This document shows, piece after piece, positions 1 through 64,000 of a stretch of DNA of 64,000 nt. The stretch is from assembly GCA_020849475.1 (NCBI GenBank), contig JADLGE010000071.1, forward strand, positions 18,753 to 82,752, read 5' to 3'. The translations under genes and the position numbers were made by a program. Numbering within the stretch: the first letter of the stretch is position 1; each line of letters begins with the position of its first letter. This DNA comes from Gammaproteobacteria bacterium (GTDB lineage: Bacteria > Pseudomonadota > Gammaproteobacteria > Ga0077536). The notes beneath the pieces are model-generated. The model was not told where the DNA came from and ran no database searches. It saw only the letters and a program-made list of their open reading frames with translations.

Positions 1-710
1 ATCTGAACTGCAATTTCACGCCGGCGCAGGGCACGGATGCCAGCCTCCTCACCCATGATGAAGTCACGACCCTGTTCCATGAATTCGGCCATGGCCTGCA
101 TCACATGCTGACCACCGTCGGCCGACCGGCGGTGGCCGGCATCAACGGCGTGCCATGGGACGCGGTCGAACTGCCCAGTCAGTTCCTCGAGAACTGGTGC
201 TGGGAGCGCGAGGCGCTGGATCTTTTATCCGGGCATTTCGAAAGCGGCGAACCCTTGCCGCAGGCCTTGTTCGAACGGCTCAACGCCGCGCGGCATTTCC
301 AGGCGGCCATGATGATGGTGCGTCAGCTCGAATTCGCGCTGTTCGACTTCCGTCTGCACCGCGATTACGCGCCGGGTTGCGATATCCAGGCGTTGCTCGA
401 TGGCGTGCGCGACCAGGTCGCGGTGGTCACGCCGCCGCCCTGGAACCGCTTCCAGCACAGCTTTTCGCACATCTTCGCCGGAGGCTACGCGGCCGGTTAT
501 TACAGTTACAAATGGGCCGAAGTGCTGTCGGCCGACGCTTTCGAGCGCTTCACCGAGGAGGGCATTTTCAATGCCACCACCGGCCACGCGTTTCGTGACT
601 CAATCCTCGCCAACGGCGGCGCCGAGGACGCGCTCGAACTGTTCCGCCGTTTCCGGGGCCGCGAACCACAGGTGACGGCGCTGCTGCGTCAGGCTGGACT
701 CATCGCTTAA
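1..710 (+). CDS. prlC: Oligopeptidase A / M3 family metallopeptidase, C-terminal fragment (5' end outside window)
   Basis: Frame 3 is open from the window start; HEFGHGLHHML zinc-binding motif is encoded at ~nt 78-110; C-terminal region typical of M3 oligopeptidases; stop at 708-710. Confidence 0.85.
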   Translation, partial: LNCNFTPAQGTDASLLTHDEVTTLFHEFGHGLHHMLTTVGRPAVAGINGVPWDAVELPSQFLENWCWEREALDLLSGHFESGEPLPQALFERLNAARHFQAAMMMVRQLEFALFDFRLHRDYAPGCDIQALLDGVRDQVAVVTPPPWNRFQHSFSHIFAGGYAAGYYSYKWAEVLSADAFERFTEEGIFNATTGHAFRDSILANGGAEDALELFRRFRGREPQVTALLRQAGLIA

Positions 711-731
711 GCCGACCGGATAATCGCCCGA

Positions 732-1508
732 ATGCGTCGTCCCGCCCGCCTACTGCCGGCCCTGTTGTTGCTCGTCTGCGGCGCCGCCGCGGCGGCCGAC
801 ACCGCCTATGTCATCGACAAGCTCCTGGTCGGCATCCACGAGAGCCGCGATACCGACAGCGCCATCATCAAGGTCGTGCCTACCGGCACCAAGCTCGACG
901 TATTGAAACGCGACGGCGACGTGGCCAACGTCAGCGAACCGGGCGGCGCCTCGGGCTGGGTGGATGCCGCCTACCTCAGCGCCGAGCCACCGGCGCAGGT
1001 GCGCATCGCCGAACTTGAAAAAGCCAAGGCCGCGCTCGAAGACCAGCTCAAGCACGTCGAGCAGGCTTCGCGCGGTGTCCCGGCAGTCGCCGGCGCGCCG
1101 GTCAGCGAGGTGGCGAGCAGCGAAATCGACGCCCTGACCAAGGAAAACACCGCCCTCAAGGGCAAGCTGTCCGACGAAAAGCTGCGCGCCGAGACCCTGC
1201 AGACCGAGGTCTCGTCGCTGCGCGCCCAGGTCAAGAGCACGGCGGTGCCGCCGGACACGCGCCTGGTCGAGCTGGAACGCTCGCGCGACGAGCTCGAACA
1301 GGATCTCGAAGACGCGCGCGCCAAACTGGCCGAATACTCCGCCCGCGCCTCACTCGACGACGTTGGCGCGCTGGTGCCGGTGGTGCTGCGCGAATATGCC
1401 AAAAGCCTCATCCTGCTGGTGCTGGTGCTGGTCGCGCTCGGCTTCGGCGCCGGTGTTTACGTGATTGATTTGTTGAATCGCCGCCGCCACGGCGGCTTTC
1501 GCGTGTAG
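732..1508 (+). CDS. SH3-domain protein with signal peptide, central coiled coil and C-terminal transmembrane anchor
   Basis: N-terminal signal peptide (LLLLVCGAAAAAD), bacterial SH3-like segment, long Ala/Glu/Leu-rich heptad region, hydrophobic C-terminal helix (LILLVLVLVALGFGAGVYVI). Confidence 0.65.
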   Translation: MRRPARLLPALLLLVCGAAAAADTAYVIDKLLVGIHESRDTDSAIIKVVPTGTKLDVLKRDGDVANVSEPGGASGWVDAAYLSAEPPAQVRIAELEKAKAALEDQLKHVEQASRGVPAVAGAPVSEVASSEIDALTKENTALKGKLSDEKLRAETLQTEVSSLRAQVKSTAVPPDTRLVELERSRDELEQDLEDARAKLAEYSARASLDDVGALVPVVLREYAKSLILLVLVLVALGFGAGVYVIDLLNRRRHGGFRV

Positions 1509-1522
1509 CCACGGCCGCAACC

Positions 1523-2293
1523 ATGACCAGCATCGCGACCTGGAACGTGAACTCGATACGCGCGCGCATCGAACACCTCACCACTTGGCTGAAAGATGCC
1601 GCGCCCGACGTGGTCGGCATCCAGGAAACCAAGGTCCAGGATGCGGATTTCCCGCTCGCGGAACTCGAAGCTCTGGGTTATCACACGCTCTACAGCGGGC
1701 AAAAGTCCTACAACGGCGTGGCCCTGCTGTCGAAAGAGCCGGCCACCCTCATCGCCACCGAACTGCCGGGCTTCGACGACCCGCAGCGGCGGGTGCTGGC
1801 GGCCAAGGTCGCCGGCATCACCCTGCTCAACCTCTACGTGCCCAACGGCTCGGAAGTCGGCTCGGAGAAATACGCCTACAAGCTCGCCTGGCTGGACGCG
1901 CTCGGTGACTGGGTGGCGCGCCTCGCGGCCGACGGTGAGCCCTTGATGCTGGTCGGCGACTTCAATATCGCGCCGGACGACCGCGACGTGCACGACCCCG
2001 ACGCCTGGCGCGGCAAGATCCTGTGCAGTGACGATGAGCGCGAGCGTCTCAATCGCCTGCTGGGGCTGGGTCTGACCGATGTGTTCCGTCAATTCGAGCA
2101 GGCGCCGGGCAGCTTCTCCTGGTGGGACTACCGCGGCGGCGGCTTCCGTCGCAATGAAGGCCTGCGCATCGATCTCATTCTTGCCAGTGCCACGCTGGCC
2201 GAGCGCTGTGCGGCCTGCGCCGTCGACCTCGCGCCACGACGCTGGGAGAAACCCTCGGATCACGCGCCGGTGGTGGCCCGATTGCGGCCTTGA
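1523..2293 (+). CDS. xthA: Exodeoxyribonuclease III
   Basis: 256 aa; conserved ExoIII/AP endonuclease motifs (WNVNS, GIQETK, LVGDFNIAPDDRD, SWWDYR, PSDHAPV). Confidence 0.93.
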   Translation: MTSIATWNVNSIRARIEHLTTWLKDAAPDVVGIQETKVQDADFPLAELEALGYHTLYSGQKSYNGVALLSKEPATLIATELPGFDDPQRRVLAAKVAGITLLNLYVPNGSEVGSEKYAYKLAWLDALGDWVARLAADGEPLMLVGDFNIAPDDRDVHDPDAWRGKILCSDDERERLNRLLGLGLTDVFRQFEQAPGSFSWWDYRGGGFRRNEGLRIDLILASATLAERCAACAVDLAPRRWEKPSDHAPVVARLRP

Positions 2294-2377
2294 AGTGACA
2301 CAATGCTTTACTCAAGTTTCGGCAAATCTGTCGACCAATTCGCGCCACCGCGGTGTCGGCCTCAGTAGGCTTCCTGC

Positions 2378-2740
2378 ATGAACAACGAAAATAACGACGA
2401 AGATTTCCCGTTTGATGAGTGGGCGAGTCTGGCCCGCCACGACCCCCACGGTTTTGAGTCGGCGCGACGTCAGGTGCTGCAAAGCCTCATCGAATCGGCG
2501 CCGCTGACCCAGCGCCGTCGCCTGGAAGGCCTGCAATGGCAGATCGACCGCGAGCGCGAACGGGCCGACAACCCGATGGCGTCGTGCATCAAGATCTCCA
2601 GCATGATGTGGGACCGGGTGCTGGGCGAAGGCGGCCTGGTCGATAATCTCGAGCAGTTGTCGGGGGTGAAACCGCCCCGTGAACAACCGCGTCGACAGGC
2701 GTCGGTGCTGCCTTTCACCCGTCGCGACGATGCCCTGTAA
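2378..2740 (+). CDS. DUF3135-like small acidic protein
   Basis: 120 aa, acidic N-terminus (DEDFPFDEW), resembles DUF3135 family members from memory. Confidence 0.55.
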   Translation: MNNENNDEDFPFDEWASLARHDPHGFESARRQVLQSLIESAPLTQRRRLEGLQWQIDRERERADNPMASCIKISSMMWDRVLGEGGLVDNLEQLSGVKPPREQPRRQASVLPFTRRDDAL

Positions 2741-2813
2741 GTGCAAGCGTCTTGCAATGCCGTGGAGCGAGACCTAGAATTCGGCCCCTTTTGCGAGCTA
2801 TTGAGCAGCGTCC

Positions 2814-3023
2814 ATGAAATCGGATACCCATCCCAATTACCACGACATCGCCGTCAAGTGCAGCTGTGGCAACACCTTCCAGACGCGCTCGACCCTGCAC
2901 GGCGAGCAGCTGCAACTGGACGTCTGCTCGTCCTGCCACCCGTTCTACACGGGCCAGCAGAAGGTCGTCGACACCGCCGGCCGTATCGACAAGTTCCGTC
3001 GCAAGTACGGCGGTCCGGCCTGA
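2814..3023 (+). CDS. rpmE: 50S ribosomal protein L31
   Basis: 69 aa, [12 protein letters not shown]...CSCG...[10 protein letters not shown] zinc-ribbon L31 signature. Confidence 0.93.
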
Positions 3024-3279
3024 GGGCATAGACCCACGCCGATCAGCGGCGTGAGTCATTTAGCATGAGCATGAGGGGCGCGTTTCGACGCGCCGCTTTC
3101 GTTTATGGCGCCTGCGGCTGACGCTGCCGCCTCCCCCCCGGACACCGGTCACACTTTTTTTTCAGTGTGACTCGGAACCAAGCACTCAACGACCAGTCAC
3201 AACATCACGTTCGCCAGAACGAGCCTGCCAACCCCCTCCCAAGGCAGGCGGCGCCCGATCCCCCAATCGGGCAACAAAG

Positions 3280-3330
3280 TGGCCCCGGTCAGTCAGTCCC
3301 CCTAACAGCCTGCACCGGGGCCCTTTTTTT
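3280..3330 (+). terminator. Hairpin (ggccccggt...accggggcc) followed by T8 run; putative rho-independent terminator for a plus-strand transcript
   Basis: GC-rich inverted repeat with ~24-nt loop followed by tttttttt immediately before the engB stop codon. Confidence 0.45.
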
Positions 3331-3954
3331 TCATTCCAACTGCAACCAGTCGGCCAGCACCTGCCAGGCCTGCTCGGCGCCGTCCTGCTTGAGTGCGGAA
3401 AACAGCTGGGCACTCGCCGTCCAGCCGCGCTTGGCGATGGCCGCGGTGACCTGATGCAGCGTTGCGGTCGCAGGTCCGCGGCTGAGCTTGTCGCTCTTGT
3501 TGAGCAGCACGTGGACCGCGACGCCGGCGTGGTTGCACCACTCGAGCACCGCCAGATCCTGGGGCTTGAGCGGGTGGCGGATGTCCATCAGCAGGATAAG
3601 CCCCGCCAGTGACGCGCGGGTCTCGAGATATTCGGGCAGCGCTTCCTCCCAGTGGGCGCGCATCGACTTGGCAACCTTCGCATAGCCAAAGCCCGGCAAG
3701 TCGATGAGGCGTCGCTCCGCATCGAGTTCGAACACCACGATGTGTTGGGTGCGGCCCGGCGTGCGACTGGTGCGGGCCAGGCCGCGCTGCGCGCACAGCA
3801 CGTTGAGGGCGCTGGATTTGCCCGCGTTGGAGCGGCCGGCGAAGGCGATTTCACGCCCGGTATCGGAAGGCAGCAGGCGCGCTTCGGGCACACTCAAGGT
3901 GAAGCGCGCATTCTTGAACAGTTTGCGTGCCCGCTCCGATGCGTTGTCCGTCAT
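3331..3954 (-). CDS. engB: Ribosome biogenesis GTP-binding protein YsxC/EngB
   Basis: 207 aa; G1 GRSNAGKSS, G3 DLPGFG, G4 NKSDK motifs typical of EngB/YihA. Confidence 0.9.
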   Translation of the reverse strand: MTDNASERARKLFKNARFTLSVPEARLLPSDTGREIAFAGRSNAGKSSALNVLCAQRGLARTSRTPGRTQHIVVFELDAERRLIDLPGFGYAKVAKSMRAHWEEALPEYLETRASLAGLILLMDIRHPLKPQDLAVLEWCNHAGVAVHVLLNKSDKLSRGPATATLHQVTAAIAKRGWTASAQLFSALKQDGAEQAWQVLADWLQLE

Positions 3955-4073
3955 TGTCTTTTCCGATCTCGAGTGCGTCGTACCGATTGGCCGTAAGCAT
4001 TAGCAGGTTAGTGCAGATCAAGGCCGCGTCCCGTATATAATCAGCCCTGACTTCCCGCAAGCGAGAGCAAGAG

Positions 4074-4679
4074 ATGCATAAGAGGAACGCGTTCCTGGCG
4101 GTGGCCGCGCTGTGCGTGGCATTCGTTGCCGCTGCCCAGGCGGATGGCAAGGCCAAGGCAATGGTGTGTACTGCCTGCCACGGACCGGATGGTAACAGCA
4201 GCAACCCGATCTGGCCGAATCTTGCAGCCCAGAATCCGAGCTACATCGTTGCCCAGTTGAAGGCCTTCAAGGCCGGCACCCGTCAGAATCCGTCGATGGC
4301 GCCGATGGTGGCACCGCTCACCGAAGGCGACATGGAAGAGATCGCAAATTTCTTCGCGGCCCAGACCTTGAAGGTCAAACCGCTGGCCGCCGACCAGGCA
4401 GCTGCCGCGGCCGCAGGTGCAAAGATTTATCGTGGTGGCGACGCCGAGCGCGCCATCCCCGCCTGCATGGCCTGTCACGGCCCTGACGGCGGCGGCAATC
4501 CGGGCTCGGGTTATCCGGCACTGCGTGGCCAACAGTTCGACTACACCGTCGCCCAGTTGACGAACTATCACAGCGGCGCGCGTCAAACCGATCCTCAGTC
4601 AATGATGCGCACGGTCGCCAAGCGGCTGACCGAGGATGACATCAAGAATCTGGCACGCTACGTATCAGCTCTGCACTGA
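4074..4679 (+). CDS. cc4: Cytochrome c4 (diheme, periplasmic)
   Basis: Signal peptide, two CxxCH heme-binding motifs (CTACH, CMACH), 201 aa; divergent from engB as in pseudomonads. Confidence 0.9.
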   Translation: MHKRNAFLAVAALCVAFVAAAQADGKAKAMVCTACHGPDGNSSNPIWPNLAAQNPSYIVAQLKAFKAGTRQNPSMAPMVAPLTEGDMEEIANFFAAQTLKVKPLAADQAAAAAAGAKIYRGGDAERAIPACMACHGPDGGGNPGSGYPALRGQQFDYTVAQLTNYHSGARQTDPQSMMRTVAKRLTEDDIKNLARYVSALH

Positions 4680-4710
4680 GTACTTGACTGAGTACTTGAC
4701 TGAGTACTTG
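4677..4710 (+). repeat. 12-bp tandem repeat tgagtacttgac x ~2.8 overlapping cc4 stop codon
   Basis: tgagtacttgac tgagtacttgac tgagtacttg read directly at 4677-4710. Confidence 0.9.
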
Positions 4711-4773
4711 CGCTTAAGGTCGGGCACGCGCGGCCGATAGCGAAAGCGGCATGCGACACAACATAGGTATCGG

Positions 4774-5409
4774 ATGACAATGAAGCTACGCAACATCATG
4801 TGTTCGGCAGTGCTGGCATTGCTGGCCATGGCGAACCCGCAGGCGCAAGAGTTCGTTGCCGGCCAGCACTATCAGGAAGTGAAACCGCCGGTGGCGACTT
4901 CGGTCCCCGCAGGCAAGGTCGAAGTGCTGGAACTGTTCTGGTACGGCTGCCCGCATTGCTACGCGTTCGAGCCGCAGTTGACCGAGTGGGTCAAGAACAA
5001 GCCGGATTACGTCGAATTCGTGCGCGTGCCTGCGGTGTTCGCACACAACTGGGAGTTGCACGCGCGCGCCTACTACGCGGCCCAACAGCTCGGCGTCCTC
5101 GATAAAGTGCATCAAGCTTTGTTCGACGCCATCCACAAGCAGGGCCGCAAAGTCTTCTCCGAGGAAGAAATTACGCAGTTCTTTGCCGATCAGGGCGTCG
5201 ACGCGGAAGCTTTCAAGAAGGCCTTCAATTCCTTCGACGTCGATACCAAGACCCGCCACGCCATCGCCCTCACCCGCGAATACGGCATCACCGGCGTCCC
5301 CGCGCTCATCGTCAATGGCAAATACCGCAGCAGCGCCCAGGAAGCCGGCGATCTCAACTCCCTGTTAAAGGTGGTTGAAACACTGGCCGATAAGGAACAC
5401 AAGCGGTAA
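4774..5409 (+). CDS. dsbA: Thiol:disulfide interchange protein DsbA
   Basis: Signal peptide, CPHC active site (WYGCPHCYAF), 211 aa thioredoxin fold. Confidence 0.92.
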   Translation: MTMKLRNIMCSAVLALLAMANPQAQEFVAGQHYQEVKPPVATSVPAGKVEVLELFWYGCPHCYAFEPQLTEWVKNKPDYVEFVRVPAVFAHNWELHARAYYAAQQLGVLDKVHQALFDAIHKQGRKVFSEEEITQFFADQGVDAEAFKKAFNSFDVDTKTRHAIALTREYGITGVPALIVNGKYRSSAQEAGDLNSLLKVVETLADKEHKR

Positions 5410-5413
5410 TCAT

Positions 5414-5484
5414 CCGCGCGTTCGACGCGCGGCCACGTTCGAAGGAGAGATTCTCCTTCGAACGTTTGAATCTCCTCGATTCAA
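5414..5484 (+). promoter_or_regulatory. Three stacked perfect palindromes downstream of dsbA (19-bp ccgcgcgttcgacgcgcgg, 29-bp cgttcgaaggagagattctccttcgaacg, 19-bp ttgaatctcctcgattcaa)
   Basis: Read directly; no T-run follows, so either an atypical terminator or a protein-binding/regulatory element ahead of the GGDEF gene. Confidence 0.4.
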
Positions 5485-5585
5485 GAGACATTACCGACTG
5501 GTGTGCAGCTTGAGTGTCGTGCACGTAATTCATACGGATGCGATGCCAGAGTGGCGCGAACGTCCCTTAAGACGTCGGAACAGTA

Positions 5586-7172
5586 ATGTCGGCCCCGCAA
5601 TTGAACGGCACGATCACCAACTCCAAGGCCCCGCTCCCACGTCGCGATGGGGTGGCTGATCGCGTCGCATCGGAAACGATCTCCAGGCTGCAACGCGGCA
5701 TTCTGCGACTCGCGCTCGCCTACCACGGGCGTAGCCCCGATCTCGACAAGAAGCTCAAGGAAATGGGCGGCCTGGTGCGCGCCGGCCGTCGCGATGCGCT
5801 GTTGCAGCGCCTGATAGACGAAATCGTCAGCACCATCGTCGCACTCGACCTGGAACCGGCTATCGGCGGTGCGACGGCGCCAGCCAGCGTCACTCCCGCG
5901 GGTCCCGAGCAGCCGGATCTGCTTCACCATTTCTTCGATCACCTGCAACTGCCGCCGGCGCTGTTGCTGGAAGTCGAGCGCGTGCGCAAGCGCATCGCCG
6001 CCAAGAGCAACACGGCAGAACTGCTTGAGCAGGTCGAACAGGCTTCGGCGGCAATTTCGGAACGCCTGGCGCTGGCCGCCGACAACAGGCGCAGTATCGA
6101 CAGCGCGCGCCAGTCGCTGCTCGACCTCATCGATCGCATCCCGGTGTCGCGCAACCTGGCCAGCGAAGCCGCGCAGCTGCGTCGCACCATCGAAACCATC
6201 GCCGGGCCCGAGGAAATTCGTCCTTGCACGACCGCGCTCGCGCAATTGGTCGGCAAACTCCGCGAGGAGATGCAGGCCGAGCTCGATCGTCTGGCCGAAT
6301 TCCTGCGCGGCACCGCACGTCGACTGCAGGAATTCGAACAAGTCATGCAGCGCTCGCGCGAGATGTATGCAGAAAGCGAGGCGGATGCCTTGCAGTTGAG
6401 CGAAACCATCTGCGTTGGCGTCAGGGAAGTGCGGCTTAGCGTCGGCGAAGCCGACGATCTCGACGCGCTCAAGGTACTCATTGAGAGCAAACTCGAAGTC
6501 ATCGACAACGGCCTGACGCAATTCGTGTCGAGCCAGTCGGTGCGCGCGGCTGAAGCCGGCGACGTCATCGAGCGCATGACCCATCGCTTGAAGGATCTCG
6601 AACAGCAGGCGCTGCATCTGCGCGAAGATCTGGAAGTCCAGCACGCCCGCGTGCTGATGGATCCCTTGACCGGCATTCTCAACCGCGCCGGTTACACCGA
6701 GATGGCCAGCAAGCATTTTGCGCGCTGGAAACGCTATGGCGGCGCTTTGAGCCTGGGTGTCATCGATCTGGATCTGTTCAAGGAAATCAATGATCGCTAT
6801 GGCCACGCGGCCGGCGACAAGGTGTTGGCCACGGTCGCCTCCAAACTCAAGGAAGTGATCCGCGAAAGTGATGTGCTATGCCGTTTCGGCGGCGAGGAAT
6901 TCGTGCTGCTGCTGCCGGAAACTTCGGTGTCGGACGCACGCACCATGCTCGAAAAGCTGCGCAATCACATCGCCGACTGTCCGTTCCGGCATAAAGACAC
7001 CCCGGTGCGCGTGACCATGTCCTGCGGCGTCGCCCAGTTCCAGGCCACCGACACCATCGACAGCGTATTCGAACGTGCGGATCTGGCGATGTATGCCGCC
7101 AAGCAGGGCGGCCGCAATCGAGTGTGCACCGAGCTCGATCCGATGCCGGAAGCCGCCCCCGCCCACGACTGA
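5586..7172 (+). CDS. Diguanylate cyclase (GGDEF domain) with long N-terminal coiled-coil region
   Basis: C-terminal GGDEF domain with RxGGEEF motif and inhibitory-site RESD; N-terminal ~350 aa are predicted helical/coiled coil with no recognisable sensor domain. Confidence 0.88.
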
Positions 7173-7311
7173 GTTCGCGGTCCCGCGCGGACCGCCCCCC
7201 GAGCCTTCGAGACCACCGCTGCCGAAACAGATTGCTGTTTCGTCACATCTTGGTCATAAAACCATCACATACTCCGCCCAGTTCAAAAGCCCCATGGGAG
7301 AAATCCAAGTG

Positions 7312-8280
7312 ATGAGACGCCAGATTTCAAGCCTTGCCGCGCTGTTGCTCGGCGCGGCATTCGTGACCGCGCAAGCCGATGACACGGCCAGCGATCACCC
7401 GTCCTACCAGACCGAGACCGGCATTTCCGGCAACGTCACCAGTGTCGGTTCCGACACCCTCGCCAACCTCATGACCTTGTGGGCGGAACAGTTCAAGCGC
7501 TTCTACCCGAGCGTCAACATCCAGATTCAAGCCGCGGGCTCGGCCACCGCGCCGCCGGCCTTGACCGAGGGCACCTCGAACCTCGGGCCGATGAGCCGAC
7601 TCATGAAGTCCAATGAGCTCGAAGCCTTTGAAGCGAAGTACGGTTACAAGCCGACCGCCGTGCCGGTCGCAGTCGATGCGCTCGCCGTGTTCGTGCACAA
7701 GGACAATCCCATCAAGGGCCTGACCATTGAGCAGGTCGATGCGATTTTCTCGGCCACCCGTCAGTGCGGTCATGCCAGCGACATCACCAAGTGGGGCGAC
7801 CTCGGTCTCGCCGGTGAATGGGCGAGCCGCACCGTTCAGCTTTACGGTCGCAACTCGGTGTCCGGCACCTACGGCTATTTCAAGGAACACGCGCTGTGCA
7901 AAGGTGACTTCAAGAACAACGTCAACGAACAGCCGGGCTCGGCCTCGGTCGTGCAGGGCGTGACCAAGTCGCTGAACGGCATCGGCTATTCGGGCATCGG
8001 TTACCGCACCTCCGGTGTGCGCGCAGTGCCGTTGTTCGACAAGGCAGGCAAGCTCGAGGAAGCCACCGAAGAGAACGCTCTGTCGGGCAAGTATCCGCTC
8101 AGCCGCTACCTCTTCATCTACGTCAACAAGGCGCCCAACAAGCCGATGGCGCCGCTGGAGCGCGCCTTCCTGCGCATGGTGTTGTCGAAAGAAGGCCAGG
8201 CCATCGTGACCAAGGACGGCTACATCCAGGTGCCGGCCAAGATTGCCGAGAAGCAGTTGAAGGGCGTGCTGGGCGACTGA
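7312..8280 (+). CDS. PstS-family periplasmic phosphate-binding protein (solo)
   Basis: Signal peptide [22 protein letters not shown]; PBP-like_2 motifs (SGSDT, GSATAP, GYSGIGY); start chosen at ATG 7312, 10 nt after GGGAGA. Confidence 0.8.
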
Positions 8281-8304
8281 GCTCAAGCCTTCATCCGCGA
8301 AAAG

Positions 8305-8333
8305 ATACCGGGCCCAGCGCCCGGTATTTTTTT
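8305..8333 (+). terminator. Rho-independent terminator after PstS-like gene
   Basis: ataccgggc-ccagc-gcccggtat stem-loop followed by T7. Confidence 0.7.
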
Positions 8334-8367
8334 GTGCGCGCCGTGTGCCGTCCCGTACCATGTGCGC

Positions 8368-8607
8368 ATGACCAATAACGACGAACCGCGTCGATCGAAC
8401 GACCCACTGCATGGCATCACCCTCGAAGCCGTGCTCACCACCCTGGTCGCACGGCACGGCTGGGCCGAGATGTGGCGCCGCATTCCGATCCGCTGCTTCT
8501 TCAACGACCCCTCGATCAAATCGAGCCTCAAATTCCTGCGCCGCACGCCATGGGCACGGGAGAAAGTCGAAGCCTGGTATGTGGAGGAAGCGAAGCGCGG
8601 TCTCTGA
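8368..8607 (+). CDS. DUF2132 (VF530-like) small protein
   Basis: 79 aa from ATG 8368 (MTNNDEPRRSNDPLHGITLEAVL...); family assignment from memory. Confidence 0.5.
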   Translation: MTNNDEPRRSNDPLHGITLEAVLTTLVARHGWAEMWRRIPIRCFFNDPSIKSSLKFLRRTPWAREKVEAWYVEEAKRGL

Positions 8608-8650
8608 TCGGCCTGCCACCTTCGCTGTCGGCACACTCCCCGACCACGAC

Positions 8651-9189
8651 TCAGGACCGTGGTTTTCTACGCGCCGCGCTCGCCGCCGGCGTCGCGCGCT
8701 CGGGCCGACGAATATGGTCGATGTGTTCCAGCGGCAGTTCGGTCTTGGCGATCACCCGTCGCAGTACGAAACTCGAATGCACGCCGGTCACACCCTCGAT
8801 GCGGGTCAGGCGGCCGAGCAGGAATTCTTCGTAGTAGGTCATGTCGGGCAGCACCGCCTTCAAGAGGTAATCGGCGGCCTGGCCGGTGACGATGCTGCAT
8901 TCGATCACTTCCGGAAAATCCCGCACTTCGCGCTCGAAAGTGGCGAAGCGCTCGGGCGTGTGGCGGTCCATGGAAATGCCGATCATGGCGGTGATGTTGA
9001 GGCCCAGCGCCGCCTGGTTGAGCAGGGTCACATGGCGGTCTATGACCCCCGACTCCTCGAGCTGCTTCACGCGCCGCGAGCAGGGCGTCGGCGACAGGCC
9101 GACCTTGTCGGCCAGTTCCAGATTGCTGATGCGGCCATTGGCCTGCATTTCGGCCAGGATGCGTTTGTCGATGCGGTCGAGTTTCATGG
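8651..9189 (-). CDS. Lrp/AsnC family transcriptional regulator
   Basis: MKLDRIDKRILAEMQANGRISNLELADKVGLSPTPCSRRVKQLEESGVI HTH followed by RAM domain; start at internal ATG 9189 rather than the ORF-track start. Confidence 0.85.
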
Positions 9190-9437
9190 CGAGGCTCTCG
9201 GCTATGGTCAATAGGCGGTCATTGCGGAGATTCCGACAATAATTCCCTAGCAAACTAGCAGAGCTTGGCGAGTTATTGCAAAAGCGGCGCTTACGGATGG
9301 CGAATACGCCATCATTCACTAACGCCGCCTCTTTATACTTCCCCCCGTTCGCGGTGCGCACTCGGCTGCCCTCTGGCAGCGGGCGAGGCCCCGGCATTCA
9401 ACGTCAACCGCGCCGCTGGCGCGTAGCAGGTAATCCC

Positions 9438-11117
9438 ATGAGCGCTTTCGATCATCGCAAGTACCGGCCCTATGCCCCCATCCAATTGCGCGACCGCACC
9501 TGGCCCGACCAGGTGCTGACGGCCGCGCCGCGCTGGTGCAGCGTCGATCTTCGCGACGGCAACCAGGCCCTGATCGAGCCCATGAACGTTGCCCAGAAAC
9601 TGCAGCTCTTTCAGCAGCTGGTGAAAGTCGGCTTCAAGGAAATCGAGATTGGTTTCCCGGCCGCCTCGCAGCCCGACTTCGACTTCGTACGGCGCCTGAT
9701 TGATGGCGGCCTGATCCCCGACGACGTCACCGTGCAGGTGCTGACCCAGGCCCGCGAGGAATTGATCGCGCGGTCGTTCGAAGCCCTGGCCGGCGTCAAG
9801 CGCGCCATCGTGCACTTGTACAACTCGACCTCGACAGTGCAGCGCGAGCAGGTGTTCGAACTCGATCGCGCAGGCATCAAGGGCATTGCCGTGCAGGGCG
9901 CGCAGTGGGTGAAGGCCCATGCCGCGCGACATCCTGCCACCGAGTGGATATTCCAGTACTCGCCCGAGAGCTTCACCGGCACCGAGCTCGATGTCGCGGT
10001 CGAGATCTGCGACGCGGTGGTCGAGGTGTGGCAACCGACGGCTGCCAAGCCCTGCATCCTGAATCTGCCCTCGACGGTCGAGATGGCGACGCCCAATGTC
10101 TATGCCGATCAGATTGAATGGTTCTGCCGCCATGTGCAGCATCGCGACGCGGTCATCATCAGTCTGCACACCCATAACGATCGCGGCTGTGCCGTCGCAG
10201 CAGCGGAACTCGCGACCATGGCCGGCGCGCAGCGCGTGGAAGGCACCTTGCTCGGCAACGGCGAGCGCACCGGCAACATGGACATCGTGACCATGGGCAT
10301 GAATCTTTACAGCCAGGGCATCGATCCCGAGCTCGACTTCTCGCGCATGGACGAAATCATCCGCTGCGTGAAAGAAACCACCCAGTTGCCGGTGCATCCG
10401 CGTCATCCCTATGCGGGCGAACTGGTGTTCACGGCGTTCTCCGGCAGTCACCAGGATGCGATCAAGAAATGCCTGGCCAAGCGCGACGATCGTCAGCCCT
10501 GGGAAGTGGCCTACCTGCCCATCGATCCGGCCGATCTCGGGCGCTCCTACCAGGAGGTCATCCGCATCAACAGCCAGTCGGGCAAGGGCGGCATCGCCTA
10601 TGTGCTGGAGCAAAGCCAGGGCTATCAGTTGCCGCGCTGGTTGCAGATAGACTTCAGCAGCGTGGTGCAGAAATACGCCGAGGACAGCGCCACCGAGGTC
10701 GAACCGCGCAAGATTGTCGAGCTCTTCGAGCAGCATTACGTGAGTGCGCGCACGCCCTATGAATTGATGGGCTACCAGGCGACGCGCGAGCACGGCGAGG
10801 ATCGCCTGGTCGCCAACCTGCGAGACAACGGCAAGGCCACCAGCCTGCAGGGCAATGCCAGCGGCGTGGTCGGCGCCTTCGTCGATGCACTCGAGCGCCA
10901 CACCGGCAAGAAACTGGTGCTGGTCGAATACAGCGAGCACACGCTCTCCAGCAGCGGCGGCGCGGGTGCGGAAGCCGTGGCCTATGTGCAGTTGAACCTC
11001 GACGGCAGCCGCTACTGCGGCGTCGGCCGCAGCAGCGACATCGTCGAGGCCTCACTGCGCGCGATCCTGGGCGCGGTCAATCAGCGCGCACGGCTGGCGC
11101 CGGGGGTGGCGGCCTGA
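9438..11117 (+). CDS. leuA: 2-isopropylmalate synthase, long (LeuA type 2) form
   Basis: 560 aa from ATG 9438; DLRDGNQ, HTHNDRG, LLGNGERTGN motifs and C-terminal LeuA regulatory domain. Confidence 0.92.
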   Translation: MSAFDHRKYRPYAPIQLRDRTWPDQVLTAAPRWCSVDLRDGNQALIEPMNVAQKLQLFQQLVKVGFKEIEIGFPAASQPDFDFVRRLIDGGLIPDDVTVQVLTQAREELIARSFEALAGVKRAIVHLYNSTSTVQREQVFELDRAGIKGIAVQGAQWVKAHAARHPATEWIFQYSPESFTGTELDVAVEICDAVVEVWQPTAAKPCILNLPSTVEMATPNVYADQIEWFCRHVQHRDAVIISLHTHNDRGCAVAAAELATMAGAQRVEGTLLGNGERTGNMDIVTMGMNLYSQGIDPELDFSRMDEIIRCVKETTQLPVHPRHPYAGELVFTAFSGSHQDAIKKCLAKRDDRQPWEVAYLPIDPADLGRSYQEVIRINSQSGKGGIAYVLEQSQGYQLPRWLQIDFSSVVQKYAEDSATEVEPRKIVELFEQHYVSARTPYELMGYQATREHGEDRLVANLRDNGKATSLQGNASGVVGAFVDALERHTGKKLVLVEYSEHTLSSSGGAGAEAVAYVQLNLDGSRYCGVGRSSDIVEASLRAILGAVNQRARLAPGVAA

Positions 11118-11357
11118 GTCAGGCCATAGGCGTAACGGGCTGTCGAAGACGACGGCCCGACATCGCTCCTCCGGCGCGGGTTGGCAGAATGTGAAGTACT
11201 TCCGAAATCGACGGTGGCTTGCTTCAAATGCGGTAACGCATACTCCAGACCACGGTGACACCTGCCACCGCGCCTGCACTGCCAGCATGGCCGACCGCCA
11301 TGAACTCGGCTCGAGGGCCGTGGATTTCGAAACCGAATCTACCGAGGAGCAGTCCCC

Positions 11358-12014
11358 ATGACCGTACATCGCCCACTCGCCGCGGCTGTATTGGCCATGG
11401 CTATTCTAGCCGGTCCCGCCGTTCACGCCGCGCCGGTCGCCATCGTCAACGCCAGCTTTGAAGCTGACGTATTCGGCGACGGCGGCTTCAACCTTACCGC
11501 GCCCAGCGGCTGGACCAACATCGGCGGCACCAGCGTCGGCACCTTCAATCCCCTTGTCAGCCAATTGGTCGCGCCGACTGACGGCGTGCAGGTGCTCTAC
11601 ATCAATGGCACGGGTGACGTTCGCCAGACCTTGGCGGATACCGTCGCCGTCGGCACTTACACGCTGAGCGCCGACTTCGCGTTCCGCAAGGACTGCTGCG
11701 GTACTGGCGACTTCACAATGTCGCTGTTGGCAGGGGGCGACACGCTTGCCAGCGTGACCGGCGGACTGGCCTCTGGCTTCAGCAGTACCGCATTCAAGAC
11801 CGCCGAGTTCAGTGTGGACGTGGTCGCAGGCGCAGCAGGCATCGGCGCACCCCTCGTCATACGCTTCCAGACCACGGCCGGCCAGACCGACATCGACAAT
11901 GTGCGACTGGATTTCGCAGCCGCGGCGCCCGTGCCGGTGCCGGCCAGCGCCTGGCTGCTGCTCCCCGCGCTCGCAGGTCTTGGCCGACTCGCTCGACGCA
12001 AAGCCCACGCCTGA
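11358..12014 (+). CDS. Secreted protein with VPLPA-CTERM / PEP-CTERM-like C-terminal sorting signal
   Basis: Signal peptide; mature N-terminus IVNASFE typical of PEP-CTERM cargo; C-terminus VPVPASAWLLLPALAGLGRLARRKAHA (motif + TM helix + basic tail). Confidence 0.7.
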   Translation: MTVHRPLAAAVLAMAILAGPAVHAAPVAIVNASFEADVFGDGGFNLTAPSGWTNIGGTSVGTFNPLVSQLVAPTDGVQVLYINGTGDVRQTLADTVAVGTYTLSADFAFRKDCCGTGDFTMSLLAGGDTLASVTGGLASGFSSTAFKTAEFSVDVVAGAAGIGAPLVIRFQTTAGQTDIDNVRLDFAAAAPVPVPASAWLLLPALAGLGRLARRKAHA

Positions 12015-12039
12015 ACGAGACCGCTCTCAGCTTCGACAA

Positions 12040-12069
12040 CCCCGGCCGCGCGCCGGGGTTTTTGTTTTG
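12040..12069 (+). terminator. Rho-independent terminator
   Basis: ccccggccgcgcgccgggg hairpin followed by tttttgtttt. Confidence 0.7.
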
Positions 12070-12160
12070 ATGACAGCTTACGCAAGCCGAGCCTTGCCGC
12101 CTTGATTGGCAAGCCACGGCGCGGCGGCGAGAATGGCGCACCGCCCGCTACTCACCGCCG

Positions 12161-14635
12161 ATGTCCGATCCACAACCCATAGACGCCGTCCTGCCCGAGT
12201 TGCTCGCGAGCCTCGCCGTGCAGCCGCGCGTGGTGCTGGAAGCGCCGCCCGGCGCCGGCAAGACCACGCGCGTGCCACTGGCCTTGCTCAAGGCTTCATG
12301 GTGCACGGGCAAAGTCTTGATGTTGGAACCCCGCCGCATCGCCGCGCGCGCCGCGGCCGGCTTCATGGCCGCGCAACTCGGCGAGGCGGTCGGCGAGACG
12401 GTCGGCTATCGCATCCGCTTCGAGCGCAAAGTCTCGGCGCGCACCCGCGTTGAAATCGTCACCGAAGGCATTCTCACGCGCATGCTGCAGGATGACCCGC
12501 TGCTCGACGGTGTGTCGGCGGTGGTGTTCGATGAATTCCACGAGCGTCATCTCGCCAGCGATCTCGGCCTTGCGATGTGTCTCGAAGTGCAGGCTGGCGT
12601 GCGGCCGGAGCTGCGCCTGGTGGTGATGTCGGCGACTTTGGATGGCGAGCGCCTCGCGAGCTACATGGATGCGCCGCGGGTGACGTCGGAAGGCCGCAGC
12701 TTTCCGGTGGACGTAAGTTACCTACCGCTGCAGGCGCGCGAAACGCCGGCGCTGCAATTCAAGCGCGCCGTGCGCCAGGCCTTGCTTGAGACCGACGGCG
12801 ACCTGTTGTGTTTCCTGCCGGGCAAGGCCGAAATCGAACGCTCGGCGCGGCTGCTCGATGACCTCGAGGCGCCGGTGGATATCCTCCACGGCGAGCTCGG
12901 CATGGAGGAACAAGCGCGCGTGCTGCGCCCGTCGAGCACGCGTCGCATCGTGCTTGCCACCAATGTCGCTGAATCGAGCGTCACTCTGCCCGGCGTACGC
13001 GCCGTCATCGACAGCGGCCTCGCCCGCGAACCGCGCTTCGATGCCGCCAGCGGCATGAGTCGTCTTGAAACCGTCAATATCGCGCAGTCCTCGGCGCGTC
13101 AGCGCGCCGGCCGCGCCGGACGTGTCGCCGCCGGCCGCTGCTATCGCCTGTGGTCGCCGTCGACGGTGCTGGATAATGCCGCGCGCCCCGAGATCCAGTG
13201 CGTCGAGCTGTCGTCACTGGCGCTGGAAATGAAAGTGTGGGGCTCGAACGAACTGCGTTTTCTCGACGCACCGCCTGCCGGCGCGCTGGCGCAGGCGCAC
13301 GATCTCCTGCGTGCGCTCGACGCGCTGGATGACGACGGGCGCATCACCGCCCACGGCAACGCCCTGCTCGCGCTCGGCGCCCATCCACGTCTTGCCAACG
13401 CCATGCTGCGCGCGCCCAAGGGCTGGCGCGGCCTCGCCTGCGATGTCGCCGCGCTGATCGAAGGGCGCGATCCGATGCTGGGTGAAGCGCGTCGCAATGA
13501 CGACCTGCGCGTGCGCCTCGCCGCGCTCCATGCGCAGCGCAGCGGGCACGGCGCGGGTAGCGACGTGCACCGTGGCGCGCTCGCGACCCTCGCGCAGGCC
13601 GCGCGGCAGTGGCGCGCGCGTTTGAAAATAGAGGAAGGACACGACGCGACGCGCGACCTCCACGCCCTCGGCGACGTGCTGGCGCTGGCCTATCCCGATC
13701 GCATCGCGCACCAGGACGACAACAATCCGCAGCGCTACGTGATGGCCAACGGCCGCGGCGCACAGCTCGGCGCGCAATCGAGCCTGGTGGGCGAAGCGTG
13801 GCTCGTGATAGCTGAACTGCGCTTCGACGCGCGCGACAGCCTCATACAACGCGCCGCACCGTGTGCGCTGGCATTTCTCGAACAGACCTATCCCAGCCAT
13901 TTCACGCGGCAACGCAAGCGCGCGTTCAACCCCGCCACCCGCGCCGTCGAGGAAAGCGAAGAGACGCGCTTCGCCGCCATCGTGCTCGAGCGTCGCACGC
14001 GGCCGGTGGCGCGTGACGCTGAAACCGCCGCGCTACTGGCTGAAGGCGTCGCGAGCCTGGGACTCGATGGCCTGCCGTGGAGCGATGCCTTGCGCGAATG
14101 GCAGGCGCGGGTGGTCAATCTGCGCGCCTGGTGTCCTGAACTGGCTTTGCCCGATGTCTCCGACGCGGCATTGTTGGCGAGCGCCGATAGCTGGCTCACG
14201 CCGCTGTTCGACGGCAAGGCACGCCTGTCGGACCTCGGCAGCGGCGATCTCGCCCACGCCCTCCATCAGCAACTCGACTATGCCCAGCGCCGCGCCCTCG
14301 ATGAACACGCGCCCGAGCAGCTCACCGTGCCCAGCGGCATGCAGCGCAAGCTCGACTACGCCATCGGTGAACCGCCGGTGCTGGCAGTGAAACTGCAGGA
14401 AATGTTCGGTCTCGCCGAGACCCCGCGCATCGCTCGCGGCCGCGTGCCGGTGCTGCTGCATCTCTTATCGCCACGCCAGACACCGCTGCAGGTGACGCAG
14501 GATCTGAAAGGCTTCTGGGAGCGCACCTACCCGGAAGTCAAAAAAGAAATGAAGGGCCGCTATCCCAAGCATCCGTGGCCCGACGATCCGTGGACCGCGA
14601 CCGCTACCCATCGCGCCAAGCCGCGCGGCACCTGA
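12161..14635 (+). CDS. hrpB: ATP-dependent RNA helicase HrpB
   Basis: 824 aa; DEAH-box helicase motifs (GAGKTT, DEFHER, SATL), HA2 and HrpB C-terminal domain. Confidence 0.92.
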   Translation: MSDPQPIDAVLPELLASLAVQPRVVLEAPPGAGKTTRVPLALLKASWCTGKVLMLEPRRIAARAAAGFMAAQLGEAVGETVGYRIRFERKVSARTRVEIVTEGILTRMLQDDPLLDGVSAVVFDEFHERHLASDLGLAMCLEVQAGVRPELRLVVMSATLDGERLASYMDAPRVTSEGRSFPVDVSYLPLQARETPALQFKRAVRQALLETDGDLLCFLPGKAEIERSARLLDDLEAPVDILHGELGMEEQARVLRPSSTRRIVLATNVAESSVTLPGVRAVIDSGLAREPRFDAASGMSRLETVNIAQSSARQRAGRAGRVAAGRCYRLWSPSTVLDNAARPEIQCVELSSLALEMKVWGSNELRFLDAPPAGALAQAHDLLRALDALDDDGRITAHGNALLALGAHPRLANAMLRAPKGWRGLACDVAALIEGRDPMLGEARRNDDLRVRLAALHAQRSGHGAGSDVHRGALATLAQAARQWRARLKIEEGHDATRDLHALGDVLALAYPDRIAHQDDNNPQRYVMANGRGAQLGAQSSLVGEAWLVIAELRFDARDSLIQRAAPCALAFLEQTYPSHFTRQRKRAFNPATRAVEESEETRFAAIVLERRTRPVARDAETAALLAEGVASLGLDGLPWSDALREWQARVVNLRAWCPELALPDVSDAALLASADSWLTPLFDGKARLSDLGSGDLAHALHQQLDYAQRRALDEHAPEQLTVPSGMQRKLDYAIGEPPVLAVKLQEMFGLAETPRIARGRVPVLLHLLSPRQTPLQVTQDLKGFWERTYPEVKKEMKGRYPKHPWPDDPWTATATHRAKPRGT

Positions 14636-14699
14636 AGAGAAGACGCGCTAAGCTCGCGCTCAACGGTTGTCATCGAGCGCGCGAGCGAGGAGTTTCACC

Positions 14700-15347
14700 A
14701 TGCAGCTTTATTCCTTCGAAGAGTCCGGCAACAGCTACAAGGTGCGCCTGCTTTGCGCGCTGCTGGGCGTCGCGCCCGAGCTCAGGAACGTGTCGCTGCT
14801 GGACGACGAGCAGCACCAGCCGCCCTTCATCGACTTCAATCCGCGCGGCGAAGTGCCGGTGCTGGTCGATGGTGAACTCGTGCTGCGCGACTCATCCGCC
14901 ATCCTGCTCTACATCGCAGGCAAGCACGGCAACGGACTCTGGTGGCCGGCCGACGTCGCGCGACAGGCCAAGGTCATGGAATGGTTGGCCTTCGCCGCGA
15001 GCTGGGTGCAGTACGGTGTGTTCACGGCGCGCGCGCTGGTGTCTTTCGGCATTCCGGCCAACGGCCTGCCGGCGGACTTCCAGGGCGAGGCGCTGGCGGC
15101 GGCGCACATCCGCGCACGACGCTCGCTGGAGATCCTCGAAACCGAACTCGCCACGCAGGCATGGCTGGCGCTCGGCCGTCCCACCATCGCCGACATCGCG
15201 GTCTTCCCCTACATCGCGCTCGCGCCCATGGGCGAGGTCTCGCTTACGCCTTACCCGGCGGTGCGCGCGTGGATAGACCGCATCAAGCAGTTGCCAGGCT
15301 TCGTCAGCATGCCGGGACTCGAAGACCCGATGTATCGGCGCGCTTGA
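14700..15347 (+). CDS. Glutathione S-transferase
   Basis: Start ATG 14700 after GAGG; GST N- and C-terminal domains. Confidence 0.85.
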   Translation: MQLYSFEESGNSYKVRLLCALLGVAPELRNVSLLDDEQHQPPFIDFNPRGEVPVLVDGELVLRDSSAILLYIAGKHGNGLWWPADVARQAKVMEWLAFAASWVQYGVFTARALVSFGIPANGLPADFQGEALAAAHIRARRSLEILETELATQAWLALGRPTIADIAVFPYIALAPMGEVSLTPYPAVRAWIDRIKQLPGFVSMPGLEDPMYRRA

Positions 15348-15390
15348 GCTTGCGTGCCGGACAGGCTGGCGCACAAGTTCCAAGGGCTCA

Positions 15391-15474
15391 TTGAATGTCA
15401 GGCTGAAGTCTGAGCCACGGACCAGCAGAATTCATCGGGGCGCGGATTTCAGTCTGACATTTTGAATGTGCGGG
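15391..15474. repeat. REP-like palindromic element (unit A gaatgtcagGCTGAAgtctga... plus unit B ttgaatgtgcgggg)
   Basis: Inverted copies aatgtcaggctga / tcagtctgacatt; the same family recurs at seven other intergenic sites. Confidence 0.8.
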
Positions 15475-15530
15475 GCTCTCCCCTATGCTGCCCCCCTCCA
15501 ACGCCAAGAACCACTCACGAAGGAAGCCTC

Positions 15531-16187
15531 ATGGATCTCAACACTGTCGATCATCTGCTCACCACCACGCGCTCGGTGCGCAAGCGTCTCGACTTCTCGC
15601 GCCCGGTGGAACGCAGCGTCATCACCCGCTGCATCGAACTCGCACTGCAGGCGCCTACCGGCGGCAACGCCCAGGGCTGGTCTTTCATGGTCGTCACCGA
15701 CGAAGCCAAGCGCGCGGCGATTTCTGCGCTGTACAAGAAGGCCTTCAAGCTCTACAGCAGCGATCCGAACATGCGCGCGCGCTATGGGGATGACGGCGAC
15801 CTGCGCGCCCAGCAGCTCGACCGCGTGCTGAGCTCGGCCGACTATCTGTCCGACAACATGCACAAGGCGCCGGCGCTGGTGATTGCCTGCATCGAAGGGC
15901 GCGTTGAAAAAGGCAGCCCGCTGGAACAGGCCGGTGTGTACGGCTCCATCCTGCCGGCGGCGTGGTCGTTCATGCTGGCGCTGCGTTCGCGCGGCCTCGG
16001 CACCGCCTGGACCACGCTGCACATCATGTATGAACAGGAAGCCGCGAAGATTCTCGGCATCCCCGACACTATCACCCAGGCCGCGCTGTTCCCGGTGGCT
16101 TACTACACCGGCGACGACTTCAAACCGGCCAAGCGTCTGCCGACCGAGCAATTCGTGCATTGGGACAGCTGGGGTTCCAAGGGCTGA
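15531..16187 (+). CDS. Nitroreductase family protein
   Basis: Start ATG 15531 after AAGGAAG; nitroreductase fold motifs. Confidence 0.8.
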   Translation: MDLNTVDHLLTTTRSVRKRLDFSRPVERSVITRCIELALQAPTGGNAQGWSFMVVTDEAKRAAISALYKKAFKLYSSDPNMRARYGDDGDLRAQQLDRVLSSADYLSDNMHKAPALVIACIEGRVEKGSPLEQAGVYGSILPAAWSFMLALRSRGLGTAWTTLHIMYEQEAAKILGIPDTITQAALFPVAYYTGDDFKPAKRLPTEQFVHWDSWGSKG

Positions 16188-16202
16188 GCGAAACGCTGCG
16201 AC

Positions 16203-17129
16203 TCACTGGCCGAGGCGCATGCGCGCCTTGGTCAGGGTGATGAAATTTTTCATGGTCGCGCTGGCCTCGCGCGACCACACGAGGCTGGTCTCGCATTCCG
16301 GTAAAGACAAGCGGTGCTTGCCGCGCTGCGCCGCGATGTCCCGATACACCACGCCCGGCCGCTGAAAGCGGCGCACGCTGGCCGGCACCCACGCCACGCC
16401 CAGGCCGGCCGACACCAAGTTGACGATGGTCTGCATCTGCACCGCTTCCTGTGCGATGCGTGGCGTGTGCTGGGCGCTGTGATAAAGCGCGAAGATGGCG
16501 TCGTACAGTGATGGCGCGATATGGCGTGGAAAGATCACGAGCGGCGTCTGCATGACCTGCGCGGCATCGAGCTTGCCGGCCGCGAGCGAATGACGCTTGG
16601 GCACCGCCAGCAGCAAGGCTTCCCTGTCGACCGCCATCGATTCGAATTCGGCCGGCGCGCGCCCCGGCGAGTGCAACAAAAGACCGCCATCGATGGCGCC
16701 GCGCGCCAGGGCATCCAGCTGTACGTCACCGGTCGCTTCGGTAAGTTCGAGCTGCACGGCGGGATAGCGTTCACGAAATGCGCGCACCCAGGCGGGCAGG
16801 TGCGTGAAGCCGATGGTCGAGACAAACGCGAGGTGCAGATGCCCGCTTTCACCGCCGGCCGCGGCGCGCGCCATCGGCGGCAGTCGCGCGGCATGGGCGA
16901 GCAGGGCCTGCACCTGCGGCAGCAGCGCCGCGCCCGCCGCGCTCAGCTCGACGCGGCGCTTGTTGCGCTCGAACAGGCGCACGTCGAGATGGCGTTCGAG
17001 CAGGGCGATGGCCTGGGTCAGCGGTGGCTGGGTCATATGCAGGCGGCGCGCGGCGCGTCCGAAGTGCAGCTCTTCCGCGACCGCCAGAAACTGGCGCCAC
17101 AGGCGCAATTCGATGTTCGGTTCTTTCAT
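16203..17129 (-). CDS. LysR family transcriptional regulator
   Basis: N-terminal HTH (LRQFLAVAEELHFGRAARRLHMTQPPLTQAIALLE) and LysR substrate-binding domain. Confidence 0.9.
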   Translation of the reverse strand: MKEPNIELRLWRQFLAVAEELHFGRAARRLHMTQPPLTQAIALLERHLDVRLFERNKRRVELSAAGAALLPQVQALLAHAARLPPMARAAAGGESGHLHLAFVSTIGFTHLPAWVRAFRERYPAVQLELTEATGDVQLDALARGAIDGGLLLHSPGRAPAEFESMAVDREALLLAVPKRHSLAAGKLDAAQVMQTPLVIFPRHIAPSLYDAIFALYHSAQHTPRIAQEAVQMQTIVNLVSAGLGVAWVPASVRRFQRPGVVYRDIAAQRGKHRLSLPECETSLVWSREASATMKNFITLTKARMRLGQ

Positions 17130-17236
17130 ATGCGAAGCGTATCACCGGCCACTGAATAATATATTGGACCGGCATCCTGCCCAACGCCGATAGTCTGGGC
17201 CGTCGCGACGCACCCAGCGTCGAGGAGGCCGAGGCC

Positions 17237-17623
17237 ATGCACACCCCACAAGACGACGAGCAGTCCGCGCTGCTCGACACCATCCACAGCTATCTCGACG
17301 GCTTTTACGCAGGCGATGTCGCCAAGCTCGCGACGGTCTTTCATCCGACCTGCGCGCTCACCCAGAGCTGTGACGGCGAATTGCACATCATCAAACGCGG
17401 CCTGTGGCTGGAGATGGTGCAGCAGCGCCCTTCGCCCGCCGCGCTCGGGCTGCCGCGAGTGGATCAAATTCTGTCCGTCGACATGGTCGGGCCACACATG
17501 GCCCACGTGAAACTGAAATGCGCCATCGTGCCGCGCTACTTCACCGACATGCTGTCGCTGCTGAAAGTCGAGGGACGCTGGCAGGTGGTGCAGAAGGTTT
17601 ACAGCACCGCCGACGCGCCGTGA
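17237..17623 (+). CDS. NTF2-like (SnoaL/DUF4440-type) small protein, divergent from LysR
   Basis: 128 aa, fold inferred from length and composition. Confidence 0.6.
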   Translation: MHTPQDDEQSALLDTIHSYLDGFYAGDVAKLATVFHPTCALTQSCDGELHIIKRGLWLEMVQQRPSPAALGLPRVDQILSVDMVGPHMAHVKLKCAIVPRYFTDMLSLLKVEGRWQVVQKVYSTADAP

Positions 17624-17659
17624 TGCACCGCTTATTCATCAACTCACAGGAGAAGCACC

Positions 17660-17941
17660 ATGCCCCATGTCCTGATCATTCATGAAGTCGCGGCTTATCC
17701 CGCCTGGAAGGCCGTGTTCGACAACGCCGCCGAAATGCGCAAGAAGGCCGGCGAGATCAGCTATCAATTGTTACGCCGCGATACCGATGCAAACCACATC
17801 GTGCACTTCTCGCGCTGGTCATCGCTGGAGGAGGCGAGAAATTTTTTCGAATCGCCGGAGCTGGTCGAGATCCGGCGTCAGGCGGGCGTGAAGGCGCCGG
17901 AGTTCATTTATCTAGAACACATCGAAGAAGGCGTGTTGTGA
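17660..17941 (+). CDS. ABM-fold (antibiotic biosynthesis monooxygenase-like) small protein
   Basis: 93 aa MPHVLIIHEV...HFSRWSSLEEARNF; fold call from memory. Confidence 0.5.
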   Translation: MPHVLIIHEVAAYPAWKAVFDNAAEMRKKAGEISYQLLRRDTDANHIVHFSRWSSLEEARNFFESPELVEIRRQAGVKAPEFIYLEHIEEGVL

Positions 17942-17957
17942 GCCGTGCAGGTTTATT

Positions 17958-17987
17958 TTGAATGTCAGGCTGAAGCCTGACATTCAG
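17958..17987. repeat. REP-like element, perfect hairpin gaatgtcaggc-tgaa-gcctgacattc
   Basis: 11-bp stem perfect palindrome read directly. Confidence 0.85.
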
Positions 17988-18002
17988 GGCGAGACGCGGC
18001 CC

Positions 18003-19682
18003 TCAGCCGCGCAACAAGCGCCCCGGCAGCGCGCCGGTGTGCACACCGTTCTCGTAGGTCACTTCGCCTTTGCAGAAGGTGGCGACATAACCGCGCGCCT
18101 TCTGCACCAGACGCTTGCCGCCGGCCGGCAGGTCGTAAACCATCTCGGGGTCTTCGAGCGCCAAGGCATCGAAATCGATGATGTTGAGATCGGCGCGCAT
18201 GCCTTCGGCGATCAGACCCCTGTCGGTCAGGCCATAGACCAGCGCGGTGTCGCGAGTCATCTTGTGCACGGTGTATTCGATGGGAAATATCGGGCCACGC
18301 ACGCGGTCGCGGCTCATGTAGGCGAGCATATAGGTCGGCATGCTGGCGTCACACAGCACGCCGCAATGGGCGCCGCCGTCCGAGAGTCCGAACACTGAGT
18401 GCGGATGGGCAATGCCGGCGTGCTGCTTTTCGAGGCTGCCGCTGTATTCACCCACCAGGTACAGCAGCGGCCGACCGGCAGCCATGATGTCCATCAGCGC
18501 CTCGCGCACGTCGATGCCCTGCGCGGCGGCGATGCCGGCCACCGATTCGTTGAAGCTTGGCTCGTAGCTCAAGTCGGTGGGCAGGATGAACATCTTGTCC
18601 CAGGTTGAAATCATGTTGGCGGTGGTCTCGTCGCGCGGCACCTTGGGCGTGTCGGCCAGCACGCGGGCGCGGAACGCCGGGTCCTTGAGCTTGGCGCGCT
18701 GCTCGGCTACCGACAGCTTCGCGATGTCCTTGTAGCTGCCAAACTGGCGCATGGGGTTGACCGTACCTTCGAGACTCATGAGCACTGAAGCCGGCCGTGC
18801 GCCGACCTGCGGGCGAATCTTCAAACCCTGCGCGTTGAGCTTTTCCGCCATGCCCCACACGTCGGCGCCGATGTTCGACGTGGCGAGAATGGTGACCGGC
18901 CTGCCGGTGCGCTTGGCTATCCATTCCACCCAGTGTTGTTCATCGGGGTCTTCCATGCGGTCGGAAATGATCTCGACGGTGCCGTGGTCGACTTCCGCCA
19001 GCGCATTGCCGATGGCTTTCAGCTCTTCACCGTCGGCGTGCGTACCAGGCACCAGCGCGCCGTGCTTGTCGAAGTGGCCGTAGAAACGGGAGGTGGTGAA
19101 GCCCAGCGCACCGTCCTGCAAGGCCTGCTTGGTGATGGCGGCCATCGCCGCGATGTCGTCGGCGGTGGCGTCGTCATAGCAACGCGCCCCCATCACGTAG
19201 TGACGCACGGCGACATGTGGCACCTGCGCGCCAACGTCCATCACGTAGGGCGTGTCGATGCTGTGCAAATAATCGGCGAAGCTTTCCCAGCCCCACGGAA
19301 TGCCTTCATGCAGCACGGTGCCGGGAATGTCTTCGACGGACTCCATGATTTCGACCAGCTCCGACTCGGTGCCCGGCCGCACCGGTGCGAAACCGACGCC
19401 GCAATTGCCCATGACTATGGTCGTCACGCCATGCCAGCAGCTCGGTGTGAGCTGTTTGTCCCAGCACACCTGGCCGTCGTAATGGGTGTGGATGTCGACG
19501 AAGCCCGGCGTCAGCAATTTGCCGTGGGCGTCGATGCTGCGCTTGGCCGGCCCTGCTATCGGTGCTTCGCCGGCGCGCGCCACCGCCACAATCTTGCCGT
19601 CGGCCACCGCCACTTCGCCCATGAAAGCGGGCGCGCCGCTGCCATCGACGATGCGTGCATTGCGAATGATGAGGTCGTGCAT
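18003..19682 (-). CDS. N-acyl-D-amino-acid deacylase (D-aminoacylase) family amidohydrolase
   Basis: Start ATG at 19682 after GGAG (MHDLIIRNARIVDG...); metal-binding FVDIHTHYDGQ motif; ~559 aa. Confidence 0.85.
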   Translation of the reverse strand: MHDLIIRNARIVDGSGAPAFMGEVAVADGKIVAVARAGEAPIAGPAKRSIDAHGKLLTPGFVDIHTHYDGQVCWDKQLTPSCWHGVTTIVMGNCGVGFAPVRPGTESELVEIMESVEDIPGTVLHEGIPWGWESFADYLHSIDTPYVMDVGAQVPHVAVRHYVMGARCYDDATADDIAAMAAITKQALQDGALGFTTSRFYGHFDKHGALVPGTHADGEELKAIGNALAEVDHGTVEIISDRMEDPDEQHWVEWIAKRTGRPVTILATSNIGADVWGMAEKLNAQGLKIRPQVGARPASVLMSLEGTVNPMRQFGSYKDIAKLSVAEQRAKLKDPAFRARVLADTPKVPRDETTANMISTWDKMFILPTDLSYEPSFNESVAGIAAAQGIDVREALMDIMAAGRPLLYLVGEYSGSLEKQHAGIAHPHSVFGLSDGGAHCGVLCDASMPTYMLAYMSRDRVRGPIFPIEYTVHKMTRDTALVYGLTDRGLIAEGMRADLNIIDFDALALEDPEMVYDLPAGGKRLVQKARGYVATFCKGEVTYENGVHTGALPGRLLRG

Positions 19683-19714
19683 GGCGGTTGCTCCGTGATG
19701 GGCTTGGGTGCGGC

Positions 19715-20140
19715 TCAGGCTTGCTTCAGATCGCGCAGGAAAGTCGCGAGCTCTTCTTTCAAAGCCGGGTCGTCGTCGTGGGCGAGACTCCTCTCGGCCT
19801 GCGCGGCATAGGCCAGCGCGGCATCGAGGTCGTCGAGATCGCGATAGCGCTCGGCGATGGCGAGCTGTATCGAGGCGCGGCAATCGGACTGCTCGAGCTT
19901 GTCGGCCAGTTCCAGCGCCTGTTCGTAGATATCGATGGCGTCTTCGTCATCGAGCGTGAAGTCACCCAGAGATTCCAGGTAGAAAGGATGGGCGGTGCCG
20001 GCGGTCTGCGCTTCGGCGCACAGCGTTTCGAGTTCGGCATACTGCTTGCTGAAAGCGCGATCATCATCGCGTTCGACCGCATCGGTGAGGGCGTTCGCGA
20101 GCGACAGCACGCGGTCATAGAGTTTCATGTCGAGCGTCAT
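19715..20140 (-). CDS. Acidic helical (TPR-like) hypothetical protein
   Basis: 141 aa, Asp/Glu/Ala/Leu-rich, co-directional and 33 bp upstream of the D-aminoacylase gene. Confidence 0.5.
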   Translation of the reverse strand: MTLDMKLYDRVLSLANALTDAVERDDDRAFSKQYAELETLCAEAQTAGTAHPFYLESLGDFTLDDEDAIDIYEQALELADKLEQSDCRASIQLAIAERYRDLDDLDAALAYAAQAERSLAHDDDPALKEELATFLRDLKQA

Positions 20141-20386
20141 GGCGGGTATCCGTGCTGATGAGGGCAGGCGTCGCGGGATGGCGGGCGGGTGCTGGGCATC
20201 GCGCGTCGGCCGGGGCTTTGATTATCGGCCGGGGCCACGGTCGCGGCAATCGCGGCTATCATCGCCCCATCGCGTTCAAGCGGACTTGCGGGGCCGAGAG
20301 CGCGGCGGCGGGCGGCAAACCGGCCAGTACTTGAGCCGCGTGCGCGGCAATCCCTGTGGATGGAATCAGCAATAAAGGAAAGCAGC

Positions 20387-21229
20387 ATGCAGCTCAGCGG
20401 CAAGACCATCGTCATCACCGGCGCCAACAGCGGCATCGGCCTTGAAACCGGCCGCGAGCTCGCGCGCGGCGGTGCAACCGTGGTGATGGCCTGTCGCGAT
20501 CTCGCGCGCGCCAAGGCCGCGCGCGCCGACATTGCCGCGAGCGTGCCGGGCGCGAAGCTCGAACTGGTGTCGCTCGATCTCGCTTCGCTCGCTTCGGTGC
20601 GCGCCTGCGCCGACACCATCAAGAACCAATGGCCACGCATCGATGTGCTCATCAACAACGCCGGCCTCTTTCCGTTCAAAAAGCAGCTGACGGACGACGG
20701 CTTCGAGATGCAGTTCGGTGTGAATCACCTCGCGCACTTCCTGCTGACGCAGAGCCTCATGCCGGCATTGCTGGCCGCCGGCCGTCCACGCGTGGTGAAT
20801 GTCGCCTCGATGATGCATCACCTCGGCAAGCTCGACTTCGACAGCTTTCGTGGTGAGAAACCCTACGGCCCGCTCAAGGCCTATGCGCAATCGAAACTGT
20901 GCAATGTGCTGTTCGCGCGCGAACTGGCGCGGCGTCACGCCGGCGATGGTCTTCTGAGCTGGAGTCTGCATCCCGGCCCGGTAGGCACCAACATCATGGG
21001 TCGCGGCCTCGTCAATCGCACCCTCTATCGCCTGATCGGCGCCTACATGAGCGCCAAGCGTGGTGCTCGCACCAGCGTGTATCTCGCCTCCGCCGATAAC
21101 ATCGAGGGCACGAGTGGCGCCTACTACGACGAATTCCTGAAAGTGAAGCCGGGCTCGAAGCTGTCCCAGGACACGGCGCTGGCAGCGAGGCTGTGGCAGG
21201 CCAGTGAGAGCCTGGTGGCCGGGGCGTAG
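20387..21229 (+). CDS. Short-chain dehydrogenase/reductase (SDR)
   Basis: Start ATG 20387 after AAGGAAAG; TGANSGIG Rossmann motif, YAQSK catalytic motif. Confidence 0.88.
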   Translation: MQLSGKTIVITGANSGIGLETGRELARGGATVVMACRDLARAKAARADIAASVPGAKLELVSLDLASLASVRACADTIKNQWPRIDVLINNAGLFPFKKQLTDDGFEMQFGVNHLAHFLLTQSLMPALLAAGRPRVVNVASMMHHLGKLDFDSFRGEKPYGPLKAYAQSKLCNVLFARELARRHAGDGLLSWSLHPGPVGTNIMGRGLVNRTLYRLIGAYMSAKRGARTSVYLASADNIEGTSGAYYDEFLKVKPGSKLSQDTALAARLWQASESLVAGA

Positions 21230-21314
21230 GGCGCAATCCATGCGGGCAAGCCGACACCCCGCAGTAGGTTAAGCGTCATCACAAACCCGATAGACTGCCG
21301 ACCCGAGAGCAGGC

Positions 21315-22130
21315 TTGCCAAGCTTGCCGATGAAAGAGAGTCGAACACGAATGCTCTGGCAGCGAGAGATGCATCACCATGCGGATGGAGGCCGAGTGCT
21401 TCACGTCGCGCTGCCGGAAGGCTATGGGTCGCGTGCCGAGCCCTACCCGATGCTGGTGTGCCTCGATGCACAATGGACGCTCGGCACCGTGTGCGACGCG
21501 GCATTGAACCTCGGGCTCGCGCGGCTGCTGCCGAGGGTGATAGTCGTCGGTGTGGGCTGGGCAGCGCACACCGCTCGCGAGGTGGTGCATGCGCGGGCAC
21601 GGGACTTCACGCCGACGGTGGGGGCGCTGCCAGCCGCCGTCGTGCGTAACATGGCGGGCGCGCCGGTATTCGGCGAGGCGGCGCAGTTTCAGCGCTGGCT
21701 GCTGGACGATGCGCTGCCCGGCATCGAGTCGACGTATAACATCGATGTCACGCAACGCACGCTGATTGGCCATTCCCTGTCAGGCCTCTTTGCCCTCTAC
21801 ACGCTGCTCACGCAGCCACAGGCGTTTTCGCGCTGGCTCATCGCGAGCCCGTCGTCATGGTGGGACAAGCGCGCGGTATTCGAGCTCGAACAGCATAATC
21901 TCGCCCATGGACCGACGCTCGCAGGGCGCGTGTTCCTGTCCGCGGGTGAACTCGAGCAATGTATCGGCGGCGAGATTCCGATGCTGGCCAATACCGAGGA
22001 GTTTCATGCCCGGCTCGCGATGCGACGCTCCGAGTCGTTCGACACGGCGTTGCGCATCATGCCGGGTGAAATCCATCACTCGACCATGCCGGCCGCCGTC
22101 AGCCACGGGCTGCGCTGGCTGTTTAGCTGA
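21315..22130 (+). CDS. Alpha/beta hydrolase (putative esterase family)
   Basis: GHSLSG nucleophile-elbow motif. Confidence 0.75.
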   Translation: MPSLPMKESRTRMLWQREMHHHADGGRVLHVALPEGYGSRAEPYPMLVCLDAQWTLGTVCDAALNLGLARLLPRVIVVGVGWAAHTAREVVHARARDFTPTVGALPAAVVRNMAGAPVFGEAAQFQRWLLDDALPGIESTYNIDVTQRTLIGHSLSGLFALYTLLTQPQAFSRWLIASPSSWWDKRAVFELEQHNLAHGPTLAGRVFLSAGELEQCIGGEIPMLANTEEFHARLAMRRSESFDTALRIMPGEIHHSTMPAAVSHGLRWLFS

Positions 22131-22255
22131 GGCGCGCCGTCAGGTTCTTGTGTCGTACAGGGCGGATCGCGCTCGCCGTATGGATACGGGATGGGTAGCA
22201 TGTCGCCCTTCATTCAATGCCGAACGCGGCAACGGTTCTCGAAAGGAGACAGGGC

Positions 22256-23446
22256 ATGACAGGACGAATGGGTTTCGGCATCTTTCTCGCGCCATTTCAT
22301 CGCGCCGGGGAAAATCCCACGCTGGCCATCGAGCGCGATCTCGAACTGGTCAAGCATCTCGACGGGCTGGGTTACGACGAGGCCTGGGTCGGCGAGCACC
22401 ATTCCGCCGGCACCGAGATCATCGCCTCTCCTGAGATCTTCATCGCCGCCGCCGCCGAGAGGACCAAACATATCCGCCTCGGCACCGGCGTCATCAGCGT
22501 CGGCTACCACAATCCGCTGTGGGTCGCCGAGCGCATCGTACAGCTCGATCACATGACCCGCGGCCGCTTCATGTTCGGCGCCGGCCCGGGCTCGCTGCCG
22601 ACCGACGCGCACATGATCGGTATCGAACAGTCGGAGACGCGCGACCTGCTCGAGCAGGGCTTCGACATCATCATGCACCTGCTCACCAGCGAAGAACCCA
22701 TCACCTTCAAGAACAGCCGCTGGGATCTGCGCGACGCGCAGCTGCATCTGCGTCCCTATTCGCAGCCGCTGTTCGACTGCGCGGTGGCGGCAGTCGCATC
22801 GCCATCGGGTGCGCGCCTGGCCGGCAAGCACGGTGTGGGCCTGTTGTCGCTGGGCGCGACCATGCAGGCTGGCTTCGACGCCCTCGCGCTGCACTGGAAC
22901 GTGATGGAGCAGCGCGCCGCGCAGTTCGGCAAGGTCGCCGACCGCGCCAAGTGGCGCCTGGTCGGCATGGTGCATTGCGCGGAAACGCGCGAGCAGGCGC
23001 GTGCCGACGTGCATTACGGCATCGCCCACTGGTTCCGCTATTTCCAGACCGTGGCGGGCTTGCCGCACATGGCACTGGAGGGCAACGAAGTCGATGAAAT
23101 GATCGACTATCTCATCGACTCCGGCAGCGGCTGCATCGGCACACCGGATGACGTGCGCGATCAGATCCAGCGGCTCTACGACCAGTCCAACGGCGGCTTC
23201 GGCACCTTTCTCATGCTCGCCCATGAATGGGCCAACACCCAGGCCACGCGGCGCAGCTATGAACTCATCGCCAAATACGTGATGCCGCAATTCCAGGGCC
23301 AGTCGCGCGGCACGCTGAACGCCGTCGATTACGCGCGCAATCTGCGCGAGAAGCTGCGCACCGAGCAGCAGGCGGCGCTCGACGCGATGACCGCCAAACA
23401 CACGGCGGAAATGCAGGCGCTGGAGAAGAAGAAGTCGGGCGGCTGA
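22256..23446 (+). CDS. LLM-class (luciferase-like) flavin-dependent monooxygenase/oxidoreductase
   Basis: Start ATG 22256 after AAAGGAG; luciferase-like TIM-barrel signatures. Confidence 0.85.
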   Translation: MTGRMGFGIFLAPFHRAGENPTLAIERDLELVKHLDGLGYDEAWVGEHHSAGTEIIASPEIFIAAAAERTKHIRLGTGVISVGYHNPLWVAERIVQLDHMTRGRFMFGAGPGSLPTDAHMIGIEQSETRDLLEQGFDIIMHLLTSEEPITFKNSRWDLRDAQLHLRPYSQPLFDCAVAAVASPSGARLAGKHGVGLLSLGATMQAGFDALALHWNVMEQRAAQFGKVADRAKWRLVGMVHCAETREQARADVHYGIAHWFRYFQTVAGLPHMALEGNEVDEMIDYLIDSGSGCIGTPDDVRDQIQRLYDQSNGGFGTFLMLAHEWANTQATRRSYELIAKYVMPQFQGQSRGTLNAVDYARNLREKLRTEQQAALDAMTAKHTAEMQALEKKKSGG

Positions 23447-23625
23447 GGGCGGCGGCGGTCGGGATTGAATCCGCGCGAGTCGCTCACTATGCTCGCAAAC
23501 AGTGTTTTCCCTGCTGGTCATGACTGCACGAACCCTGGCCATTTCTTAATGGCAAACTTCAGTACGGCCATGCAGGGGAACACCTCCCCCTTGCCCACCC
23601 GTCAGATCGGTTCTGGAGCACCTGC

Positions 23626-24519
23626 GTGAAGCACCCGGCGCGCGCGCTCATGGCGCTCGTCGTCATGTCGCTGCTGTGGGGCTATGGCTGGACGGCCATC
23701 AAGATAGGCCTGCTCGACGCGCCGCCGTTCAAGCTGACGGCGGTGCGCATGCTGGCGAGCGCGCTGTGCCTCATGGCGCTGCTGCCGCTGACCGGCAGGC
23801 CGCTGGCGCCACAACGGCTGCCGGAACTCACGCGCCTGGCGCTGGTGCAAACTTCGCTGCTGTTCACGCTGTCGACCTGGGCGGTCGCCCATGGCAGCGC
23901 CGGTCGTGTCGCCTTCATGGTCTACACCATGCCCTTCTTCACCCTGTTGCTGGCGTGGCCGCTGCTCGGCGAGCGTGTGCGCGGCGCGCAGTGGCTGGCG
24001 GTGGTGCTGGCCGCGGCGGGCCTCGTCGCGATCATTCAACCGTGGGCGCTGGGCGACACACTCGCGAGCAGCGTGCTCGGACTCGGCGGCGGCATGGCGT
24101 GGGCGGTGGGCGCCATCCTGGTGAAGCGGCTGCAGCGGCGTGCGCCAATGGACCTGTTATGCATGACGGCCTGGCAGATGCTGCTCGGTTGCGTGCCGCT
24201 CATGATCATCGCGCTGTGGGTGGATGAGCCCGCCATCGTGTGGTCGCCGCGATTCATCGGCATCCTCACCTTGATGGCGGTGGTGATCACGGCTTTCGGC
24301 TGGATGCTGTGGATGTATGCGCTCGACAACCTCGATACCGGCACTGCGGGACTCGCCACGCTCCTCACCCCCACCATCGCGATGGTCAGCTCGCACTACA
24401 CCTTTGGCGAACAGCCCGGCAGGCTCGAACTGCTCGGCATGGGTTTGATCACGCTGGCCTTGCTCAGTTTGAGCGGGCAGGGCTTGTGGAAACGCCGGGC
24501 CGCAATGGCGGCACTTTGA
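23626..24519 (+). CDS. DMT superfamily (EamA-like) transporter
   Basis: GTG start 7 nt after GGAG; ~10 predicted TM helices; two EamA-like repeats. Confidence 0.85.
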   Translation: MKHPARALMALVVMSLLWGYGWTAIKIGLLDAPPFKLTAVRMLASALCLMALLPLTGRPLAPQRLPELTRLALVQTSLLFTLSTWAVAHGSAGRVAFMVYTMPFFTLLLAWPLLGERVRGAQWLAVVLAAAGLVAIIQPWALGDTLASSVLGLGGGMAWAVGAILVKRLQRRAPMDLLCMTAWQMLLGCVPLMIIALWVDEPAIVWSPRFIGILTLMAVVITAFGWMLWMYALDNLDTGTAGLATLLTPTIAMVSSHYTFGEQPGRLELLGMGLITLALLSLSGQGLWKRRAAMAAL

Positions 24520-24682
24520 GGCGCGGCCTGCGCCGCTTGCGGGGCCGCACCACGGCGGCATGACGAAGTGTGACGGACAGGGCATTTAAAACCATCAATA
24601 CCTCAACATTGCTGGGCCAATTATCCGCAGCCTGCGCCGCTATTGGTGGGAGGCGCTGACCATACGCAAGACCGTCGGCCCG

Positions 24683-24699
24683 CGTTCCTTCGAGGAACG
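24683..24699. promoter_or_regulatory. 17-bp perfect palindrome CGTTCCTTCGAGGAACG ~70 bp upstream of MHYT sensor gene
   Basis: Read directly; candidate operator site. Confidence 0.3.
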
Positions 24700-24768
24700 G
24701 CATTTCCCGCCTGTTGCCACGCCCCCCCAAACCAGGGGACTCATTCCACCCCCGCTTGGAATCTCCCC

Positions 24769-26022
24769 ATGTTCCGCGTTGTCGATTGCATTGCCCTCCA
24801 ACATGACCGCTCGCTATTGGTCATTGCCGGGCTCATCTGTCTGTTTGGTTCGGTGGCGACGGTGTTGTCCGCGCGCCGCCTCGATTCCCGTCACCACGCC
24901 TGGCGCTGGCGCGCGCTGGTCGCGGTGTGCGTGTCGTCCACGGTGTGGGCCACGCATTTCCTCGCCATGCTGGCCTACCGGCCGACCTTGTCGGTGGCGT
25001 TCGATCTGCCACAGACCGTGCTCTCGTATTTCATTGGTCTCATGGTGATGGGGCCGGCCCTGGTCAGCGCACGCTGCGTGCAGGGCCTGTGGTTACGGAT
25101 GCTGTGCGGCGTGGTGTTCGGCGCGGGCGTGGCGCTCATGCACTACCTTGGCATGGCGGCGGTGCAGGTCGCGGGCTTGCTGAGCTACGACGCGCCGCAG
25201 GTGGCGCTGTCGGTGATCTTGAGTTGCGCCGGCGGCGCCATGACGGTCAGCGCCCTGTTCGGGCCGCGCACCGCGAGCCGACGCCTGCTCGCCATCTTCG
25301 CGCTGGCGCTGACCATCCTCGCGCTGCATTTCACCGGCATGAGCGCTGTGAGCGTCAGTCTGAATTCCTTGCTGGCGCACACTGACAGCGCGCTGTCACG
25401 CCAGCTGCTGGTGATTGAAACCTGCATGGCCGCCGCCGCCGTGCTCGGCATCACACTGCTCGGCGCGCAGTTCGACGAGCACATGGCGCGCGCCCTGCGT
25501 GAAGAAGCGGCGCGTTTCCGCACGCTCGCCGACGGAGCCTTCGAAGGTCTCATCATCCACCGCGACGATACCATCGTCGATTACAACGCGGTGGCCTGCA
25601 CCCTGCTCGGCCACAGCACCTTGAACATGCCGTTCGCGTCGTTATTTCCCGATGGCCTCTTGCATGAGAGCGCGAACACCGCGGTCAAGACCGCCATGCA
25701 GCATCGCGATGGTCATCACATCGCGGTCGAGATCAATCGTCGGCCGATACACACCCGCACCCATGAATGGGCCGAGCTGGTGGCAATACGCGACCTCACC
25801 GCACAGCAGGCGGTCGAAGGCAAACTCGCCGAGGCCATGGAAAACCTCGGCGCCCTGCGCGCGCTGATCCCGATGTGCGCCTGGTGCAAACGCGTGCGCG
25901 ATGATGAAGGCTACTGGAACGCCGTCGATCACTATCTCAAGGAAGTGACCGGCAATGAGATCACTCATGGCATCTGCCCGACCTGCAGCGACAAGGAATT
26001 GGCGAGGCTCGGCCGTGGCTAG
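24769..26022 (+). CDS. Membrane MHYT-domain sensor with cytoplasmic PAS domain and C-terminal CxxC-x29-(H)GxCPxC module
   Basis: Three MHYT-like helices (ATHFLAML, MHYLGMAA, LHFTGMSA); PAS-like region; C-terminus IPMCAWCKRVRDDEGYWNAVDHYLKEVTGNEITHGICPTCSDKE; no GGDEF/EAL/HisKA/HTH. Confidence 0.8.
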   Translation: MFRVVDCIALQHDRSLLVIAGLICLFGSVATVLSARRLDSRHHAWRWRALVAVCVSSTVWATHFLAMLAYRPTLSVAFDLPQTVLSYFIGLMVMGPALVSARCVQGLWLRMLCGVVFGAGVALMHYLGMAAVQVAGLLSYDAPQVALSVILSCAGGAMTVSALFGPRTASRRLLAIFALALTILALHFTGMSAVSVSLNSLLAHTDSALSRQLLVIETCMAAAAVLGITLLGAQFDEHMARALREEAARFRTLADGAFEGLIIHRDDTIVDYNAVACTLLGHSTLNMPFASLFPDGLLHESANTAVKTAMQHRDGHHIAVEINRRPIHTRTHEWAELVAIRDLTAQQAVEGKLAEAMENLGALRALIPMCAWCKRVRDDEGYWNAVDHYLKEVTGNEITHGICPTCSDKELARLGRG

Positions 26023-26425
26023 CCCGGTGGTGCAGCACTCTGCGGACGGCGCTGAGTTCGGCTATGTCATCGACCGGCAGGCCGGTGTGCTGCGACAGAC
26101 CTGGCGCGGCACCGTGAGCAGTGGCGACGTCGGTGATTTCTGGAGGCAGCTGTTCCACGATCACCACACCCTCGCCCTCAGCCGGCACCTGGATGACCTG
26201 CGCGACTGCCGCTTCATGTTTTCCGGCAACGAGTGGCTGGAACTGGTGAAGAACTTCCTGGCGCCGGCGCCGCCCCATGCACGCTGGAAGGCGGCGTTCG
26301 TGGTCAACAGCTCGGAGATGTACGGGGTGCTGCGGCAGTTCATCGCCTATGCGGGGGATTTGGTCGAGGGCGAGATTTTTTATGAGATGGAGAGTGCGGA
26401 GGCGTGGTTGAGAGGGGAAGATTGA
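26015..26425 (+). CDS. Hypothetical protein translationally coupled to the MHYT sensor
   Basis: ORF in +1 frame relative to sensor; GTG at 26015 overlaps sensor stop (26020-26022) by 8 nt; ~136 aa, no recognised domain. Confidence 0.5.
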
Positions 26426-26475
26426 GTTGCCCGACAGGGTTGATTCGCCCGCGCTTGGGCGCGTGCTTTTAGGTA

Positions 26476-26552
26476 TGGCGCGCCCGACAGGATTCGAACC
26501 TGTGACCTCTGCCTTCGGAGGGCAGCACTCTATCCAGCTGAGCTACGGGCGC
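26476..26552 (-). tRNA. tRNA-Arg (anticodon CCG)
   Basis: Reverse complement gives GCGCCCGTAGCTCAGCTGGATAGAGTGCTGCCCTCCGAAGGCAGAGGTCACAGGTTCGAATCCTGTCGGGCGCGCCA; cloverleaf with 7-bp acceptor stem, T-loop GGTTCGAATCC, anticodon loop CT-CCG-AA, encoded CCA. Confidence 0.9.
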
Positions 26553-26845
26553 TTTGTGAGGCGTAAAGTATAACGGCATTCAGTGCTGTCGGTCGGCCCG
26601 ACAGGATTGATTCGCCCGCGCTCGAGCGCGTGCTCACCCCTGCGGGGCGTCGGCGCGCTGCGCCTCCGTCCAACATCGCTGCGCGATGTTGTCGAACCTG
26701 AGACCTCTGCCTTCGCCGGAAAGCACTCTATCGGGCTTGAGCGACGGGCGCTTTGTGAGGCGTGAAGTACAACGGCATTCAGTGCTGTCGGTCGGCCCGA
26801 CAGGATTGATTCGCCCACGCCTGGGCGCGTGCTCACCCCTGACCA
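26553..26845. repeat. ~190-bp tandem duplication downstream of tRNA-Arg containing a decayed tRNA copy
   Basis: Unit gggcgctttgtgaggcgtRaagtaYaacggcattcagtgctgtcggtcggcccgacaggattgattcgccc...gcgcgtgctcacccctg occurs at 26545-26640 and 26744-26842; a third partial copy lies at 26428-26470. Confidence 0.85.
26688..26751 (-). pseudogene. Degenerate tRNA-Arg fragment (pseudo-tRNA)
   Basis: gttgtcgaacctgagacctctgccttcgccggaaagcactctatcgggcttgagcgacgggcgc aligns with the functional tRNA at 26493-26552 but anticodon arm and D-arm are disrupted. Confidence 0.55.
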
Positions 26846-26986
26846 TGTATCCGCCACCCACACCCAATCCCCTGAGAAGCCTAGTGAATCAGTTCGATTT
26901 GGCTATAATGCCGGCGGCCCGCGTTCGGCAGGAATGCGCGGCATAAGAACAAATCTGGCGCTTGCCTCTTCCTTCGAGAGACCAAA

Positions 26987-27871
26987 ATGAGCAATCAACA
27001 AGACGACTCGGTGTTCGTTAGAAATTTCTCCCTGGTGCTGCTGTTCCTGGTGGTGGTGGGCTTGACGGCCTTCGTATCGGCCAAGTTCGTCAACGGCGGC
27101 GCGCAGGATGAATACGGACCGAGAGGCAATGAAGCGGCCAATGTCGCGCCGGTAGGCGCGGTCAACACCGGCGGCGACGCGGTCGCCGTCGAAGGCGCCA
27201 AGACCGGCGCCGAAGTCGCCAGCACCGCCGCGCCGGCGGCCGCTGCGAGCAGCGACCCGGGCAAATCCACCTACGACAGCGTGTGCTTCGCCTGCCATGC
27301 GCAGGGCATCGCCGGCGCGCCCAAGTACGGCGATGTGGCAGCCTGGGAAAGCCGCGTCGCGCAGGGCCATGACACCCTGGTGCAGCACGCCCTCGCCGGC
27401 TTCACCGGCCAGGCCGGCATGATGCCGGCACGCGGCGGCAACCCGACCCTGACCGACGCCCAGGTCACGGCCGCGGTGGAATACATGATGGCCGCCGTCG
27501 GTGGCAAGAAGGATGGCGCCACAGCGCCGGCCGCGGCCCCCGCCGCCGAGCCTGCCGCCGCCGCACCAGCGGCTGCACCGGCCGCCGATGCCGCCGCAGC
27601 GCCGGCCGTGGCCGATGCGGGCAAGGGCAAGGCCACTTACGATGCGGTGTGCTTCGTGTGCCATACCCCGGGCGCCGCCGGCGCACCGAAGTTCGGCGAC
27701 AAGGCCGCCTGGGAGCCGCGCATCGCCAAGGGCATCGACGTCCTGCATGGCAGCGCCATCAACGGCTTCATGGGCAGCGCCGGCATGATGCCGCCCAAGG
27801 GTGGCCGTCCGGATCTGGCAGACGCGGATATCAAGGCCGCGGTCGACTACATGGTCGAAGCCGCCAAGTAA
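26987..27871 (+). CDS. Membrane-anchored diheme c-type cytochrome (cytochrome c5-like)
   Basis: N-terminal TM anchor, two CxxCH motifs (CFACH, CFVCH), Ala/Pro-rich linkers. Confidence 0.85.
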   Translation: MSNQQDDSVFVRNFSLVLLFLVVVGLTAFVSAKFVNGGAQDEYGPRGNEAANVAPVGAVNTGGDAVAVEGAKTGAEVASTAAPAAAASSDPGKSTYDSVCFACHAQGIAGAPKYGDVAAWESRVAQGHDTLVQHALAGFTGQAGMMPARGGNPTLTDAQVTAAVEYMMAAVGGKKDGATAPAAAPAAEPAAAAPAAAPAADAAAAPAVADAGKGKATYDAVCFVCHTPGAAGAPKFGDKAAWEPRIAKGIDVLHGSAINGFMGSAGMMPPKGGRPDLADADIKAAVDYMVEAAK

Positions 27872-27882
27872 GCTGCAACGAA

Positions 27883-27937
27883 AGAGGCCCTGCCCATCAC
27901 GCTGCGTGCGGCGTGATGGGCAGGGCCTCTTTTTTTG
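27883..27937. terminator. Bidirectional rho-independent terminator between convergent cytochrome c and uvrD
   Basis: agaggccctgcccatcac...gtgatgggcagggcctct 18-bp stem followed by ttttttt. Confidence 0.75.
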
Positions 27938-27964
27938 TGCGACGTTTTTGCGCTTGTGCCGCGC

Positions 27965-30142
27965 TCAGCCGCTCGCTTCCAGGTTGGCATAGGCCGCCAC
28001 CAGCCACTTCACACCGTCGGCTTCGAAGTTGACCTGCACCCGCGAGTGTTCGCCCTGGCCTTCCATGTGCAGCACCACGCCTTCGCCAAAGATCTTGTGA
28101 CGCACGCGCTGGCCGAGCTTCAAGCCATAGGCGTTGGCGCTCTGTTCCATGATGTGCCCTGAACCGCCGCTCACGCCGGTGCGGCCGGCACTGACGCGTC
28201 CACCGAGGCGCACTTCCTCCATCACTTCGCGCGGCAGTTCACGGATGAAGCGCGACGGCTGCGGGTAGAAATCCGCGCCGTGCAGGCGCCGTGATTCGGC
28301 GTAGGTGATGGTGAGTTTCTTCATGGCGCGCGTGATGCCGACGTAGCACAGGCGCCGCTCTTCCTCGAGTTGCACCGGGTCAGCCGCCGAGCGCATGTGC
28401 GGAAAGAGCCCCTCCTCCACGCCGACCAGAAACACCAGCGGAAACTCGAGCCCCTTGGCCGAATGCAAAGTCATGAGCTGCACGCAGTCGCTGTAGGCCT
28501 CGGCCTGACCATCACCGGATTCCAGCGCGGCGTGGGTGAGAAAAGCGGCGAGTATCGGGATCTCTTCGTCATCGATGGCGGGCTTGAAATCGCGTGCCGC
28601 GGTCACGAGTTCCTCAAGGTTCTCGATGCGGTCGAGGCCGCGCTCGCCCTTCTCCTTGCGGTAGTGCTCGATGAGCCCGGAATGCGCAATCACATGCTCG
28701 AGCAGTTCCGCCAGCGGCAGTTCGTTGACCGCGATGCTCATGCGATCGATGAGATCGAGAAAGCGCTGCAAAGCGCCGAGGGAGCGCGCCGACAGTTCCT
28801 TGTTATCGGTCAGACGGCGCGTCGCCTCCCACAGGGTGATGCGCTCGCGCCTGGCCACTTCGCGCAATTCATCGATGGAACGTTGACCGATACCGCGCGG
28901 CGGCACGTTGACGATGCGCTCGAAGGCGGCGTCGTCACCGCGTGAACTCGCGAGCCGCACATAGGCCAGCGCGTCCTTGATTTCGGCGCGCTCGTAAAAA
29001 CGAAAGCCGCCGTACACGCGATAGGGCAAGTCGGCCTGGCGCAGCGCATCTTCCAGCACGCGCGACTGCGCGCTGGTGCGATAGAGCATCGCGCATTCAG
29101 TGAGACGCCCGCCGTGGTCATGCCACAGGCGAATGCGGTCCACGCAGAAGCGCGCTTCGTCGAGATCGTTATAGGCCGCGTAAAGCGTGATGGGGTCGCC
29201 CTTGGCGCCGTCGGTCCACAGCTCCTTGCCGAGGCGAGAAGGATTGTTGGCGATGAGGGTATTGGCGGCCGACAGGATATTGCCCGTCGAGCGGTAGTTC
29301 TGCTCCAGGCGCACCAGTTCGTTGGCGGGGAAATCCTTGCGGAAATGCTGCATGTTCTCGACACGCGCGCCGCGCCAGCTGTAGATGGACTGGTCGTCGT
29401 CGCCAACCACGAAGATGTTGCCGTCATCGCCGACGAGATTCTTCAGCCACGCGTATTGAATGGCATTGGTGTCCTGGAACTCGTCCACCAGCACATGCCA
29501 GAAACGCTCGCGGTAATGGCGCAGGAGGCCAGGATGGGCCAGCCACAGCTCATGGGCGCGCAGCAGCATTTCAGCGAAATCGACCAGCCCGGCGCGCTGG
29601 CAGGCGTCTTCATAGGCGCGATAGATGTCGACCATGGTGTGCAGCGCGCCGTCGCCGTAATCGTCGACGTGCTGCGGGCGCTGGCCGTCGTCCTTGCGCG
29701 CATTGATGAACCACTGCGCCTCCTTGGCCGGCCATTCGTTGTCATCGAGATTGAGACCACGAATGACACGCTTGACCACGCGCAGCTGATCGTCCGAGTC
29801 GATGATCTGGAAATTGTCGGGCAGGTTGGCGTCGCGCGCATGGGCGCGCAGGATGCGATGGGCGATGTTGTGAAAGGTGCCGACCCACATGCCGCCGATG
29901 GGTCGGCCGGTCAGTTGCTCGATGCGGCCGCGCATTTCGGCGGCGGCCTTGTTGGTGAATGTCACCGCCAGGATGCCGAGCGGTGACGCCTGGCCGGTCT
30001 CGAGATACCAGGCGATGCGATGCACCAGCACGCGCGTCTTGCCGCTGCCGGCGCCGGCCAGCACCAGCACTTGATTGGCGTTGGAGGCAACCGCGTCACG
30101 CTGACGCTGATTGAGTTTGGCGAGGATGGGAGAATCGGTCAT
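27965..30142 (-). CDS. uvrD: DNA helicase II UvrD
   Basis: Walker A GAGSGKT, UvrD/Rep helicase motifs, UvrD-type C-terminal (GQRVRHKIFGEG...VKWLVAAYANLE); start at internal ATG MTDSPILAKLNQ (coordinate +/-1). Confidence 0.9.
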   Translation of the reverse strand: MTDSPILAKLNQRQRDAVASNANQVLVLAGAGSGKTRVLVHRIAWYLETGQASPLGILAVTFTNKAAAEMRGRIEQLTGRPIGGMWVGTFHNIAHRILRAHARDANLPDNFQIIDSDDQLRVVKRVIRGLNLDDNEWPAKEAQWFINARKDDGQRPQHVDDYGDGALHTMVDIYRAYEDACQRAGLVDFAEMLLRAHELWLAHPGLLRHYRERFWHVLVDEFQDTNAIQYAWLKNLVGDDGNIFVVGDDDQSIYSWRGARVENMQHFRKDFPANELVRLEQNYRSTGNILSAANTLIANNPSRLGKELWTDGAKGDPITLYAAYNDLDEARFCVDRIRLWHDHGGRLTECAMLYRTSAQSRVLEDALRQADLPYRVYGGFRFYERAEIKDALAYVRLASSRGDDAAFERIVNVPPRGIGQRSIDELREVARRERITLWEATRRLTDNKELSARSLGALQRFLDLIDRMSIAVNELPLAELLEHVIAHSGLIEHYRKEKGERGLDRIENLEELVTAARDFKPAIDDEEIPILAAFLTHAALESGDGQAEAYSDCVQLMTLHSAKGLEFPLVFLVGVEEGLFPHMRSAADPVQLEEERRLCYVGITRAMKKLTITYAESRRLHGADFYPQPSRFIRELPREVMEEVRLGGRVSAGRTGVSGGSGHIMEQSANAYGLKLGQRVRHKIFGEGVVLHMEGQGEHSRVQVNFEADGVKWLVAAYANLEASG

Positions 30143-30241
30143 CGGGGTTTGGGGCTTGAGGCACGCAAAGGCGGCTAGTTTAGGCCATTGCGCCACGCAT
30201 CGCCGATGGTGGGCCCGCGCGATATTTCTTAAAGTAGGGTC

Positions 30242-31588
30242 ATGAAGCAACACGACGCCATTGATTACAACCGCCCCGCCATTCTCGACGAACTCGCGGT
30301 GCGCACCCTGGATGAAGCCCGACGCGCCGGCGCCGAGGCCGTCGAAATCGGGTTAAGTGCCGGCGAAGGCCTGTCGGTGACGGTGCGCGGCGGCGCCTGC
30401 GAGACCGTCGAGCACGAGCGCGACAAGAGCCTCGGCGTGACCATCTACTTAGGGGGCCGCAAAGGCAGCGCCACCACTTCGGATTTTTCGGCGCAGGCAA
30501 TCAGCGAAACCATTCACGCCGCGCTGCGCATCGCCGAGGTCGCCGAGCCCGACCCCTATGCCGGCCTCGCGGCCGCCGAGTTCCTGGCCACGGATCTGCC
30601 CGATCTCGACCTCGATCATCCCTGGGACCTCGATGCCGAGAGCGCCATCGCGCTCGCCATCGAGTGTGAGAAGGTGGCGCGTGGCGTCGATGCGCGCATC
30701 AAGCAGTCCGACGGCTGCAGCGTGAATCGCTATCGCGGCAGCCGCGCCTATGCCAACAGCCACGGCTTCCACGCTGCCTATCGCGGCACGCGCCATGGCC
30801 TGTCGGCGGTGATGATCGCCGAGGACGGCGGCGGCATGCAGCGCGGCTACTGGTTCACCAGCGGTCGCGACGCCGCGCAGCTGGAAGACGCCGAAACCGT
30901 CGGACGCCTCGCCGCAGAACGCACGCTGGCCAAGCTCGGCGCACGCAAGATTGCCACCACCCGCCTGCCGGTTATCTACGAAGCGCGCATTGCCACCGGC
31001 CTGATTGGCCATGTGCTCGGCGCCATCAGCGGCGGCGCGCAGTATCGCCGCGCGTCCTTCCTGCTCGACGCGCTCGGCGAAACCATCTTGCCGGAATTCA
31101 TCACCGTCACCGAAGACCCCTTCCTGCCCGGCGCGCTCGGCAGCGCGGCCTTCGACGACGACGGAGTCGCCACCCGTCGCAAGACCATCATCGAGGCGGG
31201 CCGCCTCGACACCTATCTCCTGAGTGCCTATGCCGCGCGACGCCTCGGCCGCGCACCGACGGGCAATGCCGGCGGCGCACACAATCTTTTTGTCAGCCAC
31301 GGCGAACGCGCACTGGCCGACATCATCGCCGGTTTTGATCGCGCCCTGCTGGTGACGGACCTCATGGGCATGGGCGTCAACGGTGTGACCGGTGACTACT
31401 CACGCGGCGCGAGCGGCTTCCTCATTGAAGGAGGCGAAGTGGCCCACGCGGTCGAAGAGATCACCGTGGCCGGCAATCTCAAGAGCATGTTGAAAGACAT
31501 CCGCGAAATCGGCGCCGACGTCGAGACGCGCGGCACCGTGCATATCGGCTCGGTGGTGATCGGGGAGATGGCGGTGGCGGGGTCGTGA
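30242..31588 (+). CDS. pmbA: Metalloprotease PmbA (TldE)
   Basis: 448 aa PmbA/TldD family, divergent from uvrD. Confidence 0.9.
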   Translation: MKQHDAIDYNRPAILDELAVRTLDEARRAGAEAVEIGLSAGEGLSVTVRGGACETVEHERDKSLGVTIYLGGRKGSATTSDFSAQAISETIHAALRIAEVAEPDPYAGLAAAEFLATDLPDLDLDHPWDLDAESAIALAIECEKVARGVDARIKQSDGCSVNRYRGSRAYANSHGFHAAYRGTRHGLSAVMIAEDGGGMQRGYWFTSGRDAAQLEDAETVGRLAAERTLAKLGARKIATTRLPVIYEARIATGLIGHVLGAISGGAQYRRASFLLDALGETILPEFITVTEDPFLPGALGSAAFDDDGVATRRKTIIEAGRLDTYLLSAYAARRLGRAPTGNAGGAHNLFVSHGERALADIIAGFDRALLVTDLMGMGVNGVTGDYSRGASGFLIEGGEVAHAVEEITVAGNLKSMLKDIREIGADVETRGTVHIGSVVIGEMAVAGS

Positions 31589-31606
31589 ATTTCGGGAAGC
31601 GTTCAT

Positions 31607-31690
31607 TGTAGGTGCGATTTCAATCGCACATTCAGGGCGCGGCTGGGTGTCGGTGGGGCAGTTTTAATGTGCGAATGAATTCGCAGCTAC
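31607..31690. repeat. REP-like element (unit B: gtgcgatttcaatcgcac hairpin and aatgtgcgaatgaattcgcag hairpin)
   Basis: Read directly; overlaps sthA stop. Confidence 0.8.
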
Positions 31691-33069
31691 AACTTGTTCC
31701 ACGCATCCAGCGCCGCAATCTTGTAGGCCTCGGCGAGGGTCGGGTAGTTGAATACCGCTTCGACAAAGAAATCGAGCTTGCCGTCGTGGGCCAGCACCGC
31801 CTGGCCGATGTGGATGAGTTCGGTCGCGCCTTCGCCGACGATGTGCACGCCGAGCAGGCGGCGATCTTCGAGCGACACCAGCAGTTTCAACAAGCCCTCG
31901 CGCAGCCCCAGAATCTGCCCACGTGAAGTCTCGCGAAAGCGCGCAATGCCGGTTTCGTAGGCGACGCCGGCGCTGCGCAGTTCTTCTTCAGTCTTGCCCA
32001 CCACGCTCATTTCCGGCACCGCATAGATGCCGAAAGGGAAGATGTCGTTGGTGGCTTTCACCACGCCGTTGAAAGCATGGGCCGCGGCCTGACGACCCTG
32101 CTCCATGGAGGTCGAGGCCAGCGCCGGAAAGCCGATCACATCGCCGGCCGCATAGATGTGCGGCACGGCGGTGGCGAAATTGGCGTCGACTTCGAGGCGC
32201 CCGCGGCTGTCGGGTGTGAGACCGGCGTTTTCGAGCCGGAGTTTGTCGGTATTGCTCACGCGCCCGGACGCGAACAGCGCCATGTTGGCGCGAATGTGCT
32301 TGCCGCTGGCGAGATGCACGACGAGTTTCTTGTCATCGATGACTTCCACCGATTGCACGGTTTCACCCAGACGCAGGCTCACGCCGCGGTCGCGCAGGTG
32401 ATGGGTGAATTCGTCGACGATTTCGCGATCGAGAAAACCGAGGATGTCGGTGCGGCCGTCGACCAACGTCACGCCGATGTCGAGCGCGCTCAGCATGGCC
32501 GCGTACTCGACCCCGATCACGCCCGCGCCGACCACCACCACGGTGCGCGGCAGTTCCTGCATGTCGAGGATGTTGTCGCTGTCGACCACATTGGGGCAGT
32601 CGAAGGGAATGCCGGGCGGTTGCACGGGGCGCGAGCCGGTCGCGATCAGGATTTTGTCCGCTTCGATGAGTTTGACTTCATCACTGCCGGTCTCGATACG
32701 CAGCACATGGGGCGATTCGAACACCGCGTTGCCGGCGATGGTGTCGACGAAATTCCTGTGCAGCTTGTGCATCAGGATCTCGATTTCGTGACGGATGGTG
32801 ATGTCGAGGCGCTGCATCAAGTCCTCGGCGGTGATGCGCTCCTTGACCCGGTAGCTGCGCCCATAGAAGCCGCGCTGGCGCCAGCCGGACAGATACAGCA
32901 CCGCCTCGCGCAGGGTCTTGCTGGGGATGGTGCCGGTATGCACGCAGGCGCCGCCAATGGAAAAGGAACGCTCGATGAGCGCCACCGTGCGTCCGAGCTT
33001 GGCAGCCTGGATGGCGGCGCGTTGTCCGGCCGGCCCGCTGCCGATGACAACGAAATCGTACTTGGTCAT
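31687..33069 (-). CDS. sthA: Soluble pyridine nucleotide transhydrogenase
   Basis: 460 aa; FAD-binding GSGPAG, CxxxxC redox-like GGACVHTGTIPSK, NAD-binding GAGVIGVE. Confidence 0.92.
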   Translation of the reverse strand: MTKYDFVVIGSGPAGQRAAIQAAKLGRTVALIERSFSIGGACVHTGTIPSKTLREAVLYLSGWRQRGFYGRSYRVKERITAEDLMQRLDITIRHEIEILMHKLHRNFVDTIAGNAVFESPHVLRIETGSDEVKLIEADKILIATGSRPVQPPGIPFDCPNVVDSDNILDMQELPRTVVVVGAGVIGVEYAAMLSALDIGVTLVDGRTDILGFLDREIVDEFTHHLRDRGVSLRLGETVQSVEVIDDKKLVVHLASGKHIRANMALFASGRVSNTDKLRLENAGLTPDSRGRLEVDANFATAVPHIYAAGDVIGFPALASTSMEQGRQAAAHAFNGVVKATNDIFPFGIYAVPEMSVVGKTEEELRSAGVAYETGIARFRETSRGQILGLREGLLKLLVSLEDRRLLGVHIVGEGATELIHIGQAVLAHDGKLDFFVEAVFNYPTLAEAYKIAALDAWNKL

Positions 33070-33273
33070 GGTCTTCCTTTGAGCGCCTTATGTCCTGCCG
33101 TGGCTCGCGCGGCCCCTCACGCTTGTTTAAGCTTTAGCGAAAGGGCGCCCAGCATGGGCTTCACAGGTTGAGATCAACGGAAGATGCGCCGATAACTTGA
33201 GCGCGAGCCCACTGACCCCTGCTCGTCCGCGCGACGCCGGATGGTCCGGCGCACCCCATTGGAGAACCATTGC

Positions 33274-34257
33274 GTGTCACAACGCCCCCTCGAAAACATC
33301 ACCGAACCGCGCCTGCGCGCGACCGCCGCCGGCGAGGCCCAGCGCGCCCTGCTGGCAACGGTCATCAAGACCGCCGAGCAGGTGGTGTTCGGCAAATCCA
33401 ACGAGATTCGCCTGGCGCTGGCCTGCCTGCTGGCGCGCGGCCATCTGTTGATTGAAGACCTGCCGGGGGTCGGCAAGACCACCCTCGCGCACTTGCTGGC
33501 GCGCCTCATGGGCGTCGAATTCCAACGCATCCAGTTCACCAGCGATCTGTTGCCGGCCGATGTGCTGGGCGTCTACGTCTACGAGCGCGACGCCGCGCGC
33601 TTCACGTTTCACCCCGGCCCGGTGTTCACCAACGTCGTGCTGGCCGATGAAATCAACCGCGCCACGCCGCGCGCCCAGAGTGCGCTCCTGGAGGCGATGG
33701 AAGAACGGCAGGTGACGATAGAGAACGAAACCCATGGGCTGCCGCAGCCGTTCTTCGTCATCGCCACCCAAAATCCCAGCGATCAGATAGGCACCTTCGC
33801 GCTGCCGGAGTCGCAGCTCGATCGATTTCTCATGTGCATTTCCCTGGGCTACCCCGACCGCCGCGCCGAGCGCGCGCTGCTGAAAGCGCCGGACCGCCGC
33901 GCGGCACTGTCGGAACTCGCGCCGGTGCTGTCGCGCGAGGATTTGCTCGAACTGCAGGACAAGGTCGATGGTGTGCATGTCAGCGATGCACTGCTCGACT
34001 ACGTGCAGGACTTGCTCGACTACAGCCGCCGCGCGCCGCAGTTCGGCTGTGGCCTGTCGCCGCGCGCCGGCCTGGCCTTGCTGCGCGCGGCGCGCGCCTG
34101 GGCCTTGATCGACGGGCGCAACCACGTGCTGCCCGATGACATCCAGGCGGTGCTGGCGAGCGTGGCCGTGCACCGCGTGCGGCCGCTCGATGCCTCGCGC
34201 GGTGTGGATGCGGCCTTCATACGCGAGCAACTCGCCAACGCCGTGCCGATCCCGTGA
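33274..34257 (+). CDS. MoxR-like AAA+ ATPase
   Basis: GTG 33274 placed 8 nt after GGAGA (alternative ATG 33241); Walker A GVGKTT, Walker B VVLADEINRA. Confidence 0.88.
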   Translation: MSQRPLENITEPRLRATAAGEAQRALLATVIKTAEQVVFGKSNEIRLALACLLARGHLLIEDLPGVGKTTLAHLLARLMGVEFQRIQFTSDLLPADVLGVYVYERDAARFTFHPGPVFTNVVLADEINRATPRAQSALLEAMEERQVTIENETHGLPQPFFVIATQNPSDQIGTFALPESQLDRFLMCISLGYPDRRAERALLKAPDRRAALSELAPVLSREDLLELQDKVDGVHVSDALLDYVQDLLDYSRRAPQFGCGLSPRAGLALLRAARAWALIDGRNHVLPDDIQAVLASVAVHRVRPLDASRGVDAAFIREQLANAVPIP

Positions 34258-35219
34258 GCGCCGTCACCGCGCGGGCCGCGCGGCCCGCGCAACAGCGCCT
34301 GGACAGGCGACAGGTCTATATCTTCCCGACCGCGGCGGGCGTGACCTTCGGCTTCATGCTCGGCGTCATCCTGATCGGCGCCATCAACTACGACAACGCC
34401 TTGGGCTACCTGCTGGCCTTTCTGCTGTTCGGCCTGGTGTTGGTGGCGATGCTGCACACCTATCGCAATCTCAACGGCCTCATTTATCGCGGTGCGCGCG
34501 CGCTGCCGGTGCATGCCGGCAGTGATGCGCTGTTTGAATGCCAGTTCGAGAATTCGTCGCCCTTAGCGCGCCTCGCCCTGCGACTCGGGCCATGGCCACG
34601 CGGCATGGACAAACTGACGCGACGGTTCATGCAAAGCACCCACACGGCCATGGACATCGCGCCTGGCATCGTCGCCAATGTCGGCGTGCCGCGCCTGACC
34701 GAGAAGCGCGGCTGGACAACCCTCGGCCGGCTGCGCGTCGAAAGCGTCTATCCCTTGGGCATTCTGCGCGCCTGGGCCTATTTCGACGGCGACAGCCAAT
34801 GCCTCGTCTATCCCGCGCCGCGCGGCCATCTGCCGCTGCCGTTCGCGCCCGCCACCGCCAGCGGGCTGACGCAGTTGCACGGTGTGGGCAGCGATGAATT
34901 CGCCGGACTGCGGCCCTACACGCCGGGCGATCCGGTGCGCGCCATCGCGTGGAAGACCCTCGCCCGCGAACGCGAGGTGATGGTCAAACGCTTCCACGGC
35001 CAGGGCGCGCTGCGCGTACTGTTGTCGTGGTCGGCGGTCGCTTCATTGGCCGGCGCCGAGCCGCGCCTGTCGCAGCTGTGTCAGTGGGTGCTGGAAGCGC
35101 ATGGCGCCGGCCACAGTTACGCACTCGAACTGCCGGGCGTGTCGGTGGGCTTTGGCCACGGCCGCGAGCACCGTGATGAATGTCTGCGCGTGCTCGCGCT
35201 GTACGAGGCGCCGCCGTGA
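34254..35219 (+). CDS. DUF58 family protein (MoxR partner)
   Basis: Overlaps moxR stop by 4 nt; two N-terminal TM helices; DUF58 core (GSDEFAGLRPYTPGD). Confidence 0.8.
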   Translation: MSAVTARAARPAQQRLDRRQVYIFPTAAGVTFGFMLGVILIGAINYDNALGYLLAFLLFGLVLVAMLHTYRNLNGLIYRGARALPVHAGSDALFECQFENSSPLARLALRLGPWPRGMDKLTRRFMQSTHTAMDIAPGIVANVGVPRLTEKRGWTTLGRLRVESVYPLGILRAWAYFDGDSQCLVYPAPRGHLPLPFAPATASGLTQLHGVGSDEFAGLRPYTPGDPVRAIAWKTLAREREVMVKRFHGQGALRVLLSWSAVASLAGAEPRLSQLCQWVLEAHGAGHSYALELPGVSVGFGHGREHRDECLRVLALYEAPP

Positions 35220-37189
35220 ATCCCACGCCCTTGAGCGCGCGCGAAGTGCTGTGGGTGGCGGTGGTGCTGCTGCTCGCGCTGTTGCCGCACATGCCGCGCT
35301 TTCCGCTGATTCTCGACGCGGGCTTCGTGCTGGCCTGCGGCTGGCGCTACCTCGGCGCGCAGGGCGTGCTGCCCTTGCCGGACCGCGAGCACCGCCTGCT
35401 GTGGTTGTTGAAGCAATTGCTGGCCATCACGGCCTTCGTCACCATCTACATCGCGTTTCGCGGCAAGCTCGGTCGCGATGCCGGTGTCGAACTGCTGGCC
35501 GCGCTGCTGGGTTTGAAACTGCTGGAGATGCGCAGCCCGCGCGATTACTACGTGGTGACCTTGCTGTGCTATTTCCTGGTGGTCACCAATTTCTTTTATG
35601 CGCAGACCATTCCAACCGCGCTCTACATGCTCGGCGTGGTGATTGCCGCGACCGCGGTGCTCATTCAATACAACACGCCGCCCGCCTATCGCCAGCCGCG
35701 CGCCATGCTGCGCCTGTCGGCGCTGATGACCGCGCAGTCGATACCGCTGATGCTGCTCGCCTTCGTGCTGTTTCCGCGCATCCCGGGGCCGCTGTGGGGC
35801 ATGCCGCAGGACGCCTTCGATGCGGTGACGGGCCTCTCCGACAGCATGACGGTCGGCGACATCACGCGCCTCGGCATGTCGAACGAAATCGCATTTCGCG
35901 TGCAGTTCCACGGCCCGGAGCCGCGTGCCCGCGCGCGCTACTGGCGCGGCCCGGTGCTGTGGCACAGCGACGGCCGCGCCTGGCAGGTCGGCGCCTTTGC
36001 CGACCATCCGGCGCCGCTCGAGCATCATGGCCAGCGCTATCTCTACACCGTCACCATGGAGCCTCACCGCAAGCACTGGCTGCTGGGCCTCGATGTCGTC
36101 ACCGCCAAACCGCGCGACGTCATGCAGACCGCCGACTATGCCTTGAAGACCCGCCAGCCGCTGCGCACGCGCATGCGCTACGACCTCGAGTCGGCCATCG
36201 AATATCGCATGACGGGATTAAGCGACGCGGAGCGGCGCGCCGCCCTCGAAATTCCTCGTGGCCACCATCCCCGCGCACGTGAGCTCGGGGCGCAGTGGCG
36301 CGCCGAGACCCGTCAAGAGGATGCCATCATCGCGCGTGCGCTGGATTTCTATCGCGCCGGCAAGTTCGTCTATTCACTGACGCCGCCGACCCTGCCCGGC
36401 GACACCGTCGATGACTTCCTGTTCACGACACACGAAGGCTTCTGTGAACACTTCGCGTCGAGCTTCGTCATGCTCATGCGCGCGGCCGGCATTCCGGCGC
36501 GCGTCGTCACCGGCTACCAGGGCGGTGAATACAACGAAGTGGGTGAATACATGGTGGTGCGTCAGCGCGACGCCCACGCCTGGGCCGAGGTCTATCTCGA
36601 CGGGCGCGGCTGGGCACGTGTCGACCCGACCGCCACCGTCGCGCCCAACCGCGTATCGCTCGGCTTTGCCGATGCCAATCCGCGCGGCGCACCGGGCACG
36701 GGCTTTGCGCGTGATGCCTTGAGCGGCCGCGTGTGGACGCGCCTGCGCGATTCCTTCGACGCCATCACCTATGGCTGGAATCAATGGGTGCTGGGCTATA
36801 CCACGGCGCAACAGCGCAACCTGTTCGAAGAACTCGGCTTCGAAGACCTCGACTACGGCTCGTTGGTGATAGCGCTCACGCTGGCGCTCGCGTTGACCAC
36901 CGGCGCGCTGGCCTGGCTCATGTGGCGCGCGACACGTCGGCCGCGCGATCCGCTCAGCGCCGCCTATGGGACCTTCTGCGCCAGGCTCGCACGCATCGGC
37001 TTCACGCGCGGTGCGAGCGAAGCGCCGCTGGCGTTTGCGGAAAGGGTCTGCCGGCTGCGCGGAGATCTGGCCGACGAAGTGCGCGCCATCACGCGGCTGT
37101 ATGGTCTCTTGCGCTACGGACGCGGCGGTGTGGATGTGAAAGTGCTGCGGCGAAAAGTGGCTAATTTCAGGCCGAAGCGACAGGTGTGA
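35180..37189 (+). CDS. Transglutaminase-like / DUF3488 membrane protein (TgpA-like)
   Basis: Multi-TM N-terminal half, transglutaminase core with Cys/His (GFCEHFASSF...AHAWAEVYLDGRGWARVDPT); in-frame GTG 35216 overlapping DUF58 stop is an alternative start. Confidence 0.8.
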   Translation: MSARARAVRGAAVNPTPLSAREVLWVAVVLLLALLPHMPRFPLILDAGFVLACGWRYLGAQGVLPLPDREHRLLWLLKQLLAITAFVTIYIAFRGKLGRDAGVELLAALLGLKLLEMRSPRDYYVVTLLCYFLVVTNFFYAQTIPTALYMLGVVIAATAVLIQYNTPPAYRQPRAMLRLSALMTAQSIPLMLLAFVLFPRIPGPLWGMPQDAFDAVTGLSDSMTVGDITRLGMSNEIAFRVQFHGPEPRARARYWRGPVLWHSDGRAWQVGAFADHPAPLEHHGQRYLYTVTMEPHRKHWLLGLDVVTAKPRDVMQTADYALKTRQPLRTRMRYDLESAIEYRMTGLSDAERRAALEIPRGHHPRARELGAQWRAETRQEDAIIARALDFYRAGKFVYSLTPPTLPGDTVDDFLFTTHEGFCEHFASSFVMLMRAAGIPARVVTGYQGGEYNEVGEYMVVRQRDAHAWAEVYLDGRGWARVDPTATVAPNRVSLGFADANPRGAPGTGFARDALSGRVWTRLRDSFDAITYGWNQWVLGYTTAQQRNLFEELGFEDLDYGSLVIALTLALALTTGALAWLMWRATRRPRDPLSAAYGTFCARLARIGFTRGASEAPLAFAERVCRLRGDLADEVRAITRLYGLLRYGRGGVDVKVLRRKVANFRPKRQV

Positions 37190-37210
37190 TAGCGCGTGAC
37201 TGTGCTGCCG

Positions 37211-37317
37211 AATTGAATGTCAGACTCAAGTCTGACCCACAAAATCAGCGACCTTCTTCCTGTCGGTCAGACTTGAGTCTGACATTGAGTCGCTTGCATG
37301 TGCGAATGAATTCACAC
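37211..37317. repeat. REP-like element, inverted pair of unit A hairpins plus unit B (gcatgtgcgaatgaattcacacct)
   Basis: aatgtcagac-tcaa-gtctgac ... gtcagac-ttga-gtctgacatt read directly. Confidence 0.85.
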
Positions 37318-39069
37318 CTATGCGGACTCGGACAATTCCTCGAAGCCCGCTGAATACAGCCTCGCATAAGCGCCGCCCGCGGCCAGCAGATCGCGGTGCG
37401 TGCCGCTTTCGATGATACGGCCGCCGTCCAGCACCACGATGCGGTCGGCCTGTTCGATGGTCGACAGACGATGGGCGACGATGAGGCTGGTGCGACCTTT
37501 GCGCACGGTGTTGAGCGCTTCCTGCACTAGGCGCTCGGCTTCGTTGTCGAGCGCGGCGGTCGCTTCGTCGAGGATGAGTATCGGCGCGTCTTTCAACAGC
37601 GCGCGCGCAATCGCCACGCGCTGTCGCTGGCCGCCCGACAGGCGCACGCCGTTTTCACCGATCAGGGTGTCGAGGCCCTGTGGCAGACCGTCGGTGAAGG
37701 CGCTGACCTGCGCTTCGCGGGCCACGCGTTCGACTTCCTCGCGCGGCACGGCGCGCAGCGCGCCGTAGGCGATGTTGTTGTAGAGGGTGTCGTTGAACAG
37801 CACGATGTGCTGACCGACGTAGGCGATGTTGCGTCGCAGTCCGGCGAGGGTGTAATCCTCCACCGGCTGGCCATCAATCAGGAGGCGGCCGCTGGTGAGC
37901 GGGTAGAAGCGCGGCACGAGATTGACCATCGAGGTCTTGCCACCGCCCGAACGCCCGACCAGTGCCACGGTTTCGCCGGCGCCTATGACGAGATTGATGT
38001 CGTCGAGCGCGGTGCGCTCGCCGTAGCGCAGGCTCACATGGTCGAAATGGATGGCGCCTTTGAGGCGTACGTCGTGCCGGCCTTGGTCGACTTCAGGCGT
38101 GACATCCACCAGCGCGAAAATCGAGTCGGCGGCCGCCAGGCCGCGCTGCAGGAATTCGTTGACGCCGGCCAGGCGCTTGGTCGGCGGCAGCACCAGCGCG
38201 GTGGCGGTGACGAAGGCGATGAAATCGCCGCGCGTCATGCTGCCGTCAGCCGCCGCGCGCACCGCCAGCACCACCATGAGCGCGATGCCGAAAGACACGC
38301 ACAGCTGGATCAGCGGCACGATGGTGGCGCTCGACCCCACCACTTTCATGTGGAATTTGCGCGCGTCGTTGATGGCGCGATCGAAGCGCTGGGTCTCGTA
38401 ATCGTAGCCGTCGAAGACCTTGACCTCGCGGTGCCCGCGCACCGACTCCTCGGTGACCTGGTTAATGGCGCCGACCGACTCCTGTAGACGCCGGCTCATC
38501 TGGCGCATGCGCTGCGAGGCGCGGCGCACGATGATGGCAATCGGTGCGGCGAACAGCACCAGCAGCGCGGTCAATTGCCAGTTGAGGTAGAAGAGGTAAC
38601 CGAACAGCACCGTGATGATGGCGGTGTCCTTGATCAGGACTTCGATGACGCGCGTCGCGGCCTGCGCGACCTGGGTCACGTCAAACGTGAATTTCGAAAT
38701 CAGCTCGCCGCTCGAGCGGCTGTCGAAAAAGCTCGCCGGCAGGCGCACCAGGGTCTTGAACATGGCCATGCGCAGGTCCGCGATGGTGCGCTGGGACACC
38801 CATTGCAGGGCGAACATGTCGATGTAATTGAGCAGGCCGCGGGCCGCGAACAAGGCCACCAGGAGGCCGCCCGTGACATAGGCGTTGCGCCCGTTGGCAA
38901 TATCGAAATCTTTGTCGATCAGCGGTTTGAGCAGCGCCGGCAGCATCCATTCGGTGGCGGCCAGGGCCACCATGGCGGCGATGGCCCACGCGAACTGGCG
39001 CCAGTAGGGGCGAACGAAGCCTAACAGTCGATGGTAAATCTCGCGGTCCGCGATGGTCCTCTGGCGCAT
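37318..39069 (-). CDS. msbA: Lipid A export ATP-binding/permease protein MsbA
   Basis: Six-TM ABC exporter domain plus NBD with Walker A GRSGGGKTS, signature LSGGQRQR, Walker B ILILDEAT. Confidence 0.88.
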   Translation of the reverse strand: MRQRTIADREIYHRLLGFVRPYWRQFAWAIAAMVALAATEWMLPALLKPLIDKDFDIANGRNAYVTGGLLVALFAARGLLNYIDMFALQWVSQRTIADLRMAMFKTLVRLPASFFDSRSSGELISKFTFDVTQVAQAATRVIEVLIKDTAIITVLFGYLFYLNWQLTALLVLFAAPIAIIVRRASQRMRQMSRRLQESVGAINQVTEESVRGHREVKVFDGYDYETQRFDRAINDARKFHMKVVGSSATIVPLIQLCVSFGIALMVVLAVRAAADGSMTRGDFIAFVTATALVLPPTKRLAGVNEFLQRGLAAADSIFALVDVTPEVDQGRHDVRLKGAIHFDHVSLRYGERTALDDINLVIGAGETVALVGRSGGGKTSMVNLVPRFYPLTSGRLLIDGQPVEDYTLAGLRRNIAYVGQHIVLFNDTLYNNIAYGALRAVPREEVERVAREAQVSAFTDGLPQGLDTLIGENGVRLSGGQRQRVAIARALLKDAPILILDEATAALDNEAERLVQEALNTVRKGRTSLIVAHRLSTIEQADRIVVLDGGRIIESGTHRDLLAAGGAYARLYSAGFEELSESA

Positions 39070-39198
39070 CGCGCTAGTGTGCCCGCCGGCCACCCTTTTT
39101 GCATCCGCACAGGGCCGCGTGGCAACGGTGGCTGGCCGTGGCTTCTGCCCCTACAATAGCTTCGAGCCTGCATTTCGAACCATAAAACTAGACAGCCC

Positions 39199-40092
39199 AT
39201 GTCCGAATTGCATCCCATCGTGGCCGTCACCGGTTCGTCCGGGGCCGGCACCAGCAGCGTCAAGACTGCCTTCGAGCGCATCTTTCAGCGCGAGGGCATC
39301 AATCCGGCCGTCATCGAGGGCGACAGCTTCCATCGCTACGATCGCAAGCAGATGGCGTGGGAGGTCGAGAAGGCCGCCCTGCAAGGCAAGACCCTCACCC
39401 ACTTCGGCCCCGACGGCAATCTGCTCGGCGAACTCGAAACCCTGTTCCGCACCTACGGCGACAACGGCAGCGGCAAGCGCCGCTACTATGTGCACACCAC
39501 CAAGGAATCGAAGCGCCTGGAGAGCAAACCCGGCAGCTTCACCGAATGGCAGCCCTTGCCGCGCGACACCGACCTGTTGTTCTACGAGGGCCTGCATGGC
39601 GGCTTCATGGGCGACGAGGCCAATATCGCGCGCTTCGTCGATTTGCTGGTCGGGGTGGTGCCGATCATCAACCTCGAATGGATACAGAAGATTCACCGTG
39701 ACCGCGCGGTGCGCGGCTACTCGGCTGAGGCCGCCACCCAGATGATCCTGCGGCGCATGCCCGATTACGTGCATTACATCTGCCCGCAGTTCTCGCGCAC
39801 CGACGTCAATTTTCAGCGCGTGCCGACCATCGACACCTCCAATCCCTTCACCGCCAGCGAGATCCCGAGCAACGACGAGAGCATGGTGGTGGTAAAGATT
39901 GCCAACCGGCGCAAGATCAACCCGGATTACCGCTACCTGCTGGAAATGCTGCAGGGCTCGTTCATGTCGCGCCCGGACACCATTGTGGTGCCGGCGGACA
40001 AGATGGTGTTCGCCATGGAGCTGCTGTTGAACCCGGTCATCGAACGCATGATGGAGCGGCGTGATCAGGCGGTGAAACAAAGCGCGGCCTGA
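39199..40092 (+). CDS. prk: Phosphoribulokinase
   Basis: 297 aa; N-terminal P-loop VAVTGSSGAGTSSV; strong similarity to bacterial PRK from memory. Confidence 0.88.
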   Translation: MSELHPIVAVTGSSGAGTSSVKTAFERIFQREGINPAVIEGDSFHRYDRKQMAWEVEKAALQGKTLTHFGPDGNLLGELETLFRTYGDNGSGKRRYYVHTTKESKRLESKPGSFTEWQPLPRDTDLLFYEGLHGGFMGDEANIARFVDLLVGVVPIINLEWIQKIHRDRAVRGYSAEAATQMILRRMPDYVHYICPQFSRTDVNFQRVPTIDTSNPFTASEIPSNDESMVVVKIANRRKINPDYRYLLEMLQGSFMSRPDTIVVPADKMVFAMELLLNPVIERMMERRDQAVKQSAA

Positions 40093-40176
40093 GGGTTGCG
40101 AGGGATGGGCGCGGCGCGGCCCGGCGGGCGCGCCGCCATGGATACTGGACAGATCAAACCCTTAAGGGGGCTCGCG

Positions 40177-40836
40177 ATGCGCGCGATTCTGGTGCTGAAC
40201 GCCAAAGGTGGCAGCGGCAAGACGACAGTGGCGACCAATCTCGCCGGCTATTACGCGGCCGAGGGCGCCAAGGTGGTGCTGGCGGACTACGACCCGCAGG
40301 GTTCGAGCATGGACTGGTTGCGCCAGCGCGGCACCAACGCGGCAAAGATAGGCGCGGTCGATGCCGCCGCCGGCGCGCTGCGCGTGCCACGCAGCACCGA
40401 TGTCGTCATTTTGGATGCGCCGGCCGGCACCCATGGCGACATTCTCGCCACCCTGCTGCGCAAGGCGCACACCGCCATCGTGCCGGTGGTGCCGTCACCG
40501 GTCGACATCCGCGCCGCGCAACGCTTCTTCGGCGAACTGCGCGAAGTACGGCCGCTGGTGGATAACGACGTCAAGATCTGCACCGTGGCCAGCCGCGTGC
40601 GCGATGGCGCGCGGACCTCGGACGATCTGGAAGACTTCCTCATGGACCAGAAGCTGCCGTCCGGGCGCCGCTTCCCGTTCCTGACCTGGCTGCGCCAGAG
40701 CACGGCCTATTTGAAGGCGGCGGAAAAGGGCCTGTCGATATTCGAACTGCCGCCGTCCCAGGGCGCGGTCGACCGCGAGTACTGGGTGCCGTTGTTGAAG
40801 TGGCTGGCGAGTCCGCGGAGTTTGCCCGAGGGGTGA
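40177..40836 (+). CDS. ParA/MinD-family ATPase
   Basis: Start ATG 40177 after AAGGGGG; deviant Walker A KGGSGKTT. Confidence 0.8.
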   Translation: MRAILVLNAKGGSGKTTVATNLAGYYAAEGAKVVLADYDPQGSSMDWLRQRGTNAAKIGAVDAAAGALRVPRSTDVVILDAPAGTHGDILATLLRKAHTAIVPVVPSPVDIRAAQRFFGELREVRPLVDNDVKICTVASRVRDGARTSDDLEDFLMDQKLPSGRRFPFLTWLRQSTAYLKAAEKGLSIFELPPSQGAVDREYWVPLLKWLASPRSLPEG

Positions 40837-40846
40837 GGAGCGCCGG

Positions 40847-40874
40847 TTGAATGTGCGATTGAAATCGCACCTGC
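40847..40874. repeat. REP-like element unit B (ttgaatgtgcgattgaaatcgcacctgc)
   Basis: gtgcgat-tgaa-atcgcac hairpin. Confidence 0.8.
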
Positions 40875-40952
40875 GGGGGCGTCGAGGGACGGGGCATTTT
40901 ATTTTGTACTTATTAGTACATAATAAAGCCACTCCACCACCGAGGCGCTCCC

Positions 40953-41576
40953 ATGCAGCTCTATTTCTCACCGTTTGCCTGTTCCCTGGCCAGCCACATC
41001 ACCGCCCGTGAAGCCGGTCTCGATATCGATCTGATTGCGGTCACCCTCGCCACCAAGCGCACCGCCGACGGCGGCGACTTCATGGCCGTCACGCCCAAGG
41101 GCCAAGTGCCGGCACTGCGTCTCGACGGTGGCACGGTGCTGACCGAAGGCCCGTCGGTCCTGCAATACCTCGCCGATGCCGCGCCGGCTTCCGGCCTGTT
41201 GCCGGCGCCCGGCAGCGAGCAGCGTTATCGCGTGGTCGAGTGGGTCAACTACGTGGGCACCGAAGTGCACAAGCTGTGTTTCTACTTGATGTTCGCGCCC
41301 GATTCGCCGGCCGAAGCCAAAGCCTGGGGCCGCGGCCTGCTGGACAAGAAGCTCGCCTACATCAACAGCCAACTGGTCGCCCGCCAGTTCCTGGTCGGCT
41401 CGCAGTTCACGATTGCCGACGCCTACCTGACCTGGGCCCTGACCCTGTGCACCAAGATCGGTGTCGACCTCGGCGCCTATGCCGCGGCCGGCGCCTATCT
41501 CACAGCGATGCACGCGCGCCCGGCCGTGCAGGCCGCGATAGCCGCCGAAGCAGCCGCCGCGCAACAGGCGGGCTGA
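40953..41576 (+). CDS. Glutathione S-transferase
   Basis: 207 aa GST N/C domains. Confidence 0.8.
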   Translation: MQLYFSPFACSLASHITAREAGLDIDLIAVTLATKRTADGGDFMAVTPKGQVPALRLDGGTVLTEGPSVLQYLADAAPASGLLPAPGSEQRYRVVEWVNYVGTEVHKLCFYLMFAPDSPAEAKAWGRGLLDKKLAYINSQLVARQFLVGSQFTIADAYLTWALTLCTKIGVDLGAYAAAGAYLTAMHARPAVQAAIAAEAAAAQQAG

Positions 41577-41688
41577 GGCGTGCGGCCGCGTCCGTCATGG
41601 GCGCGGCCGTCGTGGGCCGGCCGTGAAGCCAATGCCGGTTAAGATCCCGCCATGTGCCGCCGCTCACCCGCTACCTTGTTGAAGTCCC

Positions 41689-42303
41689 ATGTCTCCGCCG
41701 CGCGGTAGGCCACGCAAGTTCGAGCACGGGCCGGTACTGCTGCGTGCGCTGGAGGTTTTCTGGCGCCAAGGTTATGCCGCCACCACCATCGACACGCTCG
41801 CCGCCGCCATGGGCCTCAACAAGCCCAGCCTCTACAACGCCTACGGCGACAAGCAACGCATCTACCGTGCGGCCCTCGCCGCCTTCGTCGCGCAGGTCAA
41901 GGAAGAGGTCGGCGCCGCGCTCGCCAGCAGCACGGATATCCGTCAAGCCTTGCAGGCATTCTTCGACGGCGCGTTGATGGTGTATTGCGCGCACGAGCCA
42001 GCGCTCGGTTGCTTTGCGATCTGCACCGCCACCGCCGAGGCGGTGGCTCACGCCGACATCCAGCAGGACCTGGCCGGCGTCATCGCCGGGCTCGATGCGA
42101 TGCTGGCAGCGCGTTTCAGCGAAGCGCGGGACGCGGGTCAGGTGAGTGCGACGCCTTCACCGGCAGACCGCGCGCGTCTTACCCAGGCGGTGTTGCACAG
42201 CCTGGCGGTGCGTTCGCGCGCCGGTGAGTCGCGCGAGAGTTTGAGTGCGATGGCCGCGCAGGGCATCGCGATGGTGTGCGGAGTCGATTCAATGCGCGAC
42301 TAA
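41689..42303 (+). CDS. TetR family transcriptional regulator
   Basis: N-terminal TetR HTH (GYAATTIDTLAAAMGLNKPSLYNAYGDK). Confidence 0.85.
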   Translation: MSPPRGRPRKFEHGPVLLRALEVFWRQGYAATTIDTLAAAMGLNKPSLYNAYGDKQRIYRAALAAFVAQVKEEVGAALASSTDIRQALQAFFDGALMVYCAHEPALGCFAICTATAEAVAHADIQQDLAGVIAGLDAMLAARFSEARDAGQVSATPSPADRARLTQAVLHSLAVRSRAGESRESLSAMAAQGIAMVCGVDSMRD

Positions 42304-42365
42304 ATTCGCATCTACCGGCGCACGCCGACCTCCGCTGCAGGTGCGACAAATTCGCACATTGAACC
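42303..42365. repeat. REP-like element unit B variant (gtgcga-caaat-tcgcacattgaac)
   Basis: Read directly between convergent TetR and AhpD-like genes. Confidence 0.7.
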
Positions 42366-42367
42366 CA

Positions 42368-42922
42368 TCAATCTTTCTTCGGCTGCAGACTTTCCAGCGA
42401 ATAGGTGCCCGCCGTCGGTTCGAGCTCGACTTCGAACACTTCCATCACCCGCGCGGCGAGGCCGTAGAACGCGGTGGCGATGGTCAATTCCACCAACTGC
42501 CGCGGCGGCAGCAACGCGGCCAAGGCCTGAAACGTCGCATCCGACACGCGCACGTTCATGGTCAACTCGTCGGTGAAGGCCAGTACCTTGTTCTCCAGAT
42601 CGTTGAACATTGCCGCGCCCGGCCCCTTGGCTATCGCGTCAATCTGCGCATCGCTCGCTCCACACTGCTTCGCTATTGGCACGTGCTGGGTCCATTCGTA
42701 GTTGGCCTTGGTGAGATGGGCGACGCGCAGAATCGCGAGTTCGCGCAGTTTGCCGTCCAGTTCCTGCTCGGTGAGGATGGACGAGCCGAAAGCCAGGAAG
42801 GGAATGAAGTTCGCCTGCGCGTGGGACAGCATGCGCAGGATGTTGAGCGGCGGCAGTTGTTCAACGCGCGCTCGGACTTTGTCATTCAACTCAGCGCTGG
42901 CGGGATAGGGAATGCGGGCCAT
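42368..42922 (-). CDS. Carboxymuconolactone decarboxylase (AhpD-like) family protein
   Basis: Start at internal ATG (MARIPYP...) ; CMD/AhpD-like helical fold features. Confidence 0.7.
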   Translation of the reverse strand: MARIPYPASAELNDKVRARVEQLPPLNILRMLSHAQANFIPFLAFGSSILTEQELDGKLRELAILRVAHLTKANYEWTQHVPIAKQCGASDAQIDAIAKGPGAAMFNDLENKVLAFTDELTMNVRVSDATFQALAALLPPRQLVELTIATAFYGLAARVMEVFEVELEPTAGTYSLESLQPKKD

Positions 42923-42939
42923 GGGATCTCCTCGGTGCT

Positions 42940-43800
42940 TCAGTTCGACACATGTGGCGCCCAACGATAGACACGCGTGAGCGTGCCGCCCACCAGCGCG
43001 GCGCGTTCGCTGTCGGTCAGTTTGAGATCAGTGCGAAATAGCTCCACGCCCTCGGCGTAATCGAGAAACGCCGTGGCACGCGTCCAGTCGGTGCCCCACA
43101 GGCAGCGCCCGAAGCCGTAAGCGTCGAAGATACGCGCCAGCGGCGCGTGGATATCGGCAAAGGGATAGCCCTGGTGCGACAAGGTGCCGGCGCCCGTCAC
43201 CTTGATCACGACATTGTCGAAGCGCGCCAAGGCCAGCACCTCGTCCAGCGCCGCGAAGGGCTGCGCCGGCGGCGGTGCTTCGAAGTTCTGACGCAGGCCC
43301 AAATGATCGAGCACCAGTTGCGTATCGGGATGCGCGCGCGCCAGCGCGGCGAAAAGATCGAGCTTGTCCCAGGCGAGAATATTGATCGGCAGATCGTGGG
43401 CGGCGCCGGCCTCGAGGATGCGCGCAAGACCGGCGTCGTGCGCGTCGATCACATGGTCGTGCCACAGCACGATGCGCGCGCCGACCGCGCCCGGCGTGCG
43501 CGCCCATTCGGCTATCTCTTCAGCGACCGAGGGTGAGGCCGGGTCGAAAGGCTTGATGAGGCCGAAGCGCGCGCCGTGCCTGGCGTAGACCTCGAGCGCG
43601 TAACTCGCATCGAAACGATAGAGGCTCCAGGGCGAGATCAAGAGCGCGCCGTCGACCCCCACCGCATCCATGGCCGCCACCATGTCATCGCCCGTGACTT
43701 CAACGGGACCATGCAAATGGCCGACCCACGGACGCTGCGCATGATTGCGCTCGTAGGTGTGGACCTGGGCGTCGATGATGGGCGTGGCGCTTAACGACAT
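42940..43800 (-). CDS. Amidohydrolase-2 (TIM-barrel metal-dependent hydrolase) family protein
   Basis: IIDAQVHTY metal-binding motif near N-terminus; start assigned to third ATG (MSLS) 6 nt after GGAG. Confidence 0.72.
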   Translation of the reverse strand: MSLSATPIIDAQVHTYERNHAQRPWVGHLHGPVEVTGDDMVAAMDAVGVDGALLISPWSLYRFDASYALEVYARHGARFGLIKPFDPASPSVAEEIAEWARTPGAVGARIVLWHDHVIDAHDAGLARILEAGAAHDLPINILAWDKLDLFAALARAHPDTQLVLDHLGLRQNFEAPPPAQPFAALDEVLALARFDNVVIKVTGAGTLSHQGYPFADIHAPLARIFDAYGFGRCLWGTDWTRATAFLDYAEGVELFRTDLKLTDSERAALVGGTLTRVYRWAPHVSN

Positions 43801-43828
43801 GGGCATCTCCGCAGGCAAATGCGCGACC

Positions 43829-43897
43829 TTGTGGGTCAGACTTCAGTCTGACATTCAATTGCGCGGCTCAAGTGTCAGGCTGAAGACTGACCCACAA
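43829..43897. repeat. REP-like element, inverted pair of unit A hairpins (tgtgggtcagac-ttca-gtctgacatt ... gtgtcaggc-tgaa-gactgacccacaa)
   Basis: Read directly. Confidence 0.85.
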
Positions 43898-43906
43898 ACC
43901 CATCGC

Positions 43907-45088
43907 TCAACTCGTCGCCAACTCCAACCCACGCTTGCGATAGCGCTGCGCCGCATCGGTGTCGCCGGCGCCCTCCGCCACTTCCGCCAGCAGCCGATAG
44001 AACAGCGGCAGGGGATGTGCGGCCACCAGTTGTTCGAGCTGGGTGCGGGCCGGGCCCCACAGCTGCGAGCGAATGGCGAGGCGCGCGCGCGCCAGGCGCA
44101 GGCCGCCGTCGGCGTCGTGTCGTTGCGCCCATTGTTCGACACGCCGCAGTTGGCGCGCCGCCGGTTCGCAATGAATCTCGCCATAGAGCGCCGCGAGATC
44201 GCTATGCCAGTTGGCATCGAGATGACGGGCCAGCAAGCGTTCGGCTTCATCGTCACGACCGACACGCGCCAGCGCACGGACATAGGCCGCCAGCACTTCC
44301 GGCGTGGCGCGCAGCGACTTGGAAAAACCTTCCCACAAGACCGTCAAGGCCTCACTGGCAAGCGCGCGATCGCCGAGCACCGCCACCGCGCATTGCCTTT
44401 CCAGTGCATCGGCCTGGTCATGGCTCATCACGCGGTCGCGACGCAGGGCCGGCAGCAGGCGCAATACGCCGGCATGATCGCCGCGCTGTTGCAGCAGCTT
44501 CAATTGCAGCGCCAACAAGGCCGGACTCTGTGGCTGCCTGGCTTTCAATTCGTCCAACAGTTGAGCCGCTTCGTCGCCGTGCTGCTGCTCGAGCAGCCAC
44601 GCCGCGCGCTGCATGTCGAGGCTGGCCGCGACGTCCGGCTTAAGATCGCGCGCGAGGCGCAGGTAGTTGTCGCGGCGGCCATGGGCGTGCATGGCCTGCG
44701 CGGCTTCGGCGGCTGCCAGGTAATGCACTTCGGGTTGCGCCTGGTCGTCGGCGCCGAGACTGAACAGGCGCTCGGCACGTGCATGATCGCCGGCCGCGCG
44801 CGCCAACAGGCCATCGGCCAGCGAGCGATAGGCGCGGCGCCGACGATAATCGCCCGACCAGCGTCCGAAACGTCCGCGCAGCGCCAGGAGATGCGCAAGC
44901 AGGCGCAGCACGATGTACAGCGTCAGAACGCTGCCCAGCACCGCGATGACGAAAAAGGCGAAGGTCGTGCGGATGACCTTGCCGCCGATGCCGATGACCA
45001 TGAAGCCCGGATCGACGGCGATGAAATGGCCGGCCAGCACGGCCGCCATCAAGGCCACGAGCGCGACCACGACGACGCGCACGATCAT
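43907..45088 (-). CDS. hemY: HemY-like protein (heme biosynthesis-associated TPR membrane protein)
   Basis: Two N-terminal TM helices then TPR-like repeats; positioned at the end of hemCDXY. Confidence 0.78.
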   Translation of the reverse strand: MIVRVVVVALVALMAAVLAGHFIAVDPGFMVIGIGGKVIRTTFAFFVIAVLGSVLTLYIVLRLLAHLLALRGRFGRWSGDYRRRRAYRSLADGLLARAAGDHARAERLFSLGADDQAQPEVHYLAAAEAAQAMHAHGRRDNYLRLARDLKPDVAASLDMQRAAWLLEQQHGDEAAQLLDELKARQPQSPALLALQLKLLQQRGDHAGVLRLLPALRRDRVMSHDQADALERQCAVAVLGDRALASEALTVLWEGFSKSLRATPEVLAAYVRALARVGRDDEAERLLARHLDANWHSDLAALYGEIHCEPAARQLRRVEQWAQRHDADGGLRLARARLAIRSQLWGPARTQLEQLVAAHPLPLFYRLLAEVAEGAGDTDAAQRYRKRGLELATS

Positions 45089-46176
45089 GGCTGGGCGGGA
45101 ACTTCCGCGGGCGTCGCTTCGACGGCGGCGGCCGGCGCCACCACCTGCGCCGCGCGCGCGGCGCGCACCGCGTCGAGGCTGGCGCCGAGCGTCGGCAGAC
45201 TGGGCGCGAGTTCGATGTTGCGCACCTCGGCGAGCATGGTTGCGAGCGCTTTCACCGCTGCCTCATCGGCGTCGTAATAGCGCGAGACGATGTCCTGCAC
45301 TATCTCGACGGCAACGCGGAAGTTGGTGGTGTCGCGTTCCATGATGGCGAGCCGCGCGCTGGACAGTTCGAGCTTGAGATTCTGTTCGACCAGCTTGCGC
45401 AGCTTAGGATCGAACAGCACGTCGTCGGGCAGTTTGTCGTCCTTGACCTCGACCAGGCTCATGAGGTCATCCCACATCGCCTTCAGCACGCCGCGCCAGT
45501 TGTCCGGCGTGACAGGCTGTTCACGGCTGTGCTTGAACGAGGTGTCGACGGCGGCGATGGCCTTGGTCTGCAACTGATCGACCTTGCGGATCTGCGCGGC
45601 GAATTTCAGCGACAGGCCTTCGATGTCCGGCAGGGCGACGGCGGCCAGCGCCTGCTCATCGCGCGCCAGTTGTTCACGCAGCAGCGCGAGGCTCGGATGG
45701 TCGGCGCCGCGCAGACGGTCATCGGCGGCGGTGAGGGCCGCACGCGCGGTGGCGACGTCATGTGCGAGCGCGAGACGCTGACTGGCCGCGAGGATCAGGA
45801 ACTCACATTCGGCCAGCGCCAGATCCAGCGACCGATCGCCGCGCTGTGCTGCAAGTTCCTTCAGCGCCGCGGACAGCCCTGTGTTGGCAGTGCGCAGGCT
45901 TTCGATGCTGGCGAGCATCTCACCCTGGACGCTTTCGAAGCGGGCGAGGCGCTCGGCGCTGTCGGTCACGCGCTTGGTCAGCGTGTCACGCTCGGCGCCG
46001 GCGTCATCGAGTCGCGCGCGCAGCGCGGCGTTGCCCGGCGCCGCCACGAAGCGTGTCCAGTAGTAGCCACCGGCCGCTACCGCCACGCTCAAGGTCAAGG
46101 CCAGCAGCGCGAGCTTGCCGCCGCGCGCGGGCGCGGCTTGCGGCGCTTTCGCCGCCGGCTGCGGGGTGTCGCTCAT
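45085..46176 (-). CDS. hemX: HemX family membrane protein (annotated uroporphyrinogen-III C-methyltransferase-like)
   Basis: N-terminal Pro/Ala-rich region, single TM, long coiled-coil periplasmic domain; 4-nt overlaps with hemD and hemY. Confidence 0.75.
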   Translation of the reverse strand: MSDTPQPAAKAPQAAPARGGKLALLALTLSVAVAAGGYYWTRFVAAPGNAALRARLDDAGAERDTLTKRVTDSAERLARFESVQGEMLASIESLRTANTGLSAALKELAAQRGDRSLDLALAECEFLILAASQRLALAHDVATARAALTAADDRLRGADHPSLALLREQLARDEQALAAVALPDIEGLSLKFAAQIRKVDQLQTKAIAAVDTSFKHSREQPVTPDNWRGVLKAMWDDLMSLVEVKDDKLPDDVLFDPKLRKLVEQNLKLELSSARLAIMERDTTNFRVAVEIVQDIVSRYYDADEAAVKALATMLAEVRNIELAPSLPTLGASLDAVRAARAAQVVAPAAAVEATPAEVPAQP

Positions 46177-46967
46177 GCTTCGTCGTTCGCCCAGTGGATG
46201 AGTCGTTTAAGAATGCTGTCGTCGGACGGATTCTCGACCACCAGCGCGCGATGGGTGAAGCCGCGCGCTTCGACCTCCTGGCCGACACGCGAACCGACCA
46301 CCAGCATCTGCATGTCGAACAATTGGTCGATGCCTTCCTCTTCGATTTTCTCGACGAGGTTGTCGAGCACTTCGATACTGGTGGCAAGACCGATGTCCGG
46401 CACCTTCACCGCGCTCTTCTTCAAAGTGCTGCCGAGCACCAGCGGCGGCTTGCTGCGTTCATAACATTCGCAATAGACGACGTTGGCGTTGCGCCGTTCG
46501 AGGGTCTTGGCGAGATACTCGCGACCACCGACGCCGCGGAAGATGACGATGCGCTTGTCTTTGATCTTCGCTTCCGACAGACCGTCGAGCCTGAGCAGGC
46601 CTTCGGAGCTGAATTCGCTGGCGGGCGTGATGACATTCTTCACGCCGAGATTCTTCAGGCATGCGGCGGTGCCAAGACCCACCGCGAACACCGGCATGTC
46701 ATCCAATGACTGCCCTTCTTCCTTGATCAGCGCCACACCGAACTCGGCGGCATTACGACTGACGAAAATCACGATGTCGAAACTGCGCAGATCGCGCGCC
46801 ACCGCGCCCGCGACTGAACCGTCATGCAAGCCGGTGATCACGATCATGGGCGCGCGTATGGCGATGCCGCCGGCGCCTTCGATGGTCCGCGCCAGGCTTT
46901 CAGCCTGTTCAGTCGGGCGCGTCACCAGCACCGAGATTCCGTCCAATGCGTCGTCTTCTATCTGCAT
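46173..46967 (-). CDS. hemD: Uroporphyrinogen-III synthase
   Basis: Start at internal ATG (MQIEDDALDGISVLVTRP...); HemD fold. Confidence 0.85.
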   Translation of the reverse strand: MQIEDDALDGISVLVTRPTEQAESLARTIEGAGGIAIRAPMIVITGLHDGSVAGAVARDLRSFDIVIFVSRNAAEFGVALIKEEGQSLDDMPVFAVGLGTAACLKNLGVKNVITPASEFSSEGLLRLDGLSEAKIKDKRIVIFRGVGGREYLAKTLERRNANVVYCECYERSKPPLVLGSTLKKSAVKVPDIGLATSIEVLDNLVEKIEEEGIDQLFDMQMLVVGSRVGQEVEARGFTHRALVVENPSDDSILKRLIHWANDEA

Positions 46968-46974
46968 TCTGGAA

Positions 46975-47931
46975 TTAACTCTGTTCGTGCAATCGACTGA
47001 GAATGCGATCCGCGCCGGCGGCCAGCAGTGCCTGGCCCAATGCATCACCGATGCTGAGGGCGTCGGCGGCCGGGCCGCTGGCAGTTTGCCGCACGATATC
47101 GTCGCCGTCGACCGTGGCGACCAAACCGCGCAAAGTCACATGACCGTCACTGAGTTCGGCATGGCCCGCCACCGGCACCGTGCAACTGCCGCCCAGGCGC
47201 GCATTCATGGCGCGCTCGGCGCGCACGCAGCAGGCGGTGGTTTCATCATGCAGCGGCGCCAGCAGGGTTTCGATGTCGACATCACCGCGACGACATTCGA
47301 TACCGATGGCGCCCTGGCCCACGGCCGGCAACATTTGTGCGGCATCGAGCGTGCACGCGGTGTCGCCATACAGGCCCAGCCGTTTCAGACCGGCGGCGGC
47401 GAGCACGATGGCATCGTAATCACCATTGTGCAGACGACCGAGTCGCGTCGGCACGTTGCCACGCAAATCGAGTAATTGCAGATCGGGTCGCAGCGACAGG
47501 ATCTGGCTGCGACGGCGCAGACTGGAGGTGCCGACCCGACAGCCTTGCGGTAGTGCAGCGAGGGTTTGCGCATTGGCACTCAACAACACATCACGCGGGT
47601 CTTCACGGCGCAGGATGGCGGCGATATGTAGTTCGTCAGGTAATTCGAAGGGTACGTCCTTCATCGAATGCACGGCGAGATCGGCACGCCCCTCCAGCAT
47701 CGCCACTTCGAGCTCCTTGATGAACAGACCCTTGCCGCCGATCAGCGCAAGCGGTCTGTCGAGGCTGCGGTCGCCGGCGGTGGTCATGGGCACGAGCTCG
47801 GTGACCAGTCCCGGCCATGCGGCTTGCAAGGCGGCGGCGACGTGTCGGCTCTGCCACAGCGCCAGTTCGCTGGCGCGCGTGGCGATACGCACGATGGCGC
47901 GGGGCAGGCGCGGAGTATCGGTGCGGCTCAT
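46975..47931 (-). CDS. hemC: Hydroxymethylbilane synthase (porphobilinogen deaminase)
   Basis: Start at internal ATG (MSRTDTPRLPRAIVRIATRASELALWQ...); dipyrromethane cofactor Cys region. Confidence 0.92.
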   Translation of the reverse strand: MSRTDTPRLPRAIVRIATRASELALWQSRHVAAALQAAWPGLVTELVPMTTAGDRSLDRPLALIGGKGLFIKELEVAMLEGRADLAVHSMKDVPFELPDELHIAAILRREDPRDVLLSANAQTLAALPQGCRVGTSSLRRRSQILSLRPDLQLLDLRGNVPTRLGRLHNGDYDAIVLAAAGLKRLGLYGDTACTLDAAQMLPAVGQGAIGIECRRGDVDIETLLAPLHDETTACCVRAERAMNARLGGSCTVPVAGHAELSDGHVTLRGLVATVDGDDIVRQTASGPAADALSIGDALGQALLAAGADRILSRLHEQS

Positions 47932-48124
47932 GGTGTGGGACGGTGCTCGAGTGCGGGCTGTGGCCGGCAATCCTAACGAGCGCGCCAGCGAAAAACTACT
48001 GCGTACAAGCCGCGGCGCGGTAGCGGCCACGCAATACCCTGCAAGGAGCCGGGCGTGGCCACCGGAGCGGCCGGCCGGGTGTGATAAGGTGTGGTCTTCC
48101 GTTACGTCAATAGAGGGTGTTCGC

Positions 48125-49090
48125 ATGTCACGGCGTCTTGGCGTCATCATGGATCCGATAGACGCTATCAAACCCAAGAAAGACACCACGCTGGCCTTGC
48201 TGCTGGCCGCGGCCCGGCATGGCTATGAGCTTCATTACATGGAGATGTCGGACTTGAGTCTGCGCGATGGTCGCGCCTGCGCGCGCACGCGACCGCTGTC
48301 GGTCTATAACGACCTGCATCACTGGTTCGACTTCAGCGGTCCGCAAAGCGAAGTGGCAACGCCGCTGGCCGAGCTCGACGTAGTGTTGATGCGCAAGGAC
48401 CCGCCTTTCGACATGGAGTTCGTGTTCGCGACCTACATGCTCGAGCGCGCACAGGCCGAAGGCGCGCTGGTGGTAAACGACCCGCGCTCGATACGCGATG
48501 CCAGTGAAAAACTCTTTACCGCGTGGTTCGCCGACGTGTGCCCGCCGACCCTGGTGACGCGCAACATGGATGAGCTGCGCGCCTTTCAGCGCGAGCACGG
48601 CGATATCGTCGTCAAGCCATTGGACGGCATGGGCGGCGCCTCGGTGTTCCGCGTGCGTCCCGACGACGGCAATGCCAGCGTGATCTTCGAAACCATCACC
48701 GAACTCGAGCAGCGCTACTGCATGGCGCAGCGCTACCTGCCGGCGATTCTCGAAGGCGACAAGCGCATCCTGGTGGTGGACGGCGAGCCGCTGCCTTACG
48801 CGCTGGCGCGCATCCCGGCCAGCGGCGAACTGCGCGGCAATCTCGCCGCCGGCGGACGCGGCGTGCCGCAGCCCTTGTCGGCCTCGGATCGCGCCATCGC
48901 CGAACGCGTCGCGCCGGAATTGAAAAAGCGCGGGCTGATTTTCGTCGGTCTCGATGTGATCGGCGATCGCCTCACGGAAATCAACGTCACCAGCCCGACC
49001 TGCGCGCGCGAAATCGAAGCGGTGTATGACATCGACGTTGGCGGCCTGCTCATGAACGCCATCGACAGCCGCTTGCGCGCGCGCGGCTGA
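48125..49090 (+). CDS. gshB: Glutathione synthetase
   Basis: Start ATG 48125 after AGAGGGTG; prokaryotic GSH synthetase N-terminal and ATP-grasp domains. Confidence 0.92.
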   Translation: MSRRLGVIMDPIDAIKPKKDTTLALLLAAARHGYELHYMEMSDLSLRDGRACARTRPLSVYNDLHHWFDFSGPQSEVATPLAELDVVLMRKDPPFDMEFVFATYMLERAQAEGALVVNDPRSIRDASEKLFTAWFADVCPPTLVTRNMDELRAFQREHGDIVVKPLDGMGGASVFRVRPDDGNASVIFETITELEQRYCMAQRYLPAILEGDKRILVVDGEPLPYALARIPASGELRGNLAAGGRGVPQPLSASDRAIAERVAPELKKRGLIFVGLDVIGDRLTEINVTSPTCAREIEAVYDIDVGGLLMNAIDSRLRARG

Positions 49091-49130
49091 ACCGCGCGAC
49101 GAGGACGCTTCCACGCATCGCCCGAGCGAC

Positions 49131-50030
49131 ATGAGCGAGGCGCTTTTCGAGCCGCCAGGCCGCACCGACGACCGGCTGCTGCTGACCATCGTGATCGCGG
49201 CCGCGGTGCATGTGATGGTGGTGCTGGGCGTGCGTCTGCCGCCCGAAGCGCCGGTCAAGTCGCGCTTCTCGGCGATGGAAGTCGAGCTGGTGCCGGCCGC
49301 GCCGCCGAGCGCGACCAGCGCCGCACTCACAGCGGCCAGCGATGGCGCCGAGGAACCGCCGCTGCTGCCCATGGCGCCGGTCGAGAAGCCGGCGGTCAAG
49401 GCCGCGCCCATGCCGACCATTGCAGAGGAGAAACCCACGCCTGCGCCGATGGCCACGGTCGCGTCCAAGCCCACACCCACGCCGAAGAGCCGTAGCACCT
49501 CGCCACCGCCCGCGGCCGTCGCGCCCACGGCCGTCGAGCGCGCGCCGCACGCCGAGCCGGCCAGCGACACCGCACCGGCCCTGCCGCTGCCGACGGCCTC
49601 GCAATTGATTGCACGCTCACTCGCCATCGCCGCCACCGGCGCCGGCCTCATTGAAGACAGGACCATCAGCGGTCAGTCCGTCAGCGAGCGCACGCTCTAT
49701 ATCAAGAACAACACCCGCGACCTGACCGAGATGGCCTATGCCGAAGGGGTGCGCAACCGCGCCAAGCGTTTCGGCGAGCTGTTCGAACGCGATGTGCCCA
49801 GCGGCCGCGTCGGCCTCGACGTGGCGGTGGCCAGCGACGGCAGCCTGGCCAAGGTCGTCATCACCAAGTCATCGGGTATCGAGGCGACCGACGCCAAGGC
49901 CATTCGCATCATCGAAAAGGCCGCGCCTTTCGGCGCGCTGCCGCCCGAGATGGCCAGGAAATACGATGTCGCGCACATCGAATTCACCATGAGCATCGTC
50001 GACGACCAGGGCTTCAACGGTGGTCAGTAA
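49131..50030 (+). CDS. TonB family energy transducer
   Basis: N-terminal TM, Pro/Ala-rich spacer, C-terminal TonB domain. Confidence 0.8.
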   Translation: MSEALFEPPGRTDDRLLLTIVIAAAVHVMVVLGVRLPPEAPVKSRFSAMEVELVPAAPPSATSAALTAASDGAEEPPLLPMAPVEKPAVKAAPMPTIAEEKPTPAPMATVASKPTPTPKSRSTSPPPAAVAPTAVERAPHAEPASDTAPALPLPTASQLIARSLAIAATGAGLIEDRTISGQSVSERTLYIKNNTRDLTEMAYAEGVRNRAKRFGELFERDVPSGRVGLDVAVASDGSLAKVVITKSSGIEATDAKAIRIIEKAAPFGALPPEMARKYDVAHIEFTMSIVDDQGFNGGQ

Positions 50031-51024
50031 CGTGCGCGCGCTGCGCCAGGCCACGCGCCCCGGCGACATCAACAGCGACGATCGCCTGGCGCTGACCATC
50101 GTGGTGGCCATCGTGCTGCATGCGATGGTGCTGCTGGGCGTGAGCTTCGCCCCCGAGCCCAATGCGCCGTCGCGCTTCGAATCGATGGAAGTGATCCTGG
50201 TCGCGGAAAAATCCGCCAAGGCGCCCAAGCACGCCAAGCTGCTGTCGCAGGCCAACCTCGAAGGCGGCGGCGACAGCGACGACGATGTGCGGCCGAGCGC
50301 GCCGGTCAAGGCGCCCCTGCCGGCGCCAACCGCGGCGGTGGCGAGTCCGCCGCCACCGCCGGCCCATGCACAGCCGGCGCCACCGGTGGAGCAACCCGCG
50401 CCAGCGCCGGCCCGCGAAGGCCAGCGGCAGGTCAAGGATCACGTGGCGCGGGTCGCCGAACACGGCGAGCTACCGTTGCCGAACAAGAGCGCGACGCGCC
50501 CGACGCAGGTCAGGCCCGAGGCGCCGCCCGAGCCTCAGCCTGAAGCGCAGCCGGTGGTCGACAACGAGCCCTTGCCCGACGGCGCCCAGCAGCTGGTGCA
50601 TTCCTTCGCCATCGCCAACCTGTCGGCCGAGATCCAGGAAAAGCTCGAAAGCCGCGCCAAGCGGCCGCGACGCAAATACGTGTCGGCCACCACCCAGGAA
50701 TACCGCTATGCCGCCTACATGGAAGCGTGGCGCGCCAAGGTCGAGCGCATCGGCAACATCAATTATCCGGAGGAAGCGCGCCGTCGACGCCTGTCCGGCA
50801 CGGTGATGCTGGACGTGGCGGTCAACCGCGATGGCAGCGTCGGCGAGATCAGTGTGCGCAAATCGTCCGGCATCACACTGCTGGACGATGCCGCCGTGCG
50901 CAGCGTGCACCTCGCCGCGCCCTATGATCCGCTGCCGCCGGAGATCCGTAAGGAAGTCGACGAGCTGCACGTGACCCGCACCTGGAAGTTCTTCGACACG
51001 AGTGCGGTGCAGGTCTCGCGCTGA
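50020..51024 (+). CDS. TonB family energy transducer (tandem paralog)
   Basis: GTG overlapping upstream stop; same architecture with (PEPQ) Pro-rich spacer and TonB C-terminal domain. Confidence 0.8.
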   Translation: MVSNVRALRQATRPGDINSDDRLALTIVVAIVLHAMVLLGVSFAPEPNAPSRFESMEVILVAEKSAKAPKHAKLLSQANLEGGGDSDDDVRPSAPVKAPLPAPTAAVASPPPPPAHAQPAPPVEQPAPAPAREGQRQVKDHVARVAEHGELPLPNKSATRPTQVRPEAPPEPQPEAQPVVDNEPLPDGAQQLVHSFAIANLSAEIQEKLESRAKRPRRKYVSATTQEYRYAAYMEAWRAKVERIGNINYPEEARRRRLSGTVMLDVAVNRDGSVGEISVRKSSGITLLDDAAVRSVHLAAPYDPLPPEIRKEVDELHVTRTWKFFDTSAVQVSR

Positions 51025-51086
51025 GGCCGGCTGTCGGCTTGTAAGCGTCGCGCGCGGCGTGAATAATTTCGAGACCAGCGTTAACC

Positions 51087-51647
51087 ATGCAGCACTTCAA
51101 CCTCACCGACCATTTCCTGATCGCCATGCCGCAGATGGCCGATCCGAACTTCGTGCGCTCGGTGACCTACATCTGCGCGCACAACGAGGACGGCGCCATG
51201 GGCATCGTCATCAATCGTCCGCTCGACATGGCGCTCGGCGAAGTGTTGATGCAGATGGAACTCGCGGCCAGCCAGCCCGCCATTGCCGAACGGCCGGTCT
51301 ATCTCGGCGGCCCCGTGCATACCGACCGCGGCTTCGTGCTGCACCGGCCGGCGCAGAGCTGGAACTCGACCATCGCCGTCACGGCGGAAGTGGCGGTCTC
51401 GACCTCACGCGACATTCTCGAAGCCATCGCCCGCGGCCAGGGGCCGGACGATGCGCTGGTGGCGCTCGGCTATGCCGGCTGGGGCGCCGGCCAGTTGGAA
51501 AGCGAGATGGCGCAGAACGCCTGGCTGTCGGGCCCGGCCGATCTCGACATCGTGTTCAAGACCCCGGCCGAACTGCGCTGGCAACGCGCGGCCGCGCGCT
51601 TAGGCGTAGATCTCGCCTCGATTTCCCACGACGTCGGCCACGCTTGA
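51087..51647 (+). CDS. yqgE: YqgE/AlgH family protein
   Basis: 186 aa; conserved YqgE motifs (HFLIAMP, GGPV). Confidence 0.88.
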   Translation: MQHFNLTDHFLIAMPQMADPNFVRSVTYICAHNEDGAMGIVINRPLDMALGEVLMQMELAASQPAIAERPVYLGGPVHTDRGFVLHRPAQSWNSTIAVTAEVAVSTSRDILEAIARGQGPDDALVALGYAGWGAGQLESEMAQNAWLSGPADLDIVFKTPAELRWQRAAARLGVDLASISHDVGHA

Positions 51648-52039
51648 GCACCGTCACCGCGCTTGGTTTCGACTATGGCGAGCGCCGCATCGGCGTGGCG
51701 GTAGGCCAGAGCCAGACGCGCAGCGCGCAGGCGCTCGTGACTCTCACGGTGCGCAATGGCCAGGTAGACTGGCCGGCCATCGCCAGGCTCATCGACGAGT
51801 GGCGGCCGCAGCAACTGGTGGTCGGCCTGCCCGGCAATGACGACGGTTCGCCGCACGCCAACGCCGAGGCCATCGCGCGCTTCGGGCGCCGCCTCCACGG
51901 CCGCTTCCACCTGCCGGTCGCGTTTGTCGATGAACGCCTGTCGTCGTATGCTGCCAGCGAGGATCCGGATACCCGGCGCGTTGGTCTCGACGCGGTGGCG
52001 GCACGGCTGATACTCGAAACTTGGCTGGCCGGGTGCTGA
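51644..52039 (+). CDS. ruvX: Putative pre-16S rRNA nuclease / Holliday junction resolvase-like RuvX (YqgF)
   Basis: TTG 51644 overlapping yqgE stop gives LSTVTALGFDYGERRIGVAVG, the canonical YqgF N-terminus; 131 aa. Confidence 0.85.
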   Translation: MSTVTALGFDYGERRIGVAVGQSQTRSAQALVTLTVRNGQVDWPAIARLIDEWRPQQLVVGLPGNDDGSPHANAEAIARFGRRLHGRFHLPVAFVDERLSSYAASEDPDTRRVGLDAVAARLILETWLAGC

Positions 52040-52135
52040 CGAGCATCCTCGACACCAGCGCCGCCGCCAGGCGTCGCGCGCCAGCACATTCCACTTTTAG
52101 TCCCTGGACGCGGCGCCGGCCGCCACGCTGAACCC

Positions 52136-52651
52136 ATGCACGAACTCGAACAACTCGACGTCGATACCCTGATCGCGGACATCGCCGCGCGTCTGAAAAA
52201 ACGTATCGCGGAGCAGAATCTCTCCAATCCGGCGCTGGTCGGCATACGCACCGGCGGTGTGTGGCTGGCGCAGCGCCTGCAGAAGAAATTGAAACTGGCG
52301 GGCCCTATCGGCGAATTGAACATCGCCTTCTATCGCGATGACTTCAGCCGCATCGGCATGCATCCGACCGTCGAGCCGTCGGCGCTGCCTTTCGATGTCA
52401 ACGACCGGCACCTGCTGCTGGTCGACGACATCCTCTACACCGGCCGCACCATACGCGCGGCCATGAACGAGATTTTTGACTACGGCCGGCCGCGTTCAAT
52501 CAGCCTGGTGGTGCTGATCGACCGCGGCGGGCGTGAACTGCCCATCGATGCCAGCGTCTATGGCGCGCGCGTCACCCTCGCCCCGGGTCAGCATGTTAAA
52601 CTTCTCGGACCCGATCCCCTGCGACTCGAAATTGGCGCGACCAAGTCATGA
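52136..52651 (+). CDS. pyrR: Bifunctional pyrimidine operon regulator / uracil phosphoribosyltransferase
   Basis: 171 aa; PRPP-binding LLLVDDILYTGRT motif. Confidence 0.92.
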   Translation: MHELEQLDVDTLIADIAARLKKRIAEQNLSNPALVGIRTGGVWLAQRLQKKLKLAGPIGELNIAFYRDDFSRIGMHPTVEPSALPFDVNDRHLLLVDDILYTGRTIRAAMNEIFDYGRPRSISLVVLIDRGGRELPIDASVYGARVTLAPGQHVKLLGPDPLRLEIGATKS

Positions 52652-52706
52652 CCAGCGAAGGCGGCCGCTTGTCCGGCGCATATAAGTTCGAAAAGGCCGG
52701 CAGCTG

Positions 52707-53675
52707 ATGGCGCAGGACAGCATCCAACTCGACAGCCAGGGGCGCCTGAAGCACTTCCTGACCACCGAGCATCTGCCTCGCAGCCTGCTCACCGCCATCC
52801 TCGACAATGCCGAACGCTTCACCGTGGTCGGCGACAGGGCGGTCAAGAAAGTGCCTTTGCTGCGCGGCAAGACCGTCGTCAACCTGTTCTTCGAGCCGAG
52901 CACGCGCACCCGCACGACTTTCGAACTGGCGGCCAAGCGCCTGTCGGCCGACGTCATGAATCTCAACATCGAGGCCAGCGCCGCCAAGAAGGGCGAGTCG
53001 CTGGCCGACACCCTGCGCACCCTCGAAGCGATGCAGACCGACATGTTCGTGGTGCGTCATCATGAATCGGGCGCGCCGGAATTCATCGCGCGCCAGGTCG
53101 GACCCGAGGTCAGCGTCATCAATGCCGGCGACGGTCGCCATGCGCACCCGACCCAGGCCATGCTCGACATGTTCACCATCCGCCGCTACAAGCGCGATTT
53201 CACCCAGTTGAAAGTGGCCATCGTCGGCGATGTCGCCCATTCGCGCGTGGCACGCTCCGAAATCCATGCATTGAAGACCCTCGGCGTGCCGGAGATTCGC
53301 GTGGTCGGGCCCAAGACCCTGCTGCCGCGCGGCATCGAGGCGCTGGGCGTCGACGTGCATCATTCCCTCGAGACCGGTCTCGCAGGCGTCGACGTGGTGA
53401 TGATGCTGCGCCTGCAACAGGAGCGCATGCAGAGTGCCTTGCTGCCTAGCGGCCATGAATACTTCCACACCTTTGGCCTGACGCCGGCGCGTTTGAAGCG
53501 CGCCAAGCCCGACGCCATCGTCATGCACCCCGGCCCCATCAACCGCGGCGTCGAAATCGATTCGGCGGTGGCGGACGGCAAGCAGTCGGTGATCCTGCAG
53601 CAAGTCACCCACGGCATCGCGGTGCGCATGGCGGTGATGTCGATGGCGATGGGCACCGCCGCCCAGGCCTCATGA
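52707..53675 (+). CDS. pyrB: Aspartate carbamoyltransferase catalytic subunit
   Basis: STRTR carbamoyl-phosphate motif, HPTQ, HPGP motifs. Confidence 0.93.
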
Positions 53676-53685
53676 AATTCCAAGC

Positions 53686-54966
53686 ATGAAGATTACGATC
53701 AGTGGCGGTCGGGTCATCGACCCGGTCAACCAGCGCGACGAAGTCGTCGATGTGTTCATCGACGGCGACACCATCATCGGCCTCGGCCGCACGCCCGCCG
53801 GCTTCAAGCCGGCACGCGTCATCGACGCGACGGGCGCCATCGTGTGCCCGGGCTTCACCGAAGTCGGCGCGCGCCTGCGCGAACCTGGCGCCGAGCACAA
53901 AGCCACCATCGTCAGCGAACTCGAAGCAGCAGCAGCATCCGGCTTCACCACCGTGTGCTGCATGCCCGACACCAATCCGGTCATCGACACGCCGGCGGTG
54001 GTGGAACTCGTCAACCAGCGCGCGCGCGGCGTGCGCGGCGCGCGGGTCCGTTGCATCGGCGCCTTGACCCAGGATCTCGGCGGCTCGGTGCTGGCCGAAA
54101 TGGCGGCGCTGAAGGACATCGGCTGCGTGGGCGTGGCCAACGCCGGCCATGCGCTGCGCGACAGCAATGTCTTGAAGAACGCCCTCGCCTATGCGGCGAC
54201 GCTCGACATGACGGTGTTCCTCGATGCCGAAGACCCGTGGTTGGCGGCGCAGGGCTGTATGCACGAGGGCGCGGTCAGCACCCGTCTCGGCCTGCCCGGC
54301 ATTCCGGCCGCGGCCGAACTCATCGGCCTCGGGCGCGACCTGGTGCTGCTCGAAGACAGCGGCGCACGCGCCCACTTCCGCACTCTGACCTGTGGCCGCT
54401 CCATCAAGTACGTCAACAACGCACGCAAGACCGGCCTCGAGGTCAGCGCCAGCGTCGGCATCTCACACCTCGTGTTGACCGACGAAGACATCACGCGCTT
54501 CGACGGCCTGTTTCATGTGCGCCCGCCGCTGCGCACGCGGCGCGATCGCGCGCGCCTCATCCGCGGGCTCGCCGAGGGCCAGGTCGAAGTGCTGTCGGCC
54601 CATCATGAACCCCATGACGCCGACGCCAAGGCCGGCCCCTTCGGCGCCACCGCGCCCGGCATCTCGACCTTCGACAGCTTTCTGCCGTCCATGCTGCAGC
54701 TGGTCGAAGCCGGCCATCTCGATCTCATGCGCGCCATCGATGCCGCGGCCGTGCAGCCGGCACGGGTGATTGGCAACGCGTCGGCCAGCCTCGGCGTCGA
54801 CGCGCTGGCCGACATCTGCATCTTTTCGCCGGGCGAGCTCTGGACCTTGAGCGCCGACACCATGATGAGCAGCGGCAAGAACACGCCTCTGCTCGGGCGC
54901 AGCATGAAAGGCCGCGTGCTGGCGACCCTGGTCGGCGGTCGCATCGTCTTCGAACGGAAGGCCTGA
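53686..54966 (+). CDS. pyrC': Dihydroorotase-like protein, probably non-catalytic (PyrC')
   Basis: DHOase fold, but the N-terminal metal-binding HxH position reads PGFTEVGARLREPG (no His pair). Confidence 0.85.
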   Translation: MKITISGGRVIDPVNQRDEVVDVFIDGDTIIGLGRTPAGFKPARVIDATGAIVCPGFTEVGARLREPGAEHKATIVSELEAAAASGFTTVCCMPDTNPVIDTPAVVELVNQRARGVRGARVRCIGALTQDLGGSVLAEMAALKDIGCVGVANAGHALRDSNVLKNALAYAATLDMTVFLDAEDPWLAAQGCMHEGAVSTRLGLPGIPAAAELIGLGRDLVLLEDSGARAHFRTLTCGRSIKYVNNARKTGLEVSASVGISHLVLTDEDITRFDGLFHVRPPLRTRRDRARLIRGLAEGQVEVLSAHHEPHDADAKAGPFGATAPGISTFDSFLPSMLQLVEAGHLDLMRAIDAAAVQPARVIGNASASLGVDALADICIFSPGELWTLSADTMMSSGKNTPLLGRSMKGRVLATLVGGRIVFERKA

Positions 54967-54967
54967 G

Positions 54968-55858
54968 ATGGGTGACGCGGCCAATATCGCCCGTCCGCAC
55001 CGCGGCACGATAGGGCTCACCGACGCGAAGATAATCGCCGTCGAACACTTCGAAGGGGCGCAGCATTATCTGCGTCTCGACTGTCCTGGCATCGCCGCGC
55101 GCGCCCTGCCCGGCAGCTTCGTGCATCTTAAATGCGACAACGAACTGCCGATGCGGCGGCCAATGTCGGTGATGCGGGTATCGGCCCAGGACGGCTGGCT
55201 GGACGTTCTCTACAAGGCCCACGGCCACGGCAGCGGTCTGCTCGCGACACGCGTGGTCGGTGAGACTTTGAGCGTGATGGGCCCCATCGGCCAGCCGTTC
55301 AAATTGCGCGACTACCGGCCGCGCCCCCTGCTGATTGGGGGCGGCGTCGGCATGCCGCCGATGCTGTTCCTGGCCGAACATCTGCGCGCCACCGCGAAGC
55401 AGGTGCAGCCCTTGGTGCTGCTCGGCTCCGAAGTGCCGTTCCCATTCAGCGCACGCCCCTCGACCATCATGGTGCCCGGCGTGCCGCCTCAGGTGATCGC
55501 GGCCATGCCGCTGCTGGAGGACTGGCATATTGCCTCACGGCTCGCGAGCCTCGCTGGTTTTGCCGGCTGCTTTGAGGGTTATGTGACGGATCTCGCGCGT
55601 GAGTGGCTGACTACCAGCGGCGTGGCGCGTGATGACGTCGAGATCTTCGCCTGCGGTCCGACGCCCATGCTGCGCGCCGTGCAGCGACTCGCGGCAGAGC
55701 TCGCGCTGCCCTGTCAGATCTCGCTCGAGGAATACATGGCCTGCGCGGTCGGCGGCTGCGCCGGCTGCACAGTCAAGGTCGAGACCGCCAACGGGCCGGC
55801 CATGAAGCGCGTGTGCGTGGACGGACCGGTGTTCGAAGCGTCGACAGTCGTAATTTGA
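54968..55858 (+). CDS. PyrK-like FAD/NAD(P)-binding oxidoreductase with C-terminal 2Fe-2S cluster
   Basis: FNR-like module (RRPMSV, GGGVGMPP) plus C-terminal CxxxxCxxC...C (CAVGGCAGC...C). Confidence 0.72.
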   Translation: MGDAANIARPHRGTIGLTDAKIIAVEHFEGAQHYLRLDCPGIAARALPGSFVHLKCDNELPMRRPMSVMRVSAQDGWLDVLYKAHGHGSGLLATRVVGETLSVMGPIGQPFKLRDYRPRPLLIGGGVGMPPMLFLAEHLRATAKQVQPLVLLGSEVPFPFSARPSTIMVPGVPPQVIAAMPLLEDWHIASRLASLAGFAGCFEGYVTDLAREWLTTSGVARDDVEIFACGPTPMLRAVQRLAAELALPCQISLEEYMACAVGGCAGCTVKVETANGPAMKRVCVDGPVFEASTVVI

Positions 55859-55891
55859 AGGGCTGCTGGCCTGAAACATCCACGCGCGCCT

Positions 55892-56024
55892 TTGAATGCC
55901 AGGCTGAAGCCTGCCCCACAAAGCGCCCTCGTCGACTGTTGAAACCCATTGTGGGTCAGACTTCAGTCTGACATTCGCATTGATTGGCGCGCCTGCGAAT
56001 GTGCGAATGAATTCGCACCTACAA
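55892..56024. repeat. REP-like composite element (unit A x2 plus unit B aatgtgcgaatgaattcgcacct)
   Basis: ttgaatgccaggctgaagcctgcccca ... tgtgggtcagacttcagtctgacattc ... gtgcgaatgaattcgcac. Confidence 0.85.
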
Positions 56025-56408
56025 ATTCTTCAGCCCCTTCGCCACCAGCGCCTGTTCAATCTGTTCGCGCTCGAAGCCTAAGAAGGTTTCGCCGCGCAGC
56101 ATGAGGATCGGCACCACCTTGTGCGCCTGCTCGGCAAAGCGACGCCTGCCCTCGCTGTCGGTCTCGACGTCGTACTCGCAATACTTGACGTTCTCGCCCG
56201 TGAGATAGCGCCGCGCCTGGCGGCAATAGCCGCACCAGGACGCGCTCAGCATCACCAGCGTGTCAGTGTCGGGGGTGAGTTCGTGACCGCAGCGTATCGG
56301 TGCTGGCGAGCGATTACTTACCATCTGAATCATGGCCCACAGGCCTATCACCACGACCAGCGCATAGGTCGGCAGGTTGTTGCGCGATGCTTTGCCAGGC
56401 TCAGCCAC
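56019..56408 (-). CDS. Membrane-anchored glutaredoxin-like (thioredoxin-fold) protein
   Basis: GTG start overlapping ATL stop; TM helix LPTYALVVVIGLWAMIQMV then SWCGYCRQA redox motif; alternative ATG starts at 56336/56327. Confidence 0.6.
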   Translation of the reverse strand: MAEPGKASRNNLPTYALVVVIGLWAMIQMVSNRSPAPIRCGHELTPDTDTLVMLSASWCGYCRQARRYLTGENVKYCEYDVETDSEGRRRFAEQAHKVVPILMLRGETFLGFEREQIEQALVAKGLKNL

Positions 56409-56730
56409 CGTAGTCCCACTCGTAACGCGTGAGGTCGATGCGCCCGAACGCGTCGAAGGCCACGCCTTCCAGCGCCAGGCGGTCGTATTGTTCGTTCGGC
56501 GCGTCACCGTCACCACGCGGACTGACGCCGCCTTTGACGTTGACCACCCGGTGCCAGGGCACGTCGCTGCCGGTCTTCAACGCGGCCAGGGCGTAGCCGA
56601 CCTGGCGCGCGCCGCTCGGTCCTTCGATGTGGGCCAGCGCCGCGACCTGCTTGTAGGTGGCGACGCGGCCGACCGGGATGGCGCTGACCACGGCCCACAC
56701 CCGCGCATTGCGACCCATGGCCTCACTCAT
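56401..56730 (-). CDS. Alkyltransferase-like protein (ATL; MGMT-fold DNA-binding, YbaZ-like)
   Basis: Active-site position reads PWHRVVN (Trp in place of Cys); C-terminus IDLTRYEWDY matches YbaZ recalled from memory; start at internal ATG 56730. Confidence 0.75.
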   Translation of the reverse strand: MSEAMGRNARVWAVVSAIPVGRVATYKQVAALAHIEGPSGARQVGYALAALKTGSDVPWHRVVNVKGGVSPRGDGDAPNEQYDRLALEGVAFDAFGRIDLTRYEWDYGG

Positions 56731-56752
56731 TGCTGCGCACGTGCCCGGCGCT

Positions 56753-57142
56753 TCAGCACTGCACATCCTTGTCGACCCGCGGCGGGTCGGACAATTCCAC
56801 GCGCACACCATGATGGGCCGCGCCGCGTGGCTTCAGACACATGAGCACGGTGCGCTGCGCGACCCAGGTCAGGCCTATCTGGCGACCTGAGAATGGCGTG
56901 CCGTCGTTGGCGAGCTCGGTGCTCACCACCGGTGCGCCGGCCGCCATGCCGCGCGGCACGAGATAGAGATGGATTTGATCGGCGCCGTCGCTGCCGCGGG
57001 CCGCGACCCGCGTCACGCGCAGCAGGTAATCGCCGTCAGGCGAGGCGAATTCACTCAAGGTTTCTTCCGGCGCGTCGCCGCAAGCGCAGAGCAGGGCCAG
57101 CAGTGCGGCGCCCATGCCCCACCGCTGCGGCCGTCGTTTCAT
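56753..57142 (-). CDS. Putative lipoprotein/secreted hypothetical protein
   Basis: Signal peptide with LLALLCACG. Confidence 0.5.
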   Translation of the reverse strand: MKRRPQRWGMGAALLALLCACGDAPEETLSEFASPDGDYLLRVTRVAARGSDGADQIHLYLVPRGMAAGAPVVSTELANDGTPFSGRQIGLTWVAQRTVLMCLKPRGAAHHGVRVELSDPPRVDKDVQC

Positions 57143-57405
57143 GGTTGTTCGTCGAGGGTCTTGGCGCGCGCGGCCTGGTAATCCTGGTAGCGACTGCGAT
57201 CAGGATGTTGCGAGTCGGCGCACTGGCTGGCGCGGGCCTGGGCGTCGCGCTGGTGGGCGCCGGCCTGCTGGCAGGCGTAGTTGTCGCCAACGTCATAGAA
57301 CAGCTGCTGCCAGCTTGCGGTGCTGCAGCCGCCGAGGCCGGTCAGCATCGCGACCAGGCACAGCCGTCGCAACGGACTTGATCTCACGAAATGCTCAGCG
57401 CGCAC
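57139..57405 (-). CDS. Small putative lipoprotein
   Basis: 88 aa, LTGLGGCS lipobox-like signal. Confidence 0.5.
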   Translation of the reverse strand: MRAEHFVRSSPLRRLCLVAMLTGLGGCSTASWQQLFYDVGDNYACQQAGAHQRDAQARASQCADSQHPDRSRYQDYQAARAKTLDEQP

Positions 57406-57781
57406 GCTCGTGACGCGCGTCGAGAAAATCGACCCACGCTTCCCAGCGCTTGGTGTCGGATGGAAACTTGGGATGATCGAAACGGGCGATCACTACGTGT
57501 TCCGGTCCGGCGCGGTAGGCGATGGCGGCGACGAAGATCAAGCCATCCTTGTAGGCCTGACGCTGTTCGTCCGGCACGCTCTTGTGCGGCGTGTCGGACC
57601 ACAGACCATCCGCGCGCAGCGGCGCTATCCAGTTTTCAGCGTGATTGGCAGTGGTGCCGCGCAGCGTGCAGAAATACAGGCTGCCGTTCAATTTGTCGCC
57701 CGGGTCAAAAGCCAGGTCGTAGTTGTCGACGATGACGGCGTTGCTGAACTCGGCCGGCACGCTGTGCATTTGCGCGCTCAT
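57395..57781 (-). CDS. Hypothetical protein
   Basis: ATG 57781 8 nt after GGGAG; 128 aa; no recognised domain. Confidence 0.45.
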   Translation of the reverse strand: MSAQMHSVPAEFSNAVIVDNYDLAFDPGDKLNGSLYFCTLRGTTANHAENWIAPLRADGLWSDTPHKSVPDEQRQAYKDGLIFVAAIAYRAGPEHVVIARFDHPKFPSDTKRWEAWVDFLDARHERAR

Positions 57782-57876
57782 GAATGATGCTCCCGTGGGA
57801 CGATGCCGCGGCACCAGAGCCGCGGCGCAGACGGTGCACGCTAACCCAGGCGCAGCACCCGATCAATCCTGAAAGT

Positions 57877-58170
57877 TCAGGGTTTCAACTCCACTTCGAC
57901 GAACGACAAGAAATGATCGTTGGCGTTGATGACATTGTGCTCGACGCCGACATTGCGCGAATAGGACACGCCGACCTTGAGCTCGGCGCGCTTCTCGCCA
58001 TCCGGTGTTTCAAGCAGCAAGGTGCCATCGGTGAGCGGCACCACCACGTAATCATGGCCGTGCACATGCCAGCCGGTCTCGGCGCCGGGCGCAAAGCGCC
58101 ACTCGGTGACGATCACGCGCTCGTTCTCGAATTGTTTGACGCCTTCGGCCTGGGGACGGGACGGACTCAT
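57877..58170 (-). CDS. Cupin domain protein
   Basis: 97 aa, GWHVHGHDYVVVPLTDGTL cupin motif. Confidence 0.7.
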   Translation of the reverse strand: MSPSRPQAEGVKQFENERVIVTEWRFAPGAETGWHVHGHDYVVVPLTDGTLLLETPDGEKRAELKVGVSYSRNVGVEHNVINANDHFLSFVEVELKP

Positions 58171-58194
58171 GGGGACTCCTTGGGGTGAATGGGT

Positions 58195-58674
58195 TCAAGC
58201 GAGGGCCGTGGCATCGCTCCATGCCAGCGCCGGAAAACGTTCCACGCCTTCGGCAAGAAATTCGCCGAAGGCATCCATGCACACGCAATGACGGCGCGTG
58301 ATGCGCCAGCCGGCCGGCGTGAGCGCGAAAGTATCGTGGTAGGAGCCGCGCACTTCCCAGCGCGTCAAAGTGCCTTCCGGCAGGCGCTGCAAATGGGTGG
58401 CGATGACACGCGCGCTGGCGTGAGCGCTCTTGCCGGTGATTTCAATCATGGGCGGGGCGATCACATGGTTGGTCCAGTAGCACAAATCCAGAAACTGGCT
58501 GAAAGCCGCCACCGCACCGGCGCCGGTGCAATCGAAGACATGCCCCGACACTTCGTAGTGCAGCGCCGCGCTCGGCGTGAACACCTGCTCGAGATATTCG
58601 AAGCGCTTTTCGTCGATGGCGCGCGCATAGATGGCGTAGGTGTGCGAGATGGCGAGGTGAGCGTCGAGATCCAT
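58195..58674 (-). CDS. NTF2-like (SnoaL-like) protein
   Basis: 159 aa; fold call from composition/length. Confidence 0.55.
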   Translation of the reverse strand: MDLDAHLAISHTYAIYARAIDEKRFEYLEQVFTPSAALHYEVSGHVFDCTGAGAVAAFSQFLDLCYWTNHVIAPPMIEITGKSAHASARVIATHLQRLPEGTLTRWEVRGSYHDTFALTPAGWRITRRHCVCMDAFGEFLAEGVERFPALAWSDATALA

Positions 58675-58743
58675 GGTTCCCCCGGCTGGGCGACACCGCG
58701 TGCCGCGTCGGCGTCAGTGTAGGCGCGATGCGCGGGCGCGTCT

Positions 58744-59388
58744 TTAAAACTGCGCGGGACGCGGCAGCGCCAGCCACGCCTGCACCGACGGCCTTTGCCA
58801 TTGTGCACGCGCAAAGGCCGCCACCGCCGACGGCGTGGCGTCGCCGCTGTTCAACAGCCGCTGCAGCATCAGCGCGAGATCGGTATCGGCTATCGACCAC
58901 TCGTCGAACAACTGCGTGGCGCCGACCGGCAATATCGCTTCGACGAACGCACACAGGCGCTCGGCGTCACCATGCGCGGCATCGGTCAGTGGCGTGGTGA
59001 GCGGCGCGCCGAACACCGCGGTGGTCGGACGCGCCTCGCGCAATGCGCCGAGATCGCTGCGCAGCCAGGCCTGAATCTGCCGCGCACGGGCGCGCGCCTG
59101 ACGGCCCTGCGGATAGAGCGCGCGATAGCCCGGCGCCGGCAGCAGCTCTTCGAGATATTCGGCAATTGCCGATGACTCGCTGAGATGAAAATCAGCGTGA
59201 CTCAGCGTCGGCACGCGGCCGGTCAGGGAGTCGCGCAGGTAGTCCGGCGCGCGATGCGCGGCGGCGCGCAGGTCGACCAGGCGAGTTGTGAACGGCACGC
59301 CCTTTTCGGTCAGTGCAACGAAGGCCGACATGGCATAGGGACTGACGTGGCGGGCATCGACATACAAGACGAAAGGCGAGTCGGACAT
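58744..59388 (-). CDS. Glutathione S-transferase family protein
   Basis: 214 aa, GST N-terminal thioredoxin-like region (SPYAMSAFVALTEKGVPF). Confidence 0.75.
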   Translation of the reverse strand: MSDSPFVLYVDARHVSPYAMSAFVALTEKGVPFTTRLVDLRAAAHRAPDYLRDSLTGRVPTLSHADFHLSESSAIAEYLEELLPAPGYRALYPQGRQARARARQIQAWLRSDLGALREARPTTAVFGAPLTTPLTDAAHGDAERLCAFVEAILPVGATQLFDEWSIADTDLALMLQRLLNSGDATPSAVAAFARAQWQRPSVQAWLALPRPAQF

Positions 59389-59445
59389 GACGGCGGGCGC
59401 TCCGGAGACAATGACAATGGGCGGCGGCGCGCGGGCCGTGCGCGC

Positions 59446-59853
59446 TCAGGGTAGAACGGTCGTGCAGTTGGATGTGCAGCGCGCAATCTGGCCGCGCAGG
59501 CGGTTGTAGAGTCCGTCGCAGACGCCACGCTTCGATTCACACAGCACCCGCGTGACCAAGGTCGGGTTGCCGTTCTTGAACACGATATCTCGACGCACGA
59601 CGGTCGGATAGGCCGGATGGCCCTTGGGCGCGAAGGTCCAGGTGGTGAAATCATCGCCGGCTTCGTCGGTGATGATGGTCCAACCGCTGTGGTCGGCGCT
59701 CTGCACATCGGGCTTGGCGGCGAGGGCCTTGCGCGCGGCGCTGACCGACGCGTAGCCGATACCGCTGACGGTGGTCTGCGCGTGCGCGGCATCGGGCATG
59801 AAGCCCACGGCGAGCACGAGCAGCAGAAAGTGTTGGCGAAATTGACGGCGCAT
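59446..59853 (-). CDS. Secreted hypothetical protein
   Basis: Signal peptide LLLVLAVGFMPDAAHA; 4 Cys in C-terminal part. Confidence 0.5.
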   Translation of the reverse strand: MRRQFRQHFLLLVLAVGFMPDAAHAQTTVSGIGYASVSAARKALAAKPDVQSADHSGWTIITDEAGDDFTTWTFAPKGHPAYPTVVRRDIVFKNGNPTLVTRVLCESKRGVCDGLYNRLRGQIARCTSNCTTVLP

Positions 59854-59951
59854 GGCGAACTTCCCGGGCCGGCACGAAAGAATCAGCGGCAGCCGGCCAC
59901 TAGTCGGTCAAGGATAGCCGCTTTCAGGCACGCGCAGGAACGTCGGGGAGC

Positions 59952-60593
59952 TCAGGGCGTGGCGATGGCCGCCAGCTGGCGGTCATGCCAGCGCGTCAGC
60001 AGCAGCAAAGCGGCGCCGGCGCCGAGCAGCGCGCAAAACATATCCCATTGCGTGTCCCACACATCGCCCTGGGTGCCGAGGAACTGGTCAGCGCCCTGGC
60101 CCAGGATCAGCGCCGCCGCCCATTCGATCAACTCGTAGGAAGCGCTCACCGCCAGCACGATGGCGATGCAAATGAAAGCCAGCATGCGCCGTCCGCGCAC
60201 ATAGGCGCCGCGCAGCAGGATCTCACGCGCCACCATCACCGGCACGAAGCCCTGGAAAAGATGCCCGATGCGGTCATAGGGGTTGCGTTCAAGGTGCAGC
60301 ATTTGCGCGAGCTCGAAACCGAGAGGCACGCGCGCATAGGTGTAGGCGCCGCCCAGCATCAGCACGCAGGCGTGCAGGAAGATGAGGGTGTAAACGAGCG
60401 TGGTGAGCGGCAGTCGGCGATAGGTGAAGGCCATGAGCGGCACGGCCAGCAGCACCGGCATCACTTCCATGAGCCAGGTGCCGCGATCGTAGGGCGCGAC
60501 ACCGGACCACACCAGCAAGGCCAGCAGCGCAAGCGCCGCTCCGACCAGGCGCCGCTCGCGCGCGCCATCTGGCGCCGATGTATGCGTCACCAT
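59952..60593 (-). CDS. DUF2238-like integral membrane protein
   Basis: Start at internal ATG 60593 (MVTHTSAP...), overlapping upstream gene by 7 nt; ~6 TM helices. Confidence 0.6.
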   Translation of the reverse strand: MVTHTSAPDGARERRLVGAALALLALLVWSGVAPYDRGTWLMEVMPVLLAVPLMAFTYRRLPLTTLVYTLIFLHACVLMLGGAYTYARVPLGFELAQMLHLERNPYDRIGHLFQGFVPVMVAREILLRGAYVRGRRMLAFICIAIVLAVSASYELIEWAAALILGQGADQFLGTQGDVWDTQWDMFCALLGAGAALLLLTRWHDRQLAAIATP

Positions 60594-60922
60594 ACGGTGT
60601 AAGCCATCAGCACACCGGTCGCGACCATCAGCGTCATGCCCACTACGAACAAGGTGTCGGCGGTGTGTTCGAGCATGACGGTGACACGCGTGTCGCGCAT
60701 GCGCAAGGCGAAGAAAATAAGGTAAGCGCTGCACAGGAACACCAGCGCGCAAATGGCCAGCAGGTCATCGGCGATGGTCGCGGCGCGCGAAGCACGGCCG
60801 ACGGTGTAGAACAAAGTCACGCCGGTGATGCACAGGCCCGCCATATTGCCGGACAGCGACAACAGGTGCAGCAATTCCTCGCGCAGCCACGGCCGCTGTC
60901 GGGATGGACGATTCATGCGCAA
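60587..60922 (-). CDS. Small integral membrane protein (3 TM helices)
   Basis: 111 aa; translationally coupled to DUF2238 gene. Confidence 0.5.
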   Translation of the reverse strand: MRMNRPSRQRPWLREELLHLLSLSGNMAGLCITGVTLFYTVGRASRAATIADDLLAICALVFLCSAYLIFFALRMRDTRVTVMLEHTADTLFVVGMTLMVATGVLMAYTVW

Positions 60923-60947
60923 GACATTCCTGGCTGTCGGTCGGCGT

Positions 60948-61553
60948 TCATGCCGCGCGCCCGTCGTGGCGCGCGAGCCGCTGTTGAAGATGCCGTTTCA
61001 CGTCCGGCCATTCGCTGGCGAGAATGCTGTACATCACGGTATCGCGCACCGAGCCGTCGCGGCGCGGGGCATGGTGCCGAATCACGCCATCGCGTCGGGC
61101 GCCCAAGGCTTCGATGGCGCGCTGTGAGCGGAAATTGAAATTATCGGTGCGCAGCCCCACCACCTGGCATGCCAGCACCTCAAATGCATGGCCGAGCAAC
61201 AAGAGCTTGCACACGGTGTTCACGGCGCTGCGCTGACAGCGCTCGGCATACCAGGTGTAACCGACCTCGACACGCGACACGGCCGGCACGATGTCGTGAT
61301 AGCGCGTGCTGCCGAGCACCTCGCCGCTGTGCGCGTCACACACCACCCACGGCAACATGTGGCCGGCCGCCTGGCCACTCAAGGCGGTGGCGATGTAAGC
61401 GTCGACGTGATCCGGTTCCGGCACCGAGGTGTACCACAGTTCCCACAGGCGTCCGTCGCGCGCCGCCGCCGCGAGGCCTGCGACGTGCTCAGTGGTCATC
61501 GGCACGAGGCGTACATCGCGCATTGCGAGCGTGACGGGTGTCGGTGTGTTCAT
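60948..61553 (-). CDS. GNAT family N-acetyltransferase
   Basis: ATG 61553 8 nt after GGAGA; GNAT core; ~201 aa. Confidence 0.75.
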   Translation of the reverse strand: MNTPTPVTLAMRDVRLVPMTTEHVAGLAAAARDGRLWELWYTSVPEPDHVDAYIATALSGQAAGHMLPWVVCDAHSGEVLGSTRYHDIVPAVSRVEVGYTWYAERCQRSAVNTVCKLLLLGHAFEVLACQVVGLRTDNFNFRSQRAIEALGARRDGVIRHHAPRRDGSVRDTVMYSILASEWPDVKRHLQQRLARHDGRAA

Positions 61554-61581
61554 TGTGCGCGTCTCCATGGGGGCCAAGCGT

Positions 61582-62040
61582 TCACTCGTAGCGTTTGCCG
61601 GCCAGTTCCAGCCAACCGCCGGCGTGTTTGCCACGTGGGTCATGGTGGGTCCAATGCAGTACGCCGCCGCGCTCGTTCCATTCGTATTCGCCGGCAAAGC
61701 GCACACGGTCACCGACCTCGAGGGTGTCGAGGCGCGGCGCGAGATCGATATTGTGTGCGACCAGCAGCGTCGCGCCTTCGGGCAGACGCAGAATGAAACG
61801 CTGATGGCGACTGCCGCGTGTATCGTCGGCCAGTATTTTCGTCACCACCCCTTCGCCCTCGATCGCGACATCGCTGCGGCGCGCGGCAAACGCCGCCGCC
61901 ACCGCCTGGTCGGCATTGCCGACCGTGGCCGAAGGCGCGGGCGTCACCGTCGACGGCAGGTGATCCTGACCAAACACATAGGCCAGCACCAGTGCCAGCA
62001 CGATGCTGACCAGGCGGCCGCCCAACTTCGAGTTTTTCAT
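61582..62040 (-). CDS. DUF3465-like secreted protein
   Basis: 152 aa with signal/TM anchor; family from memory. Confidence 0.55.
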   Translation of the reverse strand: MKNSKLGGRLVSIVLALVLAYVFGQDHLPSTVTPAPSATVGNADQAVAAAFAARRSDVAIEGEGVVTKILADDTRGSRHQRFILRLPEGATLLVAHNIDLAPRLDTLEVGDRVRFAGEYEWNERGGVLHWTHHDPRGKHAGGWLELAGKRYE

Positions 62041-62095
62041 TGCAGAAAGTCCCTTGGAAACACGCGGCAGTTCAATTCAGGCCTGCGTGTCGCAT

Positions 62096-62527
62096 TCAAT
62101 GCCGCGCGTCGCTCTCGACCTGCCGTTTGAGTCCGCGCGCTTCCTGCGCAAGGTAGCGTCGCGTGGTGCGTCCCGCCAGCCACGCCACGGGTCGCGCCAG
62201 CAGGCCGTCGAAGCACAGGCGCAGACTGACGAGGCAACCGCCATCACGCGCGCCGAGCGTATGTTCAGCGCTGACCCGCAGGCCAGGGCTGGCGGTGAAC
62301 CACGAGAAGCCCAGCGCTTCGCGCCAGTCATCTATCTCCCACACCGCCGACCGCAGGCCGGGCTGCGTGATGCGCACGCGCATGCCGATGGCGGGTGGCC
62401 CCGGCTCCAGGCATTCGAGCGCGGTCATGGTCGGCGTCCAGTTCGGCCAGTGTTCGAGCGCAGCCAACACCGTCCATACCCGCGCCGGCGGCGCATCGAT
62501 CATCACCGTCTCGCGGAACTCGACCAT
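62096..62527 (-). CDS. SRPBCC (START/Bet v1-like, polyketide cyclase-type) family protein
   Basis: 143 aa, IDAPPARVWTVL...HWPNW motif typical of SRPBCC. Confidence 0.7.
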   Translation of the reverse strand: MVEFRETVMIDAPPARVWTVLAALEHWPNWTPTMTALECLEPGPPAIGMRVRITQPGLRSAVWEIDDWREALGFSWFTASPGLRVSAEHTLGARDGGCLVSLRLCFDGLLARPVAWLAGRTTRRYLAQEARGLKRQVESDARH

Positions 62528-62575
62528 GATGGCGCTCTCCTGTTCGCTGGCAATGGACGGTCTTTACGAAGCGCG

Positions 62576-62995
62576 TCAGGGTGAGGCGGCCGGCGCGGCG
62601 CCGGGGGCGACTTCATCGCGCCGCCCGGCGGACGGCGGCCGATGCAGAACGATGTCCTCCTTAGGCTCGTCGGCGTCGCGCAGCACCAGACGATCTTCGC
62701 CAACTTCGACGAGCTGATAGTCGTATTCGATGTCTTCACAGCACGTGATCACGAGCCGCGCGCCGTTCAAGGTCCAGCGCCCATCGACCGCCGATGGGCG
62801 GTCGTGCAGCCATGAGTTGTAAGTGCGCACGCCGTCGTTGTCGGCCAGTTCGATGGCCTCATCCGGACAATCACCGCTGTCGCACAACCAGTAACCGAGC
62901 ACGCCGTGGGCATCCGCTTCTTCCTCGGCCTGCGCCTCGCACAACGCCACAAGGCTGCCCAGCATCACACACAGGACGAGTTTTGCTGTTCGCAT
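62576..62995 (-). CDS. Secreted Cys-containing hypothetical protein
   Basis: Signal peptide LVLCVMLGSLVALCEAQA; acidic, 6 Cys. Confidence 0.5.
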   Translation of the reverse strand: MRTAKLVLCVMLGSLVALCEAQAEEEADAHGVLGYWLCDSGDCPDEAIELADNDGVRTYNSWLHDRPSAVDGRWTLNGARLVITCCEDIEYDYQLVEVGEDRLVLRDADEPKEDIVLHRPPSAGRRDEVAPGAAPAASP

Positions 62996-63115
62996 CGTGG
63001 CGCACTCCCGAGACCGCTGACGTCATGGTAACGCAAGGTAATCTTCAAGTTGGACTTTAAGACGTTGCGCGGCAGGAAGCAGCCCGCGGCACAGCGCATG
63101 CGCCCCGTGCGGCTG

Positions 63116-63574
63116 TCATCGCGGCAGACCCTGCCTGACAGGAAAGCGCGACAGGACATCGCTACAAGCCTGCACCAGGGCATCGAGTTCAGCGGCCTCG
63201 AAGGCGAAACCGAAATCGTGCATTTCAGCCTTGTGGTCGGGCGTGATGCGCACCTTGCCAATGAACTGATCGCCCGGCACCGCCCACAGCTCAATCTTGA
63301 GATTGGGTTCCATGCAGAACAAACCTGCTTCCTGCACCTGGCGCGCGGCGAGCTTGGTGCATCCGTTGTGCAGCGTAACGATTTCGCTGAGGTGCACCAG
63401 CGGTCCGGCCACCGTCACTTGCGACTGCGCACTCTGGTACTGCGCAAGCACCGTCACCCAGTTGCCGTCCCAATAGTCATGGGTATCGGCCTCGTGGCGA
63501 CCGTCTACCCACACACGCAGGCCGGCCAGCTGGATGTCGGGCGCGCGGGAGCGCGGGGCTGTCGATACATTCAT
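63116..63574 (-). CDS. Hypothetical protein (possible immunity-protein-like)
   Basis: 152 aa; no confident family. Confidence 0.45.
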   Translation of the reverse strand: MNVSTAPRSRAPDIQLAGLRVWVDGRHEADTHDYWDGNWVTVLAQYQSAQSQVTVAGPLVHLSEIVTLHNGCTKLAARQVQEAGLFCMEPNLKIELWAVPGDQFIGKVRITPDHKAEMHDFGFAFEAAELDALVQACSDVLSRFPVRQGLPR

Positions 63575-63620
63575 TGCGGAATTTCCGTAAGCACGGGCGC
63601 GATGTTGCGGTGAGCAGGCA

Positions 63621-64000
63621 TTACACCAAGGCCTCGTGCAGTCCTATTTCGAGAAGACGCAGACGCAGATCACTGCGCTGGTCGTCGGAAGGCGCGGCGC
63701 GCAGGGCGCAGCGCGCGCTGGCGTCGGCTGCATCGGCGTCACCCAGCGTGACCCAGGCCTCGGCCGCCGCCAGGTGCAGCAACCACACGCCCGGCCCCTG
63801 GGCGATCAGGAATGGCGTGATGTCATCCACGGCGCGGCGCGCCTCGCCGTGGCGAATCAGGAACCCGGCGAGAAAATAGCGCGCAACATTAGTACTGACA
63901 TCGTCATCTTCAACGGCGCAGGCCAAGGCCGTCCGCAGTTGTTGCTCGGCCTCTTGATCTTTGCCGAGCGCTTCCAACACCGCCGCCAGTTCACTGTGGT
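63621..64000 (-). CDS. TPR-like hypothetical protein, 3' portion (start beyond window end)
   Basis: ORF open to window edge, helical repeat composition. Confidence 0.45.
   Translation of the reverse strand, partial: HSELAAVLEALGKDQEAEQQLRTALACAVEDDDVSTNVARYFLAGFLIRHGEARRAVDDITPFLIAQGPGVWLLHLAAAEAWVTLGDADAADASARCALRAAPSDDQRSDLRLRLLEIGLHEALV

What the first reader, a model, noticed from the sequence alone, without database searches (positions are those of the whole stretch)
26428..26845. tRNA-Arg(CCG) followed by a decaying tandem duplicate with a pseudo-tRNA
A ~190-bp unit (tRNA plus ~100-bp spacer) is duplicated directly downstream of the intact tRNA. The second tRNA copy (26688-26751) has a wrecked anticodon arm. 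A third partial spacer copy lies upstream (26428-26470). The spacer begins like the tRNA 3' end (cccgacaggatt...) and contains the perfect palindrome cgcgctcgagcgcg. This could be a tRNA gene array in decay or a remnant of repeated site-specific integration and excision. No integrase is present and the flanking genes are core.
Basis: seen in the sequence. Interest (0 to 1): 0.5.

Follow-up and report, generated by a model that had tools for sequence, protein, structure and literature searches.

The report
RtT-like repeat splitting a pseudo-tRNA
The "spacer" next to this arginine tRNA gene is a conserved four-hairpin element sitting inside the T-loop of a duplicated, dead tRNA copy, and it is a distant relative of the poorly understood RtT repeats that follow tRNA genes in E. 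coli, so it is a divergent member of a known family and not random decay or an integration scar.

Summary
tRNA-Arg(CCG) lies at 26476-26552 on the minus strand, so the 199-bp duplicate is upstream of the gene, not downstream. The "spacer" has two parts. One is a duplicated 43-nt tRNA leader. The other is an 84-nt element, E (26609-26692), inserted exactly in the T-loop of the pseudo-tRNA. The body of that pseudo-tRNA is 26693-26751 and its 3' piece is 26596-26608. Truncated E copies lie at 26429-26467 and 26795-26841.

E folds into four hairpins. It occurs at this same tRNA in six related lineages (and decayed in a seventh) of uncultured Gammaproteobacteria, with copy number from 0 to 5. It is far better conserved than the adjacent leader and shows compensatory stem changes.

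A covariance model built from these copies hits tRNA-Ser-linked repeats in Klebsiella at 40 bits. Rfam scores those Klebsiella repeats above threshold as RtT RNA (RF00391), the family of the E. coli tyrT repeats. Those repeats also place a hairpin core between GGTTCGA and AATCC...CCA.

The window copy itself fails the Rfam threshold and carries a full tRNA body instead of the RtT 5' module. Verdict: a new variant of a known kind. Its function is unknown, as for RtT. No integrase or integration-type junctions were found.

The parts
26429..26467 (-). Downstream remnant of an RtT-like unit. It holds a 13-nt copy of the tRNA 3' segment (26429-26441, 1 mismatch) and the last hairpin of E (SL4, within 26442-26466). 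On the + strand, hairpin plus TTTT looks like a terminator just after the stop of ORF 25955-26425.
   Evidence: Repeat family D2 at 92%. Model R1 scores it 43.8 bits, E 5e-13. Terminator-like sites at 26446-26465 on the + strand.
26476..26552 (-). Intact tRNA-Arg(CCG), the only tRNA in the window.
   Evidence: ARAGORN. Rfam RF00005 at 69.6 bits. 100% identical to the tRNA of L001, L002, L004 and L025.
26553..26595 (-). Leader/promoter segment p1 upstream of the intact tRNA. It has a -10-like TATACT (26567-26572 on the minus strand).
   Evidence: Read from the sequence. Relatives have TATAAT at the same place. The consensus scan found no full sigma-70 match.
26596..26608 (-). a': the 3' piece of the split pseudo-tRNA (sense AATCCTGTCGGGC). 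It comprises the T-loop end, the T-stem 3' strand and 5 nt of the acceptor 3' strand.
   Evidence: 13/13 identical to 26482-26494 of the intact tRNA (D4). Joining it to 26693-26751 in silico gives a cloverleaf that ARAGORN accepts at relaxed threshold; the L001 homologue is accepted at default threshold.
26609..26692 (-). E: the 84-nt RtT-like core inserted in the T-loop. Hairpins in + strand coordinates: SL4 26614-26633 (contains the cgcgctcgagcgcg palindrome), SL3 26637-26647 (CCCC-TGC-GGGG), SL2 26652-26664, SL1 26671-26691 (CAACATCGC-TGC-GCGATGTTG).
   Evidence: The four-hairpin fold is predicted in all lineages, z -3.2 to -6.2 on the tRNA-sense strand. Covariation: 96.1% of cells paired, 7 pairs changed on both sides, 0 of 500 shuffles reach this. 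R1 hits the Klebsiella RtT units at 40.3 and 39.6 bits. RF02902 gives 21.9 bits over its full length.
26693..26751 (-). b*: the 5' body of the pseudo-tRNA (acceptor 5' strand through TTCGA of the T-loop), with a mutated D-loop and anticodon arm.
   Evidence: 50 of 59 aligned columns identical to 26495-26552. The altered anticodon arm CTTTCCGGCGAAGGCAG is shared with the pseudo-tRNAs of L001 and L002.
26752..26794 (-). p2: duplicated copy of the leader. Its -10-like hexamer has changed from TATACT to TGTACT.
   Evidence: Part of repeat D1 at 93%. Sequence read.
26795..26841 (-). Third a' copy (26795-26807) plus a truncated E (SL4 and half of SL3, 26808-26841). It abuts the unrelated promoter region of the cytochrome c5 gene.
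   Evidence: Repeat families D1 and D2. R1 scores it 37.9 bits, E 6e-11.

Best explanation
The locus is a tRNA-Arg(CCG) gene flanked by RtT-like tRNA-linked repeats.

The conserved module, written in tRNA sense, is GGTTCGA + an ~80-nt core of four hairpins (E) + AATCC and the rest of the tRNA 3' end. In other words, the core sits between the two halves of a T-loop. In this window the one complete module is carried by a full-length but dead copy of the tRNA, which lies with its own leader copy directly upstream of the live gene. Two truncated modules flank the array.

Shown:
- the anatomy;
- conservation and covariation of the hairpins;
- variable copy number between relatives;
- homology to Klebsiella and E. 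coli repeats that Rfam and RefSeq call RtT.

Inferred:
- The units expand, contract and homogenise by unequal homologous recombination or gene conversion between repeats. This is what I recall being described for tyrT/tyrV in E. coli.
- The module is transcribed on the tRNA strand, together with or next to the tRNA, and trimmed by tRNA-processing enzymes into a stable structured RNA, as reported for RtT.
- The pseudo-tRNA::E fusion arose in one of two ways. Either the core entered a duplicated tRNA's T-loop, or a deletion between the GGTTCGA of an upstream tRNA copy and the GGTTCGA of an adjacent RtT unit fused the two.

What the RNA does is unknown here, as it is for RtT. Modulation of the stringent response has been suggested in E. 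coli.
For: 1. E is bounded exactly by the T-loop halves (GGATT|E|CGAACC on the + strand). Removing it restores a cloverleaf.
2. The same element at the same tRNA occurs in L001, L002, L004, L025 and L020, and in decayed form in L031. These genomes have cytochrome c5 67-91% identical to the window's.
3. a'+E is 96.9/93.9/84.7/76.5% identical to the window, against 74/59/63/55% for the adjacent leader. Most differences are loop changes or compensatory stem changes.
4. Covariation: 96.1% of cells paired, 7 pairs with changes on both sides, 0 of 500 shuffles reach this, and slid controls pair only 30-52%.
5. Model R1, built only from this clade and L010, hits the two Klebsiella tRNA-Ser-linked units at 40.3 and 39.6 bits (E about 1e-11). 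Plain tRNA T-loops score only about 12.8 bits.
6. Those Klebsiella units score 46.6 and 46.0 bits on RF00391 RtT, whose gathering score is 45. Their E. coli homologues are annotated 'RtT sRNA'.
7. The E. coli tyrT RtT units (133-137 bits) have the same layout: GGTTCGA, then a hairpin core with GNA triloops, then AATCC...CCA, which equals the last 19 nt of tRNA-Tyr.
8. The downstream units in L020 and L001 also carry the RtT 5' motif GATGAGRACC. RF00391 aligns the L020 units over its full length at 20.4 and 18.7 bits.
9. Concerted evolution: the two leader copies p are identical within L001 and 93% identical within the window, but only 74% identical between the two genomes.
10. RtT members next to tRNA-Asn and tRNA-Lys genes are expressed in Actinobacillus pleuropneumoniae (PMC4986893).
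Against: - RF00391 gives no hit on the window unit even at E<=10 in a 191-nt search.
- R1 scores the E. coli tyrT units at only about 15 bits, which is noise level. The link to classical RtT therefore runs through the Klebsiella intermediates.
- The window unit lacks the RtT 5' module (GGGGAAGG-AUGAGAA...) and has a tRNA body in its place.
- There is no expression data. The pseudo-unit's -10 has decayed to TGTACT, and no sigma-70 consensus match was found.
- The element is absent from several close relatives (L007, L022, L023, L028, L033) and decayed in L031. It is therefore dispensable.
- The covariation counts come from an alignment fitted to the model and from few independent lineages.
Confidence: 0.75

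Rival explanations
1. Plain tandem duplication of the tRNA gene and its flank, with one copy decaying. On this view the spacer has no identity of its own.
For: 199-nt period, 90% identity between units, and a mutated D-loop and anticodon arm in the second copy. Duplication and unequal crossing-over are certainly part of the history.
Against: This does not explain several results:
- an 84-nt block interrupts the T-loop exactly;
- the block is much better conserved than the neighbouring leader;
- its stems covary;
- the same block occurs without a tRNA body downstream of tRNAs in L001, L020, L010 and Klebsiella;
- it matches RtT-type repeats.
Confidence: 0.08
2. Scars (attL/attR remnants) of repeated site-specific integration and excision of genomic islands or phages at the tRNA T-loop.
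For: - The tRNA 3' fragments are repeated.
- The DNA on the 3' side of the tRNA differs in almost every relative, which marks an integration or rearrangement hotspot.
- L010's array abuts an AT-rich polysaccharide gene cluster.
- T-loop attB sites are known, for example for phage Ms6 (PMC1762012, listed).
Against: - No integrase in the ORFs tested around the locus in the window or L010.
- The two junctions (GGTTCGA|CAACATC and GCGAATC|AATCC) do not share the overlap sequence required of tyrosine or serine recombinase products (my reading).
- The element was not found in viral contigs, phage records or plasmid records.
- Hairpin covariation is not expected of att arms.
- Pseudo-tRNA copies lie on the conserved, upstream side of the gene.
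Confidence: 0.05
3. E is a non-autonomous mobile element of the hairpin/ssDNA type (like REP/BIME or IS200/IS605 miniatures). On this view it inserts specifically into T-loop DNA and is mobilised in trans by an HUH/Y1 enzyme, and RtT repeats are its copies.
For: - No target-site duplication and no terminal inverted repeats; the insertion point is precise to within 1 nt.
- Homologous cores sit in T-loop contexts belonging to four different tRNA identities: Arg, a Glu-like 3' end, Ser and Tyr.
- GNA triloops closed by C-G are read on the tRNA-sense strand (my reading).
- A Y1_Tnp gene lies 2.2 kb from the tRNA in L025.
- One copy (L031) is decaying.
Against: - No Y1 transposase homologue in the window or in the other loci (tblastn).
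- No copy away from the tRNA in the 64-kb window.
- Every copy seen lies next to a tRNA gene or, in L010, ends in a tRNA-like 3' segment, so arrays can be explained by local duplication.
- The a'|leader junction is at the same nucleotides in five lineages, which suggests one old event and not repeated insertion.
- Spread between tRNAs could instead use the universal GGTTCGAATCC microhomology.
Confidence: 0.12

Closest known systems
RtT RNA (Rfam RF00391). This covers rttR and the 178-bp repeats of the E. coli tyrT-tyrV locus, and the tRNA-Ser-linked 'RtT sRNA' of E. coli and Klebsiella.
   Same: - Tandem ~170-200-nt units on the tRNA strand, next to a tRNA gene (one unit lies between tyrT and tyrV, i.e. 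just upstream of a tRNA, as here).
- Each unit ends with the 3'-terminal part of the adjacent tRNA, starting at AATCC of the T-loop.
- A multi-hairpin core with GNA triloops follows GGTTCGA.
- A CCC(C)-GNA-GGG(G) hairpin and a GAGU/GAAUC-AAUCC junction are shared.
- R1 hits the Klebsiella members at 40 bits.
   Different: - The window unit is not detected by RF00391.
- The linked tRNA is Arg(CCG).
- The host is an uncultured gammaproteobacterial clade at about 64% GC.
- The 5' module (helix plus AUGAGAA) is replaced by an entire tRNA 5' body, so the unit is a split pseudo-tRNA.
- The sequences of SL1, SL2 and SL4 differ.
AaHKsRNA22 (Rfam RF02902), a small RNA reported from Aggregatibacter actinomycetemcomitans.
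   Same: The model aligns over its full length (1-101), on the tRNA-sense strand, to E in the window, L001 and L020. It shows the same series of four hairpins and the same GCCCC-loop-GGGG-GAG centre.
   Different: Scores are 21.8-24.4 bits against a gathering score of 39.8. I could not check the genomic context of the Aggregatibacter RNA (one search found nothing relevant).
Tandem tRNA gene duplicates that are lost and gained by unequal crossing-over (tyrT/tyrV of E. coli; this is from my own knowledge of the classical su3 literature).
   Same: Repeated units flank the tRNA copies, copy number differs between relatives, and repeats are homogenised within a genome.
   Different: Here only one tRNA copy is functional, and the other is interrupted in the T-loop.
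attL/attR tRNA fragments left by integrases that target the T-loop (for example mycobacteriophage Ms6 in tRNA-Ala, PMC1762012).
   Same: Repeated 3' tRNA fragments that begin in the T-loop, next to a variable region.
   Different: No integrase, no shared overlap sequence at the two junctions, a structured conserved insert, and copies on the 5' side of the gene.

Membership tests
RtT RNA (Rfam RF00391) | Scores at or above the family's gathering threshold (45 bits) with the RF00391 covariance model. | tested here: not met
   Window unit: no RF00391 match at E<=10 in either a 1.5-kb or a 191-nt search, and none at gathering level in the whole window. For comparison: L020 units 20.4 and 18.7 bits, Klebsiella units 46.6 and 46.0, E. 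coli units 133-137.
RtT RNA (Rfam RF00391) | Lies beside a tRNA gene on the same strand, often in tandem units. | tested here: met
   One full and two truncated units flank tRNA-Arg(CCG) on the minus strand. Relatives carry 0-5 units.
RtT RNA (Rfam RF00391) | The unit ends with a copy of the 3'-terminal segment of the adjacent tRNA, starting at AATCC of the T-loop (19 nt in E. coli). | tested here: met
   13 nt (AATCCTGTCGGGC) in the window units (D4). The full 19 nt including CCA are present in the L001 downstream units. E. coli and Klebsiella show the same breakpoint.
RtT RNA (Rfam RF00391) | A multi-hairpin core preceded by GGTTCGA, so that the core sits between T-loop halves. | tested here: met
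RtT RNA (Rfam RF00391) | A 5' module in which a strand pairs with the tRNA-like 3' end and is followed by AUGAGAA (model positions 15-30). | tested here: not met
   The window unit has a tRNA 5' body (26693-26751) in this place. The motif GATGAGRACC is present in the L001 downstream units, the L020 units and the Klebsiella units.
RtT RNA (Rfam RF00391) | Independent model-based homology to accepted family members. | tested here: met
   R1 (built from this clade and L010) scores the Klebsiella units at 40.3 and 39.6 bits, E about 1e-11, against about 12.8 bits for ordinary tRNA T-loops. The E. coli tyrT units reach only about 15 bits.
RtT RNA (Rfam RF00391) | Transcribed and released from the tRNA operon transcript. 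| not testable with these tools
   No expression data exist for this uncultured lineage. Expression of RtT members is reported in A. pleuropneumoniae (PMC4986893).
AaHKsRNA22 (Rfam RF02902) | Scores at or above the gathering threshold (39.8 bits). | tested here: not met
   21.9 bits (window), 21.8 (L001) and 24.4 (L020), all full length and on the sense strand.
tRNA pseudogene produced by tandem duplication | Recognisable cloverleaf homologous to the neighbouring tRNA but failing tRNA detectors. | tested here: met
   Not called as it stands. With E removed, ARAGORN calls the L001 copy tRNA-Arg(GCG) at default settings and the window and L002 copies only at relaxed threshold. The body is 85% identical to the intact gene.
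Integrase att-site scars at a tRNA | An integrase or island between direct repeats of the tRNA 3' end, with an identical overlap sequence at both junctions. | tested here: not met
   No integrase domains in the ORFs tested. Only 34-186 nt lie between repeats in the window. The junction sequences differ. No match in viral, phage or plasmid collections.
REP/BIME or IS200/IS605-derived miniature elements | A cognate Y1/HUH transposase in the genome and dispersed copies at many loci. | tested here: inconclusive
   No homologue of the L025 Y1_Tnp in the window or in the other loci. No dispersed copy in 64 kb. Whole genomes could not be scanned.

The most novel reading that the evidence does not exclude
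RtT-type cores may be a module that lives specifically in tRNA T-loops and moves between tRNA genes of different identity. Here it is linked to Arg(CCG); elsewhere to Tyr, Ser, Asn, Lys and a Glu-like 3' end. It would move either by recombination at the universal GGTTCGA/AATCC microhomology or through an unidentified enzyme that recognises its hairpins. On this reading the full-length pseudo-tRNA::E of this clade is the primitive state, and the shortened RtT units of enterobacteria derive from it by loss of the D and anticodon arms. That would give RtT RNAs an origin and a propagation mechanism.
Probability: 0.25. Interest if true: 0.6.

Novelty: new variant of a known kind. Interest (0 to 1): 0.38.

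Why it matters
RtT repeats were found in E. coli decades ago and are annotated in thousands of genomes, yet their function and origin remain open.

This locus adds three things:
- The family, or a close relative that Rfam cannot see, extends to an uncultured gammaproteobacterial clade and to tRNA-Arg(CCG).
- The conserved unit is best described as a hairpin core sitting between the two halves of a T-loop.
- A form exists in which the core interrupts an otherwise complete tRNA copy, which is a plausible intermediate between a duplicated tRNA gene and an RtT unit.

In practical terms, such loci will be misread as decaying tRNA arrays or att scars. Model R1 could be used to annotate them.

Tried and rejected
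- Exact-protein look-up of the window's cytochrome c5: not on record.
- Viral-contig scans with the SL1 pattern: 0 hits.
- BLAST of the locus against phages and plasmids: only the tRNA itself matched.
- L010 unit against E. coli genomes and plasmids: no match.
- The genome and metagenome scans were limited to exact matches of one hairpin. They returned mostly chance palindromes (L008, L009, L011, L013-L017, L021), so they undersample diverged copies.
- Tyrosine or serine recombinase product model: rejected, because the two junctions share no overlap sequence.
- Transposon with target-site duplication or terminal inverted repeats: none found by reading the junctions.
- integron attC-like core sites: RYYYAAC is present, but no matching GTTRRRY.
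- Hammerhead-like reading of CGAUGAG: rejected, because the U of CUGAUGA is missing.
- RAYT link: the L025 Y1_Tnp has no homologue in the window or other loci.
- Promoter role for E: no sigma-70 consensus match, and E is G+C-rich hairpins and not UP- or Fis-like.
- G-U versus A-C asymmetry to decide the folded strand: 2 against 2, so inconclusive.
- Literature searches for T-loop insertions or tRNA remnants: nothing relevant.
- The Aggregatibacter sRNA paper gave no context for sRNA22.

Full report
**1. Observation**

ARAGORN finds a single tRNA in the window, tRNA-Arg(CCG) at 26476-26552 on the minus strand. Rfam scores it at 69.6 bits. The repeat finder confirms the tandem duplicate:
- 26539-26642 matches 26738-26841 at 93%.
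- 26494-26539 matches 26692-26737 at 85%.
- The period is 198-199 nt.
- A 39-nt block occurs three times, at 26429, 26596 and 26795.
- The first 13 nt of that block equal 26482-26494 of the tRNA. No shuffle reproduces three matches.

However, because the gene is on the minus strand, the duplicate lies upstream of the tRNA and the copy at 26429 lies downstream.

**2. Anatomy**

Read in the tRNA sense, the order from 26841 down to 26429 is:
- a truncated element plus a';
- leader copy p2;
- the pseudo-tRNA 5' body, ending ...GGTTCGA (26751-26693);
- the 84-nt element E (26692-26609);
- AATCCTGTCGGGC (a', 26608-26596);
- leader p1;
- the intact tRNA;
- 9 nt;
- the last hairpin of E plus a' (26467-26429).

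E therefore sits exactly where the T-loop of the pseudo-tRNA is split: GGATT|E|CGAACC on the + strand, with the position ambiguous by one base. There is no target duplication and there are no terminal inverted repeats.

Removing E in silico restores a cloverleaf. ARAGORN then calls the L001 homologue tRNA-Arg(GCG) at default settings, and the window and L002 copies at relaxed threshold. The "spacer that begins like the tRNA 3' end" is thus the pseudo-tRNA's own 3' end. The palindrome cgcgctcgagcgcg is hairpin SL4 of E.

E folds into four consecutive hairpins in every lineage, with z-scores of -3.2 to -6.2 on the tRNA-sense strand.

**3. Relatives**

Homologues of the adjacent cytochrome c5 led to syntenic contigs of uncultured Gammaproteobacteria. 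A hairpin-pattern scan of metagenomes added L019/L020. All of these contigs have tRNA-Arg(CCG) divergent from cytochrome c5-UvrD-PmbA.

E content varies between them:

| Locus | Cytochrome c5 identity to window | E content |
|---|---|---|
| L001 | 91% | Two E-split (pseudo-)tRNAs upstream; downstream, three units of the form [terminator, 19-nt tRNA 3' end, E, CGAACC..]: one complete, one with an internal deletion in E and one truncated. An IS256-type transposase remnant lies between them. |
| L002 | 88% | One E-split pseudo-tRNA |
| L004 | 84% | E with a decayed tRNA body |
| L031 | 82% | A decayed E |
| L025 | 74% | E plus an abutting partial E |
| L020 | 67% | Two 172-nt units downstream of the tRNA |
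| L007, L022, L023/24, L027, L028-30, L033 | — | None |

The DNA on the 3' side of the tRNA differs in nearly every genome.

The a'|leader junction is at the same nucleotides in five lineages. The odd anticodon arm of the pseudo-tRNA is shared by the window, L001 and L002. The upstream arrangement is therefore old.

Within a genome the leader copies are 93-100% identical, but only 74% identical between the window and L001. This indicates concerted evolution by recombination between units.

**4. Constraint**

Compared with the window, a'+E is 96.9/93.9/84.7/76.5% identical in L001/L002/L004/L025. The adjoining leader is only 74/59/63/55% identical. Differences fall mainly in the loops of SL2 and SL4, or are compensatory:
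- SL1: C-G to U-A in L025.
- SL1: inner pairs swapped in Klebsiella.
- SL2: the whole stem is replaced in L004, L020 and L025.
- SL3: the outer pair is C-G to G-C in L010.
- SL4: C-G to G-C in L025, and A.G to G-C in L020.

On the model-fitted alignment, 96.1% of cells pair and 7 pairs change on both sides. No shuffle out of 500 reaches these values, and slid controls pair only 30-52%. Caveats: there are few independent lineages, and the alignment leans towards the structure. G-U versus A-C counts do not decide which strand folds.

**5. Identity**

A weak BLAST hit of E in a Klebsiella pneumoniae chromosome led to L034. There, two tandem units follow tRNA-Ser(GGA). Each unit consists of a terminator, the last 18 nt of tRNA-Ser, an E-like core, then CGAACCCC..GGTTCTCATC.

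Rfam scores these units as RtT RNA at 46.6 and 46.0 bits, against a gathering score of 45. It scores the four units of the E. coli K-12 tyrT-tyrV locus (rttR/tpr) at 133-137 bits. RefSeq annotates the E. coli homologues of the tRNA-Ser units as 'RtT sRNA'; such homologues are present in 4621 of 5426 genomes.

In E. coli the core also lies between GGTTCGA and AATCC...CCA, which is the last 19 nt of tRNA-Tyr, and it contains GNA-triloop hairpins. The 5' motif GATGAGRACC of RtT is present in the Klebsiella, L020 and L001 downstream units.

I built covariance model R1 from this clade's copies plus L010. Its scores are:
- Klebsiella units: 40.3 and 39.6 bits (E about 1e-11).
- Ordinary tRNA T-loops: about 12.8 bits.
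- E. coli tyrT units: about 15 bits.
- The three window copies: 126.6, 43.8 and 37.9 bits.
- Nothing else in the window above 17.1 bits.

RF00391 itself aligns the L020 units over its full length at 20.4 and 18.7 bits. It does not report the window unit. RF02902 (Aggregatibacter sRNA 22) aligns over its full length to E at 21.8-24.4 bits, below its threshold of 39.8.

L010, a contig from an Enterobacteriaceae metagenome-assembled genome, carries tandem units with an identical SL1, different SL2-SL4 and a tRNA-Glu-like 3' end.

**6. Interpretation**

The element is a divergent relative of the RtT family of tRNA-linked repeats. [quoted passage not shown] Their function is still described as unknown, or as modulation of the stringent response (PMC4986893; bioRxiv 10.1101/2024.07.17.603846). 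The 178-bp tyrT repeat literature (Egan and Landy; Rossi et al.; Altman et al.) I cite from memory only.

What differs here:
- the linked tRNA is Arg(CCG);
- the host clade is different;
- the Rfam threshold is not met;
- the 5' part of the complete unit is an entire tRNA body and not the short RtT 5' module.

Mechanistically, unit number changes by unequal recombination. This is inferred from the concerted evolution and the copy-number variation. The pseudo-tRNA::E fusion can be derived in two ways. Either the core entered a duplicated tRNA's T-loop, or a deletion occurred between the GGTTCGA of an upstream tRNA copy and that of a neighbouring RtT unit. Transcription and processing into an RtT-like RNA is inferred by analogy and was not shown. 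The pseudo-unit's -10 is weakened (TGTACT).

**7. Rivals**

- *Pure decay of a duplicate.* This fails to explain the conservation, the covariation and the cross-genus homology.
- *Integrase scars.* These are not supported: no integrase, junctions that do not match, and no viral, phage or plasmid counterpart.
- *A trans-mobilised hairpin element that targets T-loops.* This is not excluded, because homologous cores occur in T-loop contexts of four different tRNA identities and there is no target duplication. It lacks a transposase, however, and no dispersed copies were seen. I keep it as the most novel reading that the evidence still allows.

**8. Verdict**

But the spacer is a conserved RtT-like structured element, not filler or an att scar. 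This is a new variant of a known, poorly understood kind, of moderate interest.

Noticed in passing
window 26446-26470 (+ strand): The truncated E hairpin downstream of the tRNA is followed by TTTT. On the + strand it forms a terminator-like site 20 nt after the stop codon of ORF 25955-26425. The remnant may have been kept as that gene's terminator.
   Followed up: partly
L007 3719-3760: This close relative has no E. Instead it has a second copy of the tRNA's 5' half, starting in the anticodon loop (CCTTCGGAGGGCAGC...GGGCGC), about 65 nt upstream of the intact tRNA. That is a different breakpoint (anticodon loop, not T-loop) at the same locus.
   Followed up: no
L001 2212-2733 and 2890-2912: An IS256/Mutator-type transposase remnant (Pfam Transposase_mut, E 4.7e-05) and a ~20-nt poly-G run lie between RtT-like units downstream of the tRNA.
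   Followed up: partly
L025 1-373 (- strand): A Y1_Tnp (IS200/RAYT-like) gene lies 2.2 kb from the tRNA-Arg/E locus. No homologue is present in the window or the other loci.
   Followed up: partly
L028 139-2500; L033 501-2500: In two relatives about 2 kb, including a gene of unknown function (494 aa in L033; the corresponding stretch is split into shorter ORFs in L028), lies between the tRNA and the cytochrome c5 gene, on the otherwise conserved side of the tRNA.
   Followed up: no
L027 95-420: An imperfect repeat of a unit containing ...GCCTCGCGACACGCCCATGGATTCCTGCTTTCGCAGGAATGACGG... occurs between the tRNA and cytochrome c5. It looks like a REP-type repeat unrelated to E.
   Followed up: no
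L010 5559-5600: In the Enterobacteriaceae contig, the segment after E contains a tRNA-Glu-like T-arm fragment (TAACAGGGGTTCGAATC) in the opposite orientation to the unit's tRNA 3' end. The array abuts an AT-rich polysaccharide/sulfotransferase gene cluster.
   Followed up: partly
window 26870-26986 and the equivalent stretch in every related locus: The cytochrome c5 upstream region (CCTAGTGAA.CAG..GATTTGGCTATAATGCCGGCGGCCCGCG...TTCCTTCGAGAGA.CAAAATG) is strongly conserved across all relatives. It has a perfect TATAAT and a G+C-rich stretch in the 5' leader that may form a hairpin.
   Followed up: no
window 27184-27231, 27517-27608: Short tandem repeats (periods 21 and 12/24) lie inside the cytochrome c5 coding region, in its very G+C-rich central stretch between the two haem domains.
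   Followed up: no
window 26543-26863 (- strand): A mechanical 106-aa ORF spans the whole repeat array. E. coli annotates a 29-aa 'protamine-like' ORF (tpr) inside its RtT repeat. Whether any peptide is encoded here was not examined.
   Followed up: no
L022 1-70 and 765-835: About 70 nt or more of sequence is directly repeated about 765 nt apart, downstream of the tRNA in this relative. It may mark the ends of an inserted element.
   Followed up: no

What the first reader, a model, noticed from the sequence alone, without database searches (positions are those of the whole stretch)
54968..55858. PyrK-like 2Fe-2S flavoprotein appended to the pyrR-pyrB-pyrC' operon
The gene starts 2 bp after pyrC'. 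It encodes an FNR-fold FAD/NAD(P)-binding protein with a C-terminal CxxxxCxxC...C cluster motif, the architecture of the PyrK electron-transfer subunit of class 1B dihydroorotate dehydrogenase. Gammaproteobacteria normally use quinone-dependent class 2 PyrD and lack PyrK. No pyrD is present in the window, so the redox partner of this protein is unknown.
Basis: partly seen in the sequence, partly recalled or inferred. Interest (0 to 1): 0.5.

Follow-up and report, generated by a model that had tools for sequence, protein, structure and literature searches.

The report
PyrK subunit gene in pyrRBC' operon
This gene encodes the iron-sulfur flavoprotein (PyrK) half of an NAD-linked "class 1B" dihydroorotate dehydrogenase; its catalytic partner gene (pyrD) appears to sit elsewhere in the genome, so this is an unusual gene arrangement of a known enzyme, shared by hundreds of environmental Gammaproteobacteria, and not a new system.

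Summary
A 296-aa ORF (54968-55858, +) starts one base after the pyrC' stop codon. It encodes an FNR-fold flavoprotein with RRPMS, GGGVGMPP and a C-terminal Cx4Cx2C...C [2Fe-2S] domain (PF10418). Its best HMM, PDB and fold matches are PyrK and the related NfnA.

It is not an oddity of this genome. At least 555 GTDB species carry an ortholog, and 67 of the 80 best loci keep pyrB-pyrC'-pyrK. The gene is more conserved than pyrC', and its start usually overlaps or abuts the pyrC' stop.

No pyrD lies in the window or within 6 kb in any of those loci. More distant homologs that share the same enlarged NAD-domain segment sit directly beside a class-1B pyrD (pyrC-pyrK-pyrD or pyrK-pyrD). That adjacent PyrD has its closest relatives in Gammaproteobacteria: Granulosicoccaceae, Sulfurivermis, Sulfuriflexus, Thioalbus and Thiohalomonas. 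There pyrD is unlinked to pyrK, usually next to trmL, and it passes the curated class-1 PyrD models.

Most likely this is the electron-transfer subunit of a split-gene class 1B DHODH. I could not show that pyrD and pyrK occur in the same genome. Databases already give the protein this name, but I found no paper describing it. Interest is modest.

The parts
52136..52651 (+). pyrR, first gene of the pyr cluster
   Evidence: NF003545 PyrR scores 215.8 bits (cutoff 140). It is present upstream in 63 of 80 related loci.
52707..53675 (+). pyrB, aspartate carbamoyltransferase catalytic chain
   Evidence: NF002032 scores 410 bits (cutoff 263). Pfam finds OTCace_N and OTCace.
53686..54966 (+). pyrC', a DHOase-like protein without the HxH metal ligands (presumed inactive structural subunit)
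   Evidence: NF005791 scores 437.5 bits (cutoff 442). The motif PGFTEVGARLREPG replaces the D-x-H-V-H of active DHOases in L090 and L085.
54956..54961 (+). Shine-Dalgarno-like GGAAGG inside the end of pyrC', 6 nt before the ATG
   Evidence: Read directly from the sequence. No promoter-like or terminator-like site lies between pyrC' and the gene.
54968..55858 (+). pyrK-type gene: FAD/NAD(H)/[2Fe-2S] electron-transfer flavoprotein, 296 aa
   Evidence: Supported. The AF2 model has pLDDT 86 and pTM 0.87. Foldseek top hits are NfnA 4ylf_A (1.5e-18) and PyrK 5ksw_B/1ep1_B (target-normalised TM 0.79-0.80).
55154..55168 (+). R63-R64-P65-M66-S67, the FNR-family flavin-binding R-x-x-S motif
   Evidence: R63, R64, P65 and S67 are invariant in 32 homologs. 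The motif aligns to RRPIS of L. lactis PyrK.
55337..55360 (+). G124-G-G-V-G-M-P-P131, the nucleotide-binding loop of the NAD domain
   Evidence: Invariant except for M129. It aligns to GGGIGVPP of L. lactis PyrK.
55427..55525 (+). Residues 154-186 (SEVPFPFSARPSTIMVPGVPPQVIAAMPLLEDW): a conserved segment about 17 residues longer than in canonical PyrK
   Evidence: The segment is 32-38 residues in this subfamily and 15-17 in canonical PyrK representatives. It is highly conserved and modelled at pLDDT 83-94. PyrD-adjacent relatives P0161, P0213 and P0250 share it.
55727..55849 (+). C-terminal [2Fe-2S] domain (PF10418) with ligands C259, C264, C267 and C283
   Evidence: PF10418 at 3.7e-15. All four Cys are invariant.
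55894..55976 (.). Long imperfect inverted repeat (REP-like) in the 160-nt spacer after the gene; a candidate bidirectional transcript end
   Evidence: The arms are 28 nt and 86% complementary. The spacer folds at -68.6 kcal/mol, z = -5.1. The 28-nt unit recurs at 43829-43856 and 37215-37242. No canonical T-tract terminator was found.

Best explanation
The gene encodes the PyrK (electron-transfer) subunit of a class 1B, NAD-linked dihydroorotate dehydrogenase whose two genes have been separated. pyrK stays at the end of the pyrR-pyrB-pyrC' operon and is translationally coupled to pyrC'. The catalytic FMN subunit (class-1B-type PyrD) is encoded elsewhere; in related Gammaproteobacteria it typically sits next to trmL. 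Inferred mechanism, by homology to L. lactis and B. subtilis DHODB: PyrD oxidises dihydroorotate to orotate at FMN, using Cys as the catalytic base. Electrons then pass through the PyrK [2Fe-2S] cluster (C259/C264/C267/C283) to PyrK-bound FAD and on to NAD+. Pyrimidine synthesis therefore does not depend on the quinone pool or the respiratory chain. Shown here: the fold, the cofactor motifs, operon membership, strong conservation, and the existence of matching PyrD genes in the same lineages. Inferred: that this genome has such a PyrD, that the two proteins form the heterotetramer, and that NAD+ is the acceptor.
For: (1) Architecture. PF10418 and the FNR motifs are present. PyrK equivalog models are the best NCBIfam hits. 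PyrK chains are the best PDB sequence hits, 6e-20. The AF2 model superposes on PyrK and NfnA.
(2) Context. pyrB-pyrC'-pyrK is kept in 67 of 80 loci from distinct species, and all six genes algH-ruvX-pyrR-pyrB-pyrC'-pyrK in 63. It is also kept in Magnetococcales and other deep lineages. Where pyrC' is missing, the gene follows pyrB directly, with overlapping stop and start (L044, L067, L078, L097).
(3) Selection. Median identity across the 63 six-gene loci is 65% for PyrK, 50% for PyrC', 61% for PyrR, 53% for RuvX and 73% for PyrB.
(4) Link to PyrD. Homologs with the same long NAD-domain segment lie immediately upstream of a DHO_dh gene: L090 pyrC-pyrK-pyrD, and L087, L088 and L089 pyrK-pyrD with overlapping genes.
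(5) Partner pool. The nearest relatives of the L090 PyrD (60-69% identity) are gammaproteobacterial: Granulosicoccaceae, Sulfuriflexus mobilis, Sulfurivermis fontis, Thioalbus, Thiohalomonas and Ectothiorhodospiraceae BW-2. The Granulosicoccaceae one tested passes NF005574 (374 bits, cutoff 269) and TIGR01037 (329, cutoff 270). It matches DHODB PyrD chains at 1e-83 to 1e-85, against 1e-24 for class 1A and 1e-16 or weaker for class 2, and it carries the class-1 NISCPN cysteine. Granulosicoccaceae MAGs carry both the operon-borne pyrK (L058, L062) and this PyrD (P0304, P0310).
(6) These gamma PyrD genes are orphans too. No pyrK or pyrB lies within 10 kb in 80 metagenome loci, and trmL is adjacent in 63. 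This mirrors the orphan pyrK.
Against: I could not show that a class-1B PyrD is present in the same genome as this window. No tool allowed a whole-assembly search, and contig-length and accession matching found no shared replicon. The protein scores below every curated PyrK equivalog cutoff (134.5 against 314). However, the PyrD-adjacent relatives also score below it, at 105-125 bits. The Foldseek top hit is NfnA, not PyrK, though the E-values are nearly equal. The NAD domain carries a conserved segment about 17 residues longer than canonical PyrK, with unknown effect. pyrD is never adjacent to pyrK in any of about 80 gammaproteobacterial loci.
Confidence: 0.78

Rival explanations
1. It is an NfnA/SudB-type subunit that pairs with a GltD-like FAD/[4Fe-4S] protein (NADH-dependent ferredoxin:NADP+ oxidoreductase or sulfide dehydrogenase) and only happens to lie in the pyr operon.
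For: The Foldseek top hit is NfnA 4ylf_A at 1.5e-18. The NCBIfam sulfide/DHOD-like model PRK06222 scores 102 bits. NfnA chains are in the PDB sequence hits.
Against: No GltD-like gene is in the window. None appeared among the genes I examined next to the homologs. PyrK models outscore the NfnA-type model (134.5 against 102 bits). The pyr-operon context is conserved across classes of Proteobacteria. Relatives are adjacent to PyrD, not GltD.
Confidence: 0.04
2. It is an orphan PyrK-like protein that no longer serves DHODH. Instead it acts as a redox- or NADH-sensing accessory subunit of the PyrB-PyrC' aspartate carbamoyltransferase complex, made in fixed ratio with PyrC' through translational coupling.
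For: It is always linked to pyrB or pyrC' and never to pyrD in about 80 gamma loci. A start codon lies within -8 to +5 nt of the pyrC' stop in 45 of 67 loci. It is more conserved than PyrC' itself. PyrC' is a pseudo-enzyme that could act as a docking scaffold.
Against: The gene persists in the same chromosomal neighbourhood without any pyr gene upstream (L023, L025, L047) and in lineages lacking pyrC'. All catalytic cofactor motifs are invariant. An equally orphaned, highly conserved class-1B PyrD exists in the same lineages and needs a PyrK. Relatives sit next to PyrD.
Confidence: 0.08
3. It is a general NAD(P)H:acceptor reductase (ferredoxin-reductase-like) that supplies electrons to a different pyrimidine-related or unrelated enzyme, or that couples to a class 2 PyrD instead of quinone.
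For: The FNR superfamily is functionally diverse. There are weak hits to BenC, MmoC, AsrB and HydG-type reductases. No partner is encoded nearby.
Against: Those hits score 35-47 bits against 134.5 for PyrK. The PF10418 cluster domain is specific to the PyrK/NfnA/HydG/AsrB group. No oxygenase, hydrogenase or sulfite-reductase genes are nearby in any locus examined. Class 2 PyrD has no known Fe-S partner (established knowledge).
Confidence: 0.05

Closest known systems
PyrK of class 1B dihydroorotate dehydrogenase (Lactococcus lactis PyrK, PDB 1EP1-3 chain B; Bacillus subtilis PyrK)
   Same: It has the same three-part architecture: an FAD-binding barrel with R-x-x-S, an NAD domain with GGGxGxxP and CGP, and a C-terminal Cx4Cx2C...C [2Fe-2S] domain (PF10418). 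PyrK gives the best sequence hits (6e-20) and a target-normalised TM-score of 0.79-0.80. It lies in a pyrimidine operon under a PyrR gene.
   Different: Identity is only about 25%, and the score is below the curated equivalog cutoffs. The protein is 296 aa against about 260, with a conserved segment about 17 residues longer after the second strand of the NAD domain. The gene is not adjacent to pyrD; it follows an inactive pyrC' in a gammaproteobacterial pyrRBC' operon instead of the Firmicute pyrK-pyrD pair.
Uncharacterised long-segment PyrK proteins adjacent to PyrD (for example P0161 in Proteobacteria bacterium CG1_02_64_396, locus L090; also P0213 and P0295)
   Same: They share the enlarged NAD-domain segment (32-34 residues) and the same cluster motif. 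Identity to the window protein is 34-40%. L090 shares the pyrC-pyrK junction.
   Different: In these relatives pyrD follows directly, and the pyrC in L090 is an active-type DHOase with HxH. In the window lineage pyrD is elsewhere and pyrC is the inactive pyrC'.
NfnA / SudB (small subunit of NADH-dependent ferredoxin:NADP+ oxidoreductase, PDB 4YLF_A, 5JCA_S)
   Same: It has the same fold and cofactor set. Foldseek E-values are equal to or slightly better than those for PyrK.
   Different: NfnA is encoded next to the GltD-like NfnB. No such gene is in the window or was seen in the related loci examined, and HMM scores favour PyrK.
Pseudomonas-type pyrR-pyrB-pyrC' operon (P. aeruginosa PA0403-PA0401, downstream of algH-ruvX)
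   Same: The gene order algH-ruvX-pyrR-pyrB-pyrC' is the same, with an inactive DHOase-like PyrC'. pilT/pilU-yggS-proC neighbours occur in some related loci. The comparison with the Pseudomonas map rests on my own knowledge.
   Different: The Pseudomonas operon ends at pyrC', and that genus uses quinone-dependent class 2 PyrD (established knowledge). Here a fourth, translationally coupled gene (pyrK) is appended.

Membership tests
PyrK (class 1B DHODH electron-transfer subunit) | FNR-like FAD-binding barrel plus NAD-binding domain, with R-x-x-S and GGGxGxxP motifs | tested here: met
   RRPMS (63-67) and GGGVGMPP (124-131) are conserved. The AF2 model (pLDDT 86) matches PyrK and NfnA structures.
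PyrK (class 1B DHODH electron-transfer subunit) | C-terminal [2Fe-2S] domain with four Cys ligands (PF10418) | tested here: met
   PF10418 scores 55.8 bits (cutoff 23.9). C259, C264, C267 and C283 are invariant.
PyrK (class 1B DHODH electron-transfer subunit) | Scores above a curated PyrK equivalog HMM cutoff (NF000796-NF000799) | tested here: not met
   The best score is 134.5 bits against a cutoff of 314. As a control, PyrK-type proteins physically adjacent to PyrD (L090, L087, L089) also fail, at 105-125 bits. The cutoffs therefore exclude this whole long-segment subfamily and do not discriminate function.
PyrK (class 1B DHODH electron-transfer subunit) | Encoded next to, or co-transcribed with, the class 1B pyrD gene | tested here: not met
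   No pyrD is in the 64-kb window or within 6 kb in 80 related loci. No pyrK lies within 10 kb of 80 gamma-type pyrD loci. Adjacency is found only in more distant relatives.
PyrK (class 1B DHODH electron-transfer subunit) | A class 1B PyrD catalytic subunit is present in the same genome | not testable with these tools
   There is clade-level support only. NF005574/TIGR01037-passing PyrD genes occur in Granulosicoccaceae and other Gammaproteobacteria, and Granulosicoccaceae MAGs also carry the operon pyrK (L058, L062). No same-assembly link could be made.
PyrK (class 1B DHODH electron-transfer subunit) | Forms a PyrD2-PyrK2 heterotetramer and supports NAD+-dependent dihydroorotate oxidation | not testable with these tools
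   This needs biochemistry or at least complex modelling; only single-chain prediction was available.
NfnA / SudB | Adjacent GltD-like (NfnB/SudA) partner gene | tested here: not met
   No Fer4_20/GltD-type protein was found among the window ORFs scanned or in the annotated related loci.
PyrC' (inactive DHOase-like ATCase subunit), for the upstream gene | DHOase fold with loss of the HxH metal-binding motif, encoded directly after pyrB | tested here: met
   DHOase models give 437-444 bits. The motif reads TEVGARLREPG where active relatives read DIHVHFREPG or DMHVHLREPG. Catalytic inactivity itself was not tested.

The most novel reading that the evidence does not exclude
The operon-borne PyrK does not work simply as a free DHODB subunit. 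Instead it is made in fixed ratio with, and docks onto, the PyrB-PyrC' complex, with the pseudo-DHOase PyrC' serving as scaffold. This would either tether the unlinked PyrD into a carbamoyl-aspartate-to-orotate metabolon, or make aspartate carbamoyltransferase activity sensitive to NADH/NAD+ or Fe-S status. The conserved extra segment (residues 154-186) would be the docking surface.
Probability: 0.08. Interest if true: 0.7.

Novelty: new member of a known kind. Interest (0 to 1): 0.3.

Why it matters
Reviews assign class 1B (PyrD-PyrK, NAD+-linked) DHODH to Gram-positive bacteria and class 2 (quinone-linked) to Gram-negative bacteria (table in PMC10395836). This locus belongs to a very large and largely uncultured set of Gammaproteobacteria, including sulfur-oxidiser lineages, that appear to use the class 1B enzyme. 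In them the two genes are separated, and pyrK is placed under the pyrR-pyrB-pyrC' operon.

If this is confirmed, three things follow. Pyrimidine synthesis in these organisms would not depend on the quinone pool or oxygen; in Pseudomonas putida that property had to be engineered in with L. lactis pyrK-pyrDB to obtain micro-oxic growth (PMC7789669). The chain pyrC-pyrK-pyrD, then pyrRBC-pyrK, then the Pseudomonas-type pyrRBC' would suggest how the proteobacterial pyr operon evolved. And metabolic reconstructions of MAGs should look for an unlinked pyrD before calling the pathway incomplete.

The function itself is ordinary, and annotation pipelines already predict it.

Tried and rejected
- **pyrD in the window or in 83 related loci.** I searched with remembered E. 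coli PyrD and L. lactis PyrDB probes, and later with real class-1B PyrD sequences. Nothing was found.
- **The seven loci that break synteny, as a route to a partner gene.** The neighbours I scanned were an MscS-like channel, a GST, PilT/PilU ATPases, an epimerase, GlnE, YggS and PyrB. None suggests a redox partner.
- **Same-genome linkage of pyrK and pyrD.** Three approaches all gave no match.
  - Matching contig lengths between the PyrK and PyrD hit lists.
  - Comparing NCBI protein accession series.
- **A metagenome scan around gamma-type pyrD.** 80 loci (754 kb) contained no pyrK or pyrB within 10 kb.
- **Regulatory signals.** There was no Rfam hit in 50.0-57.5 kb, including no PyrR-binding attenuator. 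There was no canonical terminator and no + strand promoter-like site in 51.5-56.6 kb.
- **Literature.** No open-access paper combines pyrK, Gammaproteobacteria and dihydroorotate dehydrogenase. Broader searches returned only Firmicute work.
- **AlphaFold-database fold search.** The library was unavailable.
- **PLSDB protein search.** It returned only canonical PyrK at 29-32% identity in Listeria, Bacillus, Ilyobacter, Monoglobus and Neorhizobium replicons.
- **Annotating the whole window by exact-protein look-ups.** This was inefficient, so I replaced it with Pfam scans of the larger ORFs.
Full report
**Observation**

The ORF 54968-55858 (+) is real. It is 296 aa with an ATG start. The pyrC' stop TGA occupies 54964-54966, and one spacer base precedes the ATG. 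An SD-like GGAAGG lies 6 nt upstream, inside pyrC'. Its GC by codon position (0.69/0.49/0.81) matches that of neighbouring genes.

The identical protein is already on record as NCBI MCC6709254.1, named 'dihydroorotate dehydrogenase electron transfer subunit', from Gammaproteobacteria MAGs. The upstream genes are algH, ruvX, pyrR, pyrB and a DHOase-like gene. The DHOase-like gene has lost the HxH metal motif: it reads TEVGARLREPG where active relatives read DIHVHFREPG. The label pyrC' is therefore justified.

No pyrD of any class is in the window. I checked by tblastn with remembered class 2 and 1B probes, by tblastn with genuine class-1B PyrD sequences, and by Pfam scans of 20 larger ORFs.

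**Classification**

Pfam finds the DHODB Fe-S domain PF10418 at 3.7e-15 for residues 254-294. The best NCBIfam hits are the four PyrK equivalog models, with a maximum of 134.5 bits. They score ahead of the sulfide/DHOD-like NfnA-type model (102), hydrogenase gamma (47) and AsrB (43). All are below their curated cutoffs.

The best PDB sequence hits are L. lactis PyrK chains at 6e-20, followed by NfnA. An AlphaFold2 model built on 32 homologs has pLDDT 86 and pTM 0.87. Its best structural matches are NfnA (4ylf_A, 1.5e-18) and PyrK (5ksw_B and 1ep1_B, target-normalised TM 0.79-0.80).

In the 32-sequence alignment, R63, R64, P65, S67, G124-G128, P130, P131, C229-G-P and the four cluster cysteines C259, C264, C267 and C283 are invariant.

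One feature departs from canonical PyrK. Residues 154-186 (SEVPFPF..RPS.IMVPG.P..VIAAMPLLEDW) form a segment about 17 residues longer than the equivalent stretch in canonical PyrK representatives: 32-38 residues against 15-17. The segment is strongly conserved and confidently modelled. This explains why HMM and PDB alignments break into two stretches.

**Distribution and synteny**

The family is very large. Both searches of the 5.8-billion-protein collection with a gamma-clade PyrK query hit the 8000-candidate ceiling. A profile search of 1.84 billion representatives gave 2083 proteins at E <= 1e-30.

In one-genome-per-species GTDB contigs, 555 stretches encode a relative. Among the best 80 loci, 67 keep pyrB-pyrC'-pyrK and 63 keep all six genes algH-ruvX-pyrR-pyrB-pyrC'-pyrK. 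Across those 63 loci, median identity to the window proteins is:

| Protein | Median identity |
|---|---|
| PyrB | 73% |
| PyrK | 65% |
| AlgH | 63% |
| PyrR | 61% |
| RuvX | 53% |
| PyrC' | 50% |

The gene is therefore under stronger constraint than most of its operon. A start codon lies within -8 to +5 nt of the pyrC' stop in 45 of 67 loci, and the modal arrangement is a 4-nt overlap. That figure uses the start nearest the stop, which biases it toward short spacers.

Several variants occur:
- pyrB-pyrK without pyrR or pyrC' (L044, L067, L078, L097).
- A stand-alone gene between an MscS-like gene and pilT/pilU (L023, L025, L047).
- An in-frame RuvX::PyrK fusion on two Mb-scale contigs.

Outside the Gammaproteobacteria, Magnetococcales carry pyrR-pyrB-pyrC-pyrK.

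**The partner**

No redox partner is encoded near the gene in any gammaproteobacterial locus. More distant members of the same long-segment subfamily are informative:
- P0161 (Proteobacteria bacterium CG1_02_64_396, locus L090) lies in pyrC-pyrK-pyrD. Its pyrC is an active-type DHOase.
- P0295 (L087, L088) and P0213 (L089) are each followed by an overlapping DHO_dh gene of 311-324 aa.

These PyrD-adjacent proteins score 105-125 bits against the PyrK equivalog model, no better than the window protein. Failing the curated cutoffs therefore does not argue against PyrK function.

I then searched with the L090 PyrD. Its nearest relatives, at 60-69% identity, are overwhelmingly gammaproteobacterial. 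They include Granulosicoccaceae MAGs, Sulfuriflexus mobilis, Ectothiorhodospiraceae bacterium BW-2, Thioalbus denitrificans, Thiohalomonas denitrificans and Sulfurivermis fontis, and JGI calls many of them 'DHOD (NAD+) catalytic subunit'.

The Granulosicoccaceae PyrD that I tested has these properties:
- It passes NF005574 (374 bits, cutoff 269) and TIGR01037 (329, cutoff 270).
- It fails the class 1A model (131, cutoff 301) and all quinone-dependent models.
- It matches the PyrD chains of DHODB structures at 1e-83 to 1e-85, against 1e-24 for class 1A and 1e-16 or weaker for class 2.
- It carries the class-1 NISCPN cysteine.

The gamma-type PyrDs are highly conserved, with 81% mean column identity. 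They are orphans in their turn: in 80 metagenome loci (754 kb) none has pyrK or pyrB within 10 kb, and trmL is the neighbour in 63. Granulosicoccaceae MAGs provide both an operon pyrK (L058, L062) and this PyrD (P0304, P0310).

**Mechanism**

The best-supported reading is a split-gene class 1B DHODH. By homology with the L. lactis and B. subtilis enzyme (established knowledge; Nielsen et al. 1996 and Kahler et al. 1999 as cited in PMC10395836), PyrD oxidises dihydroorotate at FMN. Electrons then pass through the PyrK [2Fe-2S] cluster to FAD and on to NAD+.

Placing pyrK behind pyrC' under the pyrR-headed cluster would tie its synthesis to pyrimidine demand. The 1-nt spacer and internal SD suggest translational coupling. 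Co-transcription, complex formation and the identity of the acceptor are all inferred, not shown. E155 is invariant and follows the second strand of the NAD domain, which would fit an NAD(H) preference over NADP(H); this is speculation from general Rossmann-fold rules.

**Rivals**

- An NfnA/SudB role is disfavoured. No GltD-like gene was found in the window or the loci examined, and the HMM ranking favours PyrK.
- A role as an accessory subunit of the PyrB-PyrC' complex is not excluded, and it is the most novel reading left open. Three points argue against it: the gene persists without pyrC' or any pyr neighbour, all cofactor motifs are fully conserved, and an equally orphaned class-1B PyrD exists that needs a PyrK.
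- A generic reductase role, or coupling to a class 2 PyrD, has no positive support.

**What remains open**

I could not prove that this genome encodes the class-1B PyrD. I also could not tell whether a class 2 PyrD coexists in these genomes.

**Novelty**

NCBI and JGI pipelines already name both proteins. I found no paper describing class 1B DHODH, or this operon form, in Gammaproteobacteria. A review table assigns class 1B to Gram-positive bacteria and class 2 to Gram-negative bacteria. I rate this a new member of a known kind, with an unusual and widely conserved gene arrangement. Interest is about 0.3.

Noticed in passing
window 55894-55976; also 43829-43856 and 37215-37242: There is a REP-like repeat. 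The 28-nt unit TTGTGGGTCAGACTTCAGTCTGACATTC occurs three times in the window, where none is expected by chance. After the pyrK gene it pairs with an upstream arm (28 nt, 86% complementary). The 160-nt spacer folds at -68.6 kcal/mol (z = -5.1). It may act as a bidirectional transcript end between pyrK (+) and the glutaredoxin-like gene (-).
   Followed up: partly
P0126 / P0271 (ENA contigs of 3.76 and 4.47 Mb): A 442-aa protein is an in-frame fusion of RuvX (YqgF) with the PyrK-type protein. On another contig the same sequence is split by a frameshift into 310-aa and 150-aa products. It could be a true fusion or a lost stop codon; this is unresolved.
   Followed up: partly
L044, L067, L078; L097: Some lineages lack pyrR and pyrC' altogether. 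In them pyrK follows pyrB directly with overlapping stop and start. The association is therefore with pyrB or the operon, not specifically with the pseudo-DHOase.
   Followed up: partly
L023, L025, L047 around 5960-6890: Here the PyrK-type gene stands alone between a divergent MscS-like channel gene and convergent pilT/pilU-type ATPase genes, with no pyr gene within 6 kb.
   Followed up: partly
L096 5997-6584: A higB-higA toxin-antitoxin pair is inserted between pyrC and the PyrK-type gene in one metagenome contig.
   Followed up: no
L085 / L086 8927-9445: In Magnetococcales, a 172-aa ORF with no Pfam hit starts at the last base of the PyrK-type gene. It occurs in both assemblies examined and may be an additional operon member.
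   Followed up: no
window 49131-50030 and 50020-51024: Two tandem TonB-like genes (TonB_C/TonB_2 domains) overlap by 11 nt. They lie between gshB and algH.
   Followed up: no
L004, L022, L031, L055 (also L020, L041, L045): Several public MAG records carrying this high-GC pyr operon are titled 'Klebsiella pneumoniae', 'uncultured Klebsiella sp.', 'Gemmatimonadota' or 'Hydrogenophaga intermedia'. The organism labels look wrong, because the loci share the gene order of, and 62-88% PyrK identity with, the unclassified Gammaproteobacteria loci.
   Followed up: no
window 39199-40092 and 33241-37189: A phosphoribulokinase-family gene and a MoxR-type AAA ATPase / DUF58 / transglutaminase (TgpA-like) gene trio lie upstream in the window. 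They appear unrelated to the finding.
   Followed up: no
L092, L093 and 63 of 80 loci L098-L177: The gammaproteobacterial class-1B-type pyrD is usually a single gene divergent from trmL (a SpoU methylase). It often lies near gpsA, secB and grx. This fixed address should help locate it in fragmented MAGs.
   Followed up: partly

What the first reader, a model, noticed from the sequence alone, without database searches (positions are those of the whole stretch)
56019..57781. Alkyltransferase-like (ATL) protein overlapping a membrane-anchored glutaredoxin-like gene, with two lipoproteins
The MGMT-fold protein has PWHRV instead of PCHRV. That is the hallmark of ATL proteins, which flag O6-alkylguanine for nucleotide excision repair instead of repairing it. 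Its stop overlaps the GTG start of a gene encoding a single-TM protein with a CGYC thioredoxin-fold motif. Two small putative lipoproteins and a hypothetical protein precede them on the same strand with overlapping or short junctions. I have not seen this coupling of a DNA-damage sensor with a membrane redox protein described.
Basis: partly seen in the sequence, partly recalled or inferred. Interest (0 to 1): 0.6.

Follow-up and report, generated by a model that had tools for sequence, protein, structure and literature searches.

The report
Conserved ATL plus membrane redoxin operon
A DNA-damage sensor gene (ATL) is fused by overlapping stop and start codons to a gene for a small membrane-anchored thiol redox protein; this pairing recurs across a clade of uncultured Gammaproteobacteria and I found no description of it, but nothing shows that the two proteins work on each other.

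Summary
On the minus strand lie five genes: a hypothetical gene (57781-57395), two lipoprotein genes (57405-57139 and 57142-56753), an ATL gene (56730-56401, PWHRV) and a 129-aa single-TM redoxin gene (56408-56019, CGYC). The ATL stop and the redoxin GTG overlap by 8 nt.

The ATL looks canonical. Its best solved relatives are vpAtl and Atl1, and the Tyr, the Arg finger and the Trp are kept.

The redoxin is a minimal NrdH/YruB-type fold rather than a classical glutaredoxin. It has four invariant Cys and charge flanks that favour a periplasm-facing domain.

The adjacency is not unique to this genome. An ATL sits directly upstream of this redoxin in 25 of 29 species-level genomes carrying it, in 4 of 4 loci chosen by ATL similarity, and in three unrelated genomic contexts, usually with a 4-23 nt overlap. 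It is clade-specific: 8 of 68 sampled metagenomic ATLs have it, none below 55% identity, and E. coli ybaZ lacks it. The lipoproteins and the hypothetical gene are dispensable neighbours.

Direct biochemical cooperation is unlikely. The compartments probably differ, the ATL has no conserved Cys, and each gene occurs without the other. Co-expression under electrophile stress is the best, but inferred, reading.

The parts
56401..56730 (-). ATL gene (alkyltransferase-like protein, 109 aa; alternative upstream ATG at 56766)
   Evidence: PF01035 at 1.5e-21. Best solved relatives are vpAtl 2KIF (1e-15) and Atl1 3GVA (2e-14), with Tyr, the Arg finger, Trp and Arg69 aligned. 51% identical to YbaZ. Homologues of 109 aa start MS.. 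at the same position.
56545..56559 (-). PWHRV motif (Trp replaces the alkyl-acceptor Cys of PCHRV)
   Evidence: Six-frame motif scan: this is the only P[CW][HQ]R[VI] in the 64-kb window. The motif is invariant in the paired ATLs.
56401..56408 (-). 8-nt stop/start overlap GTGGCTGA (ATL TGA, redoxin GTG)
   Evidence: Read directly from the sequence. The same -4, -8, -11 or -14 geometry is seen in most related loci.
56019..56408 (-). Membrane-anchored NrdH/YruB-type redoxin gene (129 aa, 'Grx-like')
56316..56375 (-). N-terminal transmembrane/signal-anchor helix (residues 12-31)
   Evidence: AF2 helix at residues 12-31. A hydrophobic core is conserved in all homologues. The N-flank is more positively charged than the C-flank.
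56223..56234 (-). CGYC active-site motif (Cys59, Cys62); further invariant Cys40 and Cys77
   Evidence: Alignment A1 has C40, C59, C62 and C77 invariant in 27 sequences. Full-length family members carry exactly 4 Cys, apart from two with 5.
56753..57142 (-). Lipoprotein 2 gene (129 aa), accessory
   Evidence: A lipobox (LL[ATV]AC-type) and two further Cys (an internal one and the C-terminal residue) are conserved in homologues. No Pfam or NCBIfam hit. Absent from many ATL-redoxin loci.
57139..57405 (-). Lipoprotein 1 gene (88 aa from GTG 57405; alternative GTG 57387), accessory
   Evidence: A lipobox (GLGGC) and two conserved Cys in the mature part. No family hit. Absent from many loci.
57395..57781 (-). 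Conserved hypothetical gene (128 aa), accessory
55859..56018 (.). Convergent intergenic region with palindromic repeats (REP-like), between the redoxin stop and the pyrK-like stop
   Evidence: The palindrome TGCGAATGAATTCGCA at 56002-56017 recurs at 31670 and 37301, with variants elsewhere: 9 matches against 1.1 expected. No canonical intrinsic terminator was found.
57877..59388 (-). Upstream same-strand neighbours (context only): cupin 57877-58170, SnoaL-like 58195-58674, GST 58744-59388
   Evidence: Pfam hits. Syntenic in close relatives.

Best explanation
The conserved core is a two-gene, translationally coupled unit.

**Gene 1** is a canonical alkyltransferase-like protein. It is a cytoplasmic, catalytically inert MGMT-fold protein that flips O6-alkylguanine into its pocket and hands the lesion to nucleotide excision repair. 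This mechanism comes from the established biology of Atl1, YbaZ and TTHA1564.

**Gene 2** is a bitopic membrane protein. It has an Arg-rich N-terminus, one signal-anchor helix and a minimal NrdH/YruB-type CxxC redoxin domain. That domain most likely faces the periplasm. It probably carries a structural Cys40-Cys77 disulfide and acts as a thiol-disulfide oxidoreductase.

The overlapping stop and start tie the two genes to one mRNA and to coupled translation. Selection has kept that link through several genome rearrangements in one clade of uncultured Gammaproteobacteria.

The most likely reason is co-regulation as two arms of one response to alkylating or electrophilic stress, rather than physical cooperation. 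One arm flags DNA adducts in the cytoplasm. The other repairs or protects thiols at the envelope.

- **Shown:** the identity of both proteins, the overlap, and the conservation and clade specificity of the pair.
- **Inferred:** the topology, the disulfide, the shared stress signal, and the absence of direct interaction.

The two lipoproteins and the 128-aa hypothetical gene are lineage-specific passengers of the same transcription unit.
For: **ATL identity:**

**Redoxin identity and fold:**

**Overlap:**

**Conservation of the pair**
- An ATL with PWHRV lies directly upstream of the redoxin in 25 of 29 GTDB species loci found with the redoxin as query.
- A PF00462 gene lies directly downstream in 4 of 4 loci chosen by ATL similarity.
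- The start codon overlaps the ATL 3' end by 4-23 nt in most pairs.

**The pair persists in unrelated contexts**
- cupin / hypothetical / lipoprotein or GFA / ATL-redoxin, opposite the pyr genes.
- CN-hydrolase / MscL / alpha-beta hydrolase / ATL-redoxin, opposite an MMPL gene.
- purH / purD and a divergent TPR gene, then ATL-redoxin-PmbA.
- A reduced locus in which everything between the pilT/U-like genes and the ATL is gone.

**Clade specificity:** 8 of 68 assessable metagenomic ATLs have the redoxin, all with ATL identity of at least 58%, and 0 of 37 below 55%. E. coli ybaZ stands alone.

**Topology**
- The N-flank averages 2.9 K+R and the C-flank 1.8; net charge is +1.9 against +0.5.
- The N-flank is the more positive in 21 of 35 sequences and the less positive in 4 of 35.
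- Four Cys are invariant.

**Electrophile theme of the neighbours:** GST, SnoaL and cupin in the window, GFA in relatives, and glyoxalase I beside the ATL-less redoxins.
Against: - No expression data exist, and no promoter or terminator could be predicted.
- The 'shared electrophile stress' link rests only on neighbour annotations, which vary between contexts.
- The topology rests on a moderate charge bias. In the window protein itself the two flanks are equal, at 2 K+R each.
- All carriers belong to one poorly sampled clade of metagenome-assembled genomes, so phylogenetic inertia is not fully excluded.
Confidence: 0.5

Rival explanations
1. Neutral or weakly selected hitch-hiking. The two small genes have unrelated functions. 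They stay adjacent only because they were fused into one transcription unit in the clade's ancestor and are hard to separate once the start and stop overlap.
For: - All carriers are related uncultured Gammaproteobacteria.
- The same redoxin family occurs without an ATL in sister lineages L027, L031, L032 and L033.
- ATLs elsewhere lack the redoxin.
- No shared chemistry is evident, because the ATL has no conserved Cys.
Against: - The pair survived at least three changes of genomic context and the loss of all neighbouring genes.
- Redoxin identity falls to about 35% while the overlap geometry is kept.
- Unselected pairs are normally broken over such divergence.
Confidence: 0.25
2. Envelope module. 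The periplasm-facing redoxin is a dedicated oxidase or isomerase for the two co-encoded lipoproteins, and the ATL is a passenger.
For: - Both lipoproteins keep a lipobox plus exactly two further conserved Cys, so each has one potential disulfide.
- They share the same tightly packed operon.
- CGYC is also the active-site motif of E. coli DsbC (my own knowledge).
Against: - The ATL-redoxin pair occurs without either lipoprotein in many loci: L002, L004, L014, L022, L026, L028-L030 and L038.
- The ATL is the constant neighbour, not the lipoproteins.
Confidence: 0.15
3. Direct partnership. The redoxin domain faces the cytoplasm and acts with the ATL. It might tether the ATL to the membrane, regulate it, or supply a thiol that resolves or accepts the alkyl lesion (a 'split' alkyltransferase).
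For: - Tight translational coupling usually accompanies stoichiometric complexes.
- The pair is the only constant feature of the locus.
- The closest solved folds are all cytoplasmic redoxins.
Against: - The positive-inside bias places the N-terminus in the cytoplasm and the domain outside.
- An extra invariant Cys pair is typical of exported proteins.
- The ATL has no conserved Cys for thiol exchange; the window ATL has none at all.
- In ATLs the pocket is filled by Trp, and a Trp-to-Cys change does not restore transfer in E. coli ATL (PMC10779285).
- Each gene exists alone elsewhere.
Confidence: 0.07

Closest known systems
Alkyltransferase-like proteins: S. pombe Atl1, E. coli YbaZ (eATL), V. 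parahaemolyticus vpAtl, T. thermophilus TTHA1564
   Same: - About 110 aa, consisting of the MGMT C-terminal domain only.
- PWHRV motif, with the Tyr, the Arg finger and Arg69 conserved.
- 51% identical to YbaZ.
   Different: It is translationally coupled to a membrane redoxin gene. E. coli ybaZ has no same-strand protein-coding neighbour on either side: ybaY ends convergently with it and ffs is transcribed divergently. 60 of 68 sampled ATLs have no such partner.
NrdH / YruB / BC3987 / mycoredoxin-type small redoxins
   Same: - Minimal beta-alpha-beta-alpha-beta-beta-alpha fold.
- CxxC at the start of helix 1, a cis-Pro (VVP), and a GF..E motif after strand 4.
   Different: - It has an N-terminal signal-anchor helix and a linker carrying an extra invariant Cys, with a fourth Cys in strand 2.
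- The motif is CGYC rather than CVQC.
- It is not next to nrdEF.
- It scores far below the NCBIfam cut-offs.
- The domain is probably periplasmic.
Classical glutaredoxins (Grx1-3, CPYC, glutathione-dependent)
   Same: It matches PF00462 and has a dithiol CxxC.
   Different: It has no CPYC and no GG-x-DD glutathione-binding signature. TIGR02181 and TIGR02180 scores are far below their cut-offs. Use of glutathione is unknown.
Membrane-anchored or periplasmic thioredoxin-fold oxidoreductases (DsbC, CcmG/DsbE, TlpA, ResA)
   Same: The predicted location and a single anchor resemble CcmG and TlpA. The CGYC motif equals that of E. coli DsbC (my own knowledge).

Membership tests
Alkyltransferase-like (ATL) proteins | Consists of the MGMT C-terminal DNA-binding domain only, with no N-terminal AGT domain | tested here: met
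   PF01035 covers residues 8-89 of the 108 queried (the full protein is 109 aa). There is no other domain.
Alkyltransferase-like (ATL) proteins | Acceptor Cys of PCHRV replaced, usually by Trp (PWHRV) | tested here: met
   PWHRV aligns with the PWHRV of Atl1 and with the PCHRV of human and E. coli AGT. The motif is invariant in the paired ATLs.
Alkyltransferase-like (ATL) proteins | Helix-turn-helix with an Arg finger and a base-flipping Tyr (Atl1 Tyr25, Arg39; pocket Arg69) | tested here: met
   The alignment to 3GVA shows Y, R and R at the equivalent positions. T24, Y25, R41 and W58 are invariant in alignment A3.
Alkyltransferase-like (ATL) proteins | Binds O6-alkylguanine without transferring the alkyl group, and recruits UvrA/UvrC | not testable with these tools
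   This needs biochemistry. It is inferred from family membership only (PMC10779285).
Classical glutathione-dependent glutaredoxin | CPYC-type active site and glutathione-binding motifs; score above the family cut-off | tested here: not met
   The motif is CGYC. TIGR02181 scores 28.9 bits against a cut-off of 90, and TIGR02180 scores 16.6 against 87. The motif after strand 4 is GFERE rather than GG.DD.
NrdH-redoxin | CVQC and WSGFRP motifs, and linkage to class Ib ribonucleotide reductase genes | tested here: not met
   [not shown]
YruB-family glutaredoxin-like proteins (TIGR02196) | Score above the family cut-off | tested here: not met
   This is the best NCBIfam hit, but it scores 55.5 bits against a cut-off of 88.55. 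It is the closest family by sequence and fold, but the protein is not a member by the curated threshold.
Thioredoxin-fold CxxC oxidoreductase (superfamily) | Thioredoxin/glutaredoxin fold with CxxC at the N-terminus of helix 1 and a cis-Pro loop | tested here: met
   [not shown]
Bacterial lipoproteins (the two small upstream genes) | Signal peptide ending in a lipobox, [LVI][ASTVI][GAS]C | tested here: met
   GLGGC and LLCAC in the window. LL[ATV]AC, ALAGC and similar boxes are conserved in homologues. No signal-peptide predictor was available.

The most novel reading that the evidence does not exclude
The ATL and the membrane redoxin form a functional two-component system. The redoxin's nucleophilic Cys, facing the cytoplasm, would resolve, regulate or accept alkyl groups from ATL-bound lesions (a 'split' alkyltransferase). 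Alternatively it would tether lesion-flagging to the membrane. Either would be a repair route for O6-alkylguanine that does not go through classical AGT or through NER hand-off alone.
Probability: 0.05. Interest if true: 0.85.

Novelty: new variant of a known kind. Interest (0 to 1): 0.4.

Why it matters
ATLs are understood as stand-alone adaptors between base damage and excision repair, and no dedicated partner gene is described in the ATL review I consulted or in my literature searches. A partner gene kept under selection in a whole clade gives a concrete lead. It points either to how ATL expression is wired into a wider electrophile or alkylation stress response, or, less likely, to an accessory factor. 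It also defines a small, uncharacterised family of membrane-anchored NrdH/YruB-type redoxins with four invariant cysteines. Few such minimal redoxins are known outside the cytoplasm. The practical value is modest, because the organisms are uncultured and the link is so far only genomic.

Tried and rejected
- **Promoter and terminator scan**, 55700-59600: nothing found, so the operon limits remain inferred from spacing.
- **Pfam (to E = 10) and NCBIfam** on the hypothetical gene and both lipoproteins: no hit.
- **Tat export idea:** a twin-Arg precedes the helix in only about 22 of 35 family members, and not in the window protein (N-flanks). I rejected it as a family feature.
- **NrdH/ribonucleotide-reductase link:** rejected. 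No nrdEF neighbours are present, the motifs are wrong, and the protein has a TM anchor.
- **Four-Cys metal or Fe-S site:** could not be tested without model coordinates. Cys77 lies at the start of strand 2, far from the CxxC, so a Cys40-Cys77 disulfide is the more likely reading. This is inference.
- **Redox control of the ATL by the redoxin:** rejected. Paired ATLs have no conserved Cys, and 8 of the 37 sequences listed, the window's included, have none.
- **Other thiol partners downstream of unpaired ATLs:** only one case, a DUF393/DCC-like ORF in L111, which is consistent with chance.
- **Literature searches** for ATL with glutaredoxin, thioredoxin or gene context: nothing relevant. Two candidate papers were unrelated.
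- **Second MGMT or ATL in the window:** none found.
Full report
**1. What is in the sequence**

Positions 56019-57781 carry five genes on the minus strand.

| Gene | Coordinates | Length |
|---|---|---|
| Hypothetical | 57781-57395 | 128 aa |
| Lipoprotein 1 | GTG 57405-57139 | 88 aa |
| Lipoprotein 2 | 57142-56753 | 129 aa |
| MGMT-fold (ATL) | 56730-56401 | 109 aa |
| Single-TM CxxC protein | GTG 56408-56019 | 129 aa |

I read the junctions directly.
- Hypothetical/lipoprotein 1: 11-nt overlap, or a 7-nt gap if the second GTG at 57387 is the start.
- Lipoprotein 1/lipoprotein 2: ATGA, a 4-nt overlap.
- Lipoprotein 2/ATL: 22-nt gap.
- ATL/redoxin: GTGGCTGA, an 8-nt overlap.

Downstream, the cluster converges on a pyrB / dihydroorotase-like / PyrK-like operon that ends at 55858. 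Upstream on the same strand lie cupin, SnoaL-like and GST genes. The only correction is that the ATL most likely starts at ATG 56730, as in its 109-aa homologues.

**2. The ATL**

- The protein matches PF01035 only (E 1.5e-21).
- Its best solved relatives are the two structurally characterised ATLs: vpAtl 2KIF (1e-15) and Atl1 3GVA (2e-14). True alkyltransferases score about 1e-4.
- In the Atl1 alignment, PWHRV matches PWHRV. Atl1 Tyr25, Arg39 (the Arg finger) and Arg69 are all conserved.
- It is 51% identical to E. coli YbaZ.
- It meets every sequence-level criterion of the ATL family.
- Its activity is inferred from the family (review PMC10779285): lesion binding without transfer, then hand-off to UvrA/UvrC.

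**3. The redoxin**

- The protein matches PF00462 (2.3e-10). It falls below every NCBIfam cut-off; the best hit is the YruB family, at 55.5 bits against a cut-off of 88.55.
- AlphaFold2 with a 27-sequence alignment gives pLDDT 84.8. It predicts a helix at residues 12-31, a short strand at 39-40 and 44, and then a minimal beta-alpha-beta-alpha-beta-beta-alpha fold.
- The family is small, with 49 clusters among 5.8 billion proteins.
- It has four invariant cysteines: Cys40 in the linker, Cys59 and Cys62 (CGYC), and Cys77 in strand 2. The cis-Pro is also invariant.
- Across 35 members the N-terminal flank of the helix carries more K+R than the C-terminal flank (2.9 against 1.8). Net charge is +1.9 against +0.5. 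The N-flank is the more positive in 21 sequences and the less positive in 4.
- By the positive-inside rule this favours an N-in, C-out orientation, so the redox domain would face the periplasm. The extra Cys pair fits a structural disulfide in an exported protein.
- This topology is an inference of moderate strength. In the window protein itself the two flanks are equal.

**4. Is the adjacency conserved?**

Yes.

- **Redoxin as query.** A scan of one genome per GTDB species returned 29 loci, all metagenome-assembled genomes of uncultured Gammaproteobacteria. In 25 of them a PWHRV-type ATL lies immediately upstream.
- **ATL as query.** Four loci chosen only by ATL similarity (61-79% identity) all have a PF00462 gene directly downstream.
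- **Junction geometry.** In most pairs the redoxin start codon overlaps the ATL 3' end by 4, 8, 11, 14 nt or a little more. Homologues have ATG or GTG at the position of the window's GTG.
- **Context A.** cupin / hypothetical / lipoproteins or a GFA-family gene / ATL-redoxin, facing the pyr genes.
- **Context B.** carbon-nitrogen hydrolase / MscL / alpha-beta hydrolase / ATL-redoxin, facing an MMPL transporter.
- **Context C.** purH / purD and a divergent TPR gene, then ATL-redoxin-PmbA.
- **Reduced locus.** In L038 everything between the pilT/U-like genes and the ATL has been lost, and only the pair remains.

The lipoproteins and the hypothetical gene are thus accessory.

**5. How specific is it?**

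- In a metagenomic sample of 80 ATL loci, 68 had enough downstream sequence to assess.
- Eight of these carry the redoxin. All eight are among the ten ATLs most similar to the window's, at 58% identity or more. None of the 37 ATLs below 55% identity has it.
- Downstream genes of the unpaired ATLs are heterogeneous.
- E. coli ybaZ stands alone, between ybaY and ffs.
- Conversely, four divergent members of the redoxin family lack an ATL. They have CTFC or CPYC motifs and come from low-GC Thiotrichaceae and Thioalkalispiraceae-type genomes. The two Thiotrichaceae-type loci lie next to MlaC-like genes, with glyoxalase I and RNase D-like genes a few hundred bases downstream in L027 and further off in L032 and L033.

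Each gene can therefore function without the other, and the pairing is a trait of one clade.

**6. How it most likely works**

What is shown is a conserved bicistronic unit with translational-coupling geometry, which implies co-transcription and linked translation.

Direct thiol chemistry between the two proteins is unlikely, for four reasons.
- The paired ATLs have no conserved cysteine, and the window ATL has none at all.
- The redox domain is probably on the other side of the membrane.
- The ATL pocket is occupied by Trp, and restoring Cys does not restore transfer even in E. coli ATL.
- Each gene occurs alone in other lineages.

I therefore favour co-regulation of two independent defences against alkylating or electrophilic agents. 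This fits the recurring thiol and electrophile theme of the neighbours: GST, GFA, glyoxalase I, cupin and SnoaL. That link is inference only.

Three rivals remain.
- Neutral hitch-hiking of a fused gene pair.
- A periplasmic oxidoreductase serving the two Cys-pair lipoproteins. This is contradicted by the pair's persistence without them.
- A true ATL-redoxin partnership, which has low probability.

**7. Novelty**

The ATL is a new member of a known family. The redoxin is a new membrane-anchored subfamily of a known fold. I found no description of the conserved ATL-redoxin operon in the literature searched. I rate it a new variant of a known kind, of moderate interest. It is a real, conserved and clade-restricted association, but it has no demonstrated mechanistic link and occurs in uncultured organisms.

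**8. Dead ends**

- No promoter or terminator could be predicted.
- The hypothetical gene and the lipoproteins have no family assignment.
- The hypothetical protein has a confident model but no known fold neighbour.

Noticed in passing
window 56002-56017; also 31670-31685, 37301-37316, variants at 31613, 40854, 42295: The palindrome TGCGAATGAATTCGCA recurs in the window, with 9 matches at up to 3 mismatches against 1.1 expected. One copy sits in the convergent intergenic region just after the redoxin stop. It looks like a REP-type repeat, or a terminator hairpin without a T-run.
   Followed up: partly
[not shown]
   Followed up: partly
window 56753-57405 (-): Both small lipoproteins keep exactly two further cysteines in the mature part across homologues, so each has one potential disulfide. 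Lipoprotein 2 always ends in a C-terminal Cys.
   Followed up: partly
L049, L058, L059, L068, L071 and others (metagenome ATL loci); P0145, P0150, P0163: A sizeable group of ATL homologues has PWQRV instead of PWHRV, with the His after the Trp replaced by Gln. One of them (L049) is paired with the redoxin.
   Followed up: no
L111:2469-3300: An unpaired ATL (60% identity) is followed 53 nt downstream by a DUF393/DCC-like ORF with a GACGFC motif, a putative thiol-disulfide oxidoreductase. This is a second, unrelated ATL-thiol-protein adjacency. It is a single case and may be chance.
   Followed up: no
L027:709-2093, L032:5926-8504, L033:5914-8038: ATL-less members of the membrane redoxin family (CTFC or CPYC motifs) lie in low-GC Thiotrichaceae-type genomes. 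L027 has an MlaC-family gene upstream (Pfam hit), with a similar ORF upstream in L032. Glyoxalase I (Pfam hit in L027) lies about 0.6 kb downstream there. RNase D-like ORFs, recognised by eye only, follow in L027 and L032, and a glyoxalase-like ORF lies further off in L033.
   Followed up: partly
L006, L028 (records CAMCBY010000014.1, CAMATU010000224.1): These two metagenome-assembled genome records are titled 'Klebsiella pneumoniae'. They carry the gene content and synteny of the uncultured gammaproteobacterial clade, so the label appears to be wrong.
   Followed up: no
window 52707-55858 (+): pyrB and a dihydroorotase-like gene are followed by a PyrK-like protein (DHODB Fe-S binding domain), with no adjacent pyrD-type catalytic subunit. 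The arrangement is conserved in relatives. In many of them a Methyltransf_4-type (TrmB-like) methyltransferase gene, on the pyr strand, lies between the PyrK-like gene and the redoxin gene.
   Followed up: no
L037:3207-4333; L026, L028-L030: An alpha/beta-hydrolase gene overlaps the ATL start by 4 nt in L037, and a similar gene sits directly upstream of the ATL in the unrelated MscL context. It may be a second recurrent partner of the pair.
   Followed up: no
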